Shown one piece after another: positions 1 through 64,000 of a stretch of 64,000 nucleotides of DNA; positions within the stretch are counted from its first letter, which is position 1, and each line of letters starts with the position of its first letter. This DNA comes from Acidobacteriota bacterium (lineage in GTDB: Bacteria > Acidobacteriota > UBA890 > WLXD01). The translations under genes were made by a program, and so were the position numbers. The stretch spans positions 520,538-584,537 of the forward strand of contig CAXWPH010000014.1 of assembly GCA_963666055.2 (NCBI GenBank). The letters are read 5' to 3'. The notes below the pieces were generated by a model. It searched no databases, was not told where the DNA came from, and worked only from the letters and a program-made list of their open reading frames with translations.

Positions 1-2
1 GG

Positions 3-608
3 TGGCTCAACCACCAGACTGTGAAGAGCCTCGGCGAGCATTGGGGGGCATCGTTCGAGGTATCGACAATGCACGCGACGTTCGTCAACACCGATCTGGT
101 CGCTACCATCGCCCCCGGCATCGAGTACAACATCTTTCCCTTTTCGGAATCGTCGCGCCGGTCGTTCACGATCACGTATCAAGTCGGCGGCAGCTACAAC
201 CAGTACATTGAACCAACGATCTTCGGGGTGACGGAAGAGACCCTCTTCGACCACTCGCTGCTGGTGAACCTCGACGCGGTGCAGCCCTGGGGTGAGCTGG
301 AGGTCGGAATGGACGCGGCGCAGTACTTCACCGATCCGAGCCAGTGGCGCTTGGTATTCCAAGGCCGATTGGAGTTCCGCATCGTCAGAGGGTTGAACTT
401 CAACGTCAGGGGCAATTGGGCGGCCATCCACGACCAGCGTTTTATCGCCGCCGGCGGCCAAACCGACGAGGAGATTCTTCTCCAGCGCCGGGCGTTGGCA
501 ACCAATTCGCGCTACAGCTTCAGGGTGGGCTTCAATTACACCTTCGGGTCGATCTTCAACAACGTGGTGAATCCGCGATTCACCAACGATTTCAACCGCT
601 TCTTCTAA
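3..608 (+). CDS. Outer-membrane beta-barrel protein, C-terminal part (5' end outside window)
   Basis: Frame is open from position 3 (WLNHQTVKSLGEHW...); alternating amphipathic beta-strands (YSFRVGFNYTFG) and terminal Phe; TAA at 606-608. Confidence 0.65.
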   Translation, partial: WLNHQTVKSLGEHWGASFEVSTMHATFVNTDLVATIAPGIEYNIFPFSESSRRSFTITYQVGGSYNQYIEPTIFGVTEETLFDHSLLVNLDAVQPWGELEVGMDAAQYFTDPSQWRLVFQGRLEFRIVRGLNFNVRGNWAAIHDQRFIAAGGQTDEEILLQRRALATNSRYSFRVGFNYTFGSIFNNVVNPRFTNDFNRFF

Positions 609-676
609 CAGAGTGCTCAAAGACTCCCGAGGGTGCCCGTAACGGCACCCCCGGGGGGCTCTCAGCACCCTGCTGA
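606..676. repeat. Short palindromic MITE-like element, family B copy 1
   Basis: TAACAGAGTGCTCAAAGACTCCC...GGGGGCTCTCAGCACCCTGCTG imperfect inverted repeat; resembles copies at 26398 and 26780. Confidence 0.6.
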
Positions 677-754
677 GCGTTTCTTGGTTGCCTCTGGGCC
701 GCCGCCCGCGCACACTGCCCGGAAGTTCGCCATTCATCGGCAACCGAGGCGCCC

Positions 755-1195
755 ATGGCCAAGAAAGGCCAAATCCCGGACCAGCTGCCCGCCGCGTTCG
801 ATTTCGGCCGCGTTCCCGTAAACCGCCACTTCGGGTTCTCGCTGCAGTCGGTCCGGCGCGGCAAGGCAGAGGTGGCCATGCCGCTGAAACGGTCCTTCTG
901 GCAGGAAGAAGGCGTGGTGCACGGCGGCGTCCTTACGACACTCGCCGATACCGCGGCGGTGTATACGATCTCCCCGTTTCTCGACGACGACCAAACGATG
1001 ACGAGCATCGAGTTCAAGATGAACTTCTTGCGCCCGGCTTCGATCGATGCGGGTTCGGTTACCGCCAAGGCCAGCCTCGTACGGCAGGGCAAAACGATTG
1101 CCCTCTGCGAGGTCGACGTCATGCAGACTCGTCGACTCGTCGCCACGGGGTTGTTCACCTACTTGATCTATTCGAAGGACGAAGCCGGCAACTAG
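755..1195 (+). CDS. PaaI family thioesterase (hotdog fold)
   Basis: GVVHGGVLTTLADTA motif; TSIEFKMNFLRPA. Confidence 0.9.
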   Translation: MAKKGQIPDQLPAAFDFGRVPVNRHFGFSLQSVRRGKAEVAMPLKRSFWQEEGVVHGGVLTTLADTAAVYTISPFLDDDQTMTSIEFKMNFLRPASIDAGSVTAKASLVRQGKTIALCEVDVMQTRRLVATGLFTYLIYSKDEAGN

Positions 1196-1199
1196 CCTG

Positions 1200-1862
1200 A
1201 TGGGACCGCGACCGTTCGAGCCGACATTCGAGAGCTTACCGGGGGTGCTTCCGGTTTTTCCGTTGTCCGGTGCCCTCCTACTGCCGCGCTGCCGTCTCCC
1301 CCTCAACATCTTCGAGCCGCGCTACTTGCAGATGACCGAAGATGCGCTGGCCGGCGATCGTTTCATCGGCATGGTGCAGCCGCGCGATCCTGAACCGTTC
1401 GACCATCGCCCCGATATCTTCCCCACAGGCTGTGCGGGGCGCATCAGCTCCTTCAGCAAAACCGACGACGGCCGCATGCTGATTATCCTGACCGGGGTCA
1501 GCCGCTTCGACGTCGAGTCAGAGCTCGGTACCGACTCGCCGTATCGTCAGATAGTGCCGCGTTGGGACAGATATCGCTCGGATCTGATCGAGCAAGCCGA
1601 CGGCGCCATCGATCGAGAGCGGCTCTACGCCTCGCTGCGTGTGTACTTCGAGTCGCGCGATCTCGACACCGATTGGGAGATGCTCGAGGAGGCCACCGAC
1701 GAGCACCTGATCAACTCGTTGGCGATGTCTTGTCCTTTCGGCCCTTCCGAAAGGCAGGCTCTGCTCGAGGCCGGTGATGTGACCGAGCGTGGCCGCCTGA
1801 TGCTCGCGCTCCTCGACATGGCAACCCTCGATCAGGTGGGCGGCGAGCTGCCGCTGCAGTAG
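1200..1862 (+). CDS. LON peptidase substrate-binding (N-terminal) domain protein
   Basis: LPVFPLSGALLLPRCRLPLNIFEPRYLQM motif; ERQALLEA near C-terminus. Confidence 0.9.
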   Translation: MGPRPFEPTFESLPGVLPVFPLSGALLLPRCRLPLNIFEPRYLQMTEDALAGDRFIGMVQPRDPEPFDHRPDIFPTGCAGRISSFSKTDDGRMLIILTGVSRFDVESELGTDSPYRQIVPRWDRYRSDLIEQADGAIDRERLYASLRVYFESRDLDTDWEMLEEATDEHLINSLAMSCPFGPSERQALLEAGDVTERGRLMLALLDMATLDQVGGELPLQ

Positions 1863-1880
1863 TTCAGGGCTCCAAACTTC

Positions 1881-3401
1881 TTACCGGCGGACGTTTTGGC
1901 GTTTTCGCAAAACCTGCCCCGGCCGCGCCCCGGTTGGCGCGCCGTCACGCCACACCAGCTCACCGCCGACCCAGACGTACTCGATCCCGGTCGACAACAG
2001 CTCGGGCTCCTCGAACGTGCTGCGATCGCCTACCGTTCCGGGGTCGAAAGCCACCAGGTCGGCAATCGCGCCGCGCCGTACCACGCCGCGCTGCTCGAGC
2101 CCAAGGCGCTGCGCCGGCATGGAGGTCATCTTGTGCACGGCTAGCTCCAGCGACATCACCTGCTCGTCGCGGACGTAGCGCCCCAAGACGCGGGGGAAGG
2201 TGCCGGCGCCACGCGGATGGGCGCTGCCGATGCCGCCATCGCTGCACACCATGACCAACGGACTGGCGGCGAACCGGTCGACGTCTTCGAGCTTCATGGT
2301 GTGGCCGATCACGCCGCCGCCGCCGGCCTCCATCATCTCGATGTACATTTCGACCGGGGTCTTGTTCTTAAGCTCGGCGATCTCGTCGAGCCGCAATCCT
2401 TCTACTGACGGGTCGGGTTCGTAGCGCGTTACCTGTATCCGGTTGGCACCGCCCAGCGCCGCGAGCCCTTCGGCAACGGCTTCCGGATCGCTGAAGCGGC
2501 GCGAGCGCACGACGATCGACAGCGACGAGGCCCAGGCCGGGTAGGGATACCAATCGGCCGTGATGTCAAGGCCGCTCTGGCGCGCCGCGGCGAGCTTGTC
2601 GAGCGCCTCCTCCGATCGATCCCAAACGCTGGCGTTGCCCATCTTGATGTGTGAGATCTGCACCGGCAGGCCGCCTTCAAACCCGATCCGAATGACTTCG
2701 TCGATGGCGTCCATGACGGTCTCTTCCTCGTCGCGCATGTGAGACATGTAAAAGCCGCCGAAGCCTGCGGCTACCTCGGCCAGTGCGATCAGCTCTTCGG
2801 TGCTCGAGTAGAAGCCGGGGTCGTATTCCAGGCCGCTCGACAGGCCGAAGGCGCCTTCTTCCATGCCGGTACGGATGAGCTCGGCCATCTGCGTTACTTC
2901 CTGCGCCGTGGCCTGGCGCTTGAAGTCGTCGCCCATTACCTGACGGCGCGCCGTGCCGTGTCCGACCAAGGTGGCCACGTTGACCACCGGCTGCGCCGCC
3001 TCGACCTGGCGCAAGTATTCACCGACCGGCCACTGCGAGCCGCCGTCGGCGCCGCCGACGATGGTGGTGAGCCCCTGGGAGATCAGCGCCTCGGCTTGAG
3101 GTTGCCGAATGATGGCGCGGTCCGAGTGGTTGTGAATGTCGATGAATCCGGGCGCCAGCACGAGGCCGTCGAGGTCGATGACGCTCGGATTGTCACCCGG
3201 TTCCATGCGCCTGCCTTCCTCGACGCTGACGATGCGCCCGTTCTCGATCACCACGTGGCCGGTGAACGGGCGACTGTTCAGGCCGTCGACGATCGTCGCG
3301 TTGATCAGCAGCACACGGCCCTGCTGCGCGGCGCCGGAGCCGGTGATCGTGAGCACCGCGATGAACAGGCCGATGAGAATTCTGACGCTGTTAGGTCGCA
3401 T
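1881..3401 (-). CDS. N-acyl-D-amino-acid deacylase (D-aminoacylase, amidohydrolase), secreted
   Basis: Signal peptide; APGFIDIHNHSD, SHMRDE, SHIK, CSDGG, HPRGAGTFPRVLG, ADLVAFDP. Confidence 0.9.
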   Translation of the reverse strand: MRPNSVRILIGLFIAVLTITGSGAAQQGRVLLINATIVDGLNSRPFTGHVVIENGRIVSVEEGRRMEPGDNPSVIDLDGLVLAPGFIDIHNHSDRAIIRQPQAEALISQGLTTIVGGADGGSQWPVGEYLRQVEAAQPVVNVATLVGHGTARRQVMGDDFKRQATAQEVTQMAELIRTGMEEGAFGLSSGLEYDPGFYSSTEELIALAEVAAGFGGFYMSHMRDEEETVMDAIDEVIRIGFEGGLPVQISHIKMGNASVWDRSEEALDKLAAARQSGLDITADWYPYPAWASSLSIVVRSRRFSDPEAVAEGLAALGGANRIQVTRYEPDPSVEGLRLDEIAELKNKTPVEMYIEMMEAGGGGVIGHTMKLEDVDRFAASPLVMVCSDGGIGSAHPRGAGTFPRVLGRYVRDEQVMSLELAVHKMTSMPAQRLGLEQRGVVRRGAIADLVAFDPGTVGDRSTFEEPELLSTGIEYVWVGGELVWRDGAPTGARPGQVLRKRQNVRR

Positions 3402-3653
3402 CGAGATTGTCTCCCGGGTAATTCGATTGTTGCTCGGGCACGAGTCTGCGTGGCGTTGGAGGCTTGCGCAAGGGGGGCGCGGCGCGCCGCGGAAAGGTCG
3501 TCGGCTACCGCACCGGGCGGCAGCCCGATATCCTTGTAAAAAGCAGCCTCAAGCGCCCGTCCGCCGAGGCCCCACCCTTTATATTCGAGCCGTACTTCAT
3601 ACGTCCCGGGCGATTTGGACACGCGTTTCTCATGATGGCTGGAGTTCTTCATT

Positions 3654-6600
3654 TTGGAGCAGAACCGCTTTGACGTCATCGTCGTAGGCGGTGGCCCTGC
3701 CGGTATCACCGCTGCAACCGCACTCGGCCGCGCCGGGTTCTCGGTACTCGTTTGCGAGGCGGCGGTGTATCCAGGAGCCGAGAACTGGTCCGGCGCCGTT
3801 TATTTCGCCGAGAACATCGAGGCTCCGGAGGCCTTCGGCCGGGCGGCGATCGAAAGCGGTCCCATTGAGCGCCCGCTCGTCGAGCGTGGCTTCTACTCCT
3901 ACAACGGCCACTCGATGTTGGGCGCGGCACTGCGCGACCCGAAGGTGTTCCGCTCCTGCTACACGGTTCTGCGGCCGGTTTTTGACCGCTACCTCGCTGA
4001 GCTTGCCCGCGAGCACGGCGTCGTGTTGCTGTGCGAGACCACCGTCCAGAGCCTGATCCGCCACCAGGGCCGCATCATCGGCGTGCACACCGAGCGCGGT
4101 CCGGCCTATGCCGATGTCGTGTTCCTGGCCGAGGGCGACGCCTCGCACCTGGTGACGCAGGAGGGCTACGAGCGCGTCGGTCCGGACGCCGGCGAGGGGG
4201 GATCGGAGAGCGGCCCGCACTTCCTGCAGGGCGTGAAGGAAGTCGTTTCGCTGTCGCCCGAGATCATCGAGGAGCGTTTCGGGCTGCCGGCCGGGGGCGG
4301 CGGCGCCTACGAAATACTGCTGCGCAACGGCACACGCCATGGCCGCACCGTGCGCCTCAACATGGGTGGCTTCATCTACACCAATCGCGACAGCTTGTCA
4401 CTGGGATTCGTGCTGCCTGTCGATAACCTGGCGGAGAATTTCGACGGCGACCACAACCTGCTGATGGAGTGGTTCAAGGGGCTGCCGGAGATCGAGCGCT
4501 GGATTGACGGCGGCGAAGTAACTTCCTACGGCGCGAAGATCATCCGCGGCGGCGGCTTGCGTGAGATCCCGCGGCTGATCGACGATGGCCTGGCGATCGG
4601 CGGCGCCGCCAGCGGCATCGGCCTCGACTTTCCGTACCCCAACTTCACCGGCCCGGCGACGGCGATGGGCCTCTTGTTCGCCGCCGCTGTGCAGAAGATC
4701 GCCGCCGACAACGGCGGTCCGGGCGGCGGTTCCGGCGACTGTCCGTTCAGCGCCGCGGCGCTCGAGCAGACCTACGTCAGGCCGCTGCAGCGAACCCACT
4801 ACTACCGCAACGTCGAGCGCCTCGCCGACTGGCCCGGGTACATCGAGCGCACCCGTTTCTTCTTCGATCAGCAGGTCGATCTCGCCAATAGCGTGGCGTT
4901 CATCGTGTCGCGTCCCGACATCTCCGCGCCGCGTCGCTGGTGGGAGGCGCTGCGCCTCGAGCGCCGGCTCATCGTGACCAAGCACTTCAAGAGCGTGCTT
5001 GCTGACTTGCGGGAGAATTCCGGGGCCCTCGGCCTCGGGCGGGCCGCCCGGGAGGGTTTTGGTATCGGCACACCCGTGCGCTGGTTGTTCAACACCGTCT
5101 CAGCCTTGTTGCCGAGCCGCCGCACATCCATTGGCGGCGACAAGTCAACGGGTGTTGCGATCGCCACCACGCCCGGTGGCGGCGAGTTTCGTGTGACGTA
5201 TCGGGTCCTGGCGGGCGCCGAGGTGCCCGGTCGTTTGCCGCTCGTTGCCCGGTGGTACTGGAAACGCTTCGGCCCGGCGATGGGCGATGCCTTCGCCGAC
5301 GTCTACACGAACGACGACGAGCCGCTGGATACCAAGTTGCCGCGTGCCTTGGGTCGTTTGATCGACCAGTTTTCCGCGTGGGATGCGGTGCTGTCCGTCG
5401 TCTCCTTGGTGGCGGGAGCCCTGACCTTGCTGGCCCAGTCTTCGATCGAGTGGTTCCAGTACGCCGTGCTGAAGAAGGATCTGTCGGCGTTTCGCGAGCA
5501 GTTCGTCGCCCGGTTGCTCGATGACAATCGCCGCCGTATCCGCCTCGATGACGACGCCGTGGAGATCAGGACGTCCTACGAGCACAAGCTCGGCACGATT
5601 CGCTATCGCGTGGGGCAGCATTCGCACATCAAAGTGCTGTGGCCCGACGATCTTGCGGCGCGTGGTGAGCTGGTCGACTCGCCGCTGTGGAACGTCTGCC
5701 CCGCCAAGGTCTACGAAGTCGATCGGAATCCGCGCGGCATGCCCGGCGTCGTCGTCAACTTCGACAACTGTGTCAAGTGTGAGACTTGCTGGCGCGCCAC
5801 CCCCGACGTGCACTGGAGTCGGGCAACGCAGCAGCGGCTGATCTACGAGACCTATACGCCGACCCATGCCGAGCTGCGCAACTACTTGCTGACGCGGACC
5901 GAGCCGGTGGCACGTTTGCGACGGCTGCCGAGCTACTGGGAGGCGTACTGGTCGGGATCTTCCGACTTGTCGACGAGCTCCGAACAAGCGGCGCTTCTGA
6001 CGGGTGTCGAGGCCGAGCTGCGTCGCTTTAGCGCGGCGCTGGACGGCTACTCACAGGCGCTCGGCGATTCGCCGCCGGCGCTGGAGCAAGGCGAGCGCTA
6101 CTACCTGGAGGAACTGCTGGCCTCGGCGACGCGGCGCTTCGAAGCCGCGCGGGCGCTGTGGCAGACGGAGGCGCTGGAATCGCTGCGCGCAGCAGCCGAC
6201 GGTGCGGCGGCAGTGTGGGCCGACGCCGCCGAAAGGGTGGAGGAATTGGCGCGGCACGCTGCTGCCAAGCGCTATTTCTGGTCGGACGTGGTGGGCAAGC
6301 AACTTCGCGAGCACCATGTCGAGGGACTTCTCGTTTTACTGCGGCGTGAAGCTGCCGGTGTCGATCAACTCGCTCCGCAGCACGGGTTGCCTTCCGAACC
6401 GTGCGAGGCATGGTCGTGGATCGCCGGTTGGCCGGCCGTCGAATGCCGGCCGCTGGCATTCGAAACGCACCGCAAAACGATTCGTGACTGGTGCGACGCG
6501 CACGTCGACTCCGCCGTTCTCAACCGGCTCGAGGAGGGGCTGCCGATCAGCACGGAACTTCGCGACTGGCTTGCCGCGGAGCTCAGGACGGCGGTTGCGT

Positions 6601-9600
6601 CGGGGCGCGATGGCGAAACCTGGTCGGACCCGGCAAACCGCGCCACGCCGGCGACGCCCCGCTACGGGCAGCGAGACGTATTGCTCGAGGAGCTCTCTGC
6701 GTGTGATCCGTCGTTGGCGGCACTGGCCGCCCAGCATCTGCTCGCCTGTGATCTGCTCGACGGTGTTGCGGCAGCCGATCCGACACTGATTGACAACCTG
6801 CGCGCCGGACGGCAGCTGGCGACTGTCGTATCGCAGGGAGCCATTTGCAACGAGCTGATCGTCTCGGGCAAGGCGGCGGAGGGTGTTGCCGCTGTGGCAG
6901 CCGAAGCGGGTGTCGAGCTTCACGGCGTAGCACCGTTGGTTGCTACGGCGTTGGCCGATTGGTTGCTCGTGGTGCGTGACAATCGCGGCTACCTAGTGCC
7001 GATCGATGACCCGGGAGTGAAGCTCGAGGACGTGGGTTGCATCGGGCTGGTCGGCGCCGCCGTGCGGCGGGTGATCTTCGACGGTTGCGTTGTACCGCCG
7101 GAACACCTCTTCGATGTTCCTTCGATCGACGAAAGGTCTGCCTTTACGGCGCCGGCCGTCGGCGAGCCGTTTGCTGATCTTCTGCGAATCGGCGTGCTCG
7201 ATCACCTGGCAATCGTGCGGGGCGCGGGCACCTACTTGACGCAGCGTGCGCGTGAGCATGCCGCCACTCGGGTTCAGTTCCCCGATTCTTTCCAGGACGA
7301 GGCCGGCCGGGACACGATCGCCAAGTTCGGCGCCGTGAAGCGACTCATGGCCGAGATGGAAGCGCAGCGCATCCTGGTGGAGTCGCTCAGTATCATCGAT
7401 CCGGGACCGACCGACGACCCGTGGATTGGTGCCGCGGTGCGCAAGGTCCTCGCCGCCGACGCCTTCGGGCCGAATCGAGGCTCGTTGGGCTACAACTGCG
7501 GCCAGGTGTTCGCTGGCACGGCATTTTCCGAAGACGACTGCATCGCCAAGTACTACCGCGACAGCAGTCCGTTCCGCTTCTTGCTCGCCCACGACGACGC
7601 GCTGCGTGTCGAGATCGGCCGCCGCCGACTTGCAGCAGTACGGCAGGGCAACTCTTTGGTCCCGCTGTCGCCGGGCGAGGCGGCGTGGCTCGGTGCCCTG
7701 GGTGACGAAGCTCCTTTGGCCGCCGCGGTGCCGCGCTGGGAGGCAGCCTGCGCCAAGATCGACGGGTGGGCCGATAGCGTCGCGGCGGCCGACGAACCAA
7801 TGGCCGAGCTCCTGTGCTTTCAAGCCGGCGGCGTGGTTGCGTCGGCGTTGGCTGTCAAGGTCTGTCTGTTGCGCACCGGTTGGCGTCTCGAGTCCGGTTT
7901 GCCTGCCCAGGCGACGCGCGCAGCGACCAACCTTCTCAACGACGAGTTCTGTGCCGCCGTTCCGGGGGTCATCGACGATGCTCAACTTCTTGCTGAAACT
8001 CTCGAAGTCGGTGACGAGACGATCATCCACGGCGATTTCGAGCCCGCCGCCGACATCGCCGACGCGGAGCCCTATCGCGCCGTGCTCGAGACCGATCACG
8101 GTGCCGATTCCGGAGAATGGCTGGTCGGAGGTTTCGACGGCGAGCGACTCCGCTACGTGCCCGAGATCCTGTGGAACGACCCGGAGCTAGGCGCGTTTCG
8201 CGACAGGGTGGAGGCGGAGCAGCGACGGCGCTACGTCGAGCCACGCTTCGACGGGCTGACGTACAACCGGTATCTCGAGAAGCTGCACATCGTGCCGCGC
8301 GATGATCTCGACTACCTGGTTGACGAAGGCTTCCTGCGCATGCCGATCCCGACGTCGCTCGGCGGTGAAGGGGTACTGAAGGCGCTCTACTACATCGTCT
8401 GCGAGATGACGGGTCGCTACGGCGACGCGGCGCTGTCGCTGGCCATAATGGCCAACACGAGTATCGGCACGACGCCCATGCTCCTCGGTCTCAAACAGGA
8501 CCTGCCGCGCGCCCGCGCCGAGCTCGAGAGGGTCAAGGGCGACCCGACGCTGCTCGGCGAGATACACGACGGCCTCGACAAGCTGATCGCCGGCATGGCG
8601 CGTCCCGATCTCGAGGCGCTGCAGCGTGACTACCTGGCGCTGATGGAGCTGGTCAAGGCGCGCATCGTCAAGTCGAGCGTGCTCAAGTACATCGGCGGCG
8701 GCTTCCTGCGCGCTTTCTTCGCCGCCGGACAGGCCGGCGAGCAGCGTGACCTCGACAGCTTTGCCGACAACCTGCGGCAAGCCCGCGAGCGTCTCGACGA
8801 GATCCTCGAAGGTGTCGAGGACCGGCTCATCGAGTACCCGCGCCGCGAGCGGGCGCACGAGCTGTTCTTGAAGATGATCTCGGCCGGCTACATCTCGGCC
8901 TTCGCGCTCACCGAGCCGACTGCAGGATCCGACTCGGGCGGCGTGAAGACATCGGCGCGCCTTGATCGGCGGCGCGTCTATTGCGACGACGACGGCGTCC
9001 TGTACTTCTGGCTCGACGATAAGGCCGAAAGCGAACGGCGCAACCTCCTCGACGCCGACCGGGTTGGGTTCGACTTCGATCGCCACAAGATGCTCTATCG
9101 CTTCTCAGAAGACGCCGAAGCTGCGGAGATCAACCACGACGCCTTCGACTACGACAGCCGGGAGCTGCCGAGCAAGTGGCGCACCTATCGTCACGGTGAT
9201 CGCGACGTTGCGTTCACCGACATCGCGCAGATTCGTGAGGATGAGGCCGGTGACCTCTGGTACGAGTACTGGGAGCTCAACGGCGTCAAGATGTGGATCA
9301 CCAACGGGCGCTTCGCCCATTGCTTCGCGCTGTACGCCACGACCGAGCCGGAGGGCGTTACCGGTTTCATGGTCGACCGCCACGCCGAGGGCATGGTGGT
9401 CGGCGCCGACGAAGAGAAGCTCGGCCAGCGTGCCTCGCCCACCAACGAGTTGTCGCTCACCGGAGTGCGCGTGCCGCGCGAGTGCATCATCGGTTTCCGC
9501 GGCCGCGGCCAGGTCAACGCCCTCGAAACGCTGAATACCGGGCGTACCGGCTTGGCGGTGACGGCGCGCTCCGGTATCCAGGAAATACTCGAGGACGCAG

Positions 9601-12404
9601 TGGCGTTCTTCAGCGAGACGCGACCCAGCGCGTACCCGAAGCAGGGAGCGCCGGCGACCGCGCTGCAGACCTACTGGATGGGACGCCTTACCGAGGAGCT
9701 CATCGGCACCGCCGCCGTTGCCAACGAGCTGATCGGCCTGTTCGACCATCCACTAACCAAGAACGTGCGCATGGAGTCAGCGATCGGCAAGTACTACGGC
9801 AGCGAGGCGCTGCACGACGGCATCGAGTGGATGGAGCGATTGCGTGGGCTCGATGGCTTGACCCACCGCCATCGCATCGAGAAGACGCGCCGTGACGCGC
9901 GGGTGCTCAACATCTACGAAGGCACCAACGAAGTTCAGCGCTACCTGTTGTTGCGCGACCTGGCGCAGCGCGTGCTGCCGGCGTGGAAGGCGGCTCAGAA
10001 AGATAGCGACGGCGCGGAAGTAGACACGGCCGGCGCGCATCCCGATCTGCGCCGGCAGCTAGAGGACGTCAAGCAGCGCCTGATGTCACGGCTGCAGGAC
10101 GCCGACGCGGCGTTCGGCCAACTCATCTGGTCGAACGTCAATCTACAGCCGTGCTTCTTTTGGCTGGCCGAGATTTCCGGCCTCATCAAGGTGATGGACG
10201 CGGTGCTGTATCGCCTCGAATGGCTGGCCGCCCACGACGTGGCCGCCGTGTACCGCGAGCGCCTCGAGCGCGCTTCGCGCCTGGCATTTCGCCGTTGCGG
10301 GGTGCGCATCGACACGCTCGAGCGTTTGTTCACTGCTGCCCACGCCTATCTGCAGGACGGGCGCTACCCGCCGGATGTGCAGCTCGGGTTCCTGGCTCTC
10401 GACGAGGCCGGCGTCATCGCCGAGGCGTGGGGGGTCATGCCCGCGTCGCGTCGCCCGCAGCCGGAACTACCGCCGCTGGCCGACGATGTGCGCATCGTCG
10501 TACTCATCAAGTCGGTGCCCTCGGTTGCCCCGCGGCCGCGGGTCGGCCATGAGTCGTTCGAGGAATCGCTGCACTCAATCGACCAGGTCGACGTCCGATC
10601 GCTGCAGATGGCGCTCGATCTCAAGCGCCGAGATCCGGCGCGGGTAACCGTGGCCGCTTATACGCTGGCTGGGGCCACCGGCAACGAGGCACTCCGCCAG
10701 GCATTGGCGATGGGAGCCGACGAAGCGCAGATTCTGGTGGGTGGCGAGACGGTACCGGTTCAAGACCCCGCCCGGGTGGCGCGCATTGTCGGAGGTTGGC
10801 TGCAGGACAAGCCGGCCGACATCGTGTTCTGCGGCGCCGCCGCTTCGGACACCTCGCAAGGTATCGTCGGCCCCGCACTCGCCGGTGCTCTGGGCCGTGA
10901 GTTTCTCGCCGGCGTTACGGAAGTGCGCTGGAGTCCGGCGCCGGAGCCGCTGTTGCACGTCGGCGCAAGCGGTTGGCAAGGTCACCACATCGATGTGCCG
11001 GTGCCCTGCGTCATCGCGACGGCGGCGCACGCCGAGCACGCCGAGGCCGAATACCGGGTCGGTGGTTTCGTGGCCGCGTTAGCGGCAGCAATCGGCAGGC
11101 TCGAGGCCCGCGATTCGGAAGTCGGTGCTTTGCGTGTTGCCCACGTGCCTCGTGCCATTGCCGGCGGCGGCACTACGGTTCAGATCGCCCGCACGCCGGA
11201 GGATGCCGCCGATGTGTTGTTGCGCACGTCCGGGCTGACCGATGCGGTGTCGAGTTCCGAGGCCGATTCCTACGCCGGCGATCCGGCCGGCTTCGGCCAG
11301 CAGCCGGAAGACCCGTCTCCTGTCTGCCTGTTCGTTTGCGCGCCTGTGGCCGCCACCGACATGGAATCGTCCACGCAGGCGTCCCTGGAATCGGCTGCTC
11401 GTCTGGCGGCCGGCGTCGACTTGCCGCTGGACGTGGTGTTGCCGGTGACGGGTCCCGAGGCTCTCGCTGCGGGAGTGGGGCAGGTGATTGCCGATGTCGG
11501 GCCACGGCGCATCTATGTGCTGGAGCAGGCCGACATCGATCGGCTCGGCTACCGAGGTCACATCGAGTGGCTCGAGGAGTTCTGGGGCATGTACCGTGGC
11601 CAGCCCGAATGGCTGCTCGGGCCGGAATGGGCACGCACGCTGTTCGCCTACTTCGGCGGCCAGGGACCGCCCGCCGTAGAAAGGAGCTGGTCCTGGTTCG
11701 GTGTCGAGCGGGTGAGCAATGGTGGACCGGAGATCCGACTCGGCACATCCATTCTCGACGGTGCGGCTCGCGCCGTCGCGACGGTGCCGAAAACAGGCGG
11801 CTTGCGCATCGTCACGTTTGCCGGCGCCGCCGCAATCGATCTGCCGGACATCGCGAGCTCCGCTGATGCGACGCAAGTGTTTGCCTACCAACCGCGGCTC
11901 GACTACGACCTCGCGTCCGATCCGGCGGCGGCTCTGATGAGTCGCCTGGGCGGCGGAGAGCTGACGCTGCAGGCGGCCGAATACATCGTCGATTTCGGCT
12001 ATGGCGCCGGGGGTCGGGAGGGCCTCGCGGAACTCGCCGAGCCGCTCTTGAGCATCCTGGCAGACGAGCTCGGGCTGCCCAACGCGATGATCGGCGCGAC
12101 GCGCAAGGTCACGCAAGATCTCGAAGTGCTGCCCATGGATCGCCAGATCGGACAGACCGGTGTGCGTGTACACCCCAAGGTGCTGGTAGCGCTGGCAGTT
12201 TCAGGCGCCCCGCAACACGTCGACTGGATCGACGACGAGACTGTCATCCTCGCCTTCAACGTCGACCCCGACGCGCCCCTGATGAGGCTCAACGAGCAGC
12301 GCCCGAATCCGGTGGTTCATCCGATCGTGGGTGACGTTTGGGAAACCATCCCGCGGTTTATGGCCGCCCTGCGCGCGGGCGAGCGGGCGCAAGGATCGCG
12401 ATGA
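3654..12404 (+). CDS. Giant fusion: FixC/ETF-QO FAD domain + 4Fe-4S + two acyl-CoA dehydrogenase domains + ETF-beta + ETF-alpha
   Basis: GGAG RBS before TTG; DVIVVGGGPAG; GGFIYTNRDSLSLG; CPAKVYE...NCVKCETC; RVQF; FALTEPTAGSD; LNGVKMWITNG; RDARVLNIYEGTNEVQR; ALAMGADEA; QIGQTG...SGAPQH. Confidence 0.9.
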   Translation: MEQNRFDVIVVGGGPAGITAATALGRAGFSVLVCEAAVYPGAENWSGAVYFAENIEAPEAFGRAAIESGPIERPLVERGFYSYNGHSMLGAALRDPKVFRSCYTVLRPVFDRYLAELAREHGVVLLCETTVQSLIRHQGRIIGVHTERGPAYADVVFLAEGDASHLVTQEGYERVGPDAGEGGSESGPHFLQGVKEVVSLSPEIIEERFGLPAGGGGAYEILLRNGTRHGRTVRLNMGGFIYTNRDSLSLGFVLPVDNLAENFDGDHNLLMEWFKGLPEIERWIDGGEVTSYGAKIIRGGGLREIPRLIDDGLAIGGAASGIGLDFPYPNFTGPATAMGLLFAAAVQKIAADNGGPGGGSGDCPFSAAALEQTYVRPLQRTHYYRNVERLADWPGYIERTRFFFDQQVDLANSVAFIVSRPDISAPRRWWEALRLERRLIVTKHFKSVLADLRENSGALGLGRAAREGFGIGTPVRWLFNTVSALLPSRRTSIGGDKSTGVAIATTPGGGEFRVTYRVLAGAEVPGRLPLVARWYWKRFGPAMGDAFADVYTNDDEPLDTKLPRALGRLIDQFSAWDAVLSVVSLVAGALTLLAQSSIEWFQYAVLKKDLSAFREQFVARLLDDNRRRIRLDDDAVEIRTSYEHKLGTIRYRVGQHSHIKVLWPDDLAARGELVDSPLWNVCPAKVYEVDRNPRGMPGVVVNFDNCVKCETCWRATPDVHWSRATQQRLIYETYTPTHAELRNYLLTRTEPVARLRRLPSYWEAYWSGSSDLSTSSEQAALLTGVEAELRRFSAALDGYSQALGDSPPALEQGERYYLEELLASATRRFEAARALWQTEALESLRAAADGAAAVWADAAERVEELARHAAAKRYFWSDVVGKQLREHHVEGLLVLLRREAAGVDQLAPQHGLPSEPCEAWSWIAGWPAVECRPLAFETHRKTIRDWCDAHVDSAVLNRLEEGLPISTELRDWLAAELRTAVASGRDGETWSDPANRATPATPRYGQRDVLLEELSACDPSLAALAAQHLLACDLLDGVAAADPTLIDNLRAGRQLATVVSQGAICNELIVSGKAAEGVAAVAAEAGVELHGVAPLVATALADWLLVVRDNRGYLVPIDDPGVKLEDVGCIGLVGAAVRRVIFDGCVVPPEHLFDVPSIDERSAFTAPAVGEPFADLLRIGVLDHLAIVRGAGTYLTQRAREHAATRVQFPDSFQDEAGRDTIAKFGAVKRLMAEMEAQRILVESLSIIDPGPTDDPWIGAAVRKVLAADAFGPNRGSLGYNCGQVFAGTAFSEDDCIAKYYRDSSPFRFLLAHDDALRVEIGRRRLAAVRQGNSLVPLSPGEAAWLGALGDEAPLAAAVPRWEAACAKIDGWADSVAAADEPMAELLCFQAGGVVASALAVKVCLLRTGWRLESGLPAQATRAATNLLNDEFCAAVPGVIDDAQLLAETLEVGDETIIHGDFEPAADIADAEPYRAVLETDHGADSGEWLVGGFDGERLRYVPEILWNDPELGAFRDRVEAEQRRRYVEPRFDGLTYNRYLEKLHIVPRDDLDYLVDEGFLRMPIPTSLGGEGVLKALYYIVCEMTGRYGDAALSLAIMANTSIGTTPMLLGLKQDLPRARAELERVKGDPTLLGEIHDGLDKLIAGMARPDLEALQRDYLALMELVKARIVKSSVLKYIGGGFLRAFFAAGQAGEQRDLDSFADNLRQARERLDEILEGVEDRLIEYPRRERAHELFLKMISAGYISAFALTEPTAGSDSGGVKTSARLDRRRVYCDDDGVLYFWLDDKAESERRNLLDADRVGFDFDRHKMLYRFSEDAEAAEINHDAFDYDSRELPSKWRTYRHGDRDVAFTDIAQIREDEAGDLWYEYWELNGVKMWITNGRFAHCFALYATTEPEGVTGFMVDRHAEGMVVGADEEKLGQRASPTNELSLTGVRVPRECIIGFRGRGQVNALETLNTGRTGLAVTARSGIQEILEDAVAFFSETRPSAYPKQGAPATALQTYWMGRLTEELIGTAAVANELIGLFDHPLTKNVRMESAIGKYYGSEALHDGIEWMERLRGLDGLTHRHRIEKTRRDARVLNIYEGTNEVQRYLLLRDLAQRVLPAWKAAQKDSDGAEVDTAGAHPDLRRQLEDVKQRLMSRLQDADAAFGQLIWSNVNLQPCFFWLAEISGLIKVMDAVLYRLEWLAAHDVAAVYRERLERASRLAFRRCGVRIDTLERLFTAAHAYLQDGRYPPDVQLGFLALDEAGVIAEAWGVMPASRRPQPELPPLADDVRIVVLIKSVPSVAPRPRVGHESFEESLHSIDQVDVRSLQMALDLKRRDPARVTVAAYTLAGATGNEALRQALAMGADEAQILVGGETVPVQDPARVARIVGGWLQDKPADIVFCGAAASDTSQGIVGPALAGALGREFLAGVTEVRWSPAPEPLLHVGASGWQGHHIDVPVPCVIATAAHAEHAEAEYRVGGFVAALAAAIGRLEARDSEVGALRVAHVPRAIAGGGTTVQIARTPEDAADVLLRTSGLTDAVSSSEADSYAGDPAGFGQQPEDPSPVCLFVCAPVAATDMESSTQASLESAARLAAGVDLPLDVVLPVTGPEALAAGVGQVIADVGPRRIYVLEQADIDRLGYRGHIEWLEEFWGMYRGQPEWLLGPEWARTLFAYFGGQGPPAVERSWSWFGVERVSNGGPEIRLGTSILDGAARAVATVPKTGGLRIVTFAGAAAIDLPDIASSADATQVFAYQPRLDYDLASDPAAALMSRLGGGELTLQAAEYIVDFGYGAGGREGLAELAEPLLSILADELGLPNAMIGATRKVTQDLEVLPMDRQIGQTGVRVHPKVLVALAVSGAPQHVDWIDDETVILAFNVDPDAPLMRLNEQRPNPVVHPIVGDVWETIPRFMAALRAGERAQGSR

Positions 12405-12502
12405 CTGCGTTGCGCTTGATTCGAGTGCTCGACGTACATTAAGTACGCCTGCGCGCTCGAATCTGCGCGCGCCTTGTCCTCGCGAGCCTTGCGCCCGCTC
12501 GC
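12379..12502 (+). repeat. Structured palindromic repeat, family A copy 1 (overlaps the stop codon of the giant gene)
   Basis: Outer inverted repeat GCGAGCGGGCGCAAGG...CCTTGCGCCCGCTCGC; core GCGTTGCGC...CGACGTAC-attaa-GTACGCCTG...GCGCGCCTTG. Confidence 0.8.
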
Positions 12503-12554
12503 CTCTACCGGCGCTTGGCTACGACCCGGCCGTGCCTGCTCGCTTCACGACCCT

Positions 12555-12764
12555 TTAGCGGCGCTTGGCTACCACCCATAGCGAGTTGTGCTCGCCGGTG
12601 TCGAAGTTCGCGCCCTTTGATTCGAGCTCCTCGACGGTGAGGTTGTAGGTGGCGCCGTCGGCGTAGGCGAGCAGCAGACGCCCGCACTCATCACAGGTGG
12701 CGATGTCGCGGTGCTTCGCCAGATTCTTCTCAGCTTCTTGCTCGCAGCAGTGCTTCAGGGGCAT
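12555..12764 (-). CDS. Small Cys-rich hypothetical protein (CC...CxxC, possible Zn binding)
   Basis: MPLKHCCEQ...ATCDECGRLLLAY...; protein-like composition; ATG at 12764 preferred to the upstream GTG. Confidence 0.6.
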   Translation of the reverse strand: MPLKHCCEQEAEKNLAKHRDIATCDECGRLLLAYADGATYNLTVEELESKGANFDTGEHNSLWVVAKRR

Positions 12765-12865
12765 GTCGGGTGATGGCGCTTCCACCAGTCTGTGAAACGA
12801 GGGCTCGAACCATTGTAGTCTGTATCCAGAGCTGCGGTTTCCAGCTGACTAAGAGTCAATCTGTG

Positions 12866-13209
12866 ATGCGCAATCTCAAGGCAGCCACGGCGGTTTGCGG
12901 CGTCATCGGGGCGTTGGCGGTCGCAATTGTTACTCCGCTGGCCATCGCCGCGGCCAGTGGGCCATCTTGCAGCGCGACCGGCTCGCCAGCCTGCGCCGCT
13001 ATTACGACCAGAGCACCGTGCGCATCGGTGAGTCGATGCAGCTGGAGATCGGCGGCCGTACGCTCAACGTGCGACGTCTCCACATCAGTGGGCCGATTCG
13101 TACCGGTTACGTCAACGAGTTCGGCCACGTGGTTCGCCTCGATCTCGATCCCGACCCGTGGACGCGGAACGACCGCCACATTCGGATGCTCTTTCCGTCG
13201 GAGTACTAG
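12866..13209 (+). pseudogene. Internally deleted paralogue of the downstream secreted protein (signal peptide joined out of frame to the C-terminal ~85 aa)
   Basis: MRNLKAATAVCGVIGALAVAIV signal peptide in one frame; ...LDPDPWTRNDRHIRMLFPSEY in another frame, matching LDPHPRTNQKRWIRMLYPSEY of the next gene. Confidence 0.6.
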
Positions 13210-13249
13210 CCGGCCATGGTGCTGAAAAACTGCGTACGGCAGTAGCCTC

Positions 13250-14275
13250 ATGTTTCTCGCCCGCCCGACGCCGATCCTGACTCTCGTCATCTGGTCGCTG
13301 GTCACCGGTGGCGCGACGCCGCCGGCCGCGCCGGTGACCAAGGCGCAGTACAGCGAGGTGTTCGGGTATCAACTCGGGGAGGAGCGCCATTACATCCTCG
13401 AGCCCGACAAGGCGCTGCGCCCGGGGGAGCACGGCATGTGGAGCATTCGCTTCGCAGACGTCGCCGGTGAAGGCGAGGACCTGAGGTTCATCTTCAATCT
13501 GGAGCACGAGCGCAGCGAGCTGATTCGGGACATGTTCGGCGGCCTTTCCGGCCGCCTTCAGACAATCCGCGTCGAGTCCGTCCTTACGCTCAACGCTTTC
13601 GGGTTCCCGCTGCGTGTGGTGATGAGCGAGCAGCACGAAGTCGCCGGCGAACGCCGCACCGAGAGCGACATGCGAACCACGATCTTCACGTTCGACGGCG
13701 AGCGCTACACCAAGGCCGTGCGCATCGAAGGCCGCGAGTGGCGCTTTCCGATCAGCATCGCCAAGAACAAGGATCTCAACCTCGAAAGCCGAACCGGTCT
13801 GTACACGTTTCTGCCCTCGGCGCTGCGCTGTATGGGCCAGCCGGCGATGATCGGCAGGCCGCGGCGCTGTGAAGAGGGCGACATCACGTTCGCCAACCCG
13901 GGGTTGTTGAGCATCGTGATTCCGGTTCTGCGGGAGGAGAAGGTCAACAAGCGCGAGTTCCTGTTCTTCAAGCCGGCGGGCGTGGGCACGATGCCGGCCG
14001 GGCTGATGGACATGAGCGGCTGGGTGCGACGCGAACGCGACACGCAGCGCAGCATCTCGCGCTACTTCGACAAGATGACCATCGAGTTCGAAGCGTACGA
14101 AGAGGGCGTCGAGATGGGCGTGCGCACGGTGAGCGCGTGGCGAGTCGAAGCCAGCGGCTCGATGCGCAAGTTCTGGGTCGACGCCGAAGACCGGGTCATC
14201 AAGGTCGAGCTCGACCCGCACCCGCGCACCAACCAGAAGCGCTGGATCCGCATGCTGTACCCTTCGGAGTACTGA
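13250..14275 (+). CDS. Secreted hypothetical protein, beta-rich, C-terminal IRMLYPSEY
   Basis: 341-aa ORF with signal-like N-terminus and typical GC3 bias; paralogous C-terminus upstream. Confidence 0.75.
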   Translation: MFLARPTPILTLVIWSLVTGGATPPAAPVTKAQYSEVFGYQLGEERHYILEPDKALRPGEHGMWSIRFADVAGEGEDLRFIFNLEHERSELIRDMFGGLSGRLQTIRVESVLTLNAFGFPLRVVMSEQHEVAGERRTESDMRTTIFTFDGERYTKAVRIEGREWRFPISIAKNKDLNLESRTGLYTFLPSALRCMGQPAMIGRPRRCEEGDITFANPGLLSIVIPVLREEKVNKREFLFFKPAGVGTMPAGLMDMSGWVRRERDTQRSISRYFDKMTIEFEAYEEGVEMGVRTVSAWRVEASGSMRKFWVDAEDRVIKVELDPHPRTNQKRWIRMLYPSEY

Positions 14276-14276
14276 C

Positions 14277-14353
14277 GAGCCCGACCAAGCGCAATGCCCC
14301 AGAGGCGGGCTTCTCGGTGCCCGTAGCAGGAGAGCGTTGAGATGTGCGGGCTA
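14277..14353 (-). repeat. Half copy of the TIR-bounded family A element between convergent genes
   Basis: Minus strand TAGCCCGCACATCTCAAC...GCATTGCGCTTGGTCGGGCTC is colinear with the left half of the element at 27011; its TAG is the stop codon of the DUF547 gene. Confidence 0.55.
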
Positions 14354-15355
14354 GCGTTCGATCGGCCGGGCGCGGCGCGGGCCCTCTGATTGGCCGTTGA
14401 GCGTCCAGTCGTAGTCGATGAAGCGGACGCGTAGCGAGTCGCGATTCTCGCGGATCCAGACGGCCTCGTCGGCCGGGGCGTATTGCAACACCCAGTCCAC
14501 GACGTCGTTCTTCTCGGCCTCGAAATCACCGCCGTACCAGTCGAAGTAGCTCGACAGGTACAGGATGTTCTCTTCTCGATCGATCTGCAGGGCGCGCGGG
14601 CTGCTCAAGAACTCGAGCGATAGCTCTGTCATCAGCGGGTCGAGGTCCTCGGCGACATAGGGCCGGCGCAATAGCCGTGGGCAGCCGAAAGCGCCGCACA
14701 CCAGCGTCCAGTGGAGCCGAGCGTCGGGAAAATCAGCGCGCAGGATGTCGTGCTCGATGTTGTCGAGCGTGCGGTCGACACCGCCGACGCGGTTCTCCTG
14801 CTTGAAGAAACCGGCGACCAGGCCGAACAGCCGATCCAGATCGCGAACGCTGTCGAGCGGGTAACGCTCGACCACCTGCCACACGACGACCGCGTTGTAG
14901 GCGTTCATCCAGAACGCCATCTTCTCGTTGTCGCTCGCCAGCCTGTCGGGGTCGACGTTGCCGATGGCCTCGATGAACGTTTGCAGGTCGGCGCGCCCGG
15001 GGCCGGTGAGCCCCTCGTAGTCGACCAAACCCTCACCGTCGACGTAGTCCTCGAGCACACGCGCCCACGGGTCGTAAAGCGGGTTGTCGGTGCCGATCTC
15101 TGCCCAGGTCTGGCGGGAGAGTTGTGCCTCGGCGCCGGCGCTCTCATCCTCACTCGGGGTCATCTGCGCGCCCGCCGCGTCCGCCGTGGGCTTTTCGCCG
15201 GCCGCAGCAGTGGCGGAACCCGCGTTCGGTGTCGAGGCGTCGGCCCTTTGTGCGGCGGGGGGAGCGGGAGTGTCCCCTTGGCATGCAGCCGCCACAAGAA
15301 TCAGGCCCGGCACCAGCACTGCAAGCGCGGCGATCGAAAGTCGTCGTCGGAACAT
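14351..15355 (-). CDS. DUF547 domain lipoprotein
   Basis: Lipobox LVAAAC; GLVDYEGL; AFWMNAYNA; TLDNIEHDILR; DARLHWTLVCGAFGCPRL; YDWTLN. Confidence 0.9.
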   Translation of the reverse strand: MFRRRLSIAALAVLVPGLILVAAACQGDTPAPPAAQRADASTPNAGSATAAAGEKPTADAAGAQMTPSEDESAGAEAQLSRQTWAEIGTDNPLYDPWARVLEDYVDGEGLVDYEGLTGPGRADLQTFIEAIGNVDPDRLASDNEKMAFWMNAYNAVVVWQVVERYPLDSVRDLDRLFGLVAGFFKQENRVGGVDRTLDNIEHDILRADFPDARLHWTLVCGAFGCPRLLRRPYVAEDLDPLMTELSLEFLSSPRALQIDREENILYLSSYFDWYGGDFEAEKNDVVDWVLQYAPADEAVWIRENRDSLRVRFIDYDWTLNGQSEGPRRARPIER

Positions 15356-15437
15356 CGCGGAGTCCTTAATTCGTGGGGTGCAGGCGGTGGCCTGCGGAGA
15401 TCCTACAGGCTAGTTGGCGCCGCGAGGAGTTTCGGTT

Positions 15438-15674
15438 TCAGTCGATTCCGAGTCGCTCGCCCAGCCAATCAGCGTCGAAGCCGACGATCACCTCACCGTC
15501 GACAACTACGGTCGGGGTGGCGGCCGGCCCGCCGGTGACGGCGCGTAGCTCACCCATCGGATCGTCGAAATCTTCGATGTGGATCTCCTCGAATGCGACG
15601 TCGTGCCGGCGAAGGAACTCCTTCGCTTGCTCGCACGGCATTCAGTAACGGCTCGTGTAAACCTGGATATCCAT
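15438..15674 (-). CDS. Glutaredoxin/NrdH-like selenoprotein (UxxC)
   Basis: ATG GAT ATC CAG GTT TAC ACG AGC CGT TAC TGA ATG CCG TGC gives MDIQVYTSRY-U-MPC-EQAKEFL...TPTVVVDGEVIVGFD; TGA at the first Cys position of the CxxC motif; SECIS-like hairpin downstream. Confidence 0.8.
15602..15637 (-). promoter_or_regulatory. Putative bacterial SECIS element
   Basis: GCGAAGG-AGTT-CCTTCGC stem starting 15 nt after the TGA, G at loop position 2, lower stem CGTGC/GCACG. Confidence 0.65.
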
Positions 15675-15802
15675 TGAAACGAGTATCAGCCCAATTGTGT
15701 GGAGGGGCAACGTGTGGACACAGAGACCCTTCGAGTCTGCGGCGGCGACGCGCTAAGATTCGCTTCGCCAACGCTCGCCGCTACCGCAGACAAGGAAGTG
15801 CG

Positions 15803-16546
15803 ATGTTTTTCCGCCAATACTTGGACCAAGACCCGGTGGTGGCCGTGTCATATTTGTTCGGCTGCCCGACGCAGGAAATCGGCGCCGTCGTGGATCCCAT
15901 CGGGGACATCGAGCGCTACCTGAAGGAGTCGGAGGCGGGGAACGTGCCCATCCGCTACGTGATCGAAACGCACATGCACGCCGATCACATCTCGAGCGGG
16001 CGCGAGCTCGCAAAGGCGGTCGGAGCGGAGTATGTGCTCTTCGCCGGCACCGAGGCCAGCTATTCGTTCCGCGGCGTGGAAGACGGTGAGGTCTTGGACA
16101 TCGGCAACACGCAGGCCGAGGTTCTCCACACCCCGGGGCATACGCCAGAGCACATTTCCCTGGTCGTGACAGATCACAGCAGAGGCGACGAGCCGTGGTT
16201 CGTGCTCACCGGCCACACGCTCATGGTGGGCGACATGGGACGAACGGAGCTCGCGACATCGGCCGAAGAAGGGGCCGAGGCTCTCTTCGAGAGCGCCACG
16301 CGGCTGCGTGGCCTGCCGGACCATCTGGAGGTGATGCCGGGGGCCTTCTCCGGCTCCGTTTGTGGGCGCGGACTCAGTGGGAGGCCGAGCTCGACGATCG
16401 GTTTCGAGCGCCGCCACAACCGTGCGTTCTCTCTGGAGAATCAAGAGGAGTTCATCCGCCTGATGCTCGCCGAGATCCCGGCTCGGCCGCTCCAGGCCGA
16501 GCGGATCCGCGCCACGAACCTCGGACTCGATTCCGCTACCGCCTAG
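15803..16546 (+). CDS. MBL-fold metallo-hydrolase (persulfide dioxygenase/glyoxalase II-like)
   Basis: ETHMHADHISS, HTPGHTPEH, STIGFERRHN; AAGGAAG RBS before ATG at 15803. Confidence 0.85.
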   Translation: MFFRQYLDQDPVVAVSYLFGCPTQEIGAVVDPIGDIERYLKESEAGNVPIRYVIETHMHADHISSGRELAKAVGAEYVLFAGTEASYSFRGVEDGEVLDIGNTQAEVLHTPGHTPEHISLVVTDHSRGDEPWFVLTGHTLMVGDMGRTELATSAEEGAEALFESATRLRGLPDHLEVMPGAFSGSVCGRGLSGRPSSTIGFERRHNRAFSLENQEEFIRLMLAEIPARPLQAERIRATNLGLDSATA

Positions 16547-16646
16547 TGGGTGAGGGGGCCGGAGCGGATTGTCAGCTACTCCTTGACGCTTGCGGTGCTC
16601 TGCGCCTAGCCTGACGTACAAGAATGGCAGCGTTCGACGATAGCCT

Positions 16647-18041
16647 TTGCCGGCAGGAGACCTGACTAGGGGAAACAATTCCGCAGGCACGATTCATCAA
16701 CTTCTACGGTCGGGGGCGCTCGTGCTAGCGGTCCTTGCGCTGCTGGCTTTCGAGGGCGCAGCGCTCGCGGCGCAGCAGTCGCATGAGCCGGCAGCGGGTG
16801 GCCCGGCCGCCGTCACGTTCACCCGGGACGTTGCGCCGATCCTGCAGGAGAACTGCCAGATCTGCCATCGGCCGGGCTCGGTCGGGCCGATGTCGCTGCT
16901 CACCTATCGACAGGTCAGGCCCTACGCACGAACCATCAAGGACAAAGTGGCGGCGCAGGAAATGCCTCCGTATCACCTCGATACGGGTGTCGGGATCCAG
17001 GCGATCAAGAATGACTGGAGGTTGAGCGAGCAGGAGATCGCGACCATCGTCGCTTGGGTCGATACGGGAGCCGCGGAGGGCGACCCGGCGGACATGCCAG
17101 CCGCGGTGGAATGGCCGGACTTCAGAAAATGGCAGCTCGAAGACCGGTTGGGCAAGCCGGATCACGTGATCAAGTCGAAGCCCTTTATGGTGCCGGCCGA
17201 GGGGGGCGACTTGTGGTGGCGTCCGCGGGTGGAGACGGGGCTCACCGAGGATCGACTGATTCGGGCCTTTGAAACCCGGCCCTCCTTCCCCGCCGGCCGT
17301 CAAGCGGTGCACCACGCCATCCCTCGACTGTTGACGCAAAACGACGAAGGCGAGTGGGTCCGTACCGGGAGCCTTTCGGAATATGCCATGGGCAAGATCG
17401 GGGAGATCCTCCCGGCCGACGCCGCCCGTCTGCTGCCGGCGAACGCGATGATCGAATGGGACGCCCACTACTACCCGATGGGCTATGTCGTTGAGGACGA
17501 TCAGCTCGAGCTTGGCCTCTGGTTCTATCCCGACGGCTACGAGGCGGATTTCATGCAGAATCTGAACCTTTATCCGCTGCAGGGTGACATCGCCCTGGCG
17601 CCGGGTGGGACCGCGATGACCCAGGGCTTCCACCGGTGGAATCATCCGGTTCGCCTCGATAGCTTCCAGCCGCACGGGCATGTGCACCTCCATGCGATGT
17701 CCATGGAAGCGATTTATCCCGATGGTTCCCGGGAGCTCCTCAGTATGGTGAGCAACTTCGACGCGAGATGGCACCACAGCTACATCTATGAGGACGATAC
17801 GGCTCCTATGTTGCCGACGGGCACTGTCCTGGTTCTCACCGCGTGGTACGACAACACGGAGGCCAACCCACTGACTCCCGATGCGGAAGTGTGGTACGCG
17901 CGAGGCAGCCGTACGACGGACGAGATGTCACACGCCTGGCTCGCCATAACCCACCTCGACGAAGACGGCTACGAGCGACTGGTTACCGAGAGGGAACGGA
18001 AGAAAGAAGCGGCCGCCCAAGACAGCGACGGGAGAAACTGA
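16647..18041 (+). CDS. Cytochrome c fused to copper type II (PHM/DBH-like) monooxygenase domains, exported
   Basis: FTRDVAPILQENCQICH heme motif, EMPPY, AVHHAI, FQPHGHVH, DEMSHAW; start uncertain. Confidence 0.75.
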   Translation: MPAGDLTRGNNSAGTIHQLLRSGALVLAVLALLAFEGAALAAQQSHEPAAGGPAAVTFTRDVAPILQENCQICHRPGSVGPMSLLTYRQVRPYARTIKDKVAAQEMPPYHLDTGVGIQAIKNDWRLSEQEIATIVAWVDTGAAEGDPADMPAAVEWPDFRKWQLEDRLGKPDHVIKSKPFMVPAEGGDLWWRPRVETGLTEDRLIRAFETRPSFPAGRQAVHHAIPRLLTQNDEGEWVRTGSLSEYAMGKIGEILPADAARLLPANAMIEWDAHYYPMGYVVEDDQLELGLWFYPDGYEADFMQNLNLYPLQGDIALAPGGTAMTQGFHRWNHPVRLDSFQPHGHVHLHAMSMEAIYPDGSRELLSMVSNFDARWHHSYIYEDDTAPMLPTGTVLVLTAWYDNTEANPLTPDAEVWYARGSRTTDEMSHAWLAITHLDEDGYERLVTERERKKEAAAQDSDGRN

Positions 18042-18055
18042 CAAGGAAACAGACG

Positions 18056-18496
18056 ATGAAGAGTCGCATGCTCTTGGGCAGTCTCGTCTTTGCGCTTTCG
18101 GCGCTGAGCGTGGCACTCCTCGAGGCCCAGCAGGTGCAGAGGCTTCCCCTGGCGCCGCGACCACCCAGCGGCGAGCCGGTAGCGCCGTTTTTCGAAGGCT
18201 GGTATGCGAACCCGGACGGCACATACACCTTCTCGTTCGGTTACTTCAATTTGAACACAGAGGAGACGCTCGATATTCCCCTTGGGGAGGACAACTTCAT
18301 TGAACCAGCCGAGTTCGATGGGAACCAGCCAACGTACTTCCCCGTCGATCCACGTCGAGACCGGGGTATCTTCACGGTGACTGTGCCGGCGTCTTTTGCA
18401 GATGGAGAGCAACGGGTTGTCTGGACCATCCGTAGTAACGGCGTGACCTATTCGGTTCCGATTGTGACTTTGGGATATAATTCCCTTTGTCAATGA
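18056..18496 (+). CDS. Secreted hypothetical protein, probably 3'-truncated
   Basis: AAGGA RBS, signal peptide, PFFEGWYANPDGTYTFSFGYFN; ends abruptly in AT-rich promoter-like DNA after YSVP. Confidence 0.65.
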   Translation: MKSRMLLGSLVFALSALSVALLEAQQVQRLPLAPRPPSGEPVAPFFEGWYANPDGTYTFSFGYFNLNTEETLDIPLGEDNFIEPAEFDGNQPTYFPVDPRRDRGIFTVTVPASFADGEQRVVWTIRSNGVTYSVPIVTLGYNSLCQ

Positions 18497-20091
18497 CTCG
18501 CGTGCCGTCCGGAAGGAGGTCGTTCTTGAAGCTCCGTATAGCCATTCTCGTGATCCTCGGTGTGGTGGTGGCCGCAGGTGCAGCGGCGAACGCCCAGTTC
18601 GAGAGTGTGGGGGTTATCGACTTCCCCACCTCCGCGACGGGGGAAGTGCAACAGCACTTCCTGCGCGGCGTCTCGATCTTGCACAGCTTCGGCTGGAAGC
18701 AGGCGATCGGGCAGTTCCAAGCAGCGCAAGAGCTGGACCCGAACTTCGCGATGGCCTACTGGGGCGAGACGCTCTGCTACAACCATCCGCTGATGGGCGA
18801 GGCGGACGTGGAATCGCCGCGGGCGGTGCTGGCGCGGCTAGCGCCGACGCGTGCCGAGCGCCTCGCCAAGGCCCCAACCGATCGCGAGAAGGGTCTGCTG
18901 AACGCGGTCGAGATTCTCTGGGGCGATGGCGACTGGCGCGATCGGCGCGTCGGTTACATGGAGGCGATGGGCGAGCTCCGTGAGCAGTACCCGGACGACG
19001 ACGAGATCGCGACGTTTTATGCCGTGTCGATGCTGAGTGCGGCGCGGGCGCGCGGTGACCAGAGTCTCAGGTTGGAGGTGAGAGCAGGCACGATCGCGCT
19101 CGATGTATTCAACAGAAACCGAAAGCACCCCGGCGCGGCGCACTACACGATCCACTCGTTCGATGACCCGATCCACGCGCCGCTCGCGCTGCCGGCCGCG
19201 CTGGCGTTCGCAGAGATCGCACCGTTGGTCTCCCATGCTCGTCACATGCCGACCCACATCTTCATCCAACACGGCATGTGGAATTACGTGGGCGATCACA
19301 ACCAGTCGGCATACGAAGCCGCGAGAGAGCTATGGATGCCGGGTGACAGCGTCTCGGCCACGGTCCATGCCCTCGACTGGGGCCAGTACGGCGATCTACA
19401 GCGTGGCGACTACGCCAAGGCGAGCGAGTGGATCGACCGCTTGACAATGGTGAACGAAGAGGCCGCCGGCGCCGGCCGCGCCGCGCGCAGTCTTCCCCTC
19501 CTCAAAGCCCGCTACATCGTCGAAACCGAAGAATGGAAAACGGCGCCGATCACCGAAGAGTCCTCGGCCCCCGAGCTCTTGGCAACCGGACTGAGCGCGG
19601 TAAGAACGGCCGACCTCGTCATCGCCGAGAAGGCGGCGGCGGCGCTGAAGAAGCTCGTGGAGTCCGGGGGTGGTGCCGGTGGCGGCGCGCCGCCGACGCG
19701 CATCATGTACCGGGAAGTCATGGCTTCCATCCACGCCGCGAAGGGCGAGGCCGAACAGGCGATCGAGCTGATGGACGAAGCCGTCGAGATCATGCGCCCG
19801 ATGCGCGCCCCGAACGGCGCAGCGAATCCCGTGAAGCCGGCGTACGAGCTCTACGGCGAGATCCTGCTCGAGCTCGACCGGCCGGAAGAGGCGATAGAGA
19901 AACTCGAGATGTCCCTGCTGCGGATGCCCAACCGGCCGCGATCGCTGCTGGGTCTCGCCCGCGCCTATGTACGCACGGGTGACCGCAAACGCGCCGCCGA
20001 GCAGTACCGGAAACTGACCGAGGTCTGGGAGGGTCGTGACGCGTTCCCGGGCTTGCAGGAGGCAAAACGATTCCTGCACGAGATCGCGTAA
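18493..20091 (+). CDS. Secreted tetratricopeptide-repeat protein
   Basis: Signal peptide; FLRGVSILHSF, LDPNFAMAYWG, HPGAAHYTIHSFD, HARHMPTHIF; C-terminal TPRs (PNRPRSLLGLARA). Confidence 0.8.
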   Translation: MTRVPSGRRSFLKLRIAILVILGVVVAAGAAANAQFESVGVIDFPTSATGEVQQHFLRGVSILHSFGWKQAIGQFQAAQELDPNFAMAYWGETLCYNHPLMGEADVESPRAVLARLAPTRAERLAKAPTDREKGLLNAVEILWGDGDWRDRRVGYMEAMGELREQYPDDDEIATFYAVSMLSAARARGDQSLRLEVRAGTIALDVFNRNRKHPGAAHYTIHSFDDPIHAPLALPAALAFAEIAPLVSHARHMPTHIFIQHGMWNYVGDHNQSAYEAARELWMPGDSVSATVHALDWGQYGDLQRGDYAKASEWIDRLTMVNEEAAGAGRAARSLPLLKARYIVETEEWKTAPITEESSAPELLATGLSAVRTADLVIAEKAAAALKKLVESGGGAGGGAPPTRIMYREVMASIHAAKGEAEQAIELMDEAVEIMRPMRAPNGAANPVKPAYELYGEILLELDRPEEAIEKLEMSLLRMPNRPRSLLGLARAYVRTGDRKRAAEQYRKLTEVWEGRDAFPGLQEAKRFLHEIA

Positions 20092-20107
20092 TCAAAGGAG
20101 ATCGACG

Positions 20108-21271
20108 ATGGCGAACAAGATGACGCGCCGAGAGGTGGTCGGAGGAGGCGCAGTGATCGCCGGGGCGGCGACGTTCGGCGCCCCGGAATGGGCGCTTGCG
20201 TTGTTGGCCCAGGAGGAAACCCTCGTCCCGTTCACGGACATGCCCGACGAGTACAACACGAATCCCTCCCCGATCGTTCGATTCGTCGACATCCGCAATA
20301 TCAACGACTTTTTCACGCCGGCGGACGAGTTCTTCACGATCCAGCACTACGGCCAGCCGGAGGTCAACGCTTCGAGCCACCAGCTCGAGATCAGCGGGCT
20401 CGTTTCGCGTCCTCAGAAGGTCTCAATGGCCGATATTCGGCGCCGACCGCGAATCGAATTGGCCTGCGCCTACGAGTGCTCGGGCAACAGCGGGCGCCGC
20501 TTCCACGGCTTGGTCAGCAACGGCCTGTGGGGCGGCACCAGCCTGAAGGCGCTGTTGGAGGACATCGGCCTGGAGCCCCCCGGACGGGAGGTCGTTTTCT
20601 TCGGTGCCGACCGCGCCGAGGAGACGATCACGATCCGCGGCAGGAGCTGGGATGTGGAGCAGCAATTCGCCCGCAGCCTGTCGCTCGAAGACGCCCTGAG
20701 CGATGACACGATGCTCGCCTACGAGCTCAACGGCGAGCCGCTGACGGTCAACCAAGGGGCGCCGTTGCGGCTCATCGTCCCCGGTTGGTACGGCGTCGCG
20801 CAGGTGAAGTGGTTGGAGCAGATCCACGTGCAGAGAGACCGGTTCATGGGCAAGTTCATGGCCAGGGAGTACGTGACTCTGCGTGACGAAGCGGTCGGGG
20901 ACAATTTCAAGGCCACCGAGACTTCAATCACCCGCATCAAGCTCAAGTCGGTCATCTCTCGTGTGACGCGCGCCCCGGCCCATCACACGATCCACGGCTT
21001 CGCACTCACCGACGGCACGCCGCTCGACAGGATTGAAGTGCAAATCGACGACGGGCTGTGGAACCGTGCCACTCTCGATGAGCGCAACACGCGGTATTCG
21101 TGGCAGCTCTTTACCTACCGGTGGGAAGGAGCGACCTCTGGGGAGCACACCATGACCTCCCGCGCGATCGACACCGACGGCAGGGTCCAGCCAGCACAAA
21201 CCGATCTCGAGGCAAAGAAAACGACGTGGGAAAATAACGGTCAGTTTCCGCGCCGCGTGATGATTTCCTAG
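20108..21271 (+). CDS. Sulfite oxidase family molybdopterin oxidoreductase, Tat-exported
   Basis: AGGAG RBS; MTRREVV twin-Arg signal; ECSGN Mo ligand; LAYELNGEPL...GAPLRLIVPGWYGVAQVKWL. Confidence 0.9.
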   Translation: MANKMTRREVVGGGAVIAGAATFGAPEWALALLAQEETLVPFTDMPDEYNTNPSPIVRFVDIRNINDFFTPADEFFTIQHYGQPEVNASSHQLEISGLVSRPQKVSMADIRRRPRIELACAYECSGNSGRRFHGLVSNGLWGGTSLKALLEDIGLEPPGREVVFFGADRAEETITIRGRSWDVEQQFARSLSLEDALSDDTMLAYELNGEPLTVNQGAPLRLIVPGWYGVAQVKWLEQIHVQRDRFMGKFMAREYVTLRDEAVGDNFKATETSITRIKLKSVISRVTRAPAHHTIHGFALTDGTPLDRIEVQIDDGLWNRATLDERNTRYSWQLFTYRWEGATSGEHTMTSRAIDTDGRVQPAQTDLEAKKTTWENNGQFPRRVMIS

Positions 21272-21298
21272 CCCGGCGGAAGACCAAGACAAAGAAAT

Positions 21299-21373
21299 TG
21301 GCTGGGACGCAGGGATTCGAACCCCGATTCTACGGTCCAGAGCCGTATGTCCTGCCTATTGGACGACGTCCCA
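21299..21373 (-). tRNA. tRNA-Gln (CTG)
   Basis: Anticodon arm TACGG-CTCTGGA-CCGTA, T-arm GGTTCGAATCC, encoded CCA. Confidence 0.95.
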
Positions 21374-21425
21374 GCCGGCAAACGGAAGTCTAGGCCGCCA
21401 AAAGCACGGTCGCAATCACACGGAA

Positions 21426-24048
21426 ATGCGCCTTCGTGTGGCGCCGACAATCGATTTTCGCCATCATCTGGGCGTGCGCACCCCGAAAGTACCATTCGAT
21501 ACCGGCACCCCGCGTCTCGAGCTGTGCCTGCTGTACGTCTTGTTCGTCGCCGCCGGGCTATTGCAGGCTGAAGGCGCCGCGGTGCAGGCCCGCCCGGGCG
21601 AGGTGGCCGGTCGCGTCGTGGACTTCGACGGCACACCGCTTCCCGGGCTCGCCGTGCGGCTGGAAGGGCCGTTTCCACAAAACACCACACGCGAGCTGGT
21701 TGCCGACGCCAACGCCCGCTTCGTGTTTCGCGACACGCCGCCGGGACGCTACCGACTGGCGATCGAGCTCACCGGTGTGGACGCCGGCAGCGATCTCGAC
21801 GTCATCGTGACGGCAGGAACGCGCGTCGAAACAACGCTGGTGCTGAACCTGCGGGGTACAGATATCAACGTCATCGTGCAGGCTCGGGCGCTGCGCGTTG
21901 AAGACGCCGATCTCGTCGACCCGGAGTCGACCGCAGGGCGGCGCATCGTACCAGGAACGACGATCAACTGGCTGCCCTTGCCGGCGGAGCAGGCCCTAGA
22001 GGTGCTCCCGCTGATGCCCACGGTGATCCGCTCCGACAGCGGCCAACTAGCGATCGACGGCACGTTGGTGACCGATTCGGTGATGCTCTTCAACGGCATC
22101 GACCTGATGGATCCCTACTCGGGTGAGTACCGGGTTCGCCTGCCGCTCGAGTCCATCGATCGCGTCGACCTGTATACCGGTGTGGTGCCAGCACAATACG
22201 GCGACACGGTGGGCGCCGTCGTCGATATCAGTACGTTGCCCGGCGCCGAGAGCTGGGGGTGGGGTGTTGCCAGTTTCGTTCCGAGGCCGCGGTTTCGGGA
22301 CGGCACAATACAGGGCATCGGCAATGCATCTCCCCGCCTGTGGGTTTCCGGTCCGATCAAGCCGGGCGAAACGTACATGGCCATTTCCGCCGAGTATCAC
22401 TTCGATCGCATCGACGTGCAGGACGTGCCGGGCGATCCGGCGCAAGATCACGTCAAGGTAGAGGGGTGGGACGCCACGGCGCAGGTGGATTGGCGACCCA
22501 ACGACCAGCACAGCTTCATGGTTTCGGGCCTGGCGTTTCCGCAGCACGACAAGTTCGTCGGCCTCGACGGGCTTACACCACCGGAGGCGACCTTCAACGT
22601 CGAGCGCGATGCCGAGGCGCTGTTCGCCAAGCACACGTATCGAGGCGACCGTAACCGGTCGCTCGAGACCATGATCCAGTACAACCGCATCGGCATTCGC
22701 TCGGAGCCGCAGGGAGCGGCGCCGTACGAAGTCCTGACCGACGGGTTCGGCGGCAACCAGTTTCACCGTGAGGACCGGCAGACGACCCACACACAGATTC
22801 AGGTGAACTACTCGCGACGGCCGGAGCGGTGGCGGCGAAAGGTCGCACCTGGTCCAGATCGGCGCCGACTTTCATCGTCTCCACCTGAGCGGCCAGTTTG
22901 CCAACGATACGATTCTGGTGCGGGGCGTGGATGGCCGACTGCTGCAGAGGGTCGATTTCACCGACTCGCCTGACCTCTCGTACAGCAAGTACGAGTGGGC
23001 CGGTTACTTCCAAGACCGCTGGACCCACAGCGACAGATTCTGGTGGGATATCGGAGTGCGTCTTTCGGGGGACTCGTTTACCGATACGGTGGTTCGCATC
23101 GGGCCGCGGATCGGCGTCGCATGGGATCCCGTGGGCGACCGGCGCACGCTGCTGAAGGCCGGCGCCGGGATCATGTATCGACGGGTTTACCTGGGGAAGA
23201 TTCTCTGGGAAGATCTGCCGGTTCGCCTGGAGACGACGTTCGCAGAAGACGGCAGCGCAACCTTGGTTCCCCTCGTAGCTGCGCGCGACGAGAAGCTCTC
23301 GGCGCCCCGCACGCTCTTGTTCACCGGCGACTTCAGCCATCGGCTCGAGTCGGGCTGGCTTTTTCGCACCAAGCTCTCGCATCGCAGTGGCAGCGACAAC
23401 ATCATTGCCGAACGCGTCGAGCCACCCGGTGTCGCCCTCGAAGACGACGATCCATTGCCGTTCTTCACGCAGAATCCGACCATCGAGGCGGGGTCGCTGT
23501 TGCTGTCGAATGCCGGCGAGTCGACCTCCTGGAGCCTCGAGGTTACCGCCGCCAAGCGGATTACCTCCGGCGGCGAGTTGGTGGTGTCGTACGTACGTTC
23601 CTCCAGCTTCGGCGACCTGAACGACTTCACGATCATGTCCGCCGCTGCCCCGGACCCCATCATTCGGGAAAACCGCCGGGCGCAGCGCGCCCTCGACGTA
23701 CCCCACCGGATCCTGGCGTGGGCGACGATCAACCTGCCGGCCGACGTGCAGCTCGCCCCGGTGTTCGAGTGGAGGTCGGGCTTCCCCTATAGCGCGTTGG
23801 CTGAAGACCAGTCGTACTTCGGCGAGCCCAACACCGAGCGCCTCCCGAACTTCTTCTCGCTCGACCTGCAGGCGACGAAGGGCTTCACGGTGGGCGGTGT
23901 CTACGTGATTGCCGGCGTGAAGTTGACGAACCTCACGAGCCACGACAATCCCCGTCAGGTGATAGCCAACCTCGCCGATCCGGCCTTCGGGGAGTTCCGC
24001 AACAGCGTCCCCTTCAGGCTGCGTACAAAGTTCTCATTCAATTTCTGA
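21426..24048 (+). CDS. TonB-dependent receptor with carboxypeptidase-regulatory-like N-terminal domain (one frameshift near 22830)
   Basis: GRVVDFDGTPLPG...PPGRYRL, plug motif AQYGDTVGAVVDIST, GYFQDRW, terminal KFSFNF; ORFs 21426-22973 and 22918-24048 are colinear halves; start uncertain. Confidence 0.8.
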
Positions 24049-24049
24049 C

Positions 24050-24170
24050 CGCGAGCGCTAGGGGGCGCGATGACTGCGTTGCGCTTGCTCGGCCTCCTTC
24101 GCAGTACGCCAAGTACTACTCAGTCGGCCTCGCGGCGCGCGCCTTGTCCTCGCGCCCCCTAGCGCTCGCG
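24050..24170 (+). repeat. Structured palindromic repeat, family A copy 2 (between convergent genes)
   Basis: CGCGAGCGCTAGGGGGCGCG...CGCGCCCCCTAGCGCTCGCG; core GCGTTGCGC...CAGTAC-gccaa-GTACT...GCGCGCCTTG. Confidence 0.85.
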
Positions 24171-24189
24171 CGCGACGTAATTCTTTGGC

Positions 24190-25677
24190 TTATCCGGCGG
24201 TCTGACTGGTGGCCGGCTGAGCGGCCTGGACCTTGCCCAGATAGCGGAGCATCCGGTCGAGGCGCGCGTCGGTGCTATTACGCCCCATGAGCTCGAGGAC
24301 CTCGAAGATACCCGGCGAGGATGCCTTGCCGATTACCGCGACGCGGCTGGCATGAATCAAGTCGGCGGCATCCATCTCAAGGCTTTCCGCCAGTTGCCGG
24401 AGCGTCGCCTCGAGCTCTTCCTGGCTCCACGGGTCGACCTTGCCGAAAGCCTCGCGAACAGCCTGCAGCGGGCCAAGTAGCTCTTTGCCCTTGATGTGGG
24501 CGTTGACGGCATCCGGCAGATACGGGAACGCCTCGGTGAGAAACGGCGCGATGTTGTCGGCTAGCTCGTTGATCGTGCGCGAGCGCGACTGCCACAGGTC
24601 GATGAGCGCGAAGATGTAGTCGCGCCGCTCCATATCGAGCTCTTCCCGCCAGCAGCCGCGGTTGCTCAGGGCGTCGCGGACGGAGTTGAGCAATTCGCCA
24701 GCCGGGACCTCGGAGATGTACTTGCCGTTGAGCCAGGCGAGCTTCTCGGGGTCGAAAACGGCGTTCGACGAGTTGACACGCTCGAGGCTGAACTCCTTGG
24801 TCAGCTCGTGGAGCGTGAAGACCTCGCGGTCGTCTCCCGGCGACCAGCCCAGCAGCGCCAGGTAGTTGACAACGGCGCCGGGCAGGTAGCCCTTGTCGCG
24901 GAAATGTGTCACCGACGTCGCACCGTGCCGCTTCGACAGGCGCTTCTTGTCCTCGCCGAGGATGAGCGGCGGGTGCGCGAAAACCGGCAGCTTGGCGTCG
25001 AGAGCCTCATACACAAGGATTTGCTTCGGCGTGTTGGGCAGGTGATCAGCGCCACGGATGACGTGGGTGATGCCCATCTCGATGTCGTCGACCACGTTCG
25101 ACAGGTGATACGTCGGCTTCTCGTCGGAGCGCAACAACACGAAGTCCTCGAGGTTGTCGCGCTCGAAGCTGACGTCACCGTGAACCTGGTCTTTGACGAC
25201 CGTCGTGCCCTCCGTAGGCACCTTGAAACGAACCACTTTGGGGGCATCGGCGTCGAGTTTGGCTTGAACCTCATCGGCCGACAGGTCGCGGCACGTGCCG
25301 TCGTAGCGCCAGCCGTCGCCCTGCTCCTGAGCCTCTTGGCGCTTGGCTTCGATTTCCTCGGCGCTGCAGAAGCAGTAGTAAGCGTGGCCGGAGTTCATCA
25401 GCAGCGACACGTAGTCGCGGTACAGATCGAGGCGTTCGGACTGGTATAGCGGGCCTTCGTCCCAGTCGAGCCCCAGCCAGCTCAGCGCGTCGAAGATTCC
25501 CTGCACCGACTCTTCGCTGGAGCGACCTTTGTCGGTGTCCTCGATCCGCAGGATGAACGCGCCTCCGTGATGCTTCGCATACAACCAGTTGAACAGCGCC
25601 GTGCGGGCGCCGCCGACGTGAAGCTCGCCGGTGGGGCTGGGCGCGAAGCGTACGCGCACCTCAGAAGAATCGGCCAT
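24190..25677 (-). CDS. gltX: Glutamate--tRNA ligase
   Basis: VRVRFAPSPTGELHVGGARTALFNWL, RIEDTD, THVIRGADH, RLSKRHG. Confidence 0.97.
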   Translation of the reverse strand: MADSSEVRVRFAPSPTGELHVGGARTALFNWLYAKHHGGAFILRIEDTDKGRSSEESVQGIFDALSWLGLDWDEGPLYQSERLDLYRDYVSLLMNSGHAYYCFCSAEEIEAKRQEAQEQGDGWRYDGTCRDLSADEVQAKLDADAPKVVRFKVPTEGTTVVKDQVHGDVSFERDNLEDFVLLRSDEKPTYHLSNVVDDIEMGITHVIRGADHLPNTPKQILVYEALDAKLPVFAHPPLILGEDKKRLSKRHGATSVTHFRDKGYLPGAVVNYLALLGWSPGDDREVFTLHELTKEFSLERVNSSNAVFDPEKLAWLNGKYISEVPAGELLNSVRDALSNRGCWREELDMERRDYIFALIDLWQSRSRTINELADNIAPFLTEAFPYLPDAVNAHIKGKELLGPLQAVREAFGKVDPWSQEELEATLRQLAESLEMDAADLIHASRVAVIGKASSPGIFEVLELMGRNSTDARLDRMLRYLGKVQAAQPATSQTAG

Positions 25678-25816
25678 TTCAAACCTCGTTCAGGTAAGTC
25701 GCGAATTCAGTGGCCGCGAGCCGGAGAAGGGGAATTGGCCGGCGGCGCCTCCCTGCAGCCGCAAGAGCTACTGAACCTAGATGGTAGCCCAGCCCCCATA
25801 TGCCCGCCAGCCGGTG

Positions 25817-25992
25817 CCCGAGCAAGCACAACGCCGCGAACGCCGCGTTCCCTGGTGTTCTAGTGCTGAGGGTGCGGGAAACGGTGTGGTCTCAAGGCGC
25901 GCGCCACGAGGGCCCCGGAGACGTATTTGTCATACGTCGAGGAGCCCGAGCAAGCGCAACGCCGCGAACGCGCCGTTTCCCGCATCCTCAGC
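25817..25992 (-). repeat. Family A copy 3 (25865-25992) plus trailing half copy (25817-25852)
   Basis: Minus strand GCTGAGGATGCGGGAAACGG...GCGTTGCGC...CGACGTAT-gacaa-ATACGTC...GCGCGCCTTG...CCGTTTCCCGCACCCTCAGC. Confidence 0.8.
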
Positions 25993-26362
25993 GCCGTTGG
26001 CGGCGGACGTAGCCACAGGCCTCGCAGATTTCCGCCTTGCGAGTCGCCAGGGAAATGAGTACAGCAGCTCCAAACAGGGTCCAGGCCGGCACGTAGCCGA
26101 AGCCGAAGAGCCACGAAAAAACCGCGCTCCAGAAGGCAACGACGGCCAGTAGCACCGAACCGAAAGGACTGAATCGGTGCCGACGGCTCACCTGCCACGC
26201 GGCTCGAGTGTCGCACGACGGACAGCGGTCCTCGTCGTCCGCTGTTTCTTGTTCGTCACGGGCGAGCACGTCCGCGGCAGATCGGATGGCGCGCTGTCGG
26301 TCGCTGTGGGCCGACTCCGGTGAGTCGATCGGCGGTGCGGCTTGGCTGGGGCTATTGCTCAT
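25988..26362 (-). CDS. Small membrane protein, CxxC-TM-TM-CxxC
   Basis: CPSC, two hydrophobic segments, CEAC, basic C-terminus. Confidence 0.7.
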   Translation of the reverse strand: MSNSPSQAAPPIDSPESAHSDRQRAIRSAADVLARDEQETADDEDRCPSCDTRAAWQVSRRHRFSPFGSVLLAVVAFWSAVFSWLFGFGYVPAWTLFGAAVLISLATRKAEICEACGYVRRQRR

Positions 26363-26397
26363 GAGTACAGGCAGGTTACATCAGGCCCGTGATGCAT

Positions 26398-26450
26398 TAA
26401 CAGGGTGCTGAAGAACACCCATGCGCGGTACCCGGGGAGTTCTCAAGCGC
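26398..26450. repeat. Family B MITE-like element copy 2 (degenerate)
   Basis: TAACAGGGTGCTGAAGAAC...CCCGGGGAGTTCTCAAGC. Confidence 0.55.
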
Positions 26451-26508
26451 AACGCAATCATCGTGCGCCATTGCGTTCCCGCAGCCGCGACCCGTTGCAA
26501 AATGCGGG

Positions 26509-26766
26509 CTAAAGCGAGTCGCCGACGGACGTTACGTTGTGGCAACCCTCGCATCGTACGTGTTTCTTGTGCGGCCAGGCGAAGTAGGCGCTCATCGGAA
26601 AAACAATGGCGGCGAGCACCCACGAGGTCCAGTGGATCGAATCGCGGCTCAGCATCCAAGCGAGCATGATCGCTGCAATCACCCCAGCGGAGGTTTGTTC
26701 TCCCCACGCCGACGTCGGGCGCATGCGTTTGTACGCCATGCAGTGCGGACAGAACTGGAATTCCAC
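26509..26766 (-). CDS. Small membrane protein, CxxC-TM-TM-CxxC
   Basis: GGGAGG RBS before GTG; FCPHC, two hydrophobic segments, HVRCEGC. Confidence 0.7.
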   Translation of the reverse strand: MEFQFCPHCMAYKRMRPTSAWGEQTSAGVIAAIMLAWMLSRDSIHWTSWVLAAIVFPMSAYFAWPHKKHVRCEGCHNVTSVGDSL

Positions 26767-26779
26767 GGGGTCCTCCCGC

Positions 26780-26839
26780 TAACAGGGTGGCTGAAAACTC
26801 CCCGGTGTGGCACCCCCGGGAGTTCTTCAGCATCTGCTA
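26780..26839. repeat. Family B MITE-like element copy 3
   Basis: TAACAGGGTGGCTGAAAACTCCC...GGGAGTTCTTCAGCATCTGCTA inverted repeat. Confidence 0.65.
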
Positions 26840-26916
26840 CGCCGCGCCGGTGGAGAACGGGACTTCGCCCTCGTTGGAGGGGAGCTACGGCGCATCACAG
26901 GCGTGCCGAAACAGAA

Positions 26917-27008
26917 TGGCGGAGGGGGTGGGATTCGAACCCACGGCACCAGTTACCCAGTGCAACGGCTTAGCAGGCCGCCCTATTCGTCCACTCTAGC
27001 ACCCCTCC
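26917..27008 (-). tRNA. tRNA-Ser (GCT)
   Basis: Anticodon arm GCGGC-CTGCTAA-GCCGT, long variable arm, GGTTCGAATCCC, CCA end. Confidence 0.95.
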
Positions 27009-27010
27009 TT

Positions 27011-27191
27011 TAGCCTGCAATTCTCGACAGGATGCTACTACGGGGGCGGGAAGGGGCGCGTTTACAGCGTTGCGCTCTGTCGGGCTCCTCGACGTACTTA
27101 ACGAGTACGCCTGCGGGGCCCTCGGTCGCGCGCCTCGTATCCGCGCCCCTTCCCGCCCCTCGTTACGCATCCCGTTGAGAAATGCAGGCTA
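27011..27191. mobile_element. MITE-like element with terminal inverted repeats enclosing a family A core, between two tRNA-Ser genes
   Basis: TAGCCTGCAATTCTCGAC...GTTGAGAAATGCAGGCTA; inner GGGGCGGGAAGGGGCGCG/CGCGCCCCTTCCCGCCCC; core CGACGTAC...GTACGCCTG. Confidence 0.7.
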
Positions 27192-27195
27192 GCTA

Positions 27196-27286
27196 GGCGG
27201 AGGGAGAAGGATTCGAACCTTCGGACCGCGAACGCGGTCAGCGGTTTTCAAGACCGCCGCCTTAAGCCAGACTCGGCCATCCCTCC
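27196..27286 (-). tRNA. tRNA-Ser (TGA)
   Basis: Anticodon arm GCGGT-CTTGAAA-ACCGC, long variable arm, GGTTCGAATCC; 3' end reads CC then TAG. Confidence 0.95.
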
Positions 27287-27506
27287 CGCGCCTGAGATTG
27301 TACCGCGGCGACTAGTGCTCCTGATCATAAGTATGTTGACGTTTGTCCTGAGTCAGGAGTTCGTTGCATTTCGTGGTGGCGTGAGCGAGGCGGGATCGAA
27401 TGCGACGTGCTGGTACACTTCGATTTCCCTGCCGACGTCGGCGACTGAGAGCAGGCGATGGTAAGACCCCGACGGGTCTTACCCGGCCTGCCTCGAGGAG
27501 GCTTCC

Positions 27507-28061
27507 ATGGGCATCGCGGCTGTTGTGATTGTTGGTCTCGCGGCGATCCTCGGCGTCTGGCTGATGATCACGTACAACGCGTTCGTGCGCCGTCGCGTCG
27601 CAGTTCGCAACGGATACAGCGGCATCGACGTACAGTTGAAGCGCCGTTACGATCTGATTCCCAACCTTGTCGAGACCGTCAAGGGTTACGCCGGCCACGA
27701 GCGCGAAACTCTGGATGCCGTAGTCAAAGCCCGGCAGGCCGGCATCGACGCCAGCACTGCGGAGCAGCAGATGCAGGCCGAGAACATGATCACCGGCGCG
27801 CTGCGCAAACTGTTCGCCTTATCCGAGGCTTATCCGGACCTGAAGGCCAGCCAGAATTTCCTCGAATTGCAAGAGGCGATCAGCGAAACGGAAGATCAAA
27901 TCGCCGCCGCGCGCCGCATTTACAACGCCAACGTTGCCGACTACAACCAGGGCATCGAGCAGTTTCCCGGCGTCCTGGTGGCCGGCTGGTTCAGCTTCGC
28001 CAAAGAGCCGTTCTTCGAGATGCAAGAGGCAGAGCGCGCCGTCCCGAGCGTCGAGCTTTAG
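27507..28061 (+). CDS. lemA: LemA family protein
   Basis: N-terminal TM; IDVQLKRRYDLIPNLVETVKGYAGHERETL; EAYPDLKASQNFLELQ. Confidence 0.95.
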   Translation: MGIAAVVIVGLAAILGVWLMITYNAFVRRRVAVRNGYSGIDVQLKRRYDLIPNLVETVKGYAGHERETLDAVVKARQAGIDASTAEQQMQAENMITGALRKLFALSEAYPDLKASQNFLELQEAISETEDQIAAARRIYNANVADYNQGIEQFPGVLVAGWFSFAKEPFFEMQEAERAVPSVEL

Positions 28062-28109
28062 CAAGTTCCGGTGCTCTCGATTCGTCCCCACCTTTGATCC
28101 GTCTGTGAC

Positions 28110-29645
28110 ATGAGCTCCCCCCGGACCGCGCCGCGCGAGTGCGATGTTGCCGTCATCGGCGGCGGGCCTGCCGGCGCCGCGGCGGCGCGCCTGCTGGCAC
28201 ACTGGACGCGTAGCGTCGTCGTGCTCACCCGTCCGGAGCCACGCCACACGTTGGCGGTGTCGCTGCCACCGAGCTGTCGAAAATTGTTCGAGACCATCGG
28301 GGTCCTGCGGCAGGTCGATGCCGCCGGATTCTTCCCGAGTACCGGCAACACCGTTTGGTGGGGCGGCGAGGCGCGTTCGGAGACGTTTGCCGACGGGCTG
28401 ACCGGCTACCAAGTGGTGCACCGCGATTTCGACCGGCTGCTGCTCGAGGCCGCGGAAGAAGAAGGGGCCCGGGTACGCCGCAACGCGAAGGTGCGCGAGG
28501 TGAGTCGGCCGAGCGCCGACGGGCTGGCGTGCATCTCATTCGACGAGGAAGGAGAGTCGCGCCGTCTTCAGGCTCGGATGGTGCTGGATTGCTCCGGCAG
28601 GGCCGGGGTCATAGCGCGCCACGGCCTGCGCGTTTACGAAAAGAACTCAACGACCGTTGCGCTGGTTGGCGTGTGGCGCAAGGCCGGCGGCTGGGGCCTC
28701 GACGAGGAAAGCCACACGCTCGTGGAGAGCTACGAGGATGGCTGGGTGTGGTCGATTCCGGTGTCGCCGGACACCCGTTATTTCACGCCGATGGTGGATC
28801 CTCGGGTAACCGGGCTGAGGCGCGACGAATCGGCGTCCGGCCCGCAAATCGAGTCCGTCTATCGCGCCGAGCTGAGCAAGGCGCCGCACCTCAATGCGCT
28901 GCTCGAAGGCGCCGAGGCCGTCGACCAGCCGTTCGGGTGTGACGCCTCGCTGTATTCGGCGGAACACTTTACCGGCCCCGGCTTCTTGCTGGTCGGCGAC
29001 GCCGCCTCGTGCCTTGATCCGCTGTCGTCGTACGGCGTCAAGAAGGCGTTGGCATCGGGCTGGATGGCGGCGATTGTTGCCAACACGTGCGTTTCCAATG
29101 CCGCGCTGGAGGCACCGGCCCTCGAGCTGTATGAAAGCCGTGAGCGCGCCGTGTGGGAGGCCTGCAGGCAGCAGTCGGTAGGTTTCTTCGAATCTGCGGC
29201 GGCCGATCACGGCCACCCGTTCTGGACCGGTCGCGCCGACGCGGCGGATGCCGCGACGCAGGATCCCGCAGACGATGCCGATCTCGACATCGATGTGTTG
29301 CGCCGCGATCCCGCGGTTCTCGCGGCCTTCGAGAGACTCAAGAGCACTGCCGCCATTTGCCTGATCCACGGGGAGCGGCTCGAACGCGTGCAACGGCCGG
29401 CGATTCGCGCCAATCAGGTGGTGTTGCAGACGCAGTTGCAAACCCCGAGCTTGCCGGCGGTGCGCTTCCTGCGCGGCGTGGACCTCGCCGAGCTGGTCGA
29501 CCTTGCCGGCGGCCACGACCAGGTGCCTGATCTGTTCGAGGCCTACAATCGCCGCTGCCCGCAGGTGATCCTGCCCGATTTTCTGGGTGCTCTGTCGGTG
29601 TTGCTGGCCCGCGAGGCGCTCGTGAACACGATTTCGCGGGACTGA
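28110..29645 (+). CDS. qhpG: FAD-dependent monooxygenase, QhpG-like (Trp hydroxylation for CTQ)
   Basis: IGGGPAG, LDCSGRAG, GWVWSIP, LVGDAASCLDPLSSYGV; position directly before qhpA. Confidence 0.75.
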   Translation: MSSPRTAPRECDVAVIGGGPAGAAAARLLAHWTRSVVVLTRPEPRHTLAVSLPPSCRKLFETIGVLRQVDAAGFFPSTGNTVWWGGEARSETFADGLTGYQVVHRDFDRLLLEAAEEEGARVRRNAKVREVSRPSADGLACISFDEEGESRRLQARMVLDCSGRAGVIARHGLRVYEKNSTTVALVGVWRKAGGWGLDEESHTLVESYEDGWVWSIPVSPDTRYFTPMVDPRVTGLRRDESASGPQIESVYRAELSKAPHLNALLEGAEAVDQPFGCDASLYSAEHFTGPGFLLVGDAASCLDPLSSYGVKKALASGWMAAIVANTCVSNAALEAPALELYESRERAVWEACRQQSVGFFESAAADHGHPFWTGRADAADAATQDPADDADLDIDVLRRDPAVLAAFERLKSTAAICLIHGERLERVQRPAIRANQVVLQTQLQTPSLPAVRFLRGVDLAELVDLAGGHDQVPDLFEAYNRRCPQVILPDFLGALSVLLAREALVNTISRD

Positions 29646-29698
29646 GCCCTGCCGGGGGTCGTTGTTTCCCGCACCCGAGCGTGCTAAAAGCCGTGTTC

Positions 29699-31483
29699 AT
29701 GAAGGTCCGTGTTTTCGTCGCCGTCGTCGGTATCGCTGTATCGTGCCTGGTTGCCGCCGGAATCGCCGCCGCCCTCGAGTCGCCCGCCTCGGTGCAGACC
29801 GCGGCTCAGCAAGCGACGGAAGCAGACGAAGCGGACACCCAGTTCGACTTCGAAGACGGCTTCCCGGTCGACAACGCCACCCTCGTTACCCGGTGCGTGC
29901 GCTGTCACGCCATGAACGACGACGGCTACATGACGCGGATTTCGTACCTACGCAAGACGCCCGAGGGTTGGCAGCAGTCGGTGCGTCGCATGGTGCTGCT
30001 GCAAGACGTCGAGCTCGATCCGGCCGCCGCCCGTGAGATCGTCAAATACCTGGCAAACAACCTGGGGCTGGCGCCCGAGGAAGCGGCGCCGGGTGATTTC
30101 GAGGTCCAACGCCGGCTCATCGATTATCGCTACACCGCCGACGCGGACACCGAGGATACCTGCATTCGGTGCCACTCGATGGGCCGGGTGATCACGCAAC
30201 GGCGCAGCAAGCAGGAGTGGGACCTGCTGATGGCGACGCATCGTTACTATTACCCGCTCATCGATTTTCAGGCGTTCATTCGCTCTGGCCCAGGGAGTAC
30301 CGAGCCGGGCCCCGACGGCAGCCCGCCCGACAATCGCCATCCGATGGACAAGGCCGTGTCGCACCTGTCGCAAGCTTTCCCCTTGGACACCGCCGCGTGG
30401 GCGTCGTGGTCGGCAAACATGCGCCAACCACGCCTCGCCGGCACTTGGGCCATGAGCGGCTACGAACCGGGCAAGGGGCCGATTTACGGACACGTCACGA
30501 TTACCGCCGATCCCCCCGCCGAAGACGAGTTCACCACCGAGGCCGTATACACCTATGCCCGCAGCGGCCAGCAGGTGCGGCGGCAAGGGCGGTCGATTGT
30601 GTACACCGGCTTCCAGTGGCGCGGGCGCTCCTATGAAGACGGCGACGAGACCGGGTTGCGTGAGGTCATGTCGGCCGACCGCGATCGGCGATCGATAACG
30701 GGACGCTGGTACACTGGCGGATACGATGAAATCGGCCTCGACGTTACGTTGCAGCGCGTCACCGCGGATCCTCTTGTCTCCGGCGTGTTTCCGTCGATCA
30801 TCCGCCGCGGCGAATCGCCGCTGGAGATCACCATTTACGGTGCCACCCTGCCGGTTTCGATTGCCGCCGGTGACCTGGATTTCGGCGGCGGCATCGTGGT
30901 GACCGAAGTGGTCAGCGCCGGCGCCGACGCCATTACGGTGCAGGTGAGCGCCACCGCCGATGCCGACGTCGGCGGCCGCGACCTCTTCGTTGCCGGCACC
31001 TCGCATCGCGATGCGCTGACCGTGTACGATACGGTTGACGCCATCGAGGTGATGCCGCGCGCCGGCATGGCACGCGTCGGTGGCATTGTGTTCCCCAAGG
31101 GCTTCCAACAGTTCGAGGCGACCGCCCGCAGCAACGGCGCCGACGGCGAGGCCGGTACCGACGATGATCTGGAGCTCGGCACCGCCAACGTCGTTTGGAG
31201 TCTCGAGGAATACGCTGCGGTGCTCGACGACGACGACTTGGCTTTCGTGGGCGGCATCGATGACGGCGGGTTGTTTACCCCCGCCGAAGACGGGCCGAAT
31301 CCAAACCGCAGCGGCGATCGTAACAACATCGGCGACGTCTGGGTGGTGGGAACGTTCATTCCGGACGACGCGATGCGCGCGGCCGGCGCGAAGGAACTGC
31401 GCGCCCGGGCGCATCTGTTGGTTACTGTGCCGCTTTACATGCGCTGGGAGCCGTGGGCGACCGGCGGGGTGGAGGGTAGATGA
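29699..31483 (+). CDS. qhpA: Quinohemoprotein amine dehydrogenase alpha subunit (diheme)
   Basis: Signal peptide; CVRCH and CIRCH; RISYLRKTPEGW; ARVGG; HLLVTVPLY. Confidence 0.92.
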   Translation: MKVRVFVAVVGIAVSCLVAAGIAAALESPASVQTAAQQATEADEADTQFDFEDGFPVDNATLVTRCVRCHAMNDDGYMTRISYLRKTPEGWQQSVRRMVLLQDVELDPAAAREIVKYLANNLGLAPEEAAPGDFEVQRRLIDYRYTADADTEDTCIRCHSMGRVITQRRSKQEWDLLMATHRYYYPLIDFQAFIRSGPGSTEPGPDGSPPDNRHPMDKAVSHLSQAFPLDTAAWASWSANMRQPRLAGTWAMSGYEPGKGPIYGHVTITADPPAEDEFTTEAVYTYARSGQQVRRQGRSIVYTGFQWRGRSYEDGDETGLREVMSADRDRRSITGRWYTGGYDEIGLDVTLQRVTADPLVSGVFPSIIRRGESPLEITIYGATLPVSIAAGDLDFGGGIVVTEVVSAGADAITVQVSATADADVGGRDLFVAGTSHRDALTVYDTVDAIEVMPRAGMARVGGIVFPKGFQQFEATARSNGADGEAGTDDDLELGTANVVWSLEEYAAVLDDDDLAFVGGIDDGGLFTPAEDGPNPNRSGDRNNIGDVWVVGTFIPDDAMRAAGAKELRARAHLLVTVPLYMRWEPWATGGVEGR

Positions 31484-32878
31484 GCACGCTGGCGTTGCGC
31501 GAGTTCCACAAGTTCGAGGCGGCCGGGCGAAGTTTCGTGTACCTGGTGCCCAGCGCCGCGGTGTTCGCGCTCGACGACACGGCTGATGCCGTGATCGGCG
31601 AGTTGGCCGGCGGGGCCATGACGCCCTCCGAGATCGTCGAGTCGCTGGCCAATCGGTTCGCGACCGAGGAAGTCGGCGCAACCATCGGCGAGCTGCTGCA
31701 GCTGCGCGCCATCGGTGACCGAGACGTCCTGCAGGAACCGATCCCGAAGGCCGTACCGCCGGAAGACTTTCCACTCTCGACGATGGTCTTGAATGTCACC
31801 AACAAGTGCAACTTGAGTTGTACGTACTGCTACGAGTACGGCGAGGACAAGATCGTCGACACCGAAAACGGCGCCCAACCCAAGTTCATGAGCAGCGAGA
31901 CGGCGCGCGAAAGCGTCGAGTTCATGCTGAGCCAATCGACCTCCAACGAGGTCGTGCACTTGACGTTTTTCGGCGGCGAGACGCTGCTCAACTTCCCGAT
32001 TCTTCAGGAGACGGTCGAGTACGCGCGGCGGCGCGGCGACGAGGTCGGCAAGCGCGTCGAGTTCAGCCTCACGACCAACGCCACGCTGCTGCGTCCGGAG
32101 ATCATCGAAGTGGTTGGCCGACAACGACATCGGCGTGACCGTGTCGATCGACGGTCCCAAGGAGATGCAGGACGAGTTCCGTGTCTACAAGAGCGGCTCG
32201 GGCAGCTACGACGTTCTCATACCCAAGGTTCGCGAGCTGCTCAAACGCCACACGAGTCGACCTATCGGCGCCCGGGTCACGCTCACCAAGCAGACCCTCG
32301 ATGTGAAGCGAATCTTCACGCATCTCACCGAGGAGATCGGCTTCTGGGAGGTCGGGTTCGCGCCGGTGACCACGGCGAACGGGCGCGACTACGCTATCGA
32401 GGACGACGGCTTCGACGACATGTTGGATCAGTTTCGCGCTCTGGCGTGGGACTTTCTCGAAGCGTCCGTGGAGAATCGCCACCACGGCTTTTCGAACGTC
32501 AAAGACACGCTCGAGGAGATCCACAAGGGGTTCAGCAAGGCGTACCCGTGTGGCGCCGGGCTGGGGCTCATGGGCGTCTCGACGGCCGGCGACGTGGCGC
32601 TCTGTCACCGCTTCGCCGGCTCGGAAGAGCATACCCTCGGATCGGTTACCGAGGGCATCGACCGTGACCTCCAGAGGGACTTCTTCGACAAGCACCACAT
32701 CTCGAACAAGACGGATTGTCATACCTGTTGGGCCCGGCCGCTGTGTGCGGGCGGCTGCTACCATGAGGCCCACACGCGCTACGGCACCACCACGGGTCCC
32801 AACTTGCATTATTGCGAGTGGATCCGCGGTTGGACCGACACCTGCTTGCAAATTTACGGTGAGCTCGCGACCCGGCGG
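31480..32878 (+). CDS. qhpD: Radical SAM/SPASM thioether-forming maturase (frameshift near 32109; last codons lost at a deletion junction)
   Basis: N-terminal RRE-like region; CNLSCTYC; FFGGETLLN; SIDGP; YPCGAG, LCHRF, CHTCWARPLCAGGCYHE, HYCEWIRGW. Confidence 0.9.
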
Positions 32879-33044
32879 AACTGCGGGGCTCTGTCAGCCG
32901 GTCGAGCGCGATCTGTTCGATTGTCACCTCGGGTGTTTCTGGCCGGCGCAAGTGCCCGACCAACTCAACCATGCCGAGGATTGGACCGACAAGTGTGCGG
33001 CGGCGCAGAAGGACTGGCGCAAGTTGGACCTGATCTTCCCGTAG
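32871..33044 (+). pseudogene. qhpC: QHNDH gamma subunit (CTQ precursor peptide), C-terminal half only
   Basis: GGTAGLCQPVERDLFDCHLGCFWPAQVPDQLN...KDWRKLDLIFP*; no start, leader or N-terminal GC...PGWE segment. Confidence 0.85.
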
Positions 33045-33052
33045 GCGACTCC

Positions 33053-34237
33053 GTGACCCGGCACAGCACATGTCATCCTGACGCATCGTTGCACCCGGGC
33101 TGGCGACGCGACGCGCCGACCGGTAGGCGCTGCGGCCGCAATGCGGCCGTCCTGATGGTGGCGATTGTCGCCTTGATGATCGCTCCGTTGGTTCCCGCCG
33201 CCCCAGCAGCCGAACAGCAGAGCGGTGGCAACGCGACGATCTTCGTGGCGGCGTACGACAACTCGGTGCACGTCATCGACGAGGCGACGCTGCAGGTTGT
33301 CGACAAGATCGCGACGACCACGGGCATCCCGAGGAATTTGTTGCTGTCACACGACCGCAAGCGCCTTTATGTGCTGGAGGTCCAGGCCGAGATCATCGAA
33401 GTGCTCGACATCGAGACCCGGCGGTCAATCGACTCGTTCACGCTGAGCGAGGGCGACCTGAGGGTGCGGATCAACGGGCTCGTGGTACATCCCGACCAGA
33501 CCTATGCGTTGATGACCGTGCAGGAGTACGTCAACCGCACAGATCGCTTCGAGGTCAGCGAGTCGAAGTTGCTGCAATACGATCTGCAAAACCACGCGGT
33601 CATGCGCGAGATTCCGTGGCCCGATGAACGCCCGCGCCGTGGCGCTGCGATGATCTTCTCTCCCGACGGCAGCCACGTGTACTTCTTCTCCCGCGACATC
33701 TTGGTCCTCGAGACCGAAGACTTCACCGAGGTCGACAAGTGGGAGATCTCGCAGCCGCTGGAGCCCGGCCTCGGGCGGTTCACGCCGCCGCTCAACGCCA
33801 GCTTGTACGAAGAAGAGGGTTTCTTCACCGGGTTGTTTCGTATGACCGACCCGGTACAAGGGCGACGCATGATGGGAATCGCCCGCGTGAACCTGGCGGC
33901 GCGCGACGTCGATTTCTATATGCTCGGGCCGAACGAGCCCGTAGGGTTTTCCATCGCCCCGGACCGTACGAAGGCCTATGGTCTTTATTCCTCGGGCATC
34001 GGCAAGCACGAGTTCTGGACCTTCGATCTCGTGAACCGCGGCGTCGCGAGCAAGCAACCTTTCGACGGCCGGCCGCGCATGTCTCTGGCAGTCAGCTCCA
34101 ACGGCGAGCAGCTCTACATTTACAACGCCGGCAACACGATCGACGCCTACGACGCTTCGACGTATCGGTTTATCCGGCGGTTGGAGCTCGACGCCGACAC
34201 GACGTCGAACCTGCTGGTCCTGCCGCCGCAAGACTGA
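33053..34237 (+). CDS. qhpB: QHNDH beta subunit (beta-propeller)
   Basis: Signal peptide; YVTN-like repeats (VHVIDEATLQVVDKI, SHDRKRLYV, SSNGEQLYIY); start at 33053 or 33154. Confidence 0.8.
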   Translation: MTRHSTCHPDASLHPGWRRDAPTGRRCGRNAAVLMVAIVALMIAPLVPAAPAAEQQSGGNATIFVAAYDNSVHVIDEATLQVVDKIATTTGIPRNLLLSHDRKRLYVLEVQAEIIEVLDIETRRSIDSFTLSEGDLRVRINGLVVHPDQTYALMTVQEYVNRTDRFEVSESKLLQYDLQNHAVMREIPWPDERPRRGAAMIFSPDGSHVYFFSRDILVLETEDFTEVDKWEISQPLEPGLGRFTPPLNASLYEEEGFFTGLFRMTDPVQGRRMMGIARVNLAARDVDFYMLGPNEPVGFSIAPDRTKAYGLYSSGIGKHEFWTFDLVNRGVASKQPFDGRPRMSLAVSSNGEQLYIYNAGNTIDAYDASTYRFIRRLELDADTTSNLLVLPPQD

Positions 34238-34249
34238 CCCGGCCCGTCG

Positions 34250-35974
34250 ATGGCCGTCGACCGCGAGCTCCGCTGGGCTGGACGCTTCATTGTTCCGTAT
34301 TGGCGGCGGCTGACTCTCGTTCTGGCCATCAGCCTGGCGAGCACCGGCCTGTCGCTGTACGTGCCGTACCTGTCGAAGTCGCTCGTCGACGACGCCATGC
34401 TGGGCCGCGACATGGCGGTGTTGGTGCGTATCGTGGCGCTGTTCGCCGGCATCACGTTGCTGAGCTTCGTGCTCAACGTCGTCAGCGGCCTGCGTTACAC
34501 GAGGGTGTCGGCGGAGATCCTGTTCGACATGCGCCTGGCTTTGTACCGGCACCTGCAGGCGCTCTCCCCGCGCTTCTACGCGCGCACCAAGCTCGGCGAC
34601 ATCGTGTCACGCATCAACAACGACATCGGCGAGATCCAGCGGGTCGCCGCCGAGATGGCCCTGGCATGAGTCGGCAACGTGCTGTTTCTCATCGGCACGG
34701 TGGCCATCCTGCTGATGCTCGACTGGCGGTTGTTTCTCGTAGGCGTGGCAGTGATGCCGCTGAGCTTGTGGGCTCTGGTGCACTATCGAAGACGGCTCGA
34801 AGGGCGGATCCAGCTTCTACGCGAGTGCAGCGCCGACATCGGCAACTTCCTGATCGAAACAATCCAGGGTGTGAAGCTCATTGTCACGAGCAACGCCCAG
34901 GAGCGGGAGGTCGATCGTTTCCGCGCCAAGAACGACGCCTTCATCGACGCCCTCATGCGGATGCGATGGCTCGGCTACATGTCGGGAGGATTGCCGGGTC
35001 TCCTCATCTCGGCGGGGACCGCAGTGGTGTTTCTGTACGGCGGCAGCCAGGTGATCAACGGCGCGATAACGCTGGGCACGCTCGTCACCTTCATGGCATA
35101 TCAGATGCGCTTGCCGGCCCCCGTGCAAGGGCTGATGGGGCTGTACACCAACCTGGCCACGGCGCGCGTGTCGCTGCGTCGCGTCCACGAGATCCTCGAC
35201 GCGGAGGTGGAGATTGTCGAAGCGCCCGACGCGGTGGCGCTCACCGAGGTGGCGGGGAGCATACGCTTCGACGACGTCAGCTTCGCGTTCGACCGCGGCC
35301 CCGTGCTCGACGATGTTTCGTTCCACGTGCCGGCCGGATCTACCTTGGCCGTCGTCGGGCCGAGCGGCGCCGGCAAGTCGACGATCGTCGACCTGCTGTT
35401 GCGTCACCTCGATCCGGATGCCGGCGCCATCTCTCTGGACGGGCACGACCTGCGGGGCCTGTCGCTTGCCGACCTGCGGCGTCACGTCGTCGTGGTCGAG
35501 CAGGAGCCGTTCGTTTTCCACGCCACGATTGCCGAGAACGTGCGCTATGGACGTCCCGAGGCATCCGACGACGAGGTTGCTGCCGCGGCCCGCTCGGCCG
35601 GCCTCGACTCCTTTATCGAGCAGCTTCCCGAAGGCTTCGACACCGAAGTCGGGGAGAGGGGAATGGCCGTGTCGGCCGGCGAACGCCAGCGCATCGCGGT
35701 GGCGCGGGCGTTTCTCGCCGACCCGGCGGTGCTTCTCCTCGATGAAGCCACGGCCTCCCTCGATCCCGTATCCGAGCAGCAGGTGATCGCCGGATACGAG
35801 GCCATCATGCAGGGTCGAACGACGATCCTGATTTCGCACCGACTGGACATGGCGCGCCAGGCGGATCGGGTGATCGTTCTCGACGACGCACGGATCGTCG
35901 AGCAAGGAGCGCCGAGCCAGCTGTGGGACGCGGGCGGGGCGTTTCCGCGCCTGTTTGTCGGCGCCGCGCAATGA
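34250..35974 (+). CDS. qhpF: ABC exporter (TMD+NBD), QhpF-like; in-frame TGA at 34667-34669
   Basis: ORFs 34250-34669 and 34679-35974 are in the same frame; GPSGAGKST, VSAGERQRIA, LLLDEAT. Confidence 0.8.
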
Positions 35975-36777
35975 GCGCTTCGGCACCGGAGCTTCGAGGT
36001 CACGGCGATCGAAGCGATGAGCATACCGCCGCCGGCGATCGACTCGTCGGACTCGACCATCCCGAGCTTGCTGCGGCCACCGGTCGGGGCGTGCGGGTGG
36101 CGGTGATCGACAGCGGCGTGCACGCCGATCATGACCATATCCATGGCATCGTCGGTGGTGTCGGCATTGGGGTCGATCGGACACCGCACGGTGACTACGT
36201 GGACCGGCTCGGACACGGAACCGCGGTAAGCGCCGCCATCCTCGAGAAGGCTCCGGACGTCGAGCTGTTGGGGGTGAGGGTTTTCGATCGCTCGCTGTCG
36301 GCCCCCGCGCCGGTTCTGGTCGAGGCGATCGATTGGGCGGCGCAACGCGCCGTCCAGCTGATCAACTTGAGCCTCGGCACCGAGAAGCCCGAGCACGAGG
36401 AGATCCTGCGCGATGCCGTGAGGCGTGCGGGGGAGCGTGGTGCGGTGGTCGTGTCGGCCGCCGAATCCCATGGCCACGTCTGGTTGCCCGGAAGCCTCCC
36501 CGAAACCATCGGCGTGCGGCTCGACTGGGAGTGTCCGCGTGATGCGCTGCGCCTCGACGCGGGCTCAGCGGATATCTTCGCCTCTGGTTACCCACGACCG
36601 ATCGATGGCGTGCCGCCCGAGCGCAACCTCAAGGGAATCAGCTTCGCGGTGGCCAATGTAACCGGCATTCTGGCGCGTTTGCTCGGTGCCCGACCAGGCG
36701 TCGACTCCGCAGCCGTAGACTCCGCGGTCCCGCCGGCCGGCCTTGTCGAGCGTCTTGCCGAGCTTGCGAGTACTTGA
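35971..36777 (+). CDS. qhpE: S8 subtilisin-like serine protease, QhpE-like leader peptidase
   Basis: VAVIDSGV, GHGTAV, INLSLG, GISFA catalytic motifs; ATGA overlap with the ABC gene. Confidence 0.85.
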   Translation: MSASAPELRGHGDRSDEHTAAGDRLVGLDHPELAAATGRGVRVAVIDSGVHADHDHIHGIVGGVGIGVDRTPHGDYVDRLGHGTAVSAAILEKAPDVELLGVRVFDRSLSAPAPVLVEAIDWAAQRAVQLINLSLGTEKPEHEEILRDAVRRAGERGAVVVSAAESHGHVWLPGSLPETIGVRLDWECPRDALRLDAGSADIFASGYPRPIDGVPPERNLKGISFAVANVTGILARLLGARPGVDSAAVDSAVPPAGLVERLAELAST

Positions 36778-36954
36778 GCCGCGATCGGTTCGTCGAAGGT
36801 GTAGGCGTCGCTCTCGCTCGCGACGTCACACGTCGAGGGGTACGGATCAGCTTATTAAACAACTACAATCGTAGTAACTTTCCGGTGGCGGTCTCCCGAG
36901 ACGGGCACCGATGCGGCATCAGCCGCGGACCGGGAGGAAGCGGGCGACCGGCGG

Positions 36955-37665
36955 CTATTCGAGCAGCGGCTTGAGGATCGCCCACACTTGTTCGGCGACG
37001 ATCCGGTGGCCCTCGGCGTTGGGATGGATGCCGTCGGCGAGGTTGAGTTCCGGGCGCGCCGCAACGCCCTCCAACAGGAAGGGAATCAGCGCGGCGTCGT
37101 TGGCTCGCGCCAGCTCCGGAAACAGGTTGCGGAACTCCGCGGTGTATTCGGGGCCGAGATTGGGTGGCGCCAGCATTCCGGCGACGACGACCTTGACCTC
37201 CGGGTACTTCGCGCGGGTCTTGTCGATGATGGCTTGCAGGTTGTCGCGCGTCAGCCCGAGCGGCAGGCCGCGGAGCATGTCGTTGGCGCCGAGCTCGAGC
37301 ACCAAAACATCGATGCGACGACGCAGCAGCCAGTCGATGCGGCGCGAGCCGCCGGCCGAGGTATCGCCGGGGACACCCGCGTTGAGAACCTCGACACCTG
37401 ACCCTTGGTGCTCGAGACGCCGGGCGATCAGGTTGGGGAAGGACTCCTCTACCGGCAGCCCGTAGCCCGCCGTCAGGCTGTCGCCGAGAAAGAGGATCGT
37501 CTTGGCTTCCTGCCGGAGCCCGGTGGTGGTGGGCGGCGAGCCGCTGTTGGAGATCGACCCCCCCGCAGGAGTGCCTACGACTGCCGCGGTCGCCATACCG
37601 ACGGCAACGATTGCCGCCAGCGCAGCTCCAGAGTGCCGCCCTCGATTATCGTGCGTTCGGTTCAT
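36955..37665 (-). CDS. tesA: Arylesterase/acyl-CoA thioesterase I (SGNH hydrolase)
   Basis: FLGDSLTAGYG, NAGVPGDT, LELGAND, DGIHPN. Confidence 0.9.
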   Translation of the reverse strand: MNRTHDNRGRHSGAALAAIVAVGMATAAVVGTPAGGSISNSGSPPTTTGLRQEAKTILFLGDSLTAGYGLPVEESFPNLIARRLEHQGSGVEVLNAGVPGDTSAGGSRRIDWLLRRRIDVLVLELGANDMLRGLPLGLTRDNLQAIIDKTRAKYPEVKVVVAGMLAPPNLGPEYTAEFRNLFPELARANDAALIPFLLEGVAARPELNLADGIHPNAEGHRIVAEQVWAILKPLLE

Positions 37666-37741
37666 CGGTTGGTCATCGCCGCGACATACAGGTCGGCCGC
37701 GGACAGCACCACCTCCCTGACACTCATACTATAGAGGTGCC

Positions 37742-38438
37742 ATGAGCCAAGGTGCCGTCCTGAGAGTCGACAAGCTGACCAAGCGCTACCCCAGCGCCGG
37801 GGGTGAGCTGACCGTGCTCGAGGATGTGAGCTTCACGCTCGAGGAGGGCGCCTCCTGCGCTTTGGTCGGCCCGTCGGGCAGCGGCAAGACAACGCTGCTC
37901 GGGCTGTGCGCCGGGCTCGACCGTCCGAGCACGGGTTCCGTCCGGCTCGTCGGGATCCCGCTCGAGGAAGCAGTCCGAGGATCGACTGGCGGAGATTCGC
38001 AATCAGCACGTCGGTTTCGTTTTCCAGACATTCCAGCTCATACCGACGCTCACGGCTGTGGAGAACGTGATGGTGCCGGCCGAGCTGCATGGCACCAACA
38101 ACGCCGAGCGCCGGGCCCGCGAGTTGCTGAAGGTAACGGGACTCGAAGACCGCCTCGATCACTATCCGGGGCAGCTCTCCGGCGGCGAGCAACAGCGCGT
38201 GTCGCTGGCGCGCGCTTTCATCAACCAACCCAAGATGCTGTTCGCCGACGAGCCCACCGGCAACCTCGACATCGAGACCAGCGACCTGGTGGTCGAGCTG
38301 CTCTTCGACCTCAACCGCAAGGCCGGCACGACGTTGCTGCTGGTAACCCACGATCTCGAGCTCGCCGGCAAGGCCGAACGCATTATCCGGTTGCGTGGCG
38401 GTCGGGTGGCATCTGACCCCGAGGGCGGCGGGCGCTGA
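37742..38438 (+). CDS. ABC transporter ATP-binding protein, YbbA-like (frameshift near 37972)
   Basis: GPSGSGKTT; then GFVFQTFQLIP, LSGGEQQRV, FADEPTGNLD in a second frame. Confidence 0.85.
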
Positions 38439-38439
38439 T

Positions 38440-40968
38440 ATGCGAGGCATCGCTTCACGGTGGGCCTGGCGGATGGCCTGGCGCGACAGCCGCGGCAGCC
38501 GGCGTCGCCTCCTTCTGTACGTCTCATCGATCGTCGCCGGAGTGGCGGCGCTCGTTGCTATCGGTAGTTTCCAGGCCAACCTGAACGCGGCGATCGAGGA
38601 TCGCGCCAAGACGTTGCTCGGCGCCGATCTGCGCATCGACAGCCAGCGCGCCTTCTCCGCCGAGGCCGAGGAGTTGTTGCGATCATTGTCCCCCCTGCAG
38701 TCGCGGCAGGTCGAATTCGCCTCGATGGCCTACTTTCCGGGGCCCGACACGTCGCGGCTGGTATCGGTACGCGCTCTCGAAGGCGGGTTTCCCTACTACG
38801 GCGAGCTCGAAACGGATCCGATCGAGGCCGCCGCCGCGTTTCGCAACGGTCGCGAGGCCCTGGTCGACGACGGCCTGATGTTGCAGTTCGAGCTCCAGGT
38901 CGGCGACGAGGTGCGACTCGGGCAAACGACGTTCCGGATCGCCGGCCGCTTGCTGAACGTGGCCGGTGAGATCCCGACCCGGGCTCTGATCAGCCCGCGC
39001 GTTTACATTCCGATGGCAGAGCTCGTCGCGACCGAGCTGATCCAGCTCGGCAGTCGCGCCGGATACACGGCGTACATCGCCTTCGACGATCCGCTGCTCG
39101 ACCCCGACGTGCTGGTTGAAGAGCTCCGCCCGCGCCTTCGCGACCTGCGATTGCGCGCCGATACGGTGCAGCGTCGCAAAAAAAACGTCGGCACCGCGCT
39201 GTCGAACCTCAACGCGTTCTTGACCTTGGTGGGTTTCAGCGCGCTGCTGCTCGGCTCGGTCGGGGTAGCCAGCTCGATCCATCTGTACGTCAGCGGCAAG
39301 CTCGAGACGGTAGCGGTGTTGCGTTGCCTGGGGGCCAAGCCCTCCAGCGCGGTGAGCATTTTCGTCATCCAAATCATGGTTCTCGGCCTGGTCGGCGCCG
39401 GCTTCGGGGCGGCTACCGGCGTCGCCGTGCAAATGGCCCTGCCGCTCGTCCTGGCCGGCTTCCTGCCCACCGACATCCCCTTCTTCATCGCGCCGCTGGC
39501 AATTCTCGAGGGCGTTGCCGTGGGCACCAGCGTGGCCCTGCTTTTCGGCTCGTTTCCGTTGCTGGCGGTGCGTGACGTCAGCCCGCTGCTCGCCCTCCGG
39601 GCGCTCGGCGAAGAGAAGGCCGCGGCGCGCAAGGACCCGCGCCGCTGGTTCCTGGCGGCTTTGATCGTGGCCGCGGGCGCCGCGTATCTGATGCTCACCA
39701 GCCCATCGCCACGTACCGGCGCGATCCTCTTCGGCGGCATGCTGGGTGTGTTCGCGCTGTTGTTCATCGTCGCGCAGCTGATCATGCGGTTGGCCCGTGC
39801 TCTGCCCACCGCGGGGCTGAGGTACGAGACGCGGCAGGGCCTTGCCAATTTGTACCGGCCGCGCAACCAGACCTCGCTGCTGATGCTGTCGCTCGGCCTC
39901 GGAACCTTCTTGATCCTCACACTGATCCTTATCCAGGCGTCGTTGGTGGCGGGGGTCGGCGAGGTGCTCGACGAGAACGAGCTCGATCTGATCGTTTGGG
40001 ACATCCAGGCCGATCAGATCGACGGGGTGCGGGCCGCCTTCGACACCGAGAACCTACCTGTGGAACGGACTTTCCCGGTCGTTCCGATGCGCATTTCCCA
40101 CGTCGAAGGCACGTCCGTCACCGCCGAGGACCGGCGGTCCTGGGCGACGCGCTGGGACTACTCGGCTACCTATCGGCGCGAGCTGCGCGGGTCCGAGCGG
40201 GTCGTCGCGGGCGAATGGATCGGGCGCGTCGATCCCGACATTGATCCCGTGCCGATCTCGATCGACCGCCAGGTGGCCGAAGATCTCGGTGTGGAGGTCG
40301 GCGGCGAGCTTGTTTTCGACGTGCAGGGGATTTCGCTCAACACCGTCGTGGCCAGCATCCGTGGCGTCGAGTGGGAGCAGGAGCCGCCCAACTTCTTGGT
40401 CGTCTTTCCCGAAGGCGCGCTCGAGGCAGCGCCGCAGTTTCACGTCATCGTTTCGAGCACCAGCACACCGACTGAATCAGCGGCGATCCAGCGGCGGCTG
40501 GTGCGCGAGTTTCCCAACGTGGCGATCATCGACTTGAACTTCGTAATGCAAACCGTCGAGGAGGTCCTCGACGAGATCTCTTTCGTGATCCGCTTCATGG
40601 CGCTGTTCACGGTGGCCACCGGCATCGTCGTGCTCGTTGCGGCCGTTGTCACGAGTCGATTGCAGCGCGTTCGCGAGGGCGTTCTGTTGCGCACGCTCGG
40701 TGCCTCGCGCGCCCAGATCAACCGCATCCTGCGCGCCGAGTACTTGTTTCTCGGCGCCTTCGCGGCGCTGACCGGATTGTCTCTGTCGATCGTCGCCGCC
40801 TGGCTGCTGGCCCGCTACCTCTTCGATGTCACCTTCGTGGCGCCACTCGGTGCACTGGTGGGCGCCGCCACACTGGTCGTGCTCGCGACACTGATGGTCG
40901 GCATGATCAGCAGTCGCGGCATCTGCAATCGGCCGCCGCTCGAGGTACTGCGTTCCGACGTTGGTTAA
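38440..40968 (+). CDS. ABC transporter permease, YbbP-like (duplicated FtsX)
   Basis: RMAWRDSRGSRRRL, LLGADL, FPYYGEL, DIQADQ, LRTLGASR. Confidence 0.9.
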   Translation: MRGIASRWAWRMAWRDSRGSRRRLLLYVSSIVAGVAALVAIGSFQANLNAAIEDRAKTLLGADLRIDSQRAFSAEAEELLRSLSPLQSRQVEFASMAYFPGPDTSRLVSVRALEGGFPYYGELETDPIEAAAAFRNGREALVDDGLMLQFELQVGDEVRLGQTTFRIAGRLLNVAGEIPTRALISPRVYIPMAELVATELIQLGSRAGYTAYIAFDDPLLDPDVLVEELRPRLRDLRLRADTVQRRKKNVGTALSNLNAFLTLVGFSALLLGSVGVASSIHLYVSGKLETVAVLRCLGAKPSSAVSIFVIQIMVLGLVGAGFGAATGVAVQMALPLVLAGFLPTDIPFFIAPLAILEGVAVGTSVALLFGSFPLLAVRDVSPLLALRALGEEKAAARKDPRRWFLAALIVAAGAAYLMLTSPSPRTGAILFGGMLGVFALLFIVAQLIMRLARALPTAGLRYETRQGLANLYRPRNQTSLLMLSLGLGTFLILTLILIQASLVAGVGEVLDENELDLIVWDIQADQIDGVRAAFDTENLPVERTFPVVPMRISHVEGTSVTAEDRRSWATRWDYSATYRRELRGSERVVAGEWIGRVDPDIDPVPISIDRQVAEDLGVEVGGELVFDVQGISLNTVVASIRGVEWEQEPPNFLVVFPEGALEAAPQFHVIVSSTSTPTESAAIQRRLVREFPNVAIIDLNFVMQTVEEVLDEISFVIRFMALFTVATGIVVLVAAVVTSRLQRVREGVLLRTLGASRAQINRILRAEYLFLGAFAALTGLSLSIVAAWLLARYLFDVTFVAPLGALVGAATLVVLATLMVGMISSRGICNRPPLEVLRSDVG

Positions 40969-41095
40969 ATTAGGCTGGTTCCCCCGGTTGACTACTTCCA
41001 GAAACAGGAACGGCGGCGACCCTCGGACGCGCGTTTGAACTGCGGACCTGTTGATTACGAATCGTCGTTGGCGCCGCCATCCTCTCATGCCCGAC

Positions 41096-41842
41096 TCATC
41101 CGGAAGGAGGGCTCTTGCCGGCGGCCAATCTCATCCGCAGCAGCACCCAGGCGACGCGCAGCGTTTCACTCAAGGTGACCTTCGATTCGCCGCCGGCGCG
41201 GACGCGATAGTGAATCGGCACCTCGGTGATGCCGACACCCGACCGGTGTAGACGGAAGAGGAGCTCGAGATGGGTCGCGTGGCCGCCGCTGCGGATAGCA
41301 TCGAGATCGACCGCACCGAGCGCCTCGCGCCTATAGCATCGATACCCTGTGCTGCAGTCGGCGTACGGCAGACTGAGGACCGTTGCGGCGAAACCGTTCG
41401 CCAACCTCGACAACAGGCGGCGCTTGCCGCTGAGGTCGGCCGCTCCGCCAGCGATATAGCGGGAGCCGATCACGACCTCGGCGTCGGCAGCGGCGGCAAG
41501 AATCGGCGTCAAGCTGGCGGCCTCGTGAGAGCCGTCACCGTCCATCTCGACGATGAGATCGGGGGGGTCCGGTGACTCCAGAAGCCGCCCGAAAGCATCG
41601 ACGACCGCATCTCCCCTGCCCTTCGAGCGTTGGCGCGACATCAGATGCAAGCGGTCGAACCGCTGCATCAACTCCTCGACGACCGCGGCGGTTCCGTCAG
41701 GCGAGTTGTCGTCGACGACCCATACCTCGAGCTCCACATCGCCATCCTGCCGGAAGATTTCGTCGACGAGCTGCGGGAGCGTCGCCCTCTCGCAGTAAAC
41801 GGGGATGACGACCGTGGCCCGCTGGCGCGGCGTTGCGCTCAC
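41096..41842 (-). CDS. GT2 polyprenol-phosphate mannose synthase-like glycosyltransferase
   Basis: VVIPVYCE, VVDDNSPDGT, EMDGDGSH, IGSRY, DCSTGYR. Confidence 0.9.
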   Translation of the reverse strand: MSATPRQRATVVIPVYCERATLPQLVDEIFRQDGDVELEVWVVDDNSPDGTAAVVEELMQRFDRLHLMSRQRSKGRGDAVVDAFGRLLESPDPPDLIVEMDGDGSHEAASLTPILAAAADAEVVIGSRYIAGGAADLSGKRRLLSRLANGFAATVLSLPYADCSTGYRCYRREALGAVDLDAIRSGGHATHLELLFRLHRSGVGITEVPIHYRVRAGGESKVTLSETLRVAWVLLRMRLAAGKSPPSG

Positions 41843-41896
41843 GATTGGGTGGTGACGAAAGCTTGCATGCGCGTGAAAGGTTATCGTATTGATCGC

Positions 41897-43994
41897 ATGA
41901 AGACGCCAACCACAGTCCAGCGAGTGCTCCACGTGGCGCGGCTGATCGCCGCCGCCGCGTTACTCTTGAGGGTCGGCGGCTACGGTGCGGCCATGATTCC
42001 CTCGGCGTATGTGTGCCTGGCCATCCTCGTGGCCCTTCTAGCGGCCGGACGCTGGGCCGCCGCCGTTCATTCTCATGGCCGCGCGCAGGTCGTCGCGGAC
42101 CTGCGCGTCTGGGCTTCCGCCAACAGCTTCTGGCTCGGGCTGTCGGCCGTGGCCCTGCTTGCCACGGTCGTGCGGTTGGCCGCGATCACCCAGGACCTTG
42201 GCCACGTGGCGCCCGGTATCGACGAGAATCGGCTCAACTCGAGCATCCTCGGTTTCTTCCGCACCGGTGAGATCGACCACCGCACGGTCGAGCACTATCC
42301 CGGCATTCATTACTGGCTGCTGACGGGCAGCTACCTCCTCGCCTATTTGCGCGGACTGATGGATGGTCTGGCTGAAACGTTTGCGAGGATGCCGCGCGAA
42401 ATCTTTTTTGCGGCCGGCCGGCTGGTGAGCGCCGCCGAAAGCGTCGCCACCGTCGTCCTTGTCGGGCTGTTGGGCCGGCGTCTGGCCGGAGCCACGACCG
42501 GGCTGTGGGCGGCTGGCTTGCTCGCGATCGCGCCTCTCTCGATCAGCCTCGGCCGTCAGCTGCGCAACGACGCGGCCCAGACGATGGTTCATCGTCGCCG
42601 CCGTCTATGTCGCCCTCGGCGTGCATCGGCGCGGCCACGCGGGGTACGCACCGGCGTTGGCGGGCGCTCTCGCCGGGTTGGCCGCCGGCGTCAAATACAC
42701 CGGTGTTTTCGTGCTCGTACCCGTGCTGCTCGCCGCGGTGAGCACGGAAGACACGGCGCGCTGCGGCCGGGCCTTCGTTCTCGCCGGAAGCGGGTTCATC
42801 GCCGCGGCGCTGATCTCGAACCACTTCGTCGTCACCGATCTGCCGAGACTTGTCTACCAGCTCTCCGCGCAGGTGGCGATCACCGGCCCGGCGCACTGGG
42901 CGGCCCAGGACAACCCCGCCACGTTCCACGTCATGGTCCTCGTCAACCGTGTCGTTGGCTGGCCGCTGCTCATTCTCGGCGCCGTCACCGTCGCCTCTCA
43001 CCTCGCGGCGGGCAGATGGCGCTGGTGGCTGTTCGCGGTGTATCCGCTCGTCTACATCGGGTTCGTCTCCAGTCGCCCTTCGCAGCTGCCACGCTGGGTG
43101 TACCCGGCGGCGCCGTTCGCCGCGATCGCGGCCGCGGCGGGGCTCGTGGCGGTGACGGCGTACCTGGGCCGGCGCGCCGATGCTGTCGCCCGGCCCGCCC
43201 CCCGGTTCGCCTGGGCTGCGGGTCCAATCGTGGCGCTCATGCTCGTGTCGCCTGTCGTCTGGCGCACGGCCACGGAGTTGAACCGCCGCTTCGGGACGCC
43301 GACCTACCGGATCGCCGAGGAATGGCTCGAGCACAACACGTCGGTCGGTGACAGCCTTCTCATCCAGAGACGGTGGCTCGATCTCGACCGTCGACGGTTT
43401 GACCTGAATCGTGTCGTCTCGCTGCAGAAATGGCTCGATGGCGGTCTTCATGCGCTCGGCGCACACGACTGGATCGTCGTCCAGGAGACGCTTCTCCGTC
43501 ATCCGATTCTCGAGGAGCTGACTCGGGTCGAATACATTACCGTCGACGCCTTCCTCGGTGGCAACCAGGGCCCCGACTTCGCGGTCTTCGAGGCGCCAAG
43601 AATCCCCGCTGCCGATGTACCCCTCGAGCTGCGCTTGGACGGCAACGAGGCTCTTGACTTCCTCGGCCCCGAATGGTCCAAAAAACCCGATCCGCGGCCT
43701 GGTCTGGCGCTCCCACCGACCGGTGCGAGCTTGTTCCTACCACCACTCGGCACCTTCGACCGCACACTCGACGTCGTCGTTGCCCCGGCCGATGAGGGCG
43801 CGCCGCTCGTCCTCGAATTCGAGTCGACAGGGCGGGAGCTGGTCGCGACCCGCATGCCCGCGGCACCGGGCGGCGTGCAGACGTTCACTATAGAGCTTTC
43901 GATTCGTCGCTTCGGTGCGGGCGTCGTTGGTGTTTTCATCCGCCCGCGCGTCAGTGGCGCTCCAATGCGCGTGCTACGAATCCGCATGTACTGA
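41897..43994 (+). CDS. GT-C (ArnT/PMT-like) membrane glycosyltransferase (frameshift near 42585)
   Basis: Multiple TMs, IDE loop motif, HYPG, AAGVKYTG, RWVYP; ORFs 41630-43351 and 42459-43994 join. Confidence 0.75.
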
Positions 43995-44116
43995 TCCGCC
44001 CGCGGCGGCGCGCGGCTCGAGATGCGCTTGCGCGACCCCCTGAGCGGATACTTTCAAACCGGGACATGCTGATCGTCCTGGCCAATCCCGATCCAAACGT
44101 TCGGGCGCCACGAGAC

Positions 44117-45937
44117 CTAGCGGCCCAGGTCGGCTCGGTACGAGCTCAGGAATCTCCGCAGCGCCTCCTTGCGACGTTCGAAGCCGTCAATTCGGTGGTA
44201 CTCACGGAAGCCGGTCAATGCAGACTGCACGTCGAAGCTCGCGACGTACGCATAGTTGCGGTCTGGGATATCTCCCTCGGCGAGTCGATTCTCCGTGTTG
44301 AGAGCCAGCCGCCCAAACAAAACGGTGCCCATCAAGAACGCCAAGGTGATCGACAAGCGTGCCAACGACCGTGCGAGCTCGTCTGACGCAGAGACGCGGT
44401 CTTGACCTTGGCGGCGATAGCGATCGATCAAACCTGCAGCCAGCCGCGTCAGAACGAAGATCGAGCCGGTGAGAATGAGGATCAGCGCGGCCGGAAGAAA
44501 GAGCTTGGAGTTCCCCGAGCGCCACCCCCGAAGGGCCGACGCCAGCCCGTATTCCAGCGACAGCAACCACAGTAGGCTGGCAGACAAAACGACCAGAAGA
44601 TCTGCCCCCACAAGCCGGTCGTGCGAGCGGGCCCAGAGCCAGACACCGGCAAGCATGGCGACGGCCAAGACCCATGCGGCCCTTTCTACGTCCAGCAGCC
44701 CGGCAATCGCGGCCCTCTGGCCGGCGAATACAGCACTCCAGGTGTAAAACTGACTCGGACCTTGGAGGAGCATGAGAAACGACCAAAGGCACGACAGCGC
44801 CGTTGCCACGACCCAGACCCTGCGTTTCGCCACCTGTGCGATTCCGTCAGTAGATCGGGCGTCAGCGATGACGCGCACGACCGCGGGGACGAGAACCACC
44901 GCTGCCGGAGCCATGCCACGCACGCCGTACGTGCGGGTACCCAGCCACCACACGTGCCAGGCAGCCTGTATCCAAAGGTTGATGGCTACAGCGACTATCG
45001 CGCCCGCCCACAAGATCCGTTCGCGGCGCGAGGTGGAGCGAATCAAGCAGATCACGGCGGCGACGAAGCCGAGTGCGTAGAGCGGATGGTAAACAAGCAG
45101 GCCGTGCCATGGGTGCGCCACAACCGGAAAGAACAGCGGATCAAGCCAATTGATGCTGCGGAACACTGAATCTCCGAAGACATACGGCGACGATGCAACC
45201 GAGCCCGTCATCCAACGATTCACGATCCCTTGCTGAAAGACTGCGATCAGCAACGGAGCCAACAGCAGAAGCGCAGCCACCAACCTGTGGCGCGCTCCCT
45301 CGTTGGAGTCTCTGCCGATGCCGGAGCGTGCGAAACCGACGTCGAAGATTCTCCCGGCAGCGAGTAGCAGCGCGGGCAACGCGTAGACGGCATAGTGGGA
45401 CCGAATCGCGACGAGCAGCGCCGTTGAACAGCCAACGGTCCAGCTCGATGCGACGAGCCCTTCGTCCGGGTCGACGGCACTTGCTACGAGCAACGCTACA
45501 AAGGCAATCGCTAGCGATTCCGAGGCGTGAGAGCGGCTAAGGAAGCCGGCGTGCGTTCCCAGAAACGCCGCGCCTGCTCCCAGGGCTGTGAGAGCGAAGG
45601 TGCCGCGCGACGCCCAGGCAAGTATGCGGAAGTAGGCCCACCAAAACAGCAGCGTGGAGAGCCATCCGGCGACAAGGGGTGCAAGGTTGGCGTCGACGAC
45701 ATTTCCGAGCACCAACCAAGGCACGACAAACAACATCCCTGGACCGGGCGACCAGTGCGTCAAGGGGAGCCCCAGCGGGGAGCCAACGCTACTCTGGATC
45801 AAAAAGATGTCGCCGCCACGGAGCGCGACAACCCATGCCCGATAGCGGCCGATGTCAGATCCGCCGATCGATCCGGCCAGCAGGCACGCCGCGAGGATCA
45901 CGAGCACGACTGACGGATGTATGCTGATTCGGCGCAT
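44117..45937 (-). CDS. Multi-pass membrane protein, GT-C-like
   Basis: More than 10 hydrophobic segments; HPWHGLLVYHP; WWLGTRTYGVR. Confidence 0.65.
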   Translation of the reverse strand: MRRISIHPSVVLVILAACLLAGSIGGSDIGRYRAWVVALRGGDIFLIQSSVGSPLGLPLTHWSPGPGMLFVVPWLVLGNVVDANLAPLVAGWLSTLLFWWAYFRILAWASRGTFALTALGAGAAFLGTHAGFLSRSHASESLAIAFVALLVASAVDPDEGLVASSWTVGCSTALLVAIRSHYAVYALPALLLAAGRIFDVGFARSGIGRDSNEGARHRLVAALLLLAPLLIAVFQQGIVNRWMTGSVASSPYVFGDSVFRSINWLDPLFFPVVAHPWHGLLVYHPLYALGFVAAVICLIRSTSRRERILWAGAIVAVAINLWIQAAWHVWWLGTRTYGVRGMAPAAVVLVPAVVRVIADARSTDGIAQVAKRRVWVVATALSCLWSFLMLLQGPSQFYTWSAVFAGQRAAIAGLLDVERAAWVLAVAMLAGVWLWARSHDRLVGADLLVVLSASLLWLLSLEYGLASALRGWRSGNSKLFLPAALILILTGSIFVLTRLAAGLIDRYRRQGQDRVSASDELARSLARLSITLAFLMGTVLFGRLALNTENRLAEGDIPDRNYAYVASFDVQSALTGFREYHRIDGFERRKEALRRFLSSYRADLGR

Positions 45938-46006
45938 GGCAGTGTCTGAGGATACGCTCCCGCCGGGCAACGACATACCGCGAGAGCAACAGATTGGAGA
46001 AAAATC

Positions 46007-46483
46007 ATGGGTACCGACGTCGAATCCCTCGAAGAGCTCCGATTGAGCGTTGGACGCCTGCAACGGCACAATCGATGGCTGGCCCTCTTCAGCGCACTAG
46101 TCGGGCTCGGACTCGTTCTGAGCGTCATCTCGCCAGTGAGCATTGTGCGATCACGCCGCTACGCGTTGCATGACGACCGCGATCGTCAGCGAGGAATGTG
46201 GCGAGTCCGAAACAACGCGCCGGCGATGATCCTGCAGGACGACCGAGGCGTCTGGCGCGCCGTCATCACGATCGCCGCCGAGGGTCCCCGTCTGACTTTC
46301 AATAGTCCTCTCGGTGAGCCGTTGATCACGCTCAGCACGCCGGGGCCGCAAGCTTTCTTCGCGATGCACGATCAGCAAGGTCGGCCCCGTCTCCAGATGA
46401 CGGTCTCGGACGACGGCGGCAGACTCGTGTTCCTTGATGCGGATGGGCAGACAATGGCGGCGTTCTCGGAGCCACCCCATTGA
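46007..46483 (+). CDS. Membrane-anchored hypothetical protein with beta-rich repeats
   Basis: GGAG RBS; coiled N-terminus, one TM, repeated L-x-D-x-x-G-x-x-R units. Confidence 0.7.
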   Translation: MGTDVESLEELRLSVGRLQRHNRWLALFSALVGLGLVLSVISPVSIVRSRRYALHDDRDRQRGMWRVRNNAPAMILQDDRGVWRAVITIAAEGPRLTFNSPLGEPLITLSTPGPQAFFAMHDQQGRPRLQMTVSDDGGRLVFLDADGQTMAAFSEPPH

Positions 46484-46616
46484 CTCACGGCTCAGGGGCG
46501 AGACGATCCTGTTTTTGTCACGCACAATGGACCTGTCGACGGCAGTACGCCTGTCGAGGAGCTCTACTATCGCGATCCGGACGGCTCCTTGACGGTCGTC
46601 GAGGTGGGGCGGCTCA

Positions 46617-46862
46617 CCCGCCCAGACGATCGAGATCGAGGTCGACGGTGAGGTCGTCACTCGGCTCGAGCTGGAAAAGGAAATGCGCGAGTACTCGGTG
46701 CGTATTCGCGCCGAGAGCGTGCGACGTACCTTCAGCGAGATCCGCTTCCGCTACGGCTATTCGATCGCTCCTCGCGATGTAGACGGGGCGCGAGACGATC
46801 CCCGCAGTCCGGCGGTGCTGTTCGACTGGGTCGAGATTGCCCGAGACGATCAGCGCAGATAG
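46617..46862 (+). pseudogene. Orphan C-terminal fragment of a surface or sulfatase-type protein
   Basis: PAQTIEIEVDGEVVTRLEL...DDPRSPAVLFDWVEIARDDQRR*; no start codon. Confidence 0.4.
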
Positions 46863-48253
46863 CCGAGACTGCGAAGCGTCTCGGCTAATTCCGCCTCGTA
46901 TTCGAACTCTCCGGTGCCCAGCTTCGCCGCCAAGGCCTGGCTCGTGATGATCCAGCGATCGAGCAGGGTCGCGAGGGCGTCGAAGTCCTCAGCTCTCTCC
47001 TGGGCGAGGTTGTTCATCTCGTCGACGTCGGCGTGCGTGTCGAACAGGGCGATGGTCTCGGTTCCCCGCGAGACGCCGCGGATGAGCTTGAGCGGATCCG
47101 ATATCACGGCGCCGAGCCTGCCGCGCAGGTCGGCGAAGTAGACCGTCGGCTCGGCTCCGCCGGTCATCTCGGGCAGCAGGCTCCAACCGTTGGACTCGGG
47201 CAGCGCCTCGAGGCCGGCAACTTCCAGCATCGTCGGGGCGACATCCACCACCCCGCTGAGCGCCGAAACACGGTCACCGCCCCAGCGGGATGCAGGGAAC
47301 TTGATGACCAGCGGGATCTGCAGGGTCTCGCGGTACAGGCTCTTGCGGTGTCCCTTGTTGCCGTGTTCGAAAAACTCGTCGCCGTGGTCGGCGGTCACGA
47401 TCACCATCGTTTCGTCCCACAAGCCGCGGCGTTTCAACTGCTGAAAAAGCCGCCCGAGGAACATGTCGACCAGAGCGATCTCGCCGTCGTACAGCGCCAC
47501 GACGTGCTCGAGGTCCAGCCGATCCATATCGGGGTTGATCACCGCCGAGCGCTCGAAGCGGCGGCTGCTGATGTCGCCCTCGTAGTCGGGATCGAACATC
47601 AACTGGAAGGGATAGGGCGGGATGTAGTCGTAATGGACGTCCCAGTAGTGGAGGAACAGAAAAAAGGGTTCGGTGCCGGAGTCGTCGAGCAGCTCGAGCG
47701 CCCGCTGGTGTGTTTTGAGAGACGTTCTTCCGACGTGCGAGGCGCTGTTGTTGGCGAAAAAGAGCGTCTCGTCGTCGTAGACGTCGAACCCCTGGGCGAA
47801 GCCGAACTGGTGGTTCAGGTAGGGGGCGGCAACCACCGCCGCGGTGCGCCAGCCGTTGCGTTGAAAAACCTCCGAGACCAGCGTCGCGGCGTCAGTGAGC
47901 TTCTTGCGGTCATTGATGACGCCGTGGACGCGGGAATTCAGCGAGCTCAGCATCGACATGTGCGCCGGCAAGGTCCAGGTCGAGCTGCTCACGGTATTCT
48001 CGAAGACCACACCCTCGGCTGCCAGGGCATCGATGTTCGGGCTCGTCTCGCGCTCGTAACCGTAGGTACCGAGATGATCGGCGCGGAGGCTGTCGATGGA
48101 GATTAAGACCACGTTCGGCCGCGCCACTCCGAAATCGACGGGCGCCACCGTGTCGCTGCTCGAGCAGGCGGCGGTCGCCGAGACCACGGCGACAGCGGCA
48201 ACAGTGAACGTGCGCGCGGCGGATCGAGGCTTCGACGGCTGAAGGTGATTCAT
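46850..48253 (-). CDS. Sulfatase family (alkaline phosphatase superfamily) lipoprotein
   Basis: Lipobox ATAAC; PNVVLISIDSLRADHL, WTLPAH, FLHYWDVH, TADHGDEF. Confidence 0.9.
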   Translation of the reverse strand: MNHLQPSKPRSAARTFTVAAVAVVSATAACSSSDTVAPVDFGVARPNVVLISIDSLRADHLGTYGYERETSPNIDALAAEGVVFENTVSSSTWTLPAHMSMLSSLNSRVHGVINDRKKLTDAATLVSEVFQRNGWRTAAVVAAPYLNHQFGFAQGFDVYDDETLFFANNSASHVGRTSLKTHQRALELLDDSGTEPFFLFLHYWDVHYDYIPPYPFQLMFDPDYEGDISSRRFERSAVINPDMDRLDLEHVVALYDGEIALVDMFLGRLFQQLKRRGLWDETMVIVTADHGDEFFEHGNKGHRKSLYRETLQIPLVIKFPASRWGGDRVSALSGVVDVAPTMLEVAGLEALPESNGWSLLPEMTGGAEPTVYFADLRGRLGAVISDPLKLIRGVSRGTETIALFDTHADVDEMNNLAQERAEDFDALATLLDRWIITSQALAAKLGTGEFEYEAELAETLRSLGYLR

Positions 48254-48476
48254 CGAGTCGTTCCGGGAAGGCGGAACCGCAAGGCGCGAAGGGCACACAC
48301 CCATGAACTTGCAGTGTATTGCCGCGATGGTGGCATGGAAAGGGGCGGCTGGGACCAGGATTCGGGCCCGTGTGTTGCGCGGGTCCCTCTCGATGAAGAT
48401 TTGCCAGCTTCCATCGCGATGATCTCGGGCAATTTGTCGCTCTCCAAAGCCTGCCGCAGCCCACCGGTCGCGGGGA

Positions 48477-49010
48477 CTATGAACCCGAGGGTCGTGCGGC
48501 CAAACCTACTTCGCGGCAACGCTCCAAACCGGCCTCGGCGTGCAGCCGCAGCTTGCGATCGGTTTCGTTGCGCAGTACCGACTCCAGCACCGGCACGACG
48601 CGGGCGTCGGGCTCGCCGCACCCCAGCATGATGACGGCCATGCGCCGGACGCGGATGCTCTCGTCGAGTTCGACGCGCTCGATAAGCAGCGGCACGTAGT
48701 CGACCGGGTTCTCTTGGCTCTTGCAGCGGTCACACGCAACCGAGTGCACCGCCCACAGGCGCACGGCGGCCTTCGGGTCGCGCACCAACGGCACCAGGTG
48801 CTCGATCGACTCGAGGTCGGCATGGTGGTCGAGGTACATGGCGCACCATCGGCGCACCTGCCAGTTGCCGTTACCCAACCCCTCGCGGACGGCGGGAAGG
48901 GCGTCGTCGCCGATCTCGCCGAGGGCCAGGTACGAGGGGAAGCGTTGGGGGCCGTCGGCGAACCGGTCGACCAGCTCTCGGGCCTGTTGAAATGTTTCGC
49001 TGTTGCTCAT
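48477..49010 (-). CDS. HEAT-repeat protein
   Basis: AGAGG RBS; repeats NWQVRR, KAAVRLWAV, SIRVRRMAV; CDRCK motif. Confidence 0.75.
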   Translation of the reverse strand: MSNSETFQQARELVDRFADGPQRFPSYLALGEIGDDALPAVREGLGNGNWQVRRWCAMYLDHHADLESIEHLVPLVRDPKAAVRLWAVHSVACDRCKSQENPVDYVPLLIERVELDESIRVRRMAVIMLGCGEPDARVVPVLESVLRNETDRKLRLHAEAGLERCREVGLAARPSGS

Positions 49011-49325
49011 GATGTTCCTCTTAGCGCTAGCGGCCGTCCAGGAGCGCGAAACTACTTTTGTTCATCGCAAAAGGCCTCGCGCTCGCTCCATGCATCGACA
49101 CCCGCCGCGACGGTCGCGGACCGAAATGTCGATGGAGTGAGCGCGGGGCCTGACCCCGCGCGCACAAATTGTGAAACAAAGATCACCCGGGTACAGGGTA
49201 TTGGTCAAGGCCCTACGACGAGGAGTGTAAGCAAGCTCGCGGCGCCCCCACCGCTTTCCCTTGAAGCTCGGGGCCGCGAGGCCAATAATATGGCCTCACT
49301 AAAATCTTCTCCAGGGAGGTGTGGA

Positions 49326-49697
49326 GTGAAGCGTTCCTACTACGTATCGATCTTCGTAATCGCCGTGATGATCGCCATGGCGTTGCCGACGATGGCGACA
49401 CAACAGGTCACGGCAACCGGCCAAGTCATCGATTCAGCTTGCTTCATCAAGATGGGCGCCAGTGGCGCAGGCCATCGGGAGTGCGCCCAGACGTGCGCCG
49501 ACAATGGCATTCCGCTGGCTCTGTTGGAGGCTGAGACCGAGCAGGTCATCTGGCTTGCTTCGAGCCAGAGCATGCAGTCGCCGAACGCGGATCTCAGAGC
49601 CCATGCCAGCCACACCGTGCGGATTACCGGCGAGTGGGCCGAGCGCGGTGGCGTGAAGATCCTGGTGATCGACGAGATCGAGCACATCAGTAGCTAA
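49326..49697 (+). CDS. Small secreted Cys-containing hypothetical protein
   Basis: GGAGG RBS; signal peptide; GQVIDSAC...HRECAQTCADNGIPLALL...VRITG. Confidence 0.75.
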   Translation: MKRSYYVSIFVIAVMIAMALPTMATQQVTATGQVIDSACFIKMGASGAGHRECAQTCADNGIPLALLEAETEQVIWLASSQSMQSPNADLRAHASHTVRITGEWAERGGVKILVIDEIEHISS

Positions 49698-49767
49698 AAT
49701 CCGTATTCGCGCGAACGCACCCCTTTTCACTTCGGGGTGCGTTCGTGCGTTCGGCGTCTGCGGCGGG

Positions 49768-51185
49768 CTAACGTTTGACGTCGAGCGTCAACGTGACGTC
49801 TTGGCGGCGATACAGGCACACGCCGTTGACGTCTTCGCAGACGTAATAGAGCGCGTGTGCGGAGAAAACGATGCCGGCCGCGCGCGTCGTCCGGCGCCTT
49901 GATCTCCAGCTCCACCTTGCGCGTCTCTGTACTCACCACCTCGGGCGGGTTGGGCACCCGCACGGCGCGCCGGTCGACCTGCCACCCTGCGGGCACATCG
50001 ATCCAGAACACCAGGCCGTCGACCTCGTTGTTCCAGTGCGCCTTGATGGCTTCGTTGGGGACGAAGCTGACGTGCGCCCGGCTGCTGCCGCCGGCTGAGA
50101 TCACGCTCGGGACCATCGTCGCGGTGGCCGAGACGAACTCTCCGTTGTCGCGGTAGATACGCTCGTCGACGGTGGGGGGATTGATTTCTTCGGTATCAGC
50201 GGTGAAAGAGCGTTGCGGGCTCGCGAACTCGGCGCCGCCGGGTTCCACAACCAGCGCTGCCGGCGTCTCGCCGCGTGCCGCGATCTCCTGGCGCGCCGTC
50301 GACACCCAGTCGTAGAACGGGTAAGGCTTCTCCAGCCGCGGGCCGTACTGTTGGATGCGCCGGCGCCAGATGTAGTTGTTGGGATCGACATCGAGAGCCC
50401 GTTCCCAGTAGCGCACGGCCTCTTGGAAGTCCTCCGGCTTCGAGCTCGGCGAGTCGTACCGCCAGCGGTAGGCAACGCCGGTGCGAAAGAGTGTGTAGCC
50501 GTGGCCTGAATCGGCGGTGACGGCACGCTCGAACGCCGCGATCAGCGCGTCGGGATCGGCAGTGCGTTCCCACAGATACATCGACACGGCGTCGGTCGCC
50601 GGTCGGCTCATCTGAGGAAGCGAGGTCGTCATGTCTCCGGGCGGCTCGAACTCGGCGTCGACGAACTCGGCACGGAACGTCTCGAGATCGTCACGCGGTG
50701 GTTGAATCTCGCGGATCACACCGTGCTCGTCGATGGCCAACGTCAGCGGCACGACCGTTGTTTCAAGCAGATTCAGGGAGTCGACGAGGATCGGCCAGTC
50801 CATTTGTTTCCACTGCATGAAGAGACGGGCGCGGTCGGGATGCTGCTCCTGGATGATGCCGACCATCGTCAGGTCACCGGCGTCCTGCCACTCCTTTGTC
50901 GCTTCGTGCCACCCGGGCACGTGCACGCGGCAGCCCGCTCACCAGGAGGCGAACACATGTAGCATCACCTTGCGGCCGCGAAAGTCCGACAGCCGCGTCA
51001 GCGTGCCGTCCTCGAGCGATGGTAGCGCCAGGTCGGGGAACACGTCGCCGACGCCGAAGCGCGGGTCGAGGTGCTGAGCGGGAGTTGCCGGGGCGTTTGT
51101 CACGACGAGCGTTACGGCCGTGAACACCGATCACCGTTGCTAACAGGCCATCGCGGCCTGCTAGGGACAGGCGTCGATTGTGCAT
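49768..51185 (-). CDS. Exported TlpA/AhpC-TSA-like thioredoxin selenoprotein (UxxC) fused to TPR and DsbD-N-like domains (frameshifts near 51128 and 49875)
   Basis: GAGGAGG RBS; VGDVFPDLALPSL...LSDFRGRKVMLHVFASW-TGA-AGCR read in frame; TPR WERALDVDPNNY; third-frame C-terminus HALYYVCEDVNGVCLYRRQDVTL...KR*. Confidence 0.75.
50905..50921 (-). promoter_or_regulatory. Putative bacterial SECIS element
   Basis: CGTGCC-CGGGT-GGCACG hairpin starting 17 nt after the TGA at 50939-50941, G at loop position 2. Confidence 0.55.
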
Positions 51186-51318
51186 GTGATTCCTCCTCGA
51201 TTCGGCAGCGTGACCGAAACGCGGCGAGAAATCCAGCGCTCCGGGCGCATCGCGTTGCCGCGCCTACAGGATCGCTGTCGGCGCCCCCCGGCGGGCCGAC
51301 TTTGCCCGCGTGAGCGCC

Positions 51319-52608
51319 TCAGTCGCCCGGTCGCTCCAGCCGCTCGATGCGCTCGGCGCCCATGTAGGGGCGCAGCACGTCGGGGATCGTGACGCTGCCG
51401 TCGGCCTCTTGGTAGTTCTCCAGCAGGGCGACGATGGTGCGGCCGATGGCGACGCCGGAACCGTTGAGCGTGTGCACGAGGCGTGGTTTCTTGCTTTCCT
51501 CGGGTCGGTAGCGGATCTCGGCGCGACGTGCCTGGAAGTCCTCGCAGTTGCTGCACGATGAAATCTCGCGGTAACGGTTTTGCGACGGCAGCCACACCTC
51601 GATGTCGTAGGTCTTGGCGGCGGCGAATCCGAGGTCTCCGGTCGCCAGGCTGACAACTTGGTACGGCAGCTCGAGACGCTGCAGGACGCGCTCGGCGTCA
51701 CCGGTGAGCGTCTCGAGCATCTCGTATGACTGCTCGGGGGTCGTGTAGGCGACCAACTCGACCTTGGTGAACTGGTGTACGCGGATCATGCCGCGCGTGT
51801 CCTTGCCGTACGATCCGGCCTCGCGGCGGAAGCACGGCGTGTAGGCGCAGTAGCGGATCGGCAGCTCGCTTTCCGCCAATATCTCGCCGCGGTGCAGGTT
51901 CACCAGCGGCACCTCGGACGTCGGAATCAAGTAGAAGTCGTCGCGCTCCAGATAGAAAGCTTCATCAGCGAACTTGGGTAGTTGCCCAGAGGCCTCCATC
52001 GACTCCGGCGACACCAAAAACGGCGTCAGCACTTCCAGGTAGCCACCCTCGTCGCGTGCCAGATCGAGCATGAACGCCGCCAGCGCCCATTCAAGCCGGG
52101 CGCCGGCACCGAACTGCGTCGGAAAGCGTGCGCCGGCAACCTTGGCGGCGCGCCCCAGATCGATGATCCTGAGGTTCTCGCCGACGTCCACATGATCGAG
52201 AACCTTGAAGTCGAACTCACGCGGCTCACCCCAGGTACGCTCGACCAGGTTGGCGCTTTCGTCGACGCCCACCGGGACGCTGTCGTGCGGCAGGTTGGGC
52301 AGCCCCAGAAGATCGGTGCGGATTCCGCGCTCGAGCCCGCCGAGCTCGTCATCGAGCACTTCGACTTGCTCGCTTACCGCCGCCATCTCGGCAATGATCT
52401 CGTCGGCGTTCTCACCGCGTTTCTTGAGCTCGCCGATTTTCTTGCCCGCCTCATTACGCTCCGACTTGAGCCCGTCGACGTGCCGGATCAGCTCGCGGCG
52501 CCGTTCGTCACGGCGCAACAGGTCGGAAAGATCGAAGTCGACGTTGCGATGCGCCAGGCCCGCGGCCGCCGTCTCGGGATCTTTGCGCAGTTTGGCGAGG
52601 TCATGCAT
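51319..52608 (-). CDS. serS: Serine--tRNA ligase
   Basis: [56 protein letters not shown]; ATG at 52608. Confidence 0.97.
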
Positions 52609-52625
52609 AGGGGGCCGTGGTGAAG

Positions 52626-52901
52626 CTACGAGGCCTTCTTTTCTTTTTTGGTTTCGGTCTTCTTGTCGGTTTTCTTGGACTCCCCCTCGGAGCTCTCGGA
52701 TTCGGCGCGCTTGCCCTTGTTCTTGTCGGCGTAGTCGGTGACGTACCAACCGGTGCCCTTGAAGCGGATGGCCGGCGGGCTGATCAGGCGGTCGACCCTG
52801 CCGGAACACTCCGGGCAACGCTGCCGCGGCTTGTCGGAGAATTTCTGGATGAGCTCGAAGCGGTGACCACAACGACGACACTCATACTCATAGATGGGCA
52901 T
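52626..52901 (-). CDS. FmdB family zinc-ribbon protein
   Basis: [16 protein letters not shown]...CPECSG...[11 protein letters not shown]. Confidence 0.92.
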
Positions 52902-53098
52902 TTCAGAACTCTTGGAATATCGAACGAAAAAGCGCGCCGGAACGGGGATAACTCAGTGAACTCGGATTATAACGTGGCGTCGGGCTGGCGCCGACCTACC
53001 ACCTGTGCGCATCGCGGGCAGCGAGCTGCCGGAGGCAGCGAGAGGTCGGGGGTGGGTGGTGGGAATAGAAAAAAACGGGTGGCGGGAAATCAAGAAGA

Positions 53099-55772
53099 CT
53101 ATTTTGCCTCCATCCAGTTCGGTCCGACGCCGACGTTGACGACCAGCGGCACGTCGAGCTCAATCGCACCCTCCATCTCCTCGACGACCGCAGCGGTAGC
53201 TGCCTCGATCTGGTCTTCGGGAACCTCGAGCACCAGCTCGTCGTGCACCTGAATGATGATCGCCGCGTCGCGGTTCTCATCCGCGAACCGCCGGTGAAGA
53301 TTGACCATGGCGCGCTTGATCATGTCGGCGGCCGTGCCCTGCAACGGCGTGTTCACCGCAACGCGCTCGCCGAACGATTGCACCGAGCGCTGGTGGCTGT
53401 GTAGCTCCGGCAAATAGCGGATGCGCCCGAGCAGCGTTGTCACGTAGCCGTCGGTTTTGGCCTGCTCGACGGTCGCCTCGAGAAAGCGGGCTACTCCGGA
53501 GTAGATTTCGAAGTAATTGTCGATGAACGCTCGGGCCTCCTTGAGGGAGATTTCGAACTCACGCGCCAGGCGCTGTGGGCCCATTCCGTACATGATCCCG
53601 AAGTTGATGACCTTGGCCCTGTCGCGTTGCTGCGAGGTGATCTCCTCGGGCTCGACGCCGAAGATGTCCGCCGCCGTGGCGCGGTGGATGTCCGCGCCTT
53701 CTTTGAAGGCTGTAAGCAACCGCGGGTCGCCCGACAAGTGGGCCATGATGCGGAGCTCGATCTGGGAGTAGTCGGCCACGAGCAGCAAACAGCCATCGGC
53801 GGGGATGAAGGCCTTGCGGATCTGGCGCCCGAGCTCCGAGCGTACCGGGATGTTCTGCAGATTCGGGTCGCTGCTCGACAGCCGTCCGGTAGCCGCCACC
53901 GTCTGGTTGAACGACGCGTGCAGGCGCCCGGTGTCCGGGTTCACAAGCGCCGGGAGGGCGTCGATATACGTTCCCTTGAGCTTGGCGAGCTCACGATACT
54001 CGATTACCTGACCGGCGATCGGGTACTCCAGCGCCAGCTTCTCGAGGACCTCCGCCTTGGTGGAGCGCGATCCGGTCTTGGCAGTGCGTCCGCCCGACGG
54101 TAACTCCAACTTGTCGAACAGCACGCCGGCCAGTTGTTTGGGTGAATTGATGTTGAACTCCTCGCCCGCCGCCTCGTAGATGTCGCTTTGCCGTGCATCG
54201 AGCTGAGCACCGACTTCGGCCCCCATCTTGGCGAGGTAGTCGGAGTCGATCCGCACGCCTTTGAGCTCCATGTCGGCGAGAACATGCATGAGAGGCAGCT
54301 CGACGTCGCGGTACAGCTCGGCGACTTTGATCGCCTCGAGCTCCGGTTCGAAAATCTCGCTCAAGCGCAGCGCCACGTCCGTGTCTTCGGCGGCATAGAT
54401 CGTCGCGGCGTCGACGGGCACCTCGTCGAAGGTCGCACCCTTCTTCGGGATGATCTCTTTGAACGGCGTCATCTTGATGCCGAGATAGTCGATTGCTAGA
54501 CCATCGAGGCCGTGCCCGGTGCGTGTCGGATGCAGCAAGTACGAGGCGATCATCGTGTCGAACCATGGCTCGATGCCCTCGAGTCCGTGGCGCTTCAGCA
54601 CGATCAGGTCGTACTTGAGGTTCTGGCCGATGAGCTTGAGCGACGGATCGCTCAGCACGGGTCCGAGCTCGTCGAGCGCCTCGGCGACGGTCATGGCGTT
54701 ACCGGCGCCGAGGGTGGTGTGCGCCAGCGGCAGGTACACGCCCTGGCCGGGCTCCCAGCTCAACGCCACACCGACGAGATCGGCGCGCACCGGTTGTTCG
54801 CTCGTCGTCTCGAGGTCGAACGACAGGCGCCCGGCGGCGCGCGCCTGATCGAGCGCCTCGGCGAGCTGGTCGACGTTCTCCAAGGTCCGGTAGTCGACAT
54901 CGTCGATGCCGCTTTCGGTGAACTCCTCCAGAATGGACCGGAACTCGAGCTCCGCAAACAGCTCGCGCGCCAACTTGCGGTCGGGTTCCCGGGCGCGGAA
55001 CGACTCCAGGTCGAGCTTGAGCGGCAGGTCTTTGCGAACCGTCGCCAATTCCTTCGACAGGCGCGCCATCTCGGCGCCCGCCTCGAGCTTCTCCCCGTAT
55101 TTCATCTTGGTGATCTCGGCGGCGTGCTCGATGGCTTCCTCGATGGTTCCGTACTCCTGCAGGATCATTTGCGCGCCCTTGGCACCGATTCCCTTGACGC
55201 CCGGGATGTCGTCGACGCTGTCGCCCATGAGGGCGAGCAAATCGGGAATGCTCTCCGGCGGAACTCCGTATTTGTCCTCGACGCGGGCGCGGTCGTAGAT
55301 GACGCGTCCTTGCCGCTCGGCGAACATCGTGACGCCGTCGTCGACAAGCTGCAGCAGGTCCTTGTCTTCGGACGCTATGGACCACTTCGATGCCGGCTTC
55401 GCGGGCCTTGCGTGTCAGGGTGCCGATGACGTCGTCGGCTTCGTAGCCTGGGAATTTCTCGAATCGCAATCTGCAGCGCCTCACATACGCGCCGAACGTA
55501 GGGAAGCTGCTTCAACAGGTCTTCCGGGGTCTCGTCGCGTGACGCCTTGTACCCCTCGAAGGCTGCATGGCGATGGCGTCGGTCCCGGTGGGTCGAAGGC
55601 GGCGACGACGTAGTCGGGCTTCTGCTCGCGGAGCAACTTGCGAATCATGTTGGTGAAGCCGAGCGTGGCGTTCGTGGGCAGCCCTTTCGACGTCGTCAGC
55701 TCAGGAATGGCGTAGAAAGCCCGAAAAATGTGGCCGCTGACGTCAATCAGGTATAGGCGGGGGCTTGCTCAC
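53099..55772 (-). CDS. polA: DNA polymerase I (several frameshifts in the 5' region)
   Basis: LYLIDVSGHIFRAFYA, GYEADDVIGT, DIPGVKGIG, FDLETT, TATGRLSSSDPNLQNIP-like motif, ADYSQIELR, QVHDEL. Confidence 0.95.
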
Positions 55773-55954
55773 GTCGGCAGAATGCCTGTTGACCGTGAGT
55801 AGGGCAAGCTAGTGTCCCATCAGGCTCTTGCCACGGACTACTGGGGGCGTTTCACGAAATCAGCGTTAGGTGCCTGGCACCGCGGCGAGCTTGTATCTGT
55901 TGATCCTGTTTTGCGGCGAATGGTAGAGTGGCAGCAAAGGGGCAACCTCTGCAC

Positions 55955-57695
55955 ATGATCACCTTCCCGAATTCGGATCGCACACAGAACCGCTATCTCC
56001 GCCTGATTCTCTTGGTGCTGGTGTCGGTATTGGCTGCACAGCCGGCGATGGCGACCCCGGCGGGACAGAGCTCGCAACAGAGCGAGCTCACCGGCGCGGT
56101 GTATGACGGAGCCGGGCTGCCTCTTTTCGGCGCCCTGATTGCCGTGGCGGCTCCCGGCAGCGAGTCGCCGATGGCGATGACGATTTCGGATACCCGCGGG
56201 CGTTTTTCTTTCAGCGGGCTGGCGCCGGGTGTCTACACACTCATGGGCGCGGAGCTTCGGCTTCGTGAGCGCGGTCGTTCCCGAGGTCGCGATCCCGCGC
56301 TTCACGCCGGTGCAGCTGCAGTTGCGCTCCGAGCGCCAGGTAGTTTCGCTGCTGTCCGACGGCGCTGCTCTCGATCTTGGCTGGGCCTTCCGGCCGCGCG
56401 TGCGCGACATCCTGCGCCGGTACCGAGCCCACGGGCCTGGCGCCGCCGACCGGCGCCCCGACCTGGCTCGGTAGTCTCGACGACAGCACGTCGATTTGGG
56501 ATCGAGTCGGCGGTGAGCTCAACCTCTGGGCCGTAGCTCCGGGCAGTGGTCGTGGCGCCGAAGACAGCCGCGCCGCCACCGAGGTCTCCCTCGGTTCGCG
56601 CAGCGGCGAGCAAAACTGGATTCTTCGCGGCCAAGTGGCCGACGGTGGTGTCGTCAGGGCGCACAGCGAGATCTCGCGCGTCATGAGTGATTCCCACACG
56701 CTGCGCCTCGGGCTCGGCTTCGCCGGCAAGGATCTGACGATCCCGGGAATCAACGACGACCGACGCCGCATGTGGGTCGGCAGCTTCGCTGCGGAAGACT
56801 ATTGGCGCCTTAACGACGCCGTGCAGGTCGGTTTGGGGCCTGCGCTTCGAGCACTACAACTATCTCGCAAAAGCCGCCGTCATATCGCCGTGTCGCCGCG
56901 TTCAGGTCGCCTTCGTGCCGATCGAATCGGTCACTCTGACCACGGGCGTGTCGTACGACGCCCAGGCACCGGGGCTCGCCGAGCTCCGCTTCCAGGTCGA
57001 CCCGCTGGCCGTCCGCTACATGGACGTTCTGACGCTTGATGGAATCGATCCCGAGCGCACCGATGCGGTCTCGATGTCGGCGTCCAACGCTCCACGCGAA
57101 CCACGGCTGTGCGGGCTCGTGGCCTATCACGACCAGGTTCAGGACGAGCTGATCAGCATCTACCTCGCCAATCCGTCCGGATCCACCGACTATGTGGTCA
57201 CCAACATCGGCGAGGCCGTTACGCAGGGCTTCGAGTTCGACGTGCGCCAGACGCTGGCGAACAGCATCTCAGGCTTGTTCAGCTACGCGTACGGGCGGCG
57301 CGACGGGGCCAACTTGCCGGCAAACATCGTGGCCGAGCGCGGGCTCGTGAGTGGCGACGTCGGTCCCAACGTGGCGGCCGTTGATATCGTCCACGAGCTT
57401 GCTGCGAGCATCGAGACCGTCGTCGGCTACGACACGCGCTTGCAGGCCACCTAATCGCTGGAAGCGCGGCGTTCCCGTGGTCCGCGACGGCAATATGCAC
57501 AACGTGTACGAGCGCCTCGATCTTCGTGTGCGGCAGCCGCTGCCGTTCCGCGCCCTGGCCAGCGGAGTGGTCGGCGTTGATCCAGGTGCAGAACGTTCTC
57601 GGCTACAGCTACGACGGCGTTTTTCAGATTTCGGCGTCGGCGATGCCCCGGTGTTGTCGCGGCTGCTTACCGGCGGACTGGCCGTTCGTTTCTAG
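55955..57695 (+). CDS. Carboxypeptidase-regulatory-domain outer-membrane beta-barrel protein (multiple frameshifts)
   Basis: Signal peptide; GAVYDGAGLPL...TISDTRGRFSFSGLAPGVYTL; beta-strand fragments; ends GGLAVRF*. Confidence 0.65.
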
Positions 57696-57894
57696 CTCGC
57701 TCCCCGTACTCCCCATGTGGTCTTCGTGCGCTTGCGGGGGGAGTCCTTGCCCCGAGGTTGGTGTCCAAAGTTTTTGAAGTAGGTGGACCAAATTTTTGGA
57801 TCAACGTTTCCAGATCCACATGGAGAGTGGACCTGAGTTTTCCTAAACATCTGGAACAAAGAAAATATAAGGAAACCCCGGACGCTTCTGCAAG

Positions 57895-57910
57895 TGGTAC
57901 GCGGTTTGCT
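57895..57910 (+). promoter_or_regulatory. Putative sigma54 (-24/-12) promoter
   Basis: TGGTAC-GCGGT-TTGCT matches TGGCAC-N5-TTGCW, about 75 bp upstream of the kinase start. Confidence 0.6.
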
Positions 57911-57984
57911 ATCTTTCAATGTAGACATTGGTTACCAACAAGGGAATGTGGCGGGGAACCACGCCTGATCGGCGCGCAGCCTAG

Positions 57985-60888
57985 ATGACGGCAAGAGAAC
58001 AACGAATCGACACGCTGAGGTTGGTCGCCCTGGTGGCGCTCACCGGCGCTCTGGTGTTTCTGGGCGTCGTCAGCTTCGTCAACCGCTTGATCTTCGAGGA
58101 GTCGACCGACGGGGTGGTGTGGCTGCAGAGCGAGCAACGGCTCATCGCCGAGTCGTTGGCGCCGGGCGGCCCGGGTGAGCGCGCCGGCCTCGTGGTTGGT
58201 GACGAGCTGTTGCAGATCGGCAACCTGCCGGTCCGGGTAGAGATTCGCGAGTGGGTCGAGAGTGTCGTGTTTTACCGAATCCCCGGCGACAGGCTCACCT
58301 ACCTGATCGACCGCGGCGGCCAGCGGTTCGAGATCCCCATCGAGATCGGCGGCCTGCCGGTCGACAACTACGCCTACTTCTATCTGTGCCTTGTCGGCGC
58401 CGCGACGCTGATTACAGGTGTGTTCGTGCTGATGCGTCGTCGGGAAGTCGAGGCCGGTTCCGGCGGCCAGCTTACCGGCGTAGCGGCACGCTTCTTCTGG
58501 CTCGCGGCGGCCTTCTACGCCGTGCTGGTGCTTTCGGTAACCCGCGATGGAGATCCCTTCTACAACACCATCTATTGGGTTGACCAGTTGGCGCGCAACG
58601 CACTGCCGGGGCTCTTCCTGTACTTCGCGTTGACGTTTCCGCGGCCCAAGACGCACTTCGTCGAGCATCGCGTCGCCTGGTTGACCGGCATCTTCGGGCC
58701 GGGAGTGCTGCTGTTTCTGTCGCACGGCACGTTGAACTTCGGTCGGGAGGCCATGCGGCTTTCCCCGCTTACTTTCTACCCCGCCGTGAATCTCCTCAGC
58801 AGCATCGGTCTTCTGTACATCGCCGTCTCGCTGGGGCTCGGCACCCTGCTCATCGCCCACAGCTACAAGATCACCGTCGCCCCGATCGAGCGCCGGCGTC
58901 TGACCTGGCTGGTCGGCGGCATGGCGGTCGGCCTGTTCCCGTTCGTTGCCGTGTACGTGCCGCTCTACGTGTTCGGCGTCAGACACCCATATCTCGACCT
59001 TACGGTGCTGCCGTTCGCCTTGATTCCCGTTTGTTTCGGCTACGCGGCCGTCGGCTTCCGACTGTGGGACGTCGAGGTGATTCTCAAGCGCGCTCTTGCC
59101 TACTCGATGGCGGCGCTTGCCGTGCTCGGCGTATACGTCGGTGCGGAATGGGCCATCCGCAACTTGCTGGAGGGCATCGATCTGCAGCTCGCACGGGCCG
59201 GGGCCTTCATTGCCACCTTGATCGTGGCGACCGCATTCGCGCCGTTGCGTGACTTGATCCAGGACGGTCTCGACAAGATCTACTACCGCGAGCGCTACCG
59301 TTCTCGCCGCGGCATCCTCGACTTCGCCCGCGACCTCAACACCGAGCTCGATCTCGGACAGGTCGTTGAATTACTCGTCCAGCGAGTGCGTCGGATGGTA
59401 GTCGTGGGGCGCATCGGTGTCTTGTTGCGCGAGGAAGACGGGCCGCGTCTGCGGCTGGTGATGGCGGACAGCACGTTCGGCGATGGGCCGCGCCTCTCAT
59501 CTGCGTTTTCCGAGTTTCTGTCGGCCGCGCTCACCAACCGCGATTTCATTTACGTCGAGGACATGTCGAGCCTCCTCGAGGAGTTTTCCCAGGACCGTGA
59601 GCTCCTGGCTGAAGAGGATCTGGCGTATTTTCTGCCGTTGATCGTCAAGGGAGAGGTGCTGGGGCTGTTGGCACTGGGTCGCACGCTCTCGGGAGACTAT
59701 CTGTCGTCGGAAGACCTGAAGGTCCTGCAGATGCTGACGTCGCACGCCGCGCTGGCTCTGGACAACGCTCTGCTGTACCAGCAGGCGCACGCCCGAGCCG
59801 AGGAACTCGAGCGTCTCAAGACCTTCAACGAGAACATCGTGCAGAGCATCAAGGTGGGGGTGATGGTGCTCGATACCAATGGCCGGGTGCGCTCCTGGAA
59901 CCATTCGCTCGAGGACATTAACGGTATCAAGGCGAACGAGGCGATACGCCGTCAGGTCGATGAACTGTTTCCTTCTAGCTTCATGTCGGCGCTTGACCAG
60001 GCACGTGAGCGGGTTGAGGGCGCCGGCGAGCCGATTGCATCGGCGTATCGTGTGGGGTTGCGCAGCCGCGACGGCGTCGACCGCGTCGTCAACATCACAG
60101 CCACGCCGTTGCGAGGTGATACCGGGCAGTTCGCCACCGTCGTCATCGTCGACGACGCTACCGACGCCACGGAACTGGAGTCGCAGCTTCGCCAGTCAGA
60201 CCGCCTGGCGTCGGTTGGTTTGCTGGCCGCGGGTGTGGCGCACGAGGTCAACACGCCGCTGGCCGGTATTTCGAGCTATGTGCAGATGTTGCAGCGGAAG
60301 TTGCCGGAGAATGATCCGCGGCGGCCGATCCTCGAGAAGATCGAGAAACAAACGTTCCGCGCCTCGAGCATCGTCAACAATTTGCTGAACTTCTCGCGTC
60401 AACAGGCGTCGGAGATGCAGCCTGTCGACATCAACGTGGTGGTCAACGAGACGCTGACACTCGCCGAGCTGCCGCTTTCGAAACGCAAGGTTCAGGTCGA
60501 GACGGTTCTCGACGAGACCCTGCCGCAGGTGTGGGGAGATCCAGGCAAGTTGCAGCAGGTTCTGATGAACCTGGTGCTGAACGCCCGCGATTCCATGCCG
60601 AGCGGCGGAAACTTGAATATCCGTACGGCAAGACAAAACGGCGAGATCGTTTTAGAGGTTGCGGACACGGGCGCCGGGATTCCGAAGGACCAGATCCACA
60701 AGATCTACGACCCGTTCTTCACCACCAAGGGAACCGGCAGGGGAACCGGGCTCGGCTTGTCGGTTACCTACGGCATCATCCAGGAGCACCGCGGCACGAT
60801 CACGGTTCGAAGCGAGTCGGGCAGCGGCACTTGCTTCCGAGTAGCCCTTCCTGTTGCTGCCGCAGCGCAGGCGCCGCGCGCCAGTTGA
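57985..60888 (+). CDS. Membrane sensor histidine kinase (PDZ, multi-TM, GAF, PAS, HisKA, HATPase)
   Basis: PGERAGLVVGDELLQIG, GVAHEVNTPL, QVLMNLVLNARD, DTGAGIP, PFFTTKGTGRGTGLGL. Confidence 0.93.
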   Translation: MTAREQRIDTLRLVALVALTGALVFLGVVSFVNRLIFEESTDGVVWLQSEQRLIAESLAPGGPGERAGLVVGDELLQIGNLPVRVEIREWVESVVFYRIPGDRLTYLIDRGGQRFEIPIEIGGLPVDNYAYFYLCLVGAATLITGVFVLMRRREVEAGSGGQLTGVAARFFWLAAAFYAVLVLSVTRDGDPFYNTIYWVDQLARNALPGLFLYFALTFPRPKTHFVEHRVAWLTGIFGPGVLLFLSHGTLNFGREAMRLSPLTFYPAVNLLSSIGLLYIAVSLGLGTLLIAHSYKITVAPIERRRLTWLVGGMAVGLFPFVAVYVPLYVFGVRHPYLDLTVLPFALIPVCFGYAAVGFRLWDVEVILKRALAYSMAALAVLGVYVGAEWAIRNLLEGIDLQLARAGAFIATLIVATAFAPLRDLIQDGLDKIYYRERYRSRRGILDFARDLNTELDLGQVVELLVQRVRRMVVVGRIGVLLREEDGPRLRLVMADSTFGDGPRLSSAFSEFLSAALTNRDFIYVEDMSSLLEEFSQDRELLAEEDLAYFLPLIVKGEVLGLLALGRTLSGDYLSSEDLKVLQMLTSHAALALDNALLYQQAHARAEELERLKTFNENIVQSIKVGVMVLDTNGRVRSWNHSLEDINGIKANEAIRRQVDELFPSSFMSALDQARERVEGAGEPIASAYRVGLRSRDGVDRVVNITATPLRGDTGQFATVVIVDDATDATELESQLRQSDRLASVGLLAAGVAHEVNTPLAGISSYVQMLQRKLPENDPRRPILEKIEKQTFRASSIVNNLLNFSRQQASEMQPVDINVVVNETLTLAELPLSKRKVQVETVLDETLPQVWGDPGKLQQVLMNLVLNARDSMPSGGNLNIRTARQNGEIVLEVADTGAGIPKDQIHKIYDPFFTTKGTGRGTGLGLSVTYGIIQEHRGTITVRSESGSGTCFRVALPVAAAAQAPRAS

Positions 60889-60966
60889 GCCGGCCGTGGG
60901 TGAAAGTGTGATGGGTCTGGTTGAGGCGAGGAGGGCGCAGATGCAAGGCGCTGTGACGGCCGGCTA

Positions 60967-62374
60967 ATGTCAGAGCTCGCGTCTATTCTCGTCATCGATG
61001 ACGAGGTCATCATGCAGGAGATTCTCAGTGAGTTCCTGCGTGAGGAAGGCTACGCCGTCGACGTGGCGGGCTCCGGTGAGGAGGGCACCGAATTCTTGCG
61101 CCAGCGCTTCTACGACTGCGCCATCGTCGACCTGATGATGCCGGGGATCGACGGCATCGAGACGATGCAGCAGCTGCGTCAAATCGACATCGGTCTGCCG
61201 GTGGTCATGGTGACGGCCTTCGCGTCGGTGGAATCGGCGGTCGAGGCGATGAAACAAGGCGCCTACGAGTACATCACCAAGCCGTTCAAGAACGACGAGG
61301 TCCTCGTCGTCCTGCAGAACGCAATTCGCACGCGGCAGCTCGAAGAAGAGGTCAAGAACCTCCGCAAGGCGCTCAAGGACAAGTATCGATTCGAGAACAT
61401 CGTCGGCAAGAACCGCCGCATGCAGGAGGTCTACGCGCTCGTCGAGCAGACAGCGCCGTCGCGCTCGACGATCTTGATCGCTGGCGAGAGCGGTACCGGC
61501 AAGGAGCTCATCGCCAAGGCGATTCACGCCAACAGCCCGCGCTCGGACAACCCGTTCGTGGTAGTGAACTCGGGGTCGATGCCGTCGGATCTCCTGGAAA
61601 GCAACCTGTTTGGGCACGTGAAGGGCGCCTTTACGGGCGCGGTTGCCAGCAAGAAGGGTCTTTTCGAGGCCGCCGACGGCGGCTCGATTTTCTTCGACGA
61701 GATCGGCAACATCGGCCTCGACGTGCAGGCAAAGCTGTTGCGGGTGATCCAGGAGAGGGAGTTCATGCGCCTCGGATCGGTTGAAACCGTCAAGGTGGAT
61801 GTGCGCATCATCGCCGCCACCAACGCCGACCTGAAGAAGCAGGTCGCCGAAGGGACTTTCCGTGAGGACCTCTACTACCGTATCGACGTGATCACGATCA
61901 CGTTGCCGCCGCTGCGCGAGAAGATCGACGACATCCCGTTGCTGGCCCAGCACTTCCTCGACAAGTATGGGCCTGAGAACAGCCGCGAAGACCTCCGGAT
62001 CAGCGAGGAGGCGCTCGAACTGTTAAGGACGCACGACTGGCCGGGCAACGTGCGTGAGCTCGAGAACGCCATCGAGCGTGCCGTCGTCCTGGCGCCGCCC
62101 AGCGGCGAGATAGGTGTCGGCCTGATCCGTGATTACATCGAGCCCGAGGGTTTCAACCTGGCCACGCCGACCATGACGGTGCCGCCTGAAGGGTTGCCGA
62201 TGAAGGACGTCGTACAGGAGTTCCAAAAGCAGCTCATCGTCGACGCGTTGCGCAAGACGTCCTGGGTTCAGAAGGAAGCCGCCAAGCTGCTCGACGTGAA
62301 GCCGACGACGTTGAACGAGATGATCAAGCGATATGGCCTCCGCCAAGAACGCGGGGGGCACGGGGGGTGCGTAA
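60967..62374 (+). CDS. Sigma54-dependent response regulator (NtrC family); 3' end uncertain
   Basis: ILVIDDE, DLMMPG, GESGTGKE, GHVKGAFTGA, FREDLYYR, WPGNVRELEN, HTH; ORF as read runs to 62748 through repeats. Confidence 0.9.
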
Positions 62375-62635
62375 AGAATGCGTCTGCGGCGTTGCGCTGC
62401 GCTCGGCCTCCTTCGCAGTACGATAAGTACTACTCAGTCGGCCTCGCTTGCGCGCCTTGCATCCACATCCTTTACGCGCCCCCCGGGGCGTTTGGTGTCT
62501 GCGGCGTTGCGCTTGCTCGGCCTCCTTCGCAGTACGATAAGTACTACTCAGTTGGCCTCGCTTGCGCGCCTTGCATCCACATCCTTTACGCGCCCCCCGG
62601 GGCGTTGGGTGTCTGCGGCGTTGCGCTTGCTCGGC
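62361..62635 (+). repeat. Tandem family A repeats: two 114-115-bp units plus a partial third
   Basis: GTCTGCGGCGTTGCGC at 62382, 62497 and 62611; core CTTCGCAGTAC-gataa-GTACTACTCAG nearly identical to the copy at 24050. Confidence 0.9.
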
Positions 62636-62639
62636 GCCG

Positions 62640-64000
62640 TCAGTCTTGGCGCAAGGCGACGACTGGATCGACGCGCGCGGCGCGGCGCGCTGGAATCCAT
62701 GCGGCGATCAATGCGGTGGATGCCAGCGTCATGGCAACGACCACGTAGGTCGCCGGATCCGTGGTGGCCACGCCGTAGACCAAACCGGAGAGCAATCGAC
62801 TCGCCGCGATGGCTACTACCAAGCCTACGGCCAGGCCGACACCGGTCATGATCAGGCCCTGGCCGAGGATCAGGCGGAACACGTCGTGGGGCCTCGGCGC
62901 CGAGCGCCATGCGAAGGCCGATCTCACGGGTTCTCTCGGCGGCGGAGTAGGCCACGACTCCATAGATCCCCAGAGTTGCGAGTACCAGAGCCAGGCCGGC
63001 GAACACGCCCACCAGAATCATGTTGAAGCGGGGTTGGGCAATCGACGTATCCATGAGCCCCGCCATTGTGCCGAGGTCCTCGATGGCAACCCCGTCGTTG
63101 ATCTCCCATATCAACGTGCGCACGGCGCCTACCACGAGGGTCGGGTTACCGTCCGTGCGCACGACGAAGTTCATGAAGTAGGGCACGGACTGGCCGTAGG
63201 GCACGTAAAACTCGGGTGGTGGCTGGCGGTCGATGCCGAGCTTGCGCGTGTTACCGACGACGCCCACCACTTCGGATGCCGGGCTCTCTGAGGACTCGTC
63301 GCCGCCCTCCCGCCCACCGATCACGATGGAGCGGCCGAGGGGCGTTTCATCAGGCCAGTAGCGGTTGGCGAACGCCTCGTTGATCACCACGACTGGAGGT
63401 CGTTGCCCGTCGTCGTCTTCGGTGAACACGCGGCCCTGCAGAACCGGAATGGCGAGGGCTCGAAAATAATCGGGGGTAACGACGTTGAACTGCGCCGAAG
63501 GCTCCTGGCCGGCGGCGGCAGGCGGAGTGCCTTCAATTGCGAACGTCGATGTCCAGTCGACGCCGCTGAGCGGCGGCGCGGTGTTGGCACCGGCAATCTC
63601 GACACCGGGCAGCGATGTGAGACCCTGCGAGACGTCGCGGTAGAAGCCGTGGCGGCCCGGCGCATCCGGGTACGCCGATGCGGGCGACAGCTGGAACGTC
63701 AACACACGCTGCGGATCGAATCCCATGTTCTCGCGCAACAGCATGTTGAAGCTGCGCAGCAGCAAACCCGCTCCCACGAGAAGCACCAGGGCAATGGCGA
63801 TCTCCGCAACCACGAGAACGGCACGAATCTGCCTGCCGCGCGCCGCCGGTGCGCGCCGAGGACTTCTTCAGCGTGCCCTGCAAGTCGCTGCGTGAGGCGT
63901 GGACCGCGGGAAGCAGGCCGAAGAGAACCCCGGTAATCAGCGACACGGCGATGCCGAACCCGAGCACGCGAGTGTCGAAGCTGATCTCGTCGAGGCGCGG
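62640..64000 (-). CDS. ABC permease, ADOP/MacB-FtsX family (5' end outside window; frameshifts near 63830 and 62895)
   Basis: [61 protein letters not shown]. Confidence 0.88.

Follow-up and report, generated by a model that had tools for sequence, protein, structure and literature searches.

The window, a stretch of 64,000 nucleotides from an Acidobacteriota bacterium, carries an open reading frame (3654-12404) for a single polypeptide of 2916 aa (318 kDa). A FixC-type FAD domain, a FixX-like domain with one 4Fe-4S site, two acyl-CoA dehydrogenase domains (ACAD1 and ACAD2), EtfB and EtfA follow each other in this order from the N- to the C-terminus. Judged from sequence, this is apparently a widespread and undescribed architecture of a known electron chain. 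We consider it fairly probable that the one chain functions in fatty-acid beta-oxidation as an acyl-CoA:quinone oxidoreductase that does not bifurcate electrons and is probably attached to the membrane, and on the best reading it would replace FadE, ETF and ETF-QO. A self-contained acyl-CoA:quinone oxidoreductase had been proposed in a preliminary description of this DNA, and the proposal is supported by the conservation of the cofactor motifs, the fusion of the homologues and the recurrence of beta-oxidation genes alongside.

The fused gene and the contig that carries it

The frame begins with TTG, the start residue is identical in close homologues, and a ribosome-binding-like sequence lies upstream (Table 1). 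As the preliminary description had stated, the frame is open for all codons, with neither stop nor frameshift. Contigs of a sequencing run (X3), which belongs to a different study from the two best-matching runs, tile the fusion without gaps (3000-4475, 4450-9304, 9278-9794 and 9772-12426). The whole gene is in no single contig; the contig breaks fall inside domains, so that each domain junction lies within one contig. Two proteins from other assemblies, P0207 and P0208, are nearly identical (99.9% and 99.8%, respectively). In a rough count of the window copy against the copy of genome G003, dN/dS was 0.11-0.46 in 13 of 13 segments, linkers included, whereas distant comparisons (L093, L082) were saturated and hence discarded. 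The ORF is real and intact. That it represents an assembly artefact, an operon read-through or a polyprotein cut into the usual subunits is extremely unlikely: an artefact would be favoured by the probable position of the window on a chimeric contig end, but hundreds of independent fused homologues, the gap-free contigs from another study over all junctions, the purifying selection on the linkers and the RefSeq records of Acidiferrobacter speak against it.

Pfam predicted FAD_oxidored (residues 7-148), Acyl-CoA_dh_N/M/1 (1540-2102), ETF (2307-2426) and ETF_alpha (2772-2856), the last two matching the earlier assignment of ETF-beta followed by ETF-alpha to the C-terminal end. Fer4_ETF_QO at residues 672-714 reached 23.7 bits, marginally below the cut-off of 24, and among the 25 of 74 NCBIfam families listed no model reached its cut-off. 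The earlier list of six modules was right in its domains and their order; they do not appear to be six equal catalysts, ACAD1 being likely a non-catalytic half, and two helical parts (residues 441-640 and 741-900) were missing from the list. Both ACAD domains are present as well, with limits that had to be extended: each carries a VLCAD-type C-terminal extension, so that ACAD1 ends only at about 8150 and ACAD2 at about 10460.

Table 1. Features of the fused gene and its upstream neighbours (res, residues of the fusion protein)
Feature	Position in window	Strand	Basis or remark
PaaI/4HBT-type thioesterase and stand-alone Lon substrate-binding domain gene	755-1862	+	Pfam
Amidohydro_3 gene, divergent, upstream of fusion	1881-3401	-	same in C15 copy and L003
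GGAG, ribosome-binding-like	3641..3644	+	9 nt ahead of TTG start; sequence
Whole fused gene, 2916 aa	3654..12404	+	open frame; dN/dS vs G003 copy
FixC/EtfC-type FAD quinone oxidoreductase domain, res 1-440	3654..4973	+	profile and fold
Helical insert, res 441-640	4974..5573	+	model, hydropathy, hydrophobic moments
FixX-like domain, single 4Fe-4S site C682, C706, C709, C712	5574..5858	+	alignment to 7koe_D, 2gmh
Four-helix linker domain, res 741-900, poorly conserved	5874..6353	+	model, conservation
ACAD1, VLCAD-type fold	6459..8153	+	profile search, fold comparison, motif alignment
ACAD2	8154..10463	+	Pfam, motif alignment, fold, PDB search
ACAD2 insertion 1, helical bundle, res 1616-1735	8499-8858		confidently modelled, family-specific
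ACAD2 insertion 2, beta-rich, res 1775-1870	8976-9263		confidently modelled, family-specific
EtfB-like domain	10476..11183	+	alignment to 4kpu_B, conservation
EtfA: divergent domain I (res 2550-2750), conserved FAD domain II (res 2765-2910)	11301..12383	+	

The host genome (G000) carries a second copy of the fusion on contig C15, which is 94% identical to the copy of the same-genus genome G019. The window copy and the window GluRS gene (24190-25677) are 93-94% identical to those of G003, a genome of another family; over its first 20 kb the window is collinear with G003 at 86-99% identity. A second GluRS of G000 is located on C15, and several genes of window 1-25677 have 50-70% identical second copies there. 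The contig of the window (C14) is 89-97% like G019 at 40, 200 and 350 kb; at 440 and 490 kb only scattered G019 matches were found, and none to G003 at the threshold used. The G003-like segment did not stand out from the rest in tetranucleotide profiles. The G003-like end of C14 as opposed to its G019-like remainder indicates that positions from about 507000 to 584537 are probably a chimeric contig end, or else a large recent transfer. On the identities of the two copies to G019 and G003, two paralogues in one genome were rejected as the likely explanation. This doubt about provenance leaves the fusion unaffected; the remaining genes of G000, however, need not form the genomic background of the window copy.

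Two further observations concern this part of the contig. A 28-nt inverted repeat at window 12378-12503 (93% complementary, 70 nt spacing) overlaps the stop codon of the fusion; a related copy was located near window 24070-24170, and other contigs of the read runs contain related pieces. A TonB-dependent receptor-like gene appears as two overlapping ORFs (window 21426-24048) and is possibly frameshifted.

Cofactor sites along the chain

Conservation was counted in 162 aligned sequences of 2200 aa or more (165 were aligned and three shorter ones excluded). Pfam, profile and fold matches agree on the FixC/ETF-QO-type FAD domain that the preliminary description had placed at the N-terminus. This domain is nearer FixC (7koe_C, E 2.6e-59) than ETF-QO (2gmh, E 2.4e-21); the FixC fold with its FAD motif is present, and the model superimposes on the FixC of 7koe with Z 35.8 (rmsd 2.1, 425 aligned), whereas the NCBIfam FixC score of 122 is far under the cut-off of 610. 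The following helical insert contains basic, Trp-rich amphipathic helices and one hydrophobic helix (residues 575-598), and is a likely membrane anchor. Pfam ETFQO_UQ-bd gave no match on the fusion protein, the amphipathic helices being the sole membrane feature seen.

The cysteine motif CPAKVYE...CVKCETC lies at 5697-5789, as claimed, and the four cysteines of the cluster site are conserved in 162 of 162 sequences. The FeS domain aligns with FixX from the start of FixX; in the alignment to 7koe_D it has only these four Cys and those for the second FixX cluster are absent. A model of residues 2-935 was predicted with pTM 0.90. Residues 1-732, FeS domain included, superimpose on ETF-QO 2gmh with Z 30.8 (rmsd 3.1, 475 aligned), and the modelled FeS domain sits at the ETF-QO cluster position. 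The FAD domain and one 4Fe-4S cluster site are thus combined in one chain, as in ETF-QO. In T. maritima EtfX both clusters are required for stability (PMC10734219), so that a one-cluster FixX is without tested precedent in that complex.

ACAD1 was undetected by Pfam. With a family profile its best match was mouse VLCAD (E 6e-13), and the first 535 residues of the ACAD model superimpose on whole VLCAD 3b96 with Z 23.5 (rmsd 3.5, 462 aligned). The residues R1206, Q1208, F1209, Q1284 and G1288, which form an RxQF plus QxxxG FAD arm, are each conserved in 162 of 162 sequences; in these sequences ACAD1 has neither an ALTEP motif nor a conserved Glu in either of the two known base positions, the J/K loop and helix G. 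ACAD2 shows the complementary set. It has the three-domain ACAD fold (Z 26.2 against 1jqi, rmsd 2.3, 371 aligned) and retains the own-subunit FAD motifs and the catalytic Glu in the J/K loop, with the motifs ALTEPxAGSD (1751), KMWITN (1879) and YE2089G. Y2088, E2089 and G2090 are each present in 162 of 162 sequences, and LxEP, AGSD, KxW and N are invariant or nearly so. ACAD2 of the window protein has lost its own RxQFG arm, as have about 130 of the 162 sequences by deletion, and the Q of the ACAD2 QxxGG is replaced by Glu. Among 185 motif-complete proteins, 183 have one RxQF, 180 one ALTEP and 176 one YEG-type motif. Much of the N-terminal and middle parts of ACAD1 is gone in the shorter versions of Verrucomicrobiota and Gammaproteobacteria, which keep its C-terminal helical bundle. 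The two ACAD2 insertions (Table 1) are candidates, on the model, for contacts with ETF or the membrane part.

ACAD flavins are located at the dimer interface. In the heteromeric ChsE4-ChsE5 and ChsE1-ChsE2, isoalloxazine and catalytic Glu belong to one subunit and the contact to the ADP of FAD to the other (PMC11153573). The same combination of a Glu/isoalloxazine half and a FAD-ADP-arm half was found in the fusion. Since ACAD1 has only the FAD arm of a partner subunit and ACAD2 the Glu and its own FAD motifs, both likely form one active site per chain, in which ACAD1 would have a structural role and complete the FAD site that ACAD2 carries. The predicted model of residues 936-2135 (1200 residues) has pTM 0.87, a value that does not prove interface geometry.

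In the ETF part, EtfB and EtfA are fused and do not form the free heterodimer of canonical ETF. The motifs R2817, QIGQTG, SGAPQH and NxD of EtfA domain II are conserved in 160-161 of 162 sequences; 30 columns of ETF domain II are conserved at 95% or more, compared with 0 in EtfB and in EtfA domain I. Bifurcating ETFs have an invariant Gly at the position of A. fermentans beta-123, and R140 of T. maritima EtfABCX is required for bifurcation (PMC12630350 and PMC10734219, respectively). In the alignment to 4kpu_B the Gly123 position is occupied by Thr2400 (Gly in 18 of 162 sequences), and Thr2698 is found at the R140-equivalent in a loosely aligned region (Arg in 16 of 162). Thr at both positions suggests that the fused ETF is likely a one-flavin, non-bifurcating shuttle. 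It is very improbable that the fusion bifurcates or confurcates electrons in the manner of EtfABCX or Bcd-EtfAB, by means of a second FAD and an NADH site within its EtfB part. Such a mechanism would fit the FixC and FixX ancestry, the sequences with Gly and the top EtfB profile score of the bifurcating 4kpu_B, which is only 3 bits over that of the canonical 1o94_C; however, it disagrees with the two Thr of the window copy, with the absence of the second FixX cluster and with the partial deletion, in about 57 of 162 sequences, of the loop where canonical ETF binds AMP in the beta subunit; the window copy has this loop.

Carriers, gene neighbours and the proposed electron path

A protein search gave 432 matches among 7980 candidates scored, and nearly all of the best 120 of 432 share the module order. 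A second search with an Acidiferrobacter query gave 396 matches among 7983 scored, of which the best 120 were listed. The matches listed comprise 204 distinct proteins: 185 with all seven strict motifs (2266-3036 aa) and 19 that are partial or deviate in one or two motifs. A GTDB scan kept 80 of at least 580 loci, 70 of which belong to the family; the other ten encode short proteins of ACAD and EtfA domain II. The family loci consist of 43 with a single ORF from FixC to EtfA (one of them losing part of FixC at the contig start), 20 cut by contig ends, six with frame changes and one that is split. Homologues are fused, and the possibility, raised in the preliminary description, that they are always separate genes is contradicted.

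Carriers belong to Acidobacteriota, Planctomycetota, Verrucomicrobiota, Gemmatimonadota, Nitrospirota, Pseudomonadota and, in one case, Lentisphaerota, that is at least seven phyla. In the host class, 23 of 26 genomes carry the fusion, including 12 of the 12 of good quality. RefSeq records named Acidiferrobacter thiooxydans hold a compact version of 2,294 aa with all motifs (WP_065971523.1), which makes the reading testable, and records named Acidiferrobacter sp. SPIII_3 one of 2288 aa, also with all motifs. In a tree of 52 sequences, partial loci excluded, four of the five phyla with several sequences can each be set apart by a single branch, and three changes are required for Planctomycetota; this fits an old gene with few transfers, the tree being compatible with such a history and no proof of it. 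The split locus lies on a Gemmatimonadota chromosome (G026), where two ORFs of 1379 aa (L095:1304-5443) and 1534 aa (L096:13472-18076) are about 26 kb apart and the split point falls in the ACAD1 C-terminal extension. A search for shorter matches gave 79 among 7991 scored; 58 family-like ones were mapped, and their starts are scattered like those of fragments. About eight of the 58 begin near the ACAD1/ACAD2 border, so that a rare two-gene form of the fusion may exist. Another beta-oxidation fusion was seen in P0360 (1361 aa), which combines Pfam domains of ACAD, enoyl-CoA hydratase and 3-hydroxyacyl-CoA dehydrogenase.

Gene neighbours were compared in 72 sequences, the 70 loci plus the two copies of the host genome. 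A FadB-type gene is a neighbour in 10, an AMP-binding ligase in 9 and a thiolase in 6. The fad-type neighbours were found in Gammaproteobacteria, Gemmataceae, one Nitrospirae locus and one unclassified locus; kin are not independent, and the fad neighbourhood therefore corresponds to about four events. In the loci with fadB, fadA or fadD neighbours, domain profiles detected no separate ACAD, ETF or FixC gene. A fadB neighbour is absent in 62 of 72 loci, the window included, and many of these have short flanks. In the window itself, the neighbours of the fusion are an amidohydrolase gene, a gene for a Lon N-domain protein and a thioesterase gene. The host genome has a fadD-fadA-fadB operon on C3, common to G000 and G003, and no ACAD gene was found in 18 kb there.

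G000 also carries two free EtfAB pairs and a free FixC-FixX, so that internal channelling is not demanded by gene content. One etfB-etfA pair lies in a cluster on C13 (L085:4385-12590); the fixC-fixX pair is located on C12 (L084:7510-9133), and etf genes were not detected beside it. In the etf cluster of L085 there is also an apparently frameshifted sarcosine/dimethylglycine dehydrogenase-like gene, together with genes for a trimethylamine methyltransferase and an FeS-CCG oxidoreductase. The modules might be merely co-localised without a closed channel, the transfer proceeding between chains or via free ETF, or the tethered ETF serving outside dehydrogenases. These free ETFs and FixCX, the two distant ORFs of G026 and the divergent ETF base are in line with mere co-localisation; it is nevertheless improbable, as few parts of the protein are conserved as well as ETF domain II, which has family-specific motifs, and once the loci lost to contig ends are set aside, the gene is in one frame in 43 of the remaining 50.

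On the preferred reading of an acyl-CoA:quinone oxidoreductase, ACAD1 and ACAD2 would pack as a pseudo-dimer with a single FAD. ACAD2 would bind this FAD, and ACAD1 would complete the site with its RxQF and QxxxG residues. E2089 would abstract the alpha-proton and acyl-CoA would reduce the ACAD2 FAD. The flavin of the tethered ETF domain II would then accept single electrons and swing to the 4Fe-4S cluster, from which they would pass to the FixC flavin and to quinone, menaquinone in the host class (PF02621, a family of the futalosine menaquinone pathway, is present in 26 of its 26 genomes). Three FAD and one 4Fe-4S cluster are predicted per chain, and the substrate is likely a medium- to long-chain acyl-CoA. 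The published potentials are -74 mV for menaquinone (PMC10734219) and -10 mV for butyryl-CoA (PMC12288474); by these values the oxidation of butyryl-CoA by menaquinone is unfavourable under standard conditions and would have to be pulled. We give an even chance to a widespread, undescribed megaenzyme of 250-330 kDa that would be the dedicated FadE step of several phyla; its pseudo-dimeric ACAD, its tethered ETF arm, stripped of cofactors, and its FixCX with one cluster would together make up a closed wire that leads from acyl-CoA into the quinone pool. If so, tethering would help to drive the uphill step from acyl-CoA to menaquinone, and both ETF docking states could be caught in one particle.

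Electrons might also flow in reverse in vivo, the chain being a quinol:enoyl-CoA reductase with enoyl-CoA as electron sink. FixABCX has been proposed to work in this way with CaiA-type reductases, and the FAD domain is nearer FixC than ETF-QO. Nitrospirota and Acidiferrobacter are known for a lithoautotrophic lifestyle, and some carriers belong to such groups. The standard potentials likewise favour transfer from menaquinol to enoyl-CoA. Reverse flow is unlikely, however, given that the genes repeatedly seen beside the fusion, fadD, fadA and fadB, are degradative and that these fad operons are otherwise without a detected dehydrogenase.

Comparison with known systems

The predicted cofactor path and reaction are those of the canonical ACAD, ETF and ETF-QO chain of mitochondria and proteobacteria (VLCAD 3b96, ETF 1efv, ETF-QO 2gmh). 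The fusion shares with it the VLCAD-type ACAD fold, the single 4Fe-4S cluster placed as in ETF-QO and the non-bifurcating ETF signature. The canonical parts are separate and its ETF serves many dehydrogenases, whereas the fusion is one chain with one dedicated ACAD site and a FixC-like flavin domain. A fusion of two ACADs is known in FadE34. The alpha2beta2 ChsE4-ChsE5 and ChsE1-ChsE2 of Mycobacterium divide FAD site and Glu in the same way as ACAD1 and ACAD2; they are encoded by separate, adjacent genes, act on steroid-CoA substrates and have no fused ETF or quinone reductase. The fusion, in contrast, has VLCAD-type halves in one ORF, VLCAD as its best structural match and its Glu placed as in MCAD.

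Fix/EtfABCX of Thermotoga maritima (7koe), which has menaquinone as acceptor, is the best sequence and fold match for the FAD and FeS domains. According to PMC10734219, this complex has four subunits, three FAD and two clusters, oxidises NADH and bifurcates; in the fusion the ACAD is the donor, one cluster is left and the bifurcation residues are missing. A partial fusion of ACAD and the ETF FAD domain exists in the butyryl-CoA reductase (BCR) of Fusobacterium BOOR, which consists of Bcd, the EtfA C-terminal domain and rubredoxin, has neither EtfB nor FixCX and transfers electrons to a flavodiiron protein and O2 (PMC12288474). The ten short loci of the GTDB scan are of this BCR type (634-716 aa). 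SaETF, a monomeric EtfB-EtfA fusion, has the same order of EtfB and EtfA in one chain; it comprises the two ETF subunits only and is bifurcating (PMC12042025).

Among the 60 of 104 PDB matches listed, only single-domain relatives were found and no fused or full-length one. No description of the full fusion was found in a search of the open-access literature, and the passages checked in PMC5736913 and PMC3578206 contain no such fusion. Database records of the fusion bear single-domain names, e.g., 'FAD-binding protein' or 'Protein FixC', and under these names the likely fadE step goes unrecognised in genomes of Acidobacteriota, Planctomycetota, Verrucomicrobiota, Gemmatimonadota, Nitrospirota and Acidiferrobacterales. 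The earlier suggestion of a new system holds for the architecture, which is apparently undescribed, and not for the electron chain, which is known and involves no new chemistry. The electrons of fatty-acid oxidation are taught to be carried by freely diffusing ETF between separate proteins. The fusion would be a cryo-EM target for the step in which ETF docks to the 4Fe-4S cluster and, as it joins what are normally four to six separate proteins, it would offer a direct test of channelling from a natural single chain.

Follow-up and report, generated by a model that had tools for sequence, protein, structure and literature searches.

A family of putative exported selenoproteins of about 460 residues, which occurs mostly in Acidobacteriota, was found to join a TlpA/ResA-type thioredoxin-fold domain with a predicted selenocysteine, TPR helices, and a C-terminal Ig-like domain with a C-x6-C cysteine pair. 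We propose, with a probability of roughly 45% for the reading as a whole (export and selenocysteine included), that the protein is a self-contained relay that would pass electrons from the selenocysteine domain via the tail to envelope proteins. A membrane donor would reduce the Sec-Cys (U-x-x-C) centre (a DsbD_TM/CcdA-type protein is encoded in the genome), this centre would then reduce the cysteine pair of the tail, and the tail pair would repair oxidised envelope proteins, with the TPR helices as a scaffold or docking site.

Domain architecture

One member of the family lies in the stretch of 64,000 nucleotides analysed here (the window), which belongs to contig C14 of assembly G000. A GTDB scan with query-derived patterns gave 398 stretches, 356 of which were confirmed as relatives, and the best 80 loci were kept; 79 of these span the Sec codon and the remaining one begins downstream of it. 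By record titles, the relatives belong mostly to Acidobacteriota, followed by Gemmatimonadota, Planctomycetota, and Verrucomicrobiota, with one member each from Anaerolineae and Methylomirabilota. The nearest relatives of the window protein are L001 (= G024; 91% amino-acid identity) and G012 (94%). An intact paralogue of 458 residues is located in the same assembly (G000:C12:215.9-217.2 kb; L112), with leader, TGA, an identical hairpin, and C-x6-C.

On the minus strand of the window, a single frame runs from 51127 through a TGA (50941-50939) to approximately 49868 and joins the ORFs 50939-51127 and 49727-50926, as had been proposed in a preliminary description of this DNA. The local reading across the TGA is ...KVMLHVFASW-U-AGCRVHVPGW.... 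In the window copy, the ATG at 51185 and its GAGGAGG are out of frame with the gene body, and the C-terminus, YYVCEDVNGVCLYRRQDVTLTLDVKR followed by a stop, lies in another frame than the gene body; a frame change near 49868 yields YYVCEDVNGVCLY with C-x6-C. The features of the gene are as follows.

51192-51198, minus strand: Shine-Dalgarno sequence GAGGAGG, read from the sequence and in the same position in G012 and L001
51074-51185, minus strand: start ATG and predicted signal peptide, from alignments to L001 and G012 and leader statistics in relatives
~51144-51164, minus strand: 21-nt in-frame insertion in the leader, from alignments to L001 and G012
51127-51128, minus strand: frameshift 1, a +1 insertion absent in G012 and G024 and present in contigs of the runs X1-X4
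50657-51055, minus strand: TlpA/ResA-type thioredoxin-fold domain (PF00578, PF08534), boundaries transferred from the L001 model
50939-50941, minus strand: in-frame TGA for the predicted selenocysteine that opens the U-A-G-C motif (TGA in 79/79 loci)
50930-50932, minus strand: resolving Cys of UxxC (Cys in 79/79 loci; TGC 66, TGT 13)
50905-50921, minus strand: SECIS-like hairpin with 6-bp stem and loop CGGGU, from folding and conservation
50276-50605, minus strand: TPR helices and the motif PNxYIWRRRIQQYGPRLxKPYPFYDW, from the TPR_2 profile, the L001 model, and conservation
49771-50164, minus strand: C-terminal Ig-like beta-sandwich domain, its last two strands in the shifted frame here, from structure models and fold search
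49868, minus strand: frameshift 2, one extra base (+1) within a T run, present in contigs of X1-X3 but not in G012 or G024; read as is, the Cys pair is lost
49816-49839, minus strand: C-x6-C pair (YYVCEDVNGVCLY), present in 77/79 loci and 251/256 database proteins
49768-49770, minus strand: stop codon TAG of the ancestral frame, from translation and alignment to relatives
51319-52608, minus strand: serS (TIGR00414, 524.6 bits), a neighbour only, outside the system

The intact relatives have a signal peptide followed by the TlpA/ResA-type domain, the TPR helices, and the Ig-like domain with C-x6-C. According to a simple hydropathy rule, which is not a dedicated predictor, 71 of 79 relatives have a hydrophobic leader, compared to 60 of 535 control segments, and some leaders contain a lipobox-like Cys. 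Export, which had already been claimed for the window protein, is thus very probable for the family; the leader of the window copy itself is out of frame.

The N-terminal domain matched PF00578 (45.3 bits) and PF08534 (39.4 bits), both above the cut-off. An AlphaFold2 model of L001, based on a 30-sequence alignment, reached a pLDDT of 90.9 and a pTM of 0.89, so that three parts are confidently placed: a thioredoxin domain that matches DsbE/ResA/TlpA structures, helices at residues 158-267, and an all-beta tail at residues 305-434. These results agree with the TlpA-type UxxC domain and the TPR module of the preliminary description. At E<=0.05, TPR_2 was detected for 28 of the 30 members searched; TPR profiles match most members, with scores under the cut-off. 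The most conserved stretch is the motif PNxYIWRRRIQQYGPRLxKPYPFYDW after the TPR helices, with a mean conservation of 0.80 vs 0.60 for the tail. The C-terminal cysteine pair is likewise conserved; it had been described as CxxxxxC, whereas the actual spacing is C-x6-C. Among the 79 loci there are two exceptions, a contig that ends early and L038, which lacks the first tail Cys.

The tail and the proposed relay

The tail of the C12 paralogue, folded alone, adopts an Ig-like sandwich (pLDDT 94.0) whose best fold matches are generic Ig domains (9FYO lacto-N-biosidase, Z 11.3). SOQ1 (7DJL) is found at rank 23, level with numerous Ig folds to which it is unrelated (Z 8.7; rmsd 3.1 over 103 aligned residues), and at rank 50 by Foldseek; solved nDsbD is outside the top 50 fold matches. 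Of 65 members searched at a threshold of E<=0.5, Pfam DsbD_N (PF11412) matched 4 (best E 0.028), with all 65 under the cut-off, and NEW3 matched 25. A search of the tail sequence against the PDB gave nothing meaningful, SOQ1 being unmatched at E<=10. In the ESM Atlas, the tail matched unnamed clusters at 0.92-0.94 and, at 0.87, a cluster in which 11% of the members are DsbD_N; recognition is sub-threshold and no more than a lead.

By hhalign, the tail could be aligned over 115 columns to 18 PF11412 matches from relatives (E 0.007-0.016, probability 3-5%), and none of 40 column shuffles scored as high. In this register AHWNN falls on GxHVN, PxGW on PxG, and YYVCE..C on YQACD..C, the cysteines being separated by x6 in the tail vs x4 in the 18 matches. 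The label "DsbD-N-like" of the preliminary description holds in so far as the profile alignment is full-length with the cysteines in register, but not as a classification, the scores being below the Pfam cut-off and nDsbD not among the top 50 folds. The sequences weakly support it as a fair name for a distant link, not for membership.

The tail profile also matched a second family in the genome (G000:C6:363944-365404, minus strand; L140:445-1905), which consists of a leader, a deiodinase-like GCLT-TGA-PPF domain, a YYACDNDNTWC tail, and EF hands, and has no TPR. By hhalign (95.6%, E 1e-8), the tails of the two families are homologous, and their cysteine pairs line up. The second family was also found in G014, G039, G147, and G175. 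In an evenly drawn phylum sample, four of five weak tail matches from other genomes were fetched (two matches in G175 had equal score and range), and all four belong to the second family, with TGA and Y[YF]AC-x6-C. A third candidate (G000:C15:816382, minus strand; L124:1456-2718) is a predicted lipoprotein with SAVW-U-PYC and a DsbD_N domain (PF11412) above the cut-off. The tail module is clearly shared and, judging from these genes, travels with Sec-thioredoxin folds. Since the Cys-pair Ig tail recurs behind such folds both with and without TPR, a functional coupling is favoured.

It is probable that the tail pair is redox-active, and we lean towards a relay within one chain. The direction from Sec to tail was chosen because of the precedent of SOQ1. 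In the accessible part of 10.1101/2021.03.16.435614, the CTD of SOQ1 is described as nDsbD-like with C1006/C1012 and the flow is proposed to run from Trx via CTD to the substrate; the accessible part of 10.1101/2024.11.01.621559 reports electron transfer from Trx to CTD (Em -274 and -252 mV) as well as methionine sulfoxide reductase activity. By analogy to DsbD and SOQ1, this direction is likely, with oxidised envelope proteins as the likely substrate. If the relay is true, the family would be a bacterial selenium counterpart of SOQ1/NHLRC2, in which the Trx to nDsbD-like direction and the substrate could be tested in one small soluble protein. Against the relay stands that no conserved neighbour in the 80 loci points to a donor or a substrate.

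Other observations that weigh against the relay would suit a Sec-dependent reductase of peroxide or small molecules, with the tail as a binding or structural Ig module in which C-x6-C only stabilises a beta-hairpin. The top fold matches of the tail are non-redox Ig domains with SOQ1 only at rank 23, DsbD_N matches are confined to the 4 of 65 members, L038 has lost one tail Cys, and a beta-hairpin disulfide in an exported protein can be structural. The NEW3 matches point the same way, as does the related family NF041054, which has the Trx-TPR core and whose member in this genome is unmatched by the tail profile. However, the same Cys spacing is found in the tail fused to a different Sec-thioredoxin family, and the tail motifs align with PF11412 members over the 115 columns; we regard this explanation as rather unlikely.

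The reverse flow suggested in the preliminary description, in which electrons would enter at the nDsbD-like tail, reduce the selenenylsulfide, and reach the substrate from the Sec centre next to the TPR motif, is in our view unlikely. Selenocysteine is usually the catalytic nucleophile, which counts for this direction, and the high conservation of the post-TPR motif relative to the tail would suit a substrate site near the thioredoxin domain. nDsbD is also known to reduce CcmG-type thioredoxins (10.1101/2024.11.01.621559, accessible part). On the other hand, the flow measured in single-chain proteins with Trx and nDsbD-like domains (DsbD, SOQ1) runs, according to the accessible parts of the sources, from Trx to the Ig domain, and for the tail to serve as the input, a separate external donor of Trx type would be required; no such donor is conserved nearby in the 80 loci.

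The relay from Sec to tail may be extended to a bolder and decidedly speculative idea. The Ig-like C-x6-C module, as a distant nDsbD offshoot, might be a dedicated Sec redox partner behind at least two Sec-thioredoxin folds (W-U-AGC-TPR and deiodinase-like CLT-U-PPF), the Cys version of which was not seen. In Acidobacteriota, Gemmatimonadota, Planctomycetota, and Verrucomicrobiota, it would then form a soluble, selenium-based relay for envelope repair, akin to DsbD/SOQ1. Such a relay might act as a reductase of methionine sulfoxide or sulfenic acid that is not related to MsrA, MsrB, or MsrP.

The in-frame TGA and its hairpin

The TGA is almost certainly read as selenocysteine, as predicted from codon conservation, synonymous variation, a frozen hairpin, and the Sec machinery, and in agreement with the preliminary description. 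In the 79 loci (best 80 of 356 GTDB relatives), the codon that interrupts FASW-TGA-AGCR in the window is always TGA and never TAA, TAG, or TGY. Up to the next possible start, the codons after the TGA show synonymous variation with A-G-C-R kept, and the motif is U-A-G-C in 77 loci and U-R-G-C in the other two. In TlpA/ResA profiles, the position aligned with the TGA is occupied by the leading Cys of CxxC. In the evenly drawn phylum sample, where the tail profile matched 11 of 121 genomes, the TGA was present in all five full-length members fetched, one of which, G158, is the genome of L010.

The hairpin CGUGCC-CGGGU-GGCACG (50921-50905) begins 17 nt after the UGA, as had been noted before. Its 5-nt loop, 6 bp, loop G, distance of 23 nt from UGA to loop, and energy of -8.5 kcal/mol lie within the bSECIS ranges given in the accessible text of PMC13188914 (loop 3-9 nt, stem 4-16 bp, G in the first two loop positions, 16-37 nt from UGA, MFE <= -7.5); the usual N1-N2 loop pair is replaced by C-U in the window hairpin. 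Compared to shuffled sequences the hairpin showed no excess stability (z -0.84, -0.15), and a search of Rfam gave no SECIS family match and one weak riboswitch match under the cut-off. As stability alone is unremarkable, the support for the hairpin comes from its conservation. The codons +7 to +9 within it are frozen (GTG 78/79, CCC 73/78, GGG 68/70, corresponding to 0.99, 0.94, and 0.97), compared to 0.39-0.81 for 15 other conserved degenerate codons. Stem pairing was observed in 98.3% of 480 cells, vs a maximum of 63.8% in slid controls, and two pairs were altered on both sides, a covariation equally high in 5 of 500 shuffles.

The Sec machinery is present, with selA, selB, and selD above the cut-off and two tRNA-Sec in the assembly, and selA was also found in G012 and, partially, in G024, the closest relatives of the window DNA. 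Of 50 carrier genomes tested (L001-L050 of the 80 loci), 47 contain selA. Co-occurrence of selA nevertheless discriminates little, because 36 of 40 relatives taken irrespective of the gene have it as well, and it was dropped as a discriminating test.

Domain order and tail cysteines are kept in the alignment of homologues together with the TGA, but the pairing of Cys and TGA that such an alignment might have revealed was not found in the 79 loci. Full-length Cys versions were absent from these loci, from 256 database proteins, and from the best 120 database matches listed; distant TlpA/ResA proteins do carry Cys. This is in contrast to the rule, stated in the accessible text of PMC13188914, that for nearly all selenoenzymes the Cys homologues outnumber the Sec forms. 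It is scarcely credible that the TGA is a true stop between two separate genes, as in the database annotation: the motif is not found across the codon in any of the 256 retrieved database proteins, a GTG start lies 4-7 codons past the TGA, and no Cys version was found for Sec/Cys pairing, but a stop would cut the thioredoxin fold at its active site, TAA and TAG never occur in the 79 loci at a codon that matches the first Cys of CxxC, the "intergenic" codons vary synonymously, and the SECIS-like hairpin is frozen.

Origin and state of the window copy

G012:C5 matches the window colinearly at ~90% nucleotide identity, compared to mostly ~66-78% for three genomes of the genus of G000. Within contig C14, the segment at 460-480 kb is native, with up to 93% identity to G002, and the sequence is G012-like from ~516.5 kb; the window DNA duplicates housekeeping genes on C15 at ~70%. 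Second, intact copies of polA, serS, two tRNA-Ser genes, and the selenoprotein gene are located elsewhere in the assembly. These copies and the switch in identity near 516.5 kb indicate that the last 68 kb of C14 are DNA of another family of the same order, joined, to judge by the sequence, by misassembly or transfer. The window is therefore not native DNA of the genome under which it is filed.

On the same strand, serS (TIGR00414) lies upstream and ends 133 nt before the gene, and this adjacency had been taken as a hint at a functional link. The position was correct; the link was not borne out, since serS was nearby in only 1 of 80 loci (L001), 61 of which had at least 2 kb of upstream sequence, and serS was rejected as a partner. 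The C12 paralogue is flanked by other neighbours, and G012, of the same genus as L001, is colinear with the window, so that by gene order the serS adjacency is local synteny. No gene neighbour was conserved in more than 7 of the 80 loci.

Some neighbouring genes are worth recording in their own right. Genes named from their sequences as selD or selB-like adjoin the gene upstream in four loci (L008, L018, L022, L046), and an AhpD-like gene split after "GCHY", a possible further selenoprotein, lies upstream in L030, L032, and L057. Upstream of serS, an FmdB family zinc-ribbon gene (window 52626-52901, minus strand) has a plain CxxC and no Sec; the accessible text of PMC13188914 includes a selenocysteine-containing form of the family.

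Regarding the reading frame, a frameshift near 49875 had been presumed to be a sequencing error. A frame change near 49868 does yield the expected C-terminus, but its status as an error is unproven, as contigs from public runs match the window without gaps. The alignments to L001 and G012 place single-base insertions at 49868 and, as a further frameshift, at 51127. We slightly favour the view that both are real, recent mutations and that the window copy is a pseudogene. Contigs of X1, X2, and X3 (depth 2.5, 4.6, 12.4; two studies) span 49868 with 0 gaps, and contigs of X1-X4 (depth 2.9-16.2; three studies) span 51127 with 0 gaps; for both sites, the assembly may itself derive from one of these runs. 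The assembly also contains an intact paralogue.

A shared systematic error of uncorrected long reads has a little less than an even chance of explaining the two frameshifts. There are ~15 single-base insertions relative to G012 in 49.2-64 kb, mostly extensions of runs, a pattern that resembles such error. Three of them are in the 5' region of polA (55380, 55449, 55576) and a further cluster is found at 55928-57695 (TonB-dependent receptor-like gene); relative to both G012 and G024, these clusters consist of single-base insertions and almost never of deletions. An 8.7-kb gene (3654-12374) and a kinase (57985-60888) are insertion-free. A Pol I that has lost its 5' nuclease through the polA insertions, should these be genuine, could in turn promote insertions. 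Also against a pseudogene, the window copy has no nonsense change and its lineage has an N/S of 9/27, similar to serS (10/31), and G012 and G002 bear indels of their own in the gene. The window allele may thus be broken; the claims about the family are independent of it.

Two long-contig assemblies have their own frame breaks in the gene, L088 (G012) and L097 (G002), and the +2 of G012 lies ~10 nt from a +1 of the window. The summed depth of contigs from X1-X3 at 50881-50941 was 215-430 vs 3-16 on the flanks; this peak over the Sec codon and hairpin indicates that many other organisms there carry the stretch.

Known systems and further candidates

The best NCBIfam match is NF041054 (WAxxUGC_long), with 61.4-68.4 bits against a cut-off of 300. 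As in the present family, Sec is located in a ResA-type domain followed by TPR-like helices, the profile covering query residues 30-259; unlike it, the family adds a 130-residue Cys-pair tail and has U-A-G-C (77/79) or U-R-G-C (2/79) in place of the U-G-C motif. A near-member of NF041054 in the genome (G000:C6:386052, minus strand; L113) reads TWASW-U-GC and scores 278.6 bits (cut-off 300).

SOQ1 (Arabidopsis, lumenal Trx-like - NHL - CTD; PDB 7DJL) and human NHLRC2 share with the family a Trx fold, a scaffold, and an Ig-like, nDsbD-like domain whose last hairpin carries a Cys pair, as well as an extracytoplasmic location. They differ in that the scaffold of the family is formed by TPR helices, without the NHL beta-propeller, and in that the family has Sec for Cys, C-x6-C vs C-x5-C, and no sequence match at E<=10. 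The N-terminal domain of DsbD (PF11412) has in common the Ig fold, the H-x-N motif, the PxG loop, and the terminal Cys pair over 115 columns, but the 65 members of the family are under the Pfam cut-off, have no transmembrane domain, and place Trx first. By analogy, the family would work like SOQ1 or the soluble parts of DsbD and is a member of neither. TlpA/ResA/CcmG (DsbE) proteins have the same fold (TM ~0.75 of target), the W before the motif, and the invariant V-P at the cis-Pro loop; the family has Sec and two further domains, and its scores are far below their cut-offs.

UxxC redoxin selenoproteins are already known. In the accessible text of the 2026 inventory PMC13188914, Table 1 has UxxC entries in PF00578/PF08534 domains, namely Prx-like thiol:disulfide oxidoreductase (PF00578), Redoxin family protein (PF08534), and thiol-disulfide isomerase-like (cd02966). 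None of its entries names TPR plus a DsbD-N-like domain, a comparison by labels, one of which could cover this family, and "TPR" and "tetratricopeptide" have 0 occurrences in its main text. A literature search that left most subscription papers and supplements outside its scope gave no description of the family. The preliminary description had called the architecture unrecognised; this holds for a TPR plus DsbD-N-like selenoprotein, none of which was found in the published work searched, but SOQ1 is a functional analogue and the Trx-TPR core is related to NF041054. What this analysis adds is that the deiodinase-like family has the same tail, that the tail cysteines are spaced by x6, that serS is not linked to the gene, and that the window copy is foreign and frameshifted.

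The family is large and routinely mis-split. In addition to the 356 GTDB stretches, 2208 database matches were obtained among 7998 candidates scored; there is no NCBIfam model for it, and in every record examined the protein is cut at the UGA and filed as "TPR" or "hypothetical".

The gene had been called the second selenoprotein of the window, but scans of the window gave no other convincing UGA-recoded gene. The genome as a whole is, as predicted from its TGA-containing frames, rich in hidden selenoproteins. Additional redoxin-like W-TGA-x-x-C candidates, all on the minus strand, were found at G000:C5:40106, C15:548327, and C15:748006. ARAGORN detected a CUA-anticodon tRNA ("Pyl") at G000:C5:65608-65685 and two tRNA-Sec genes on C6/C13.
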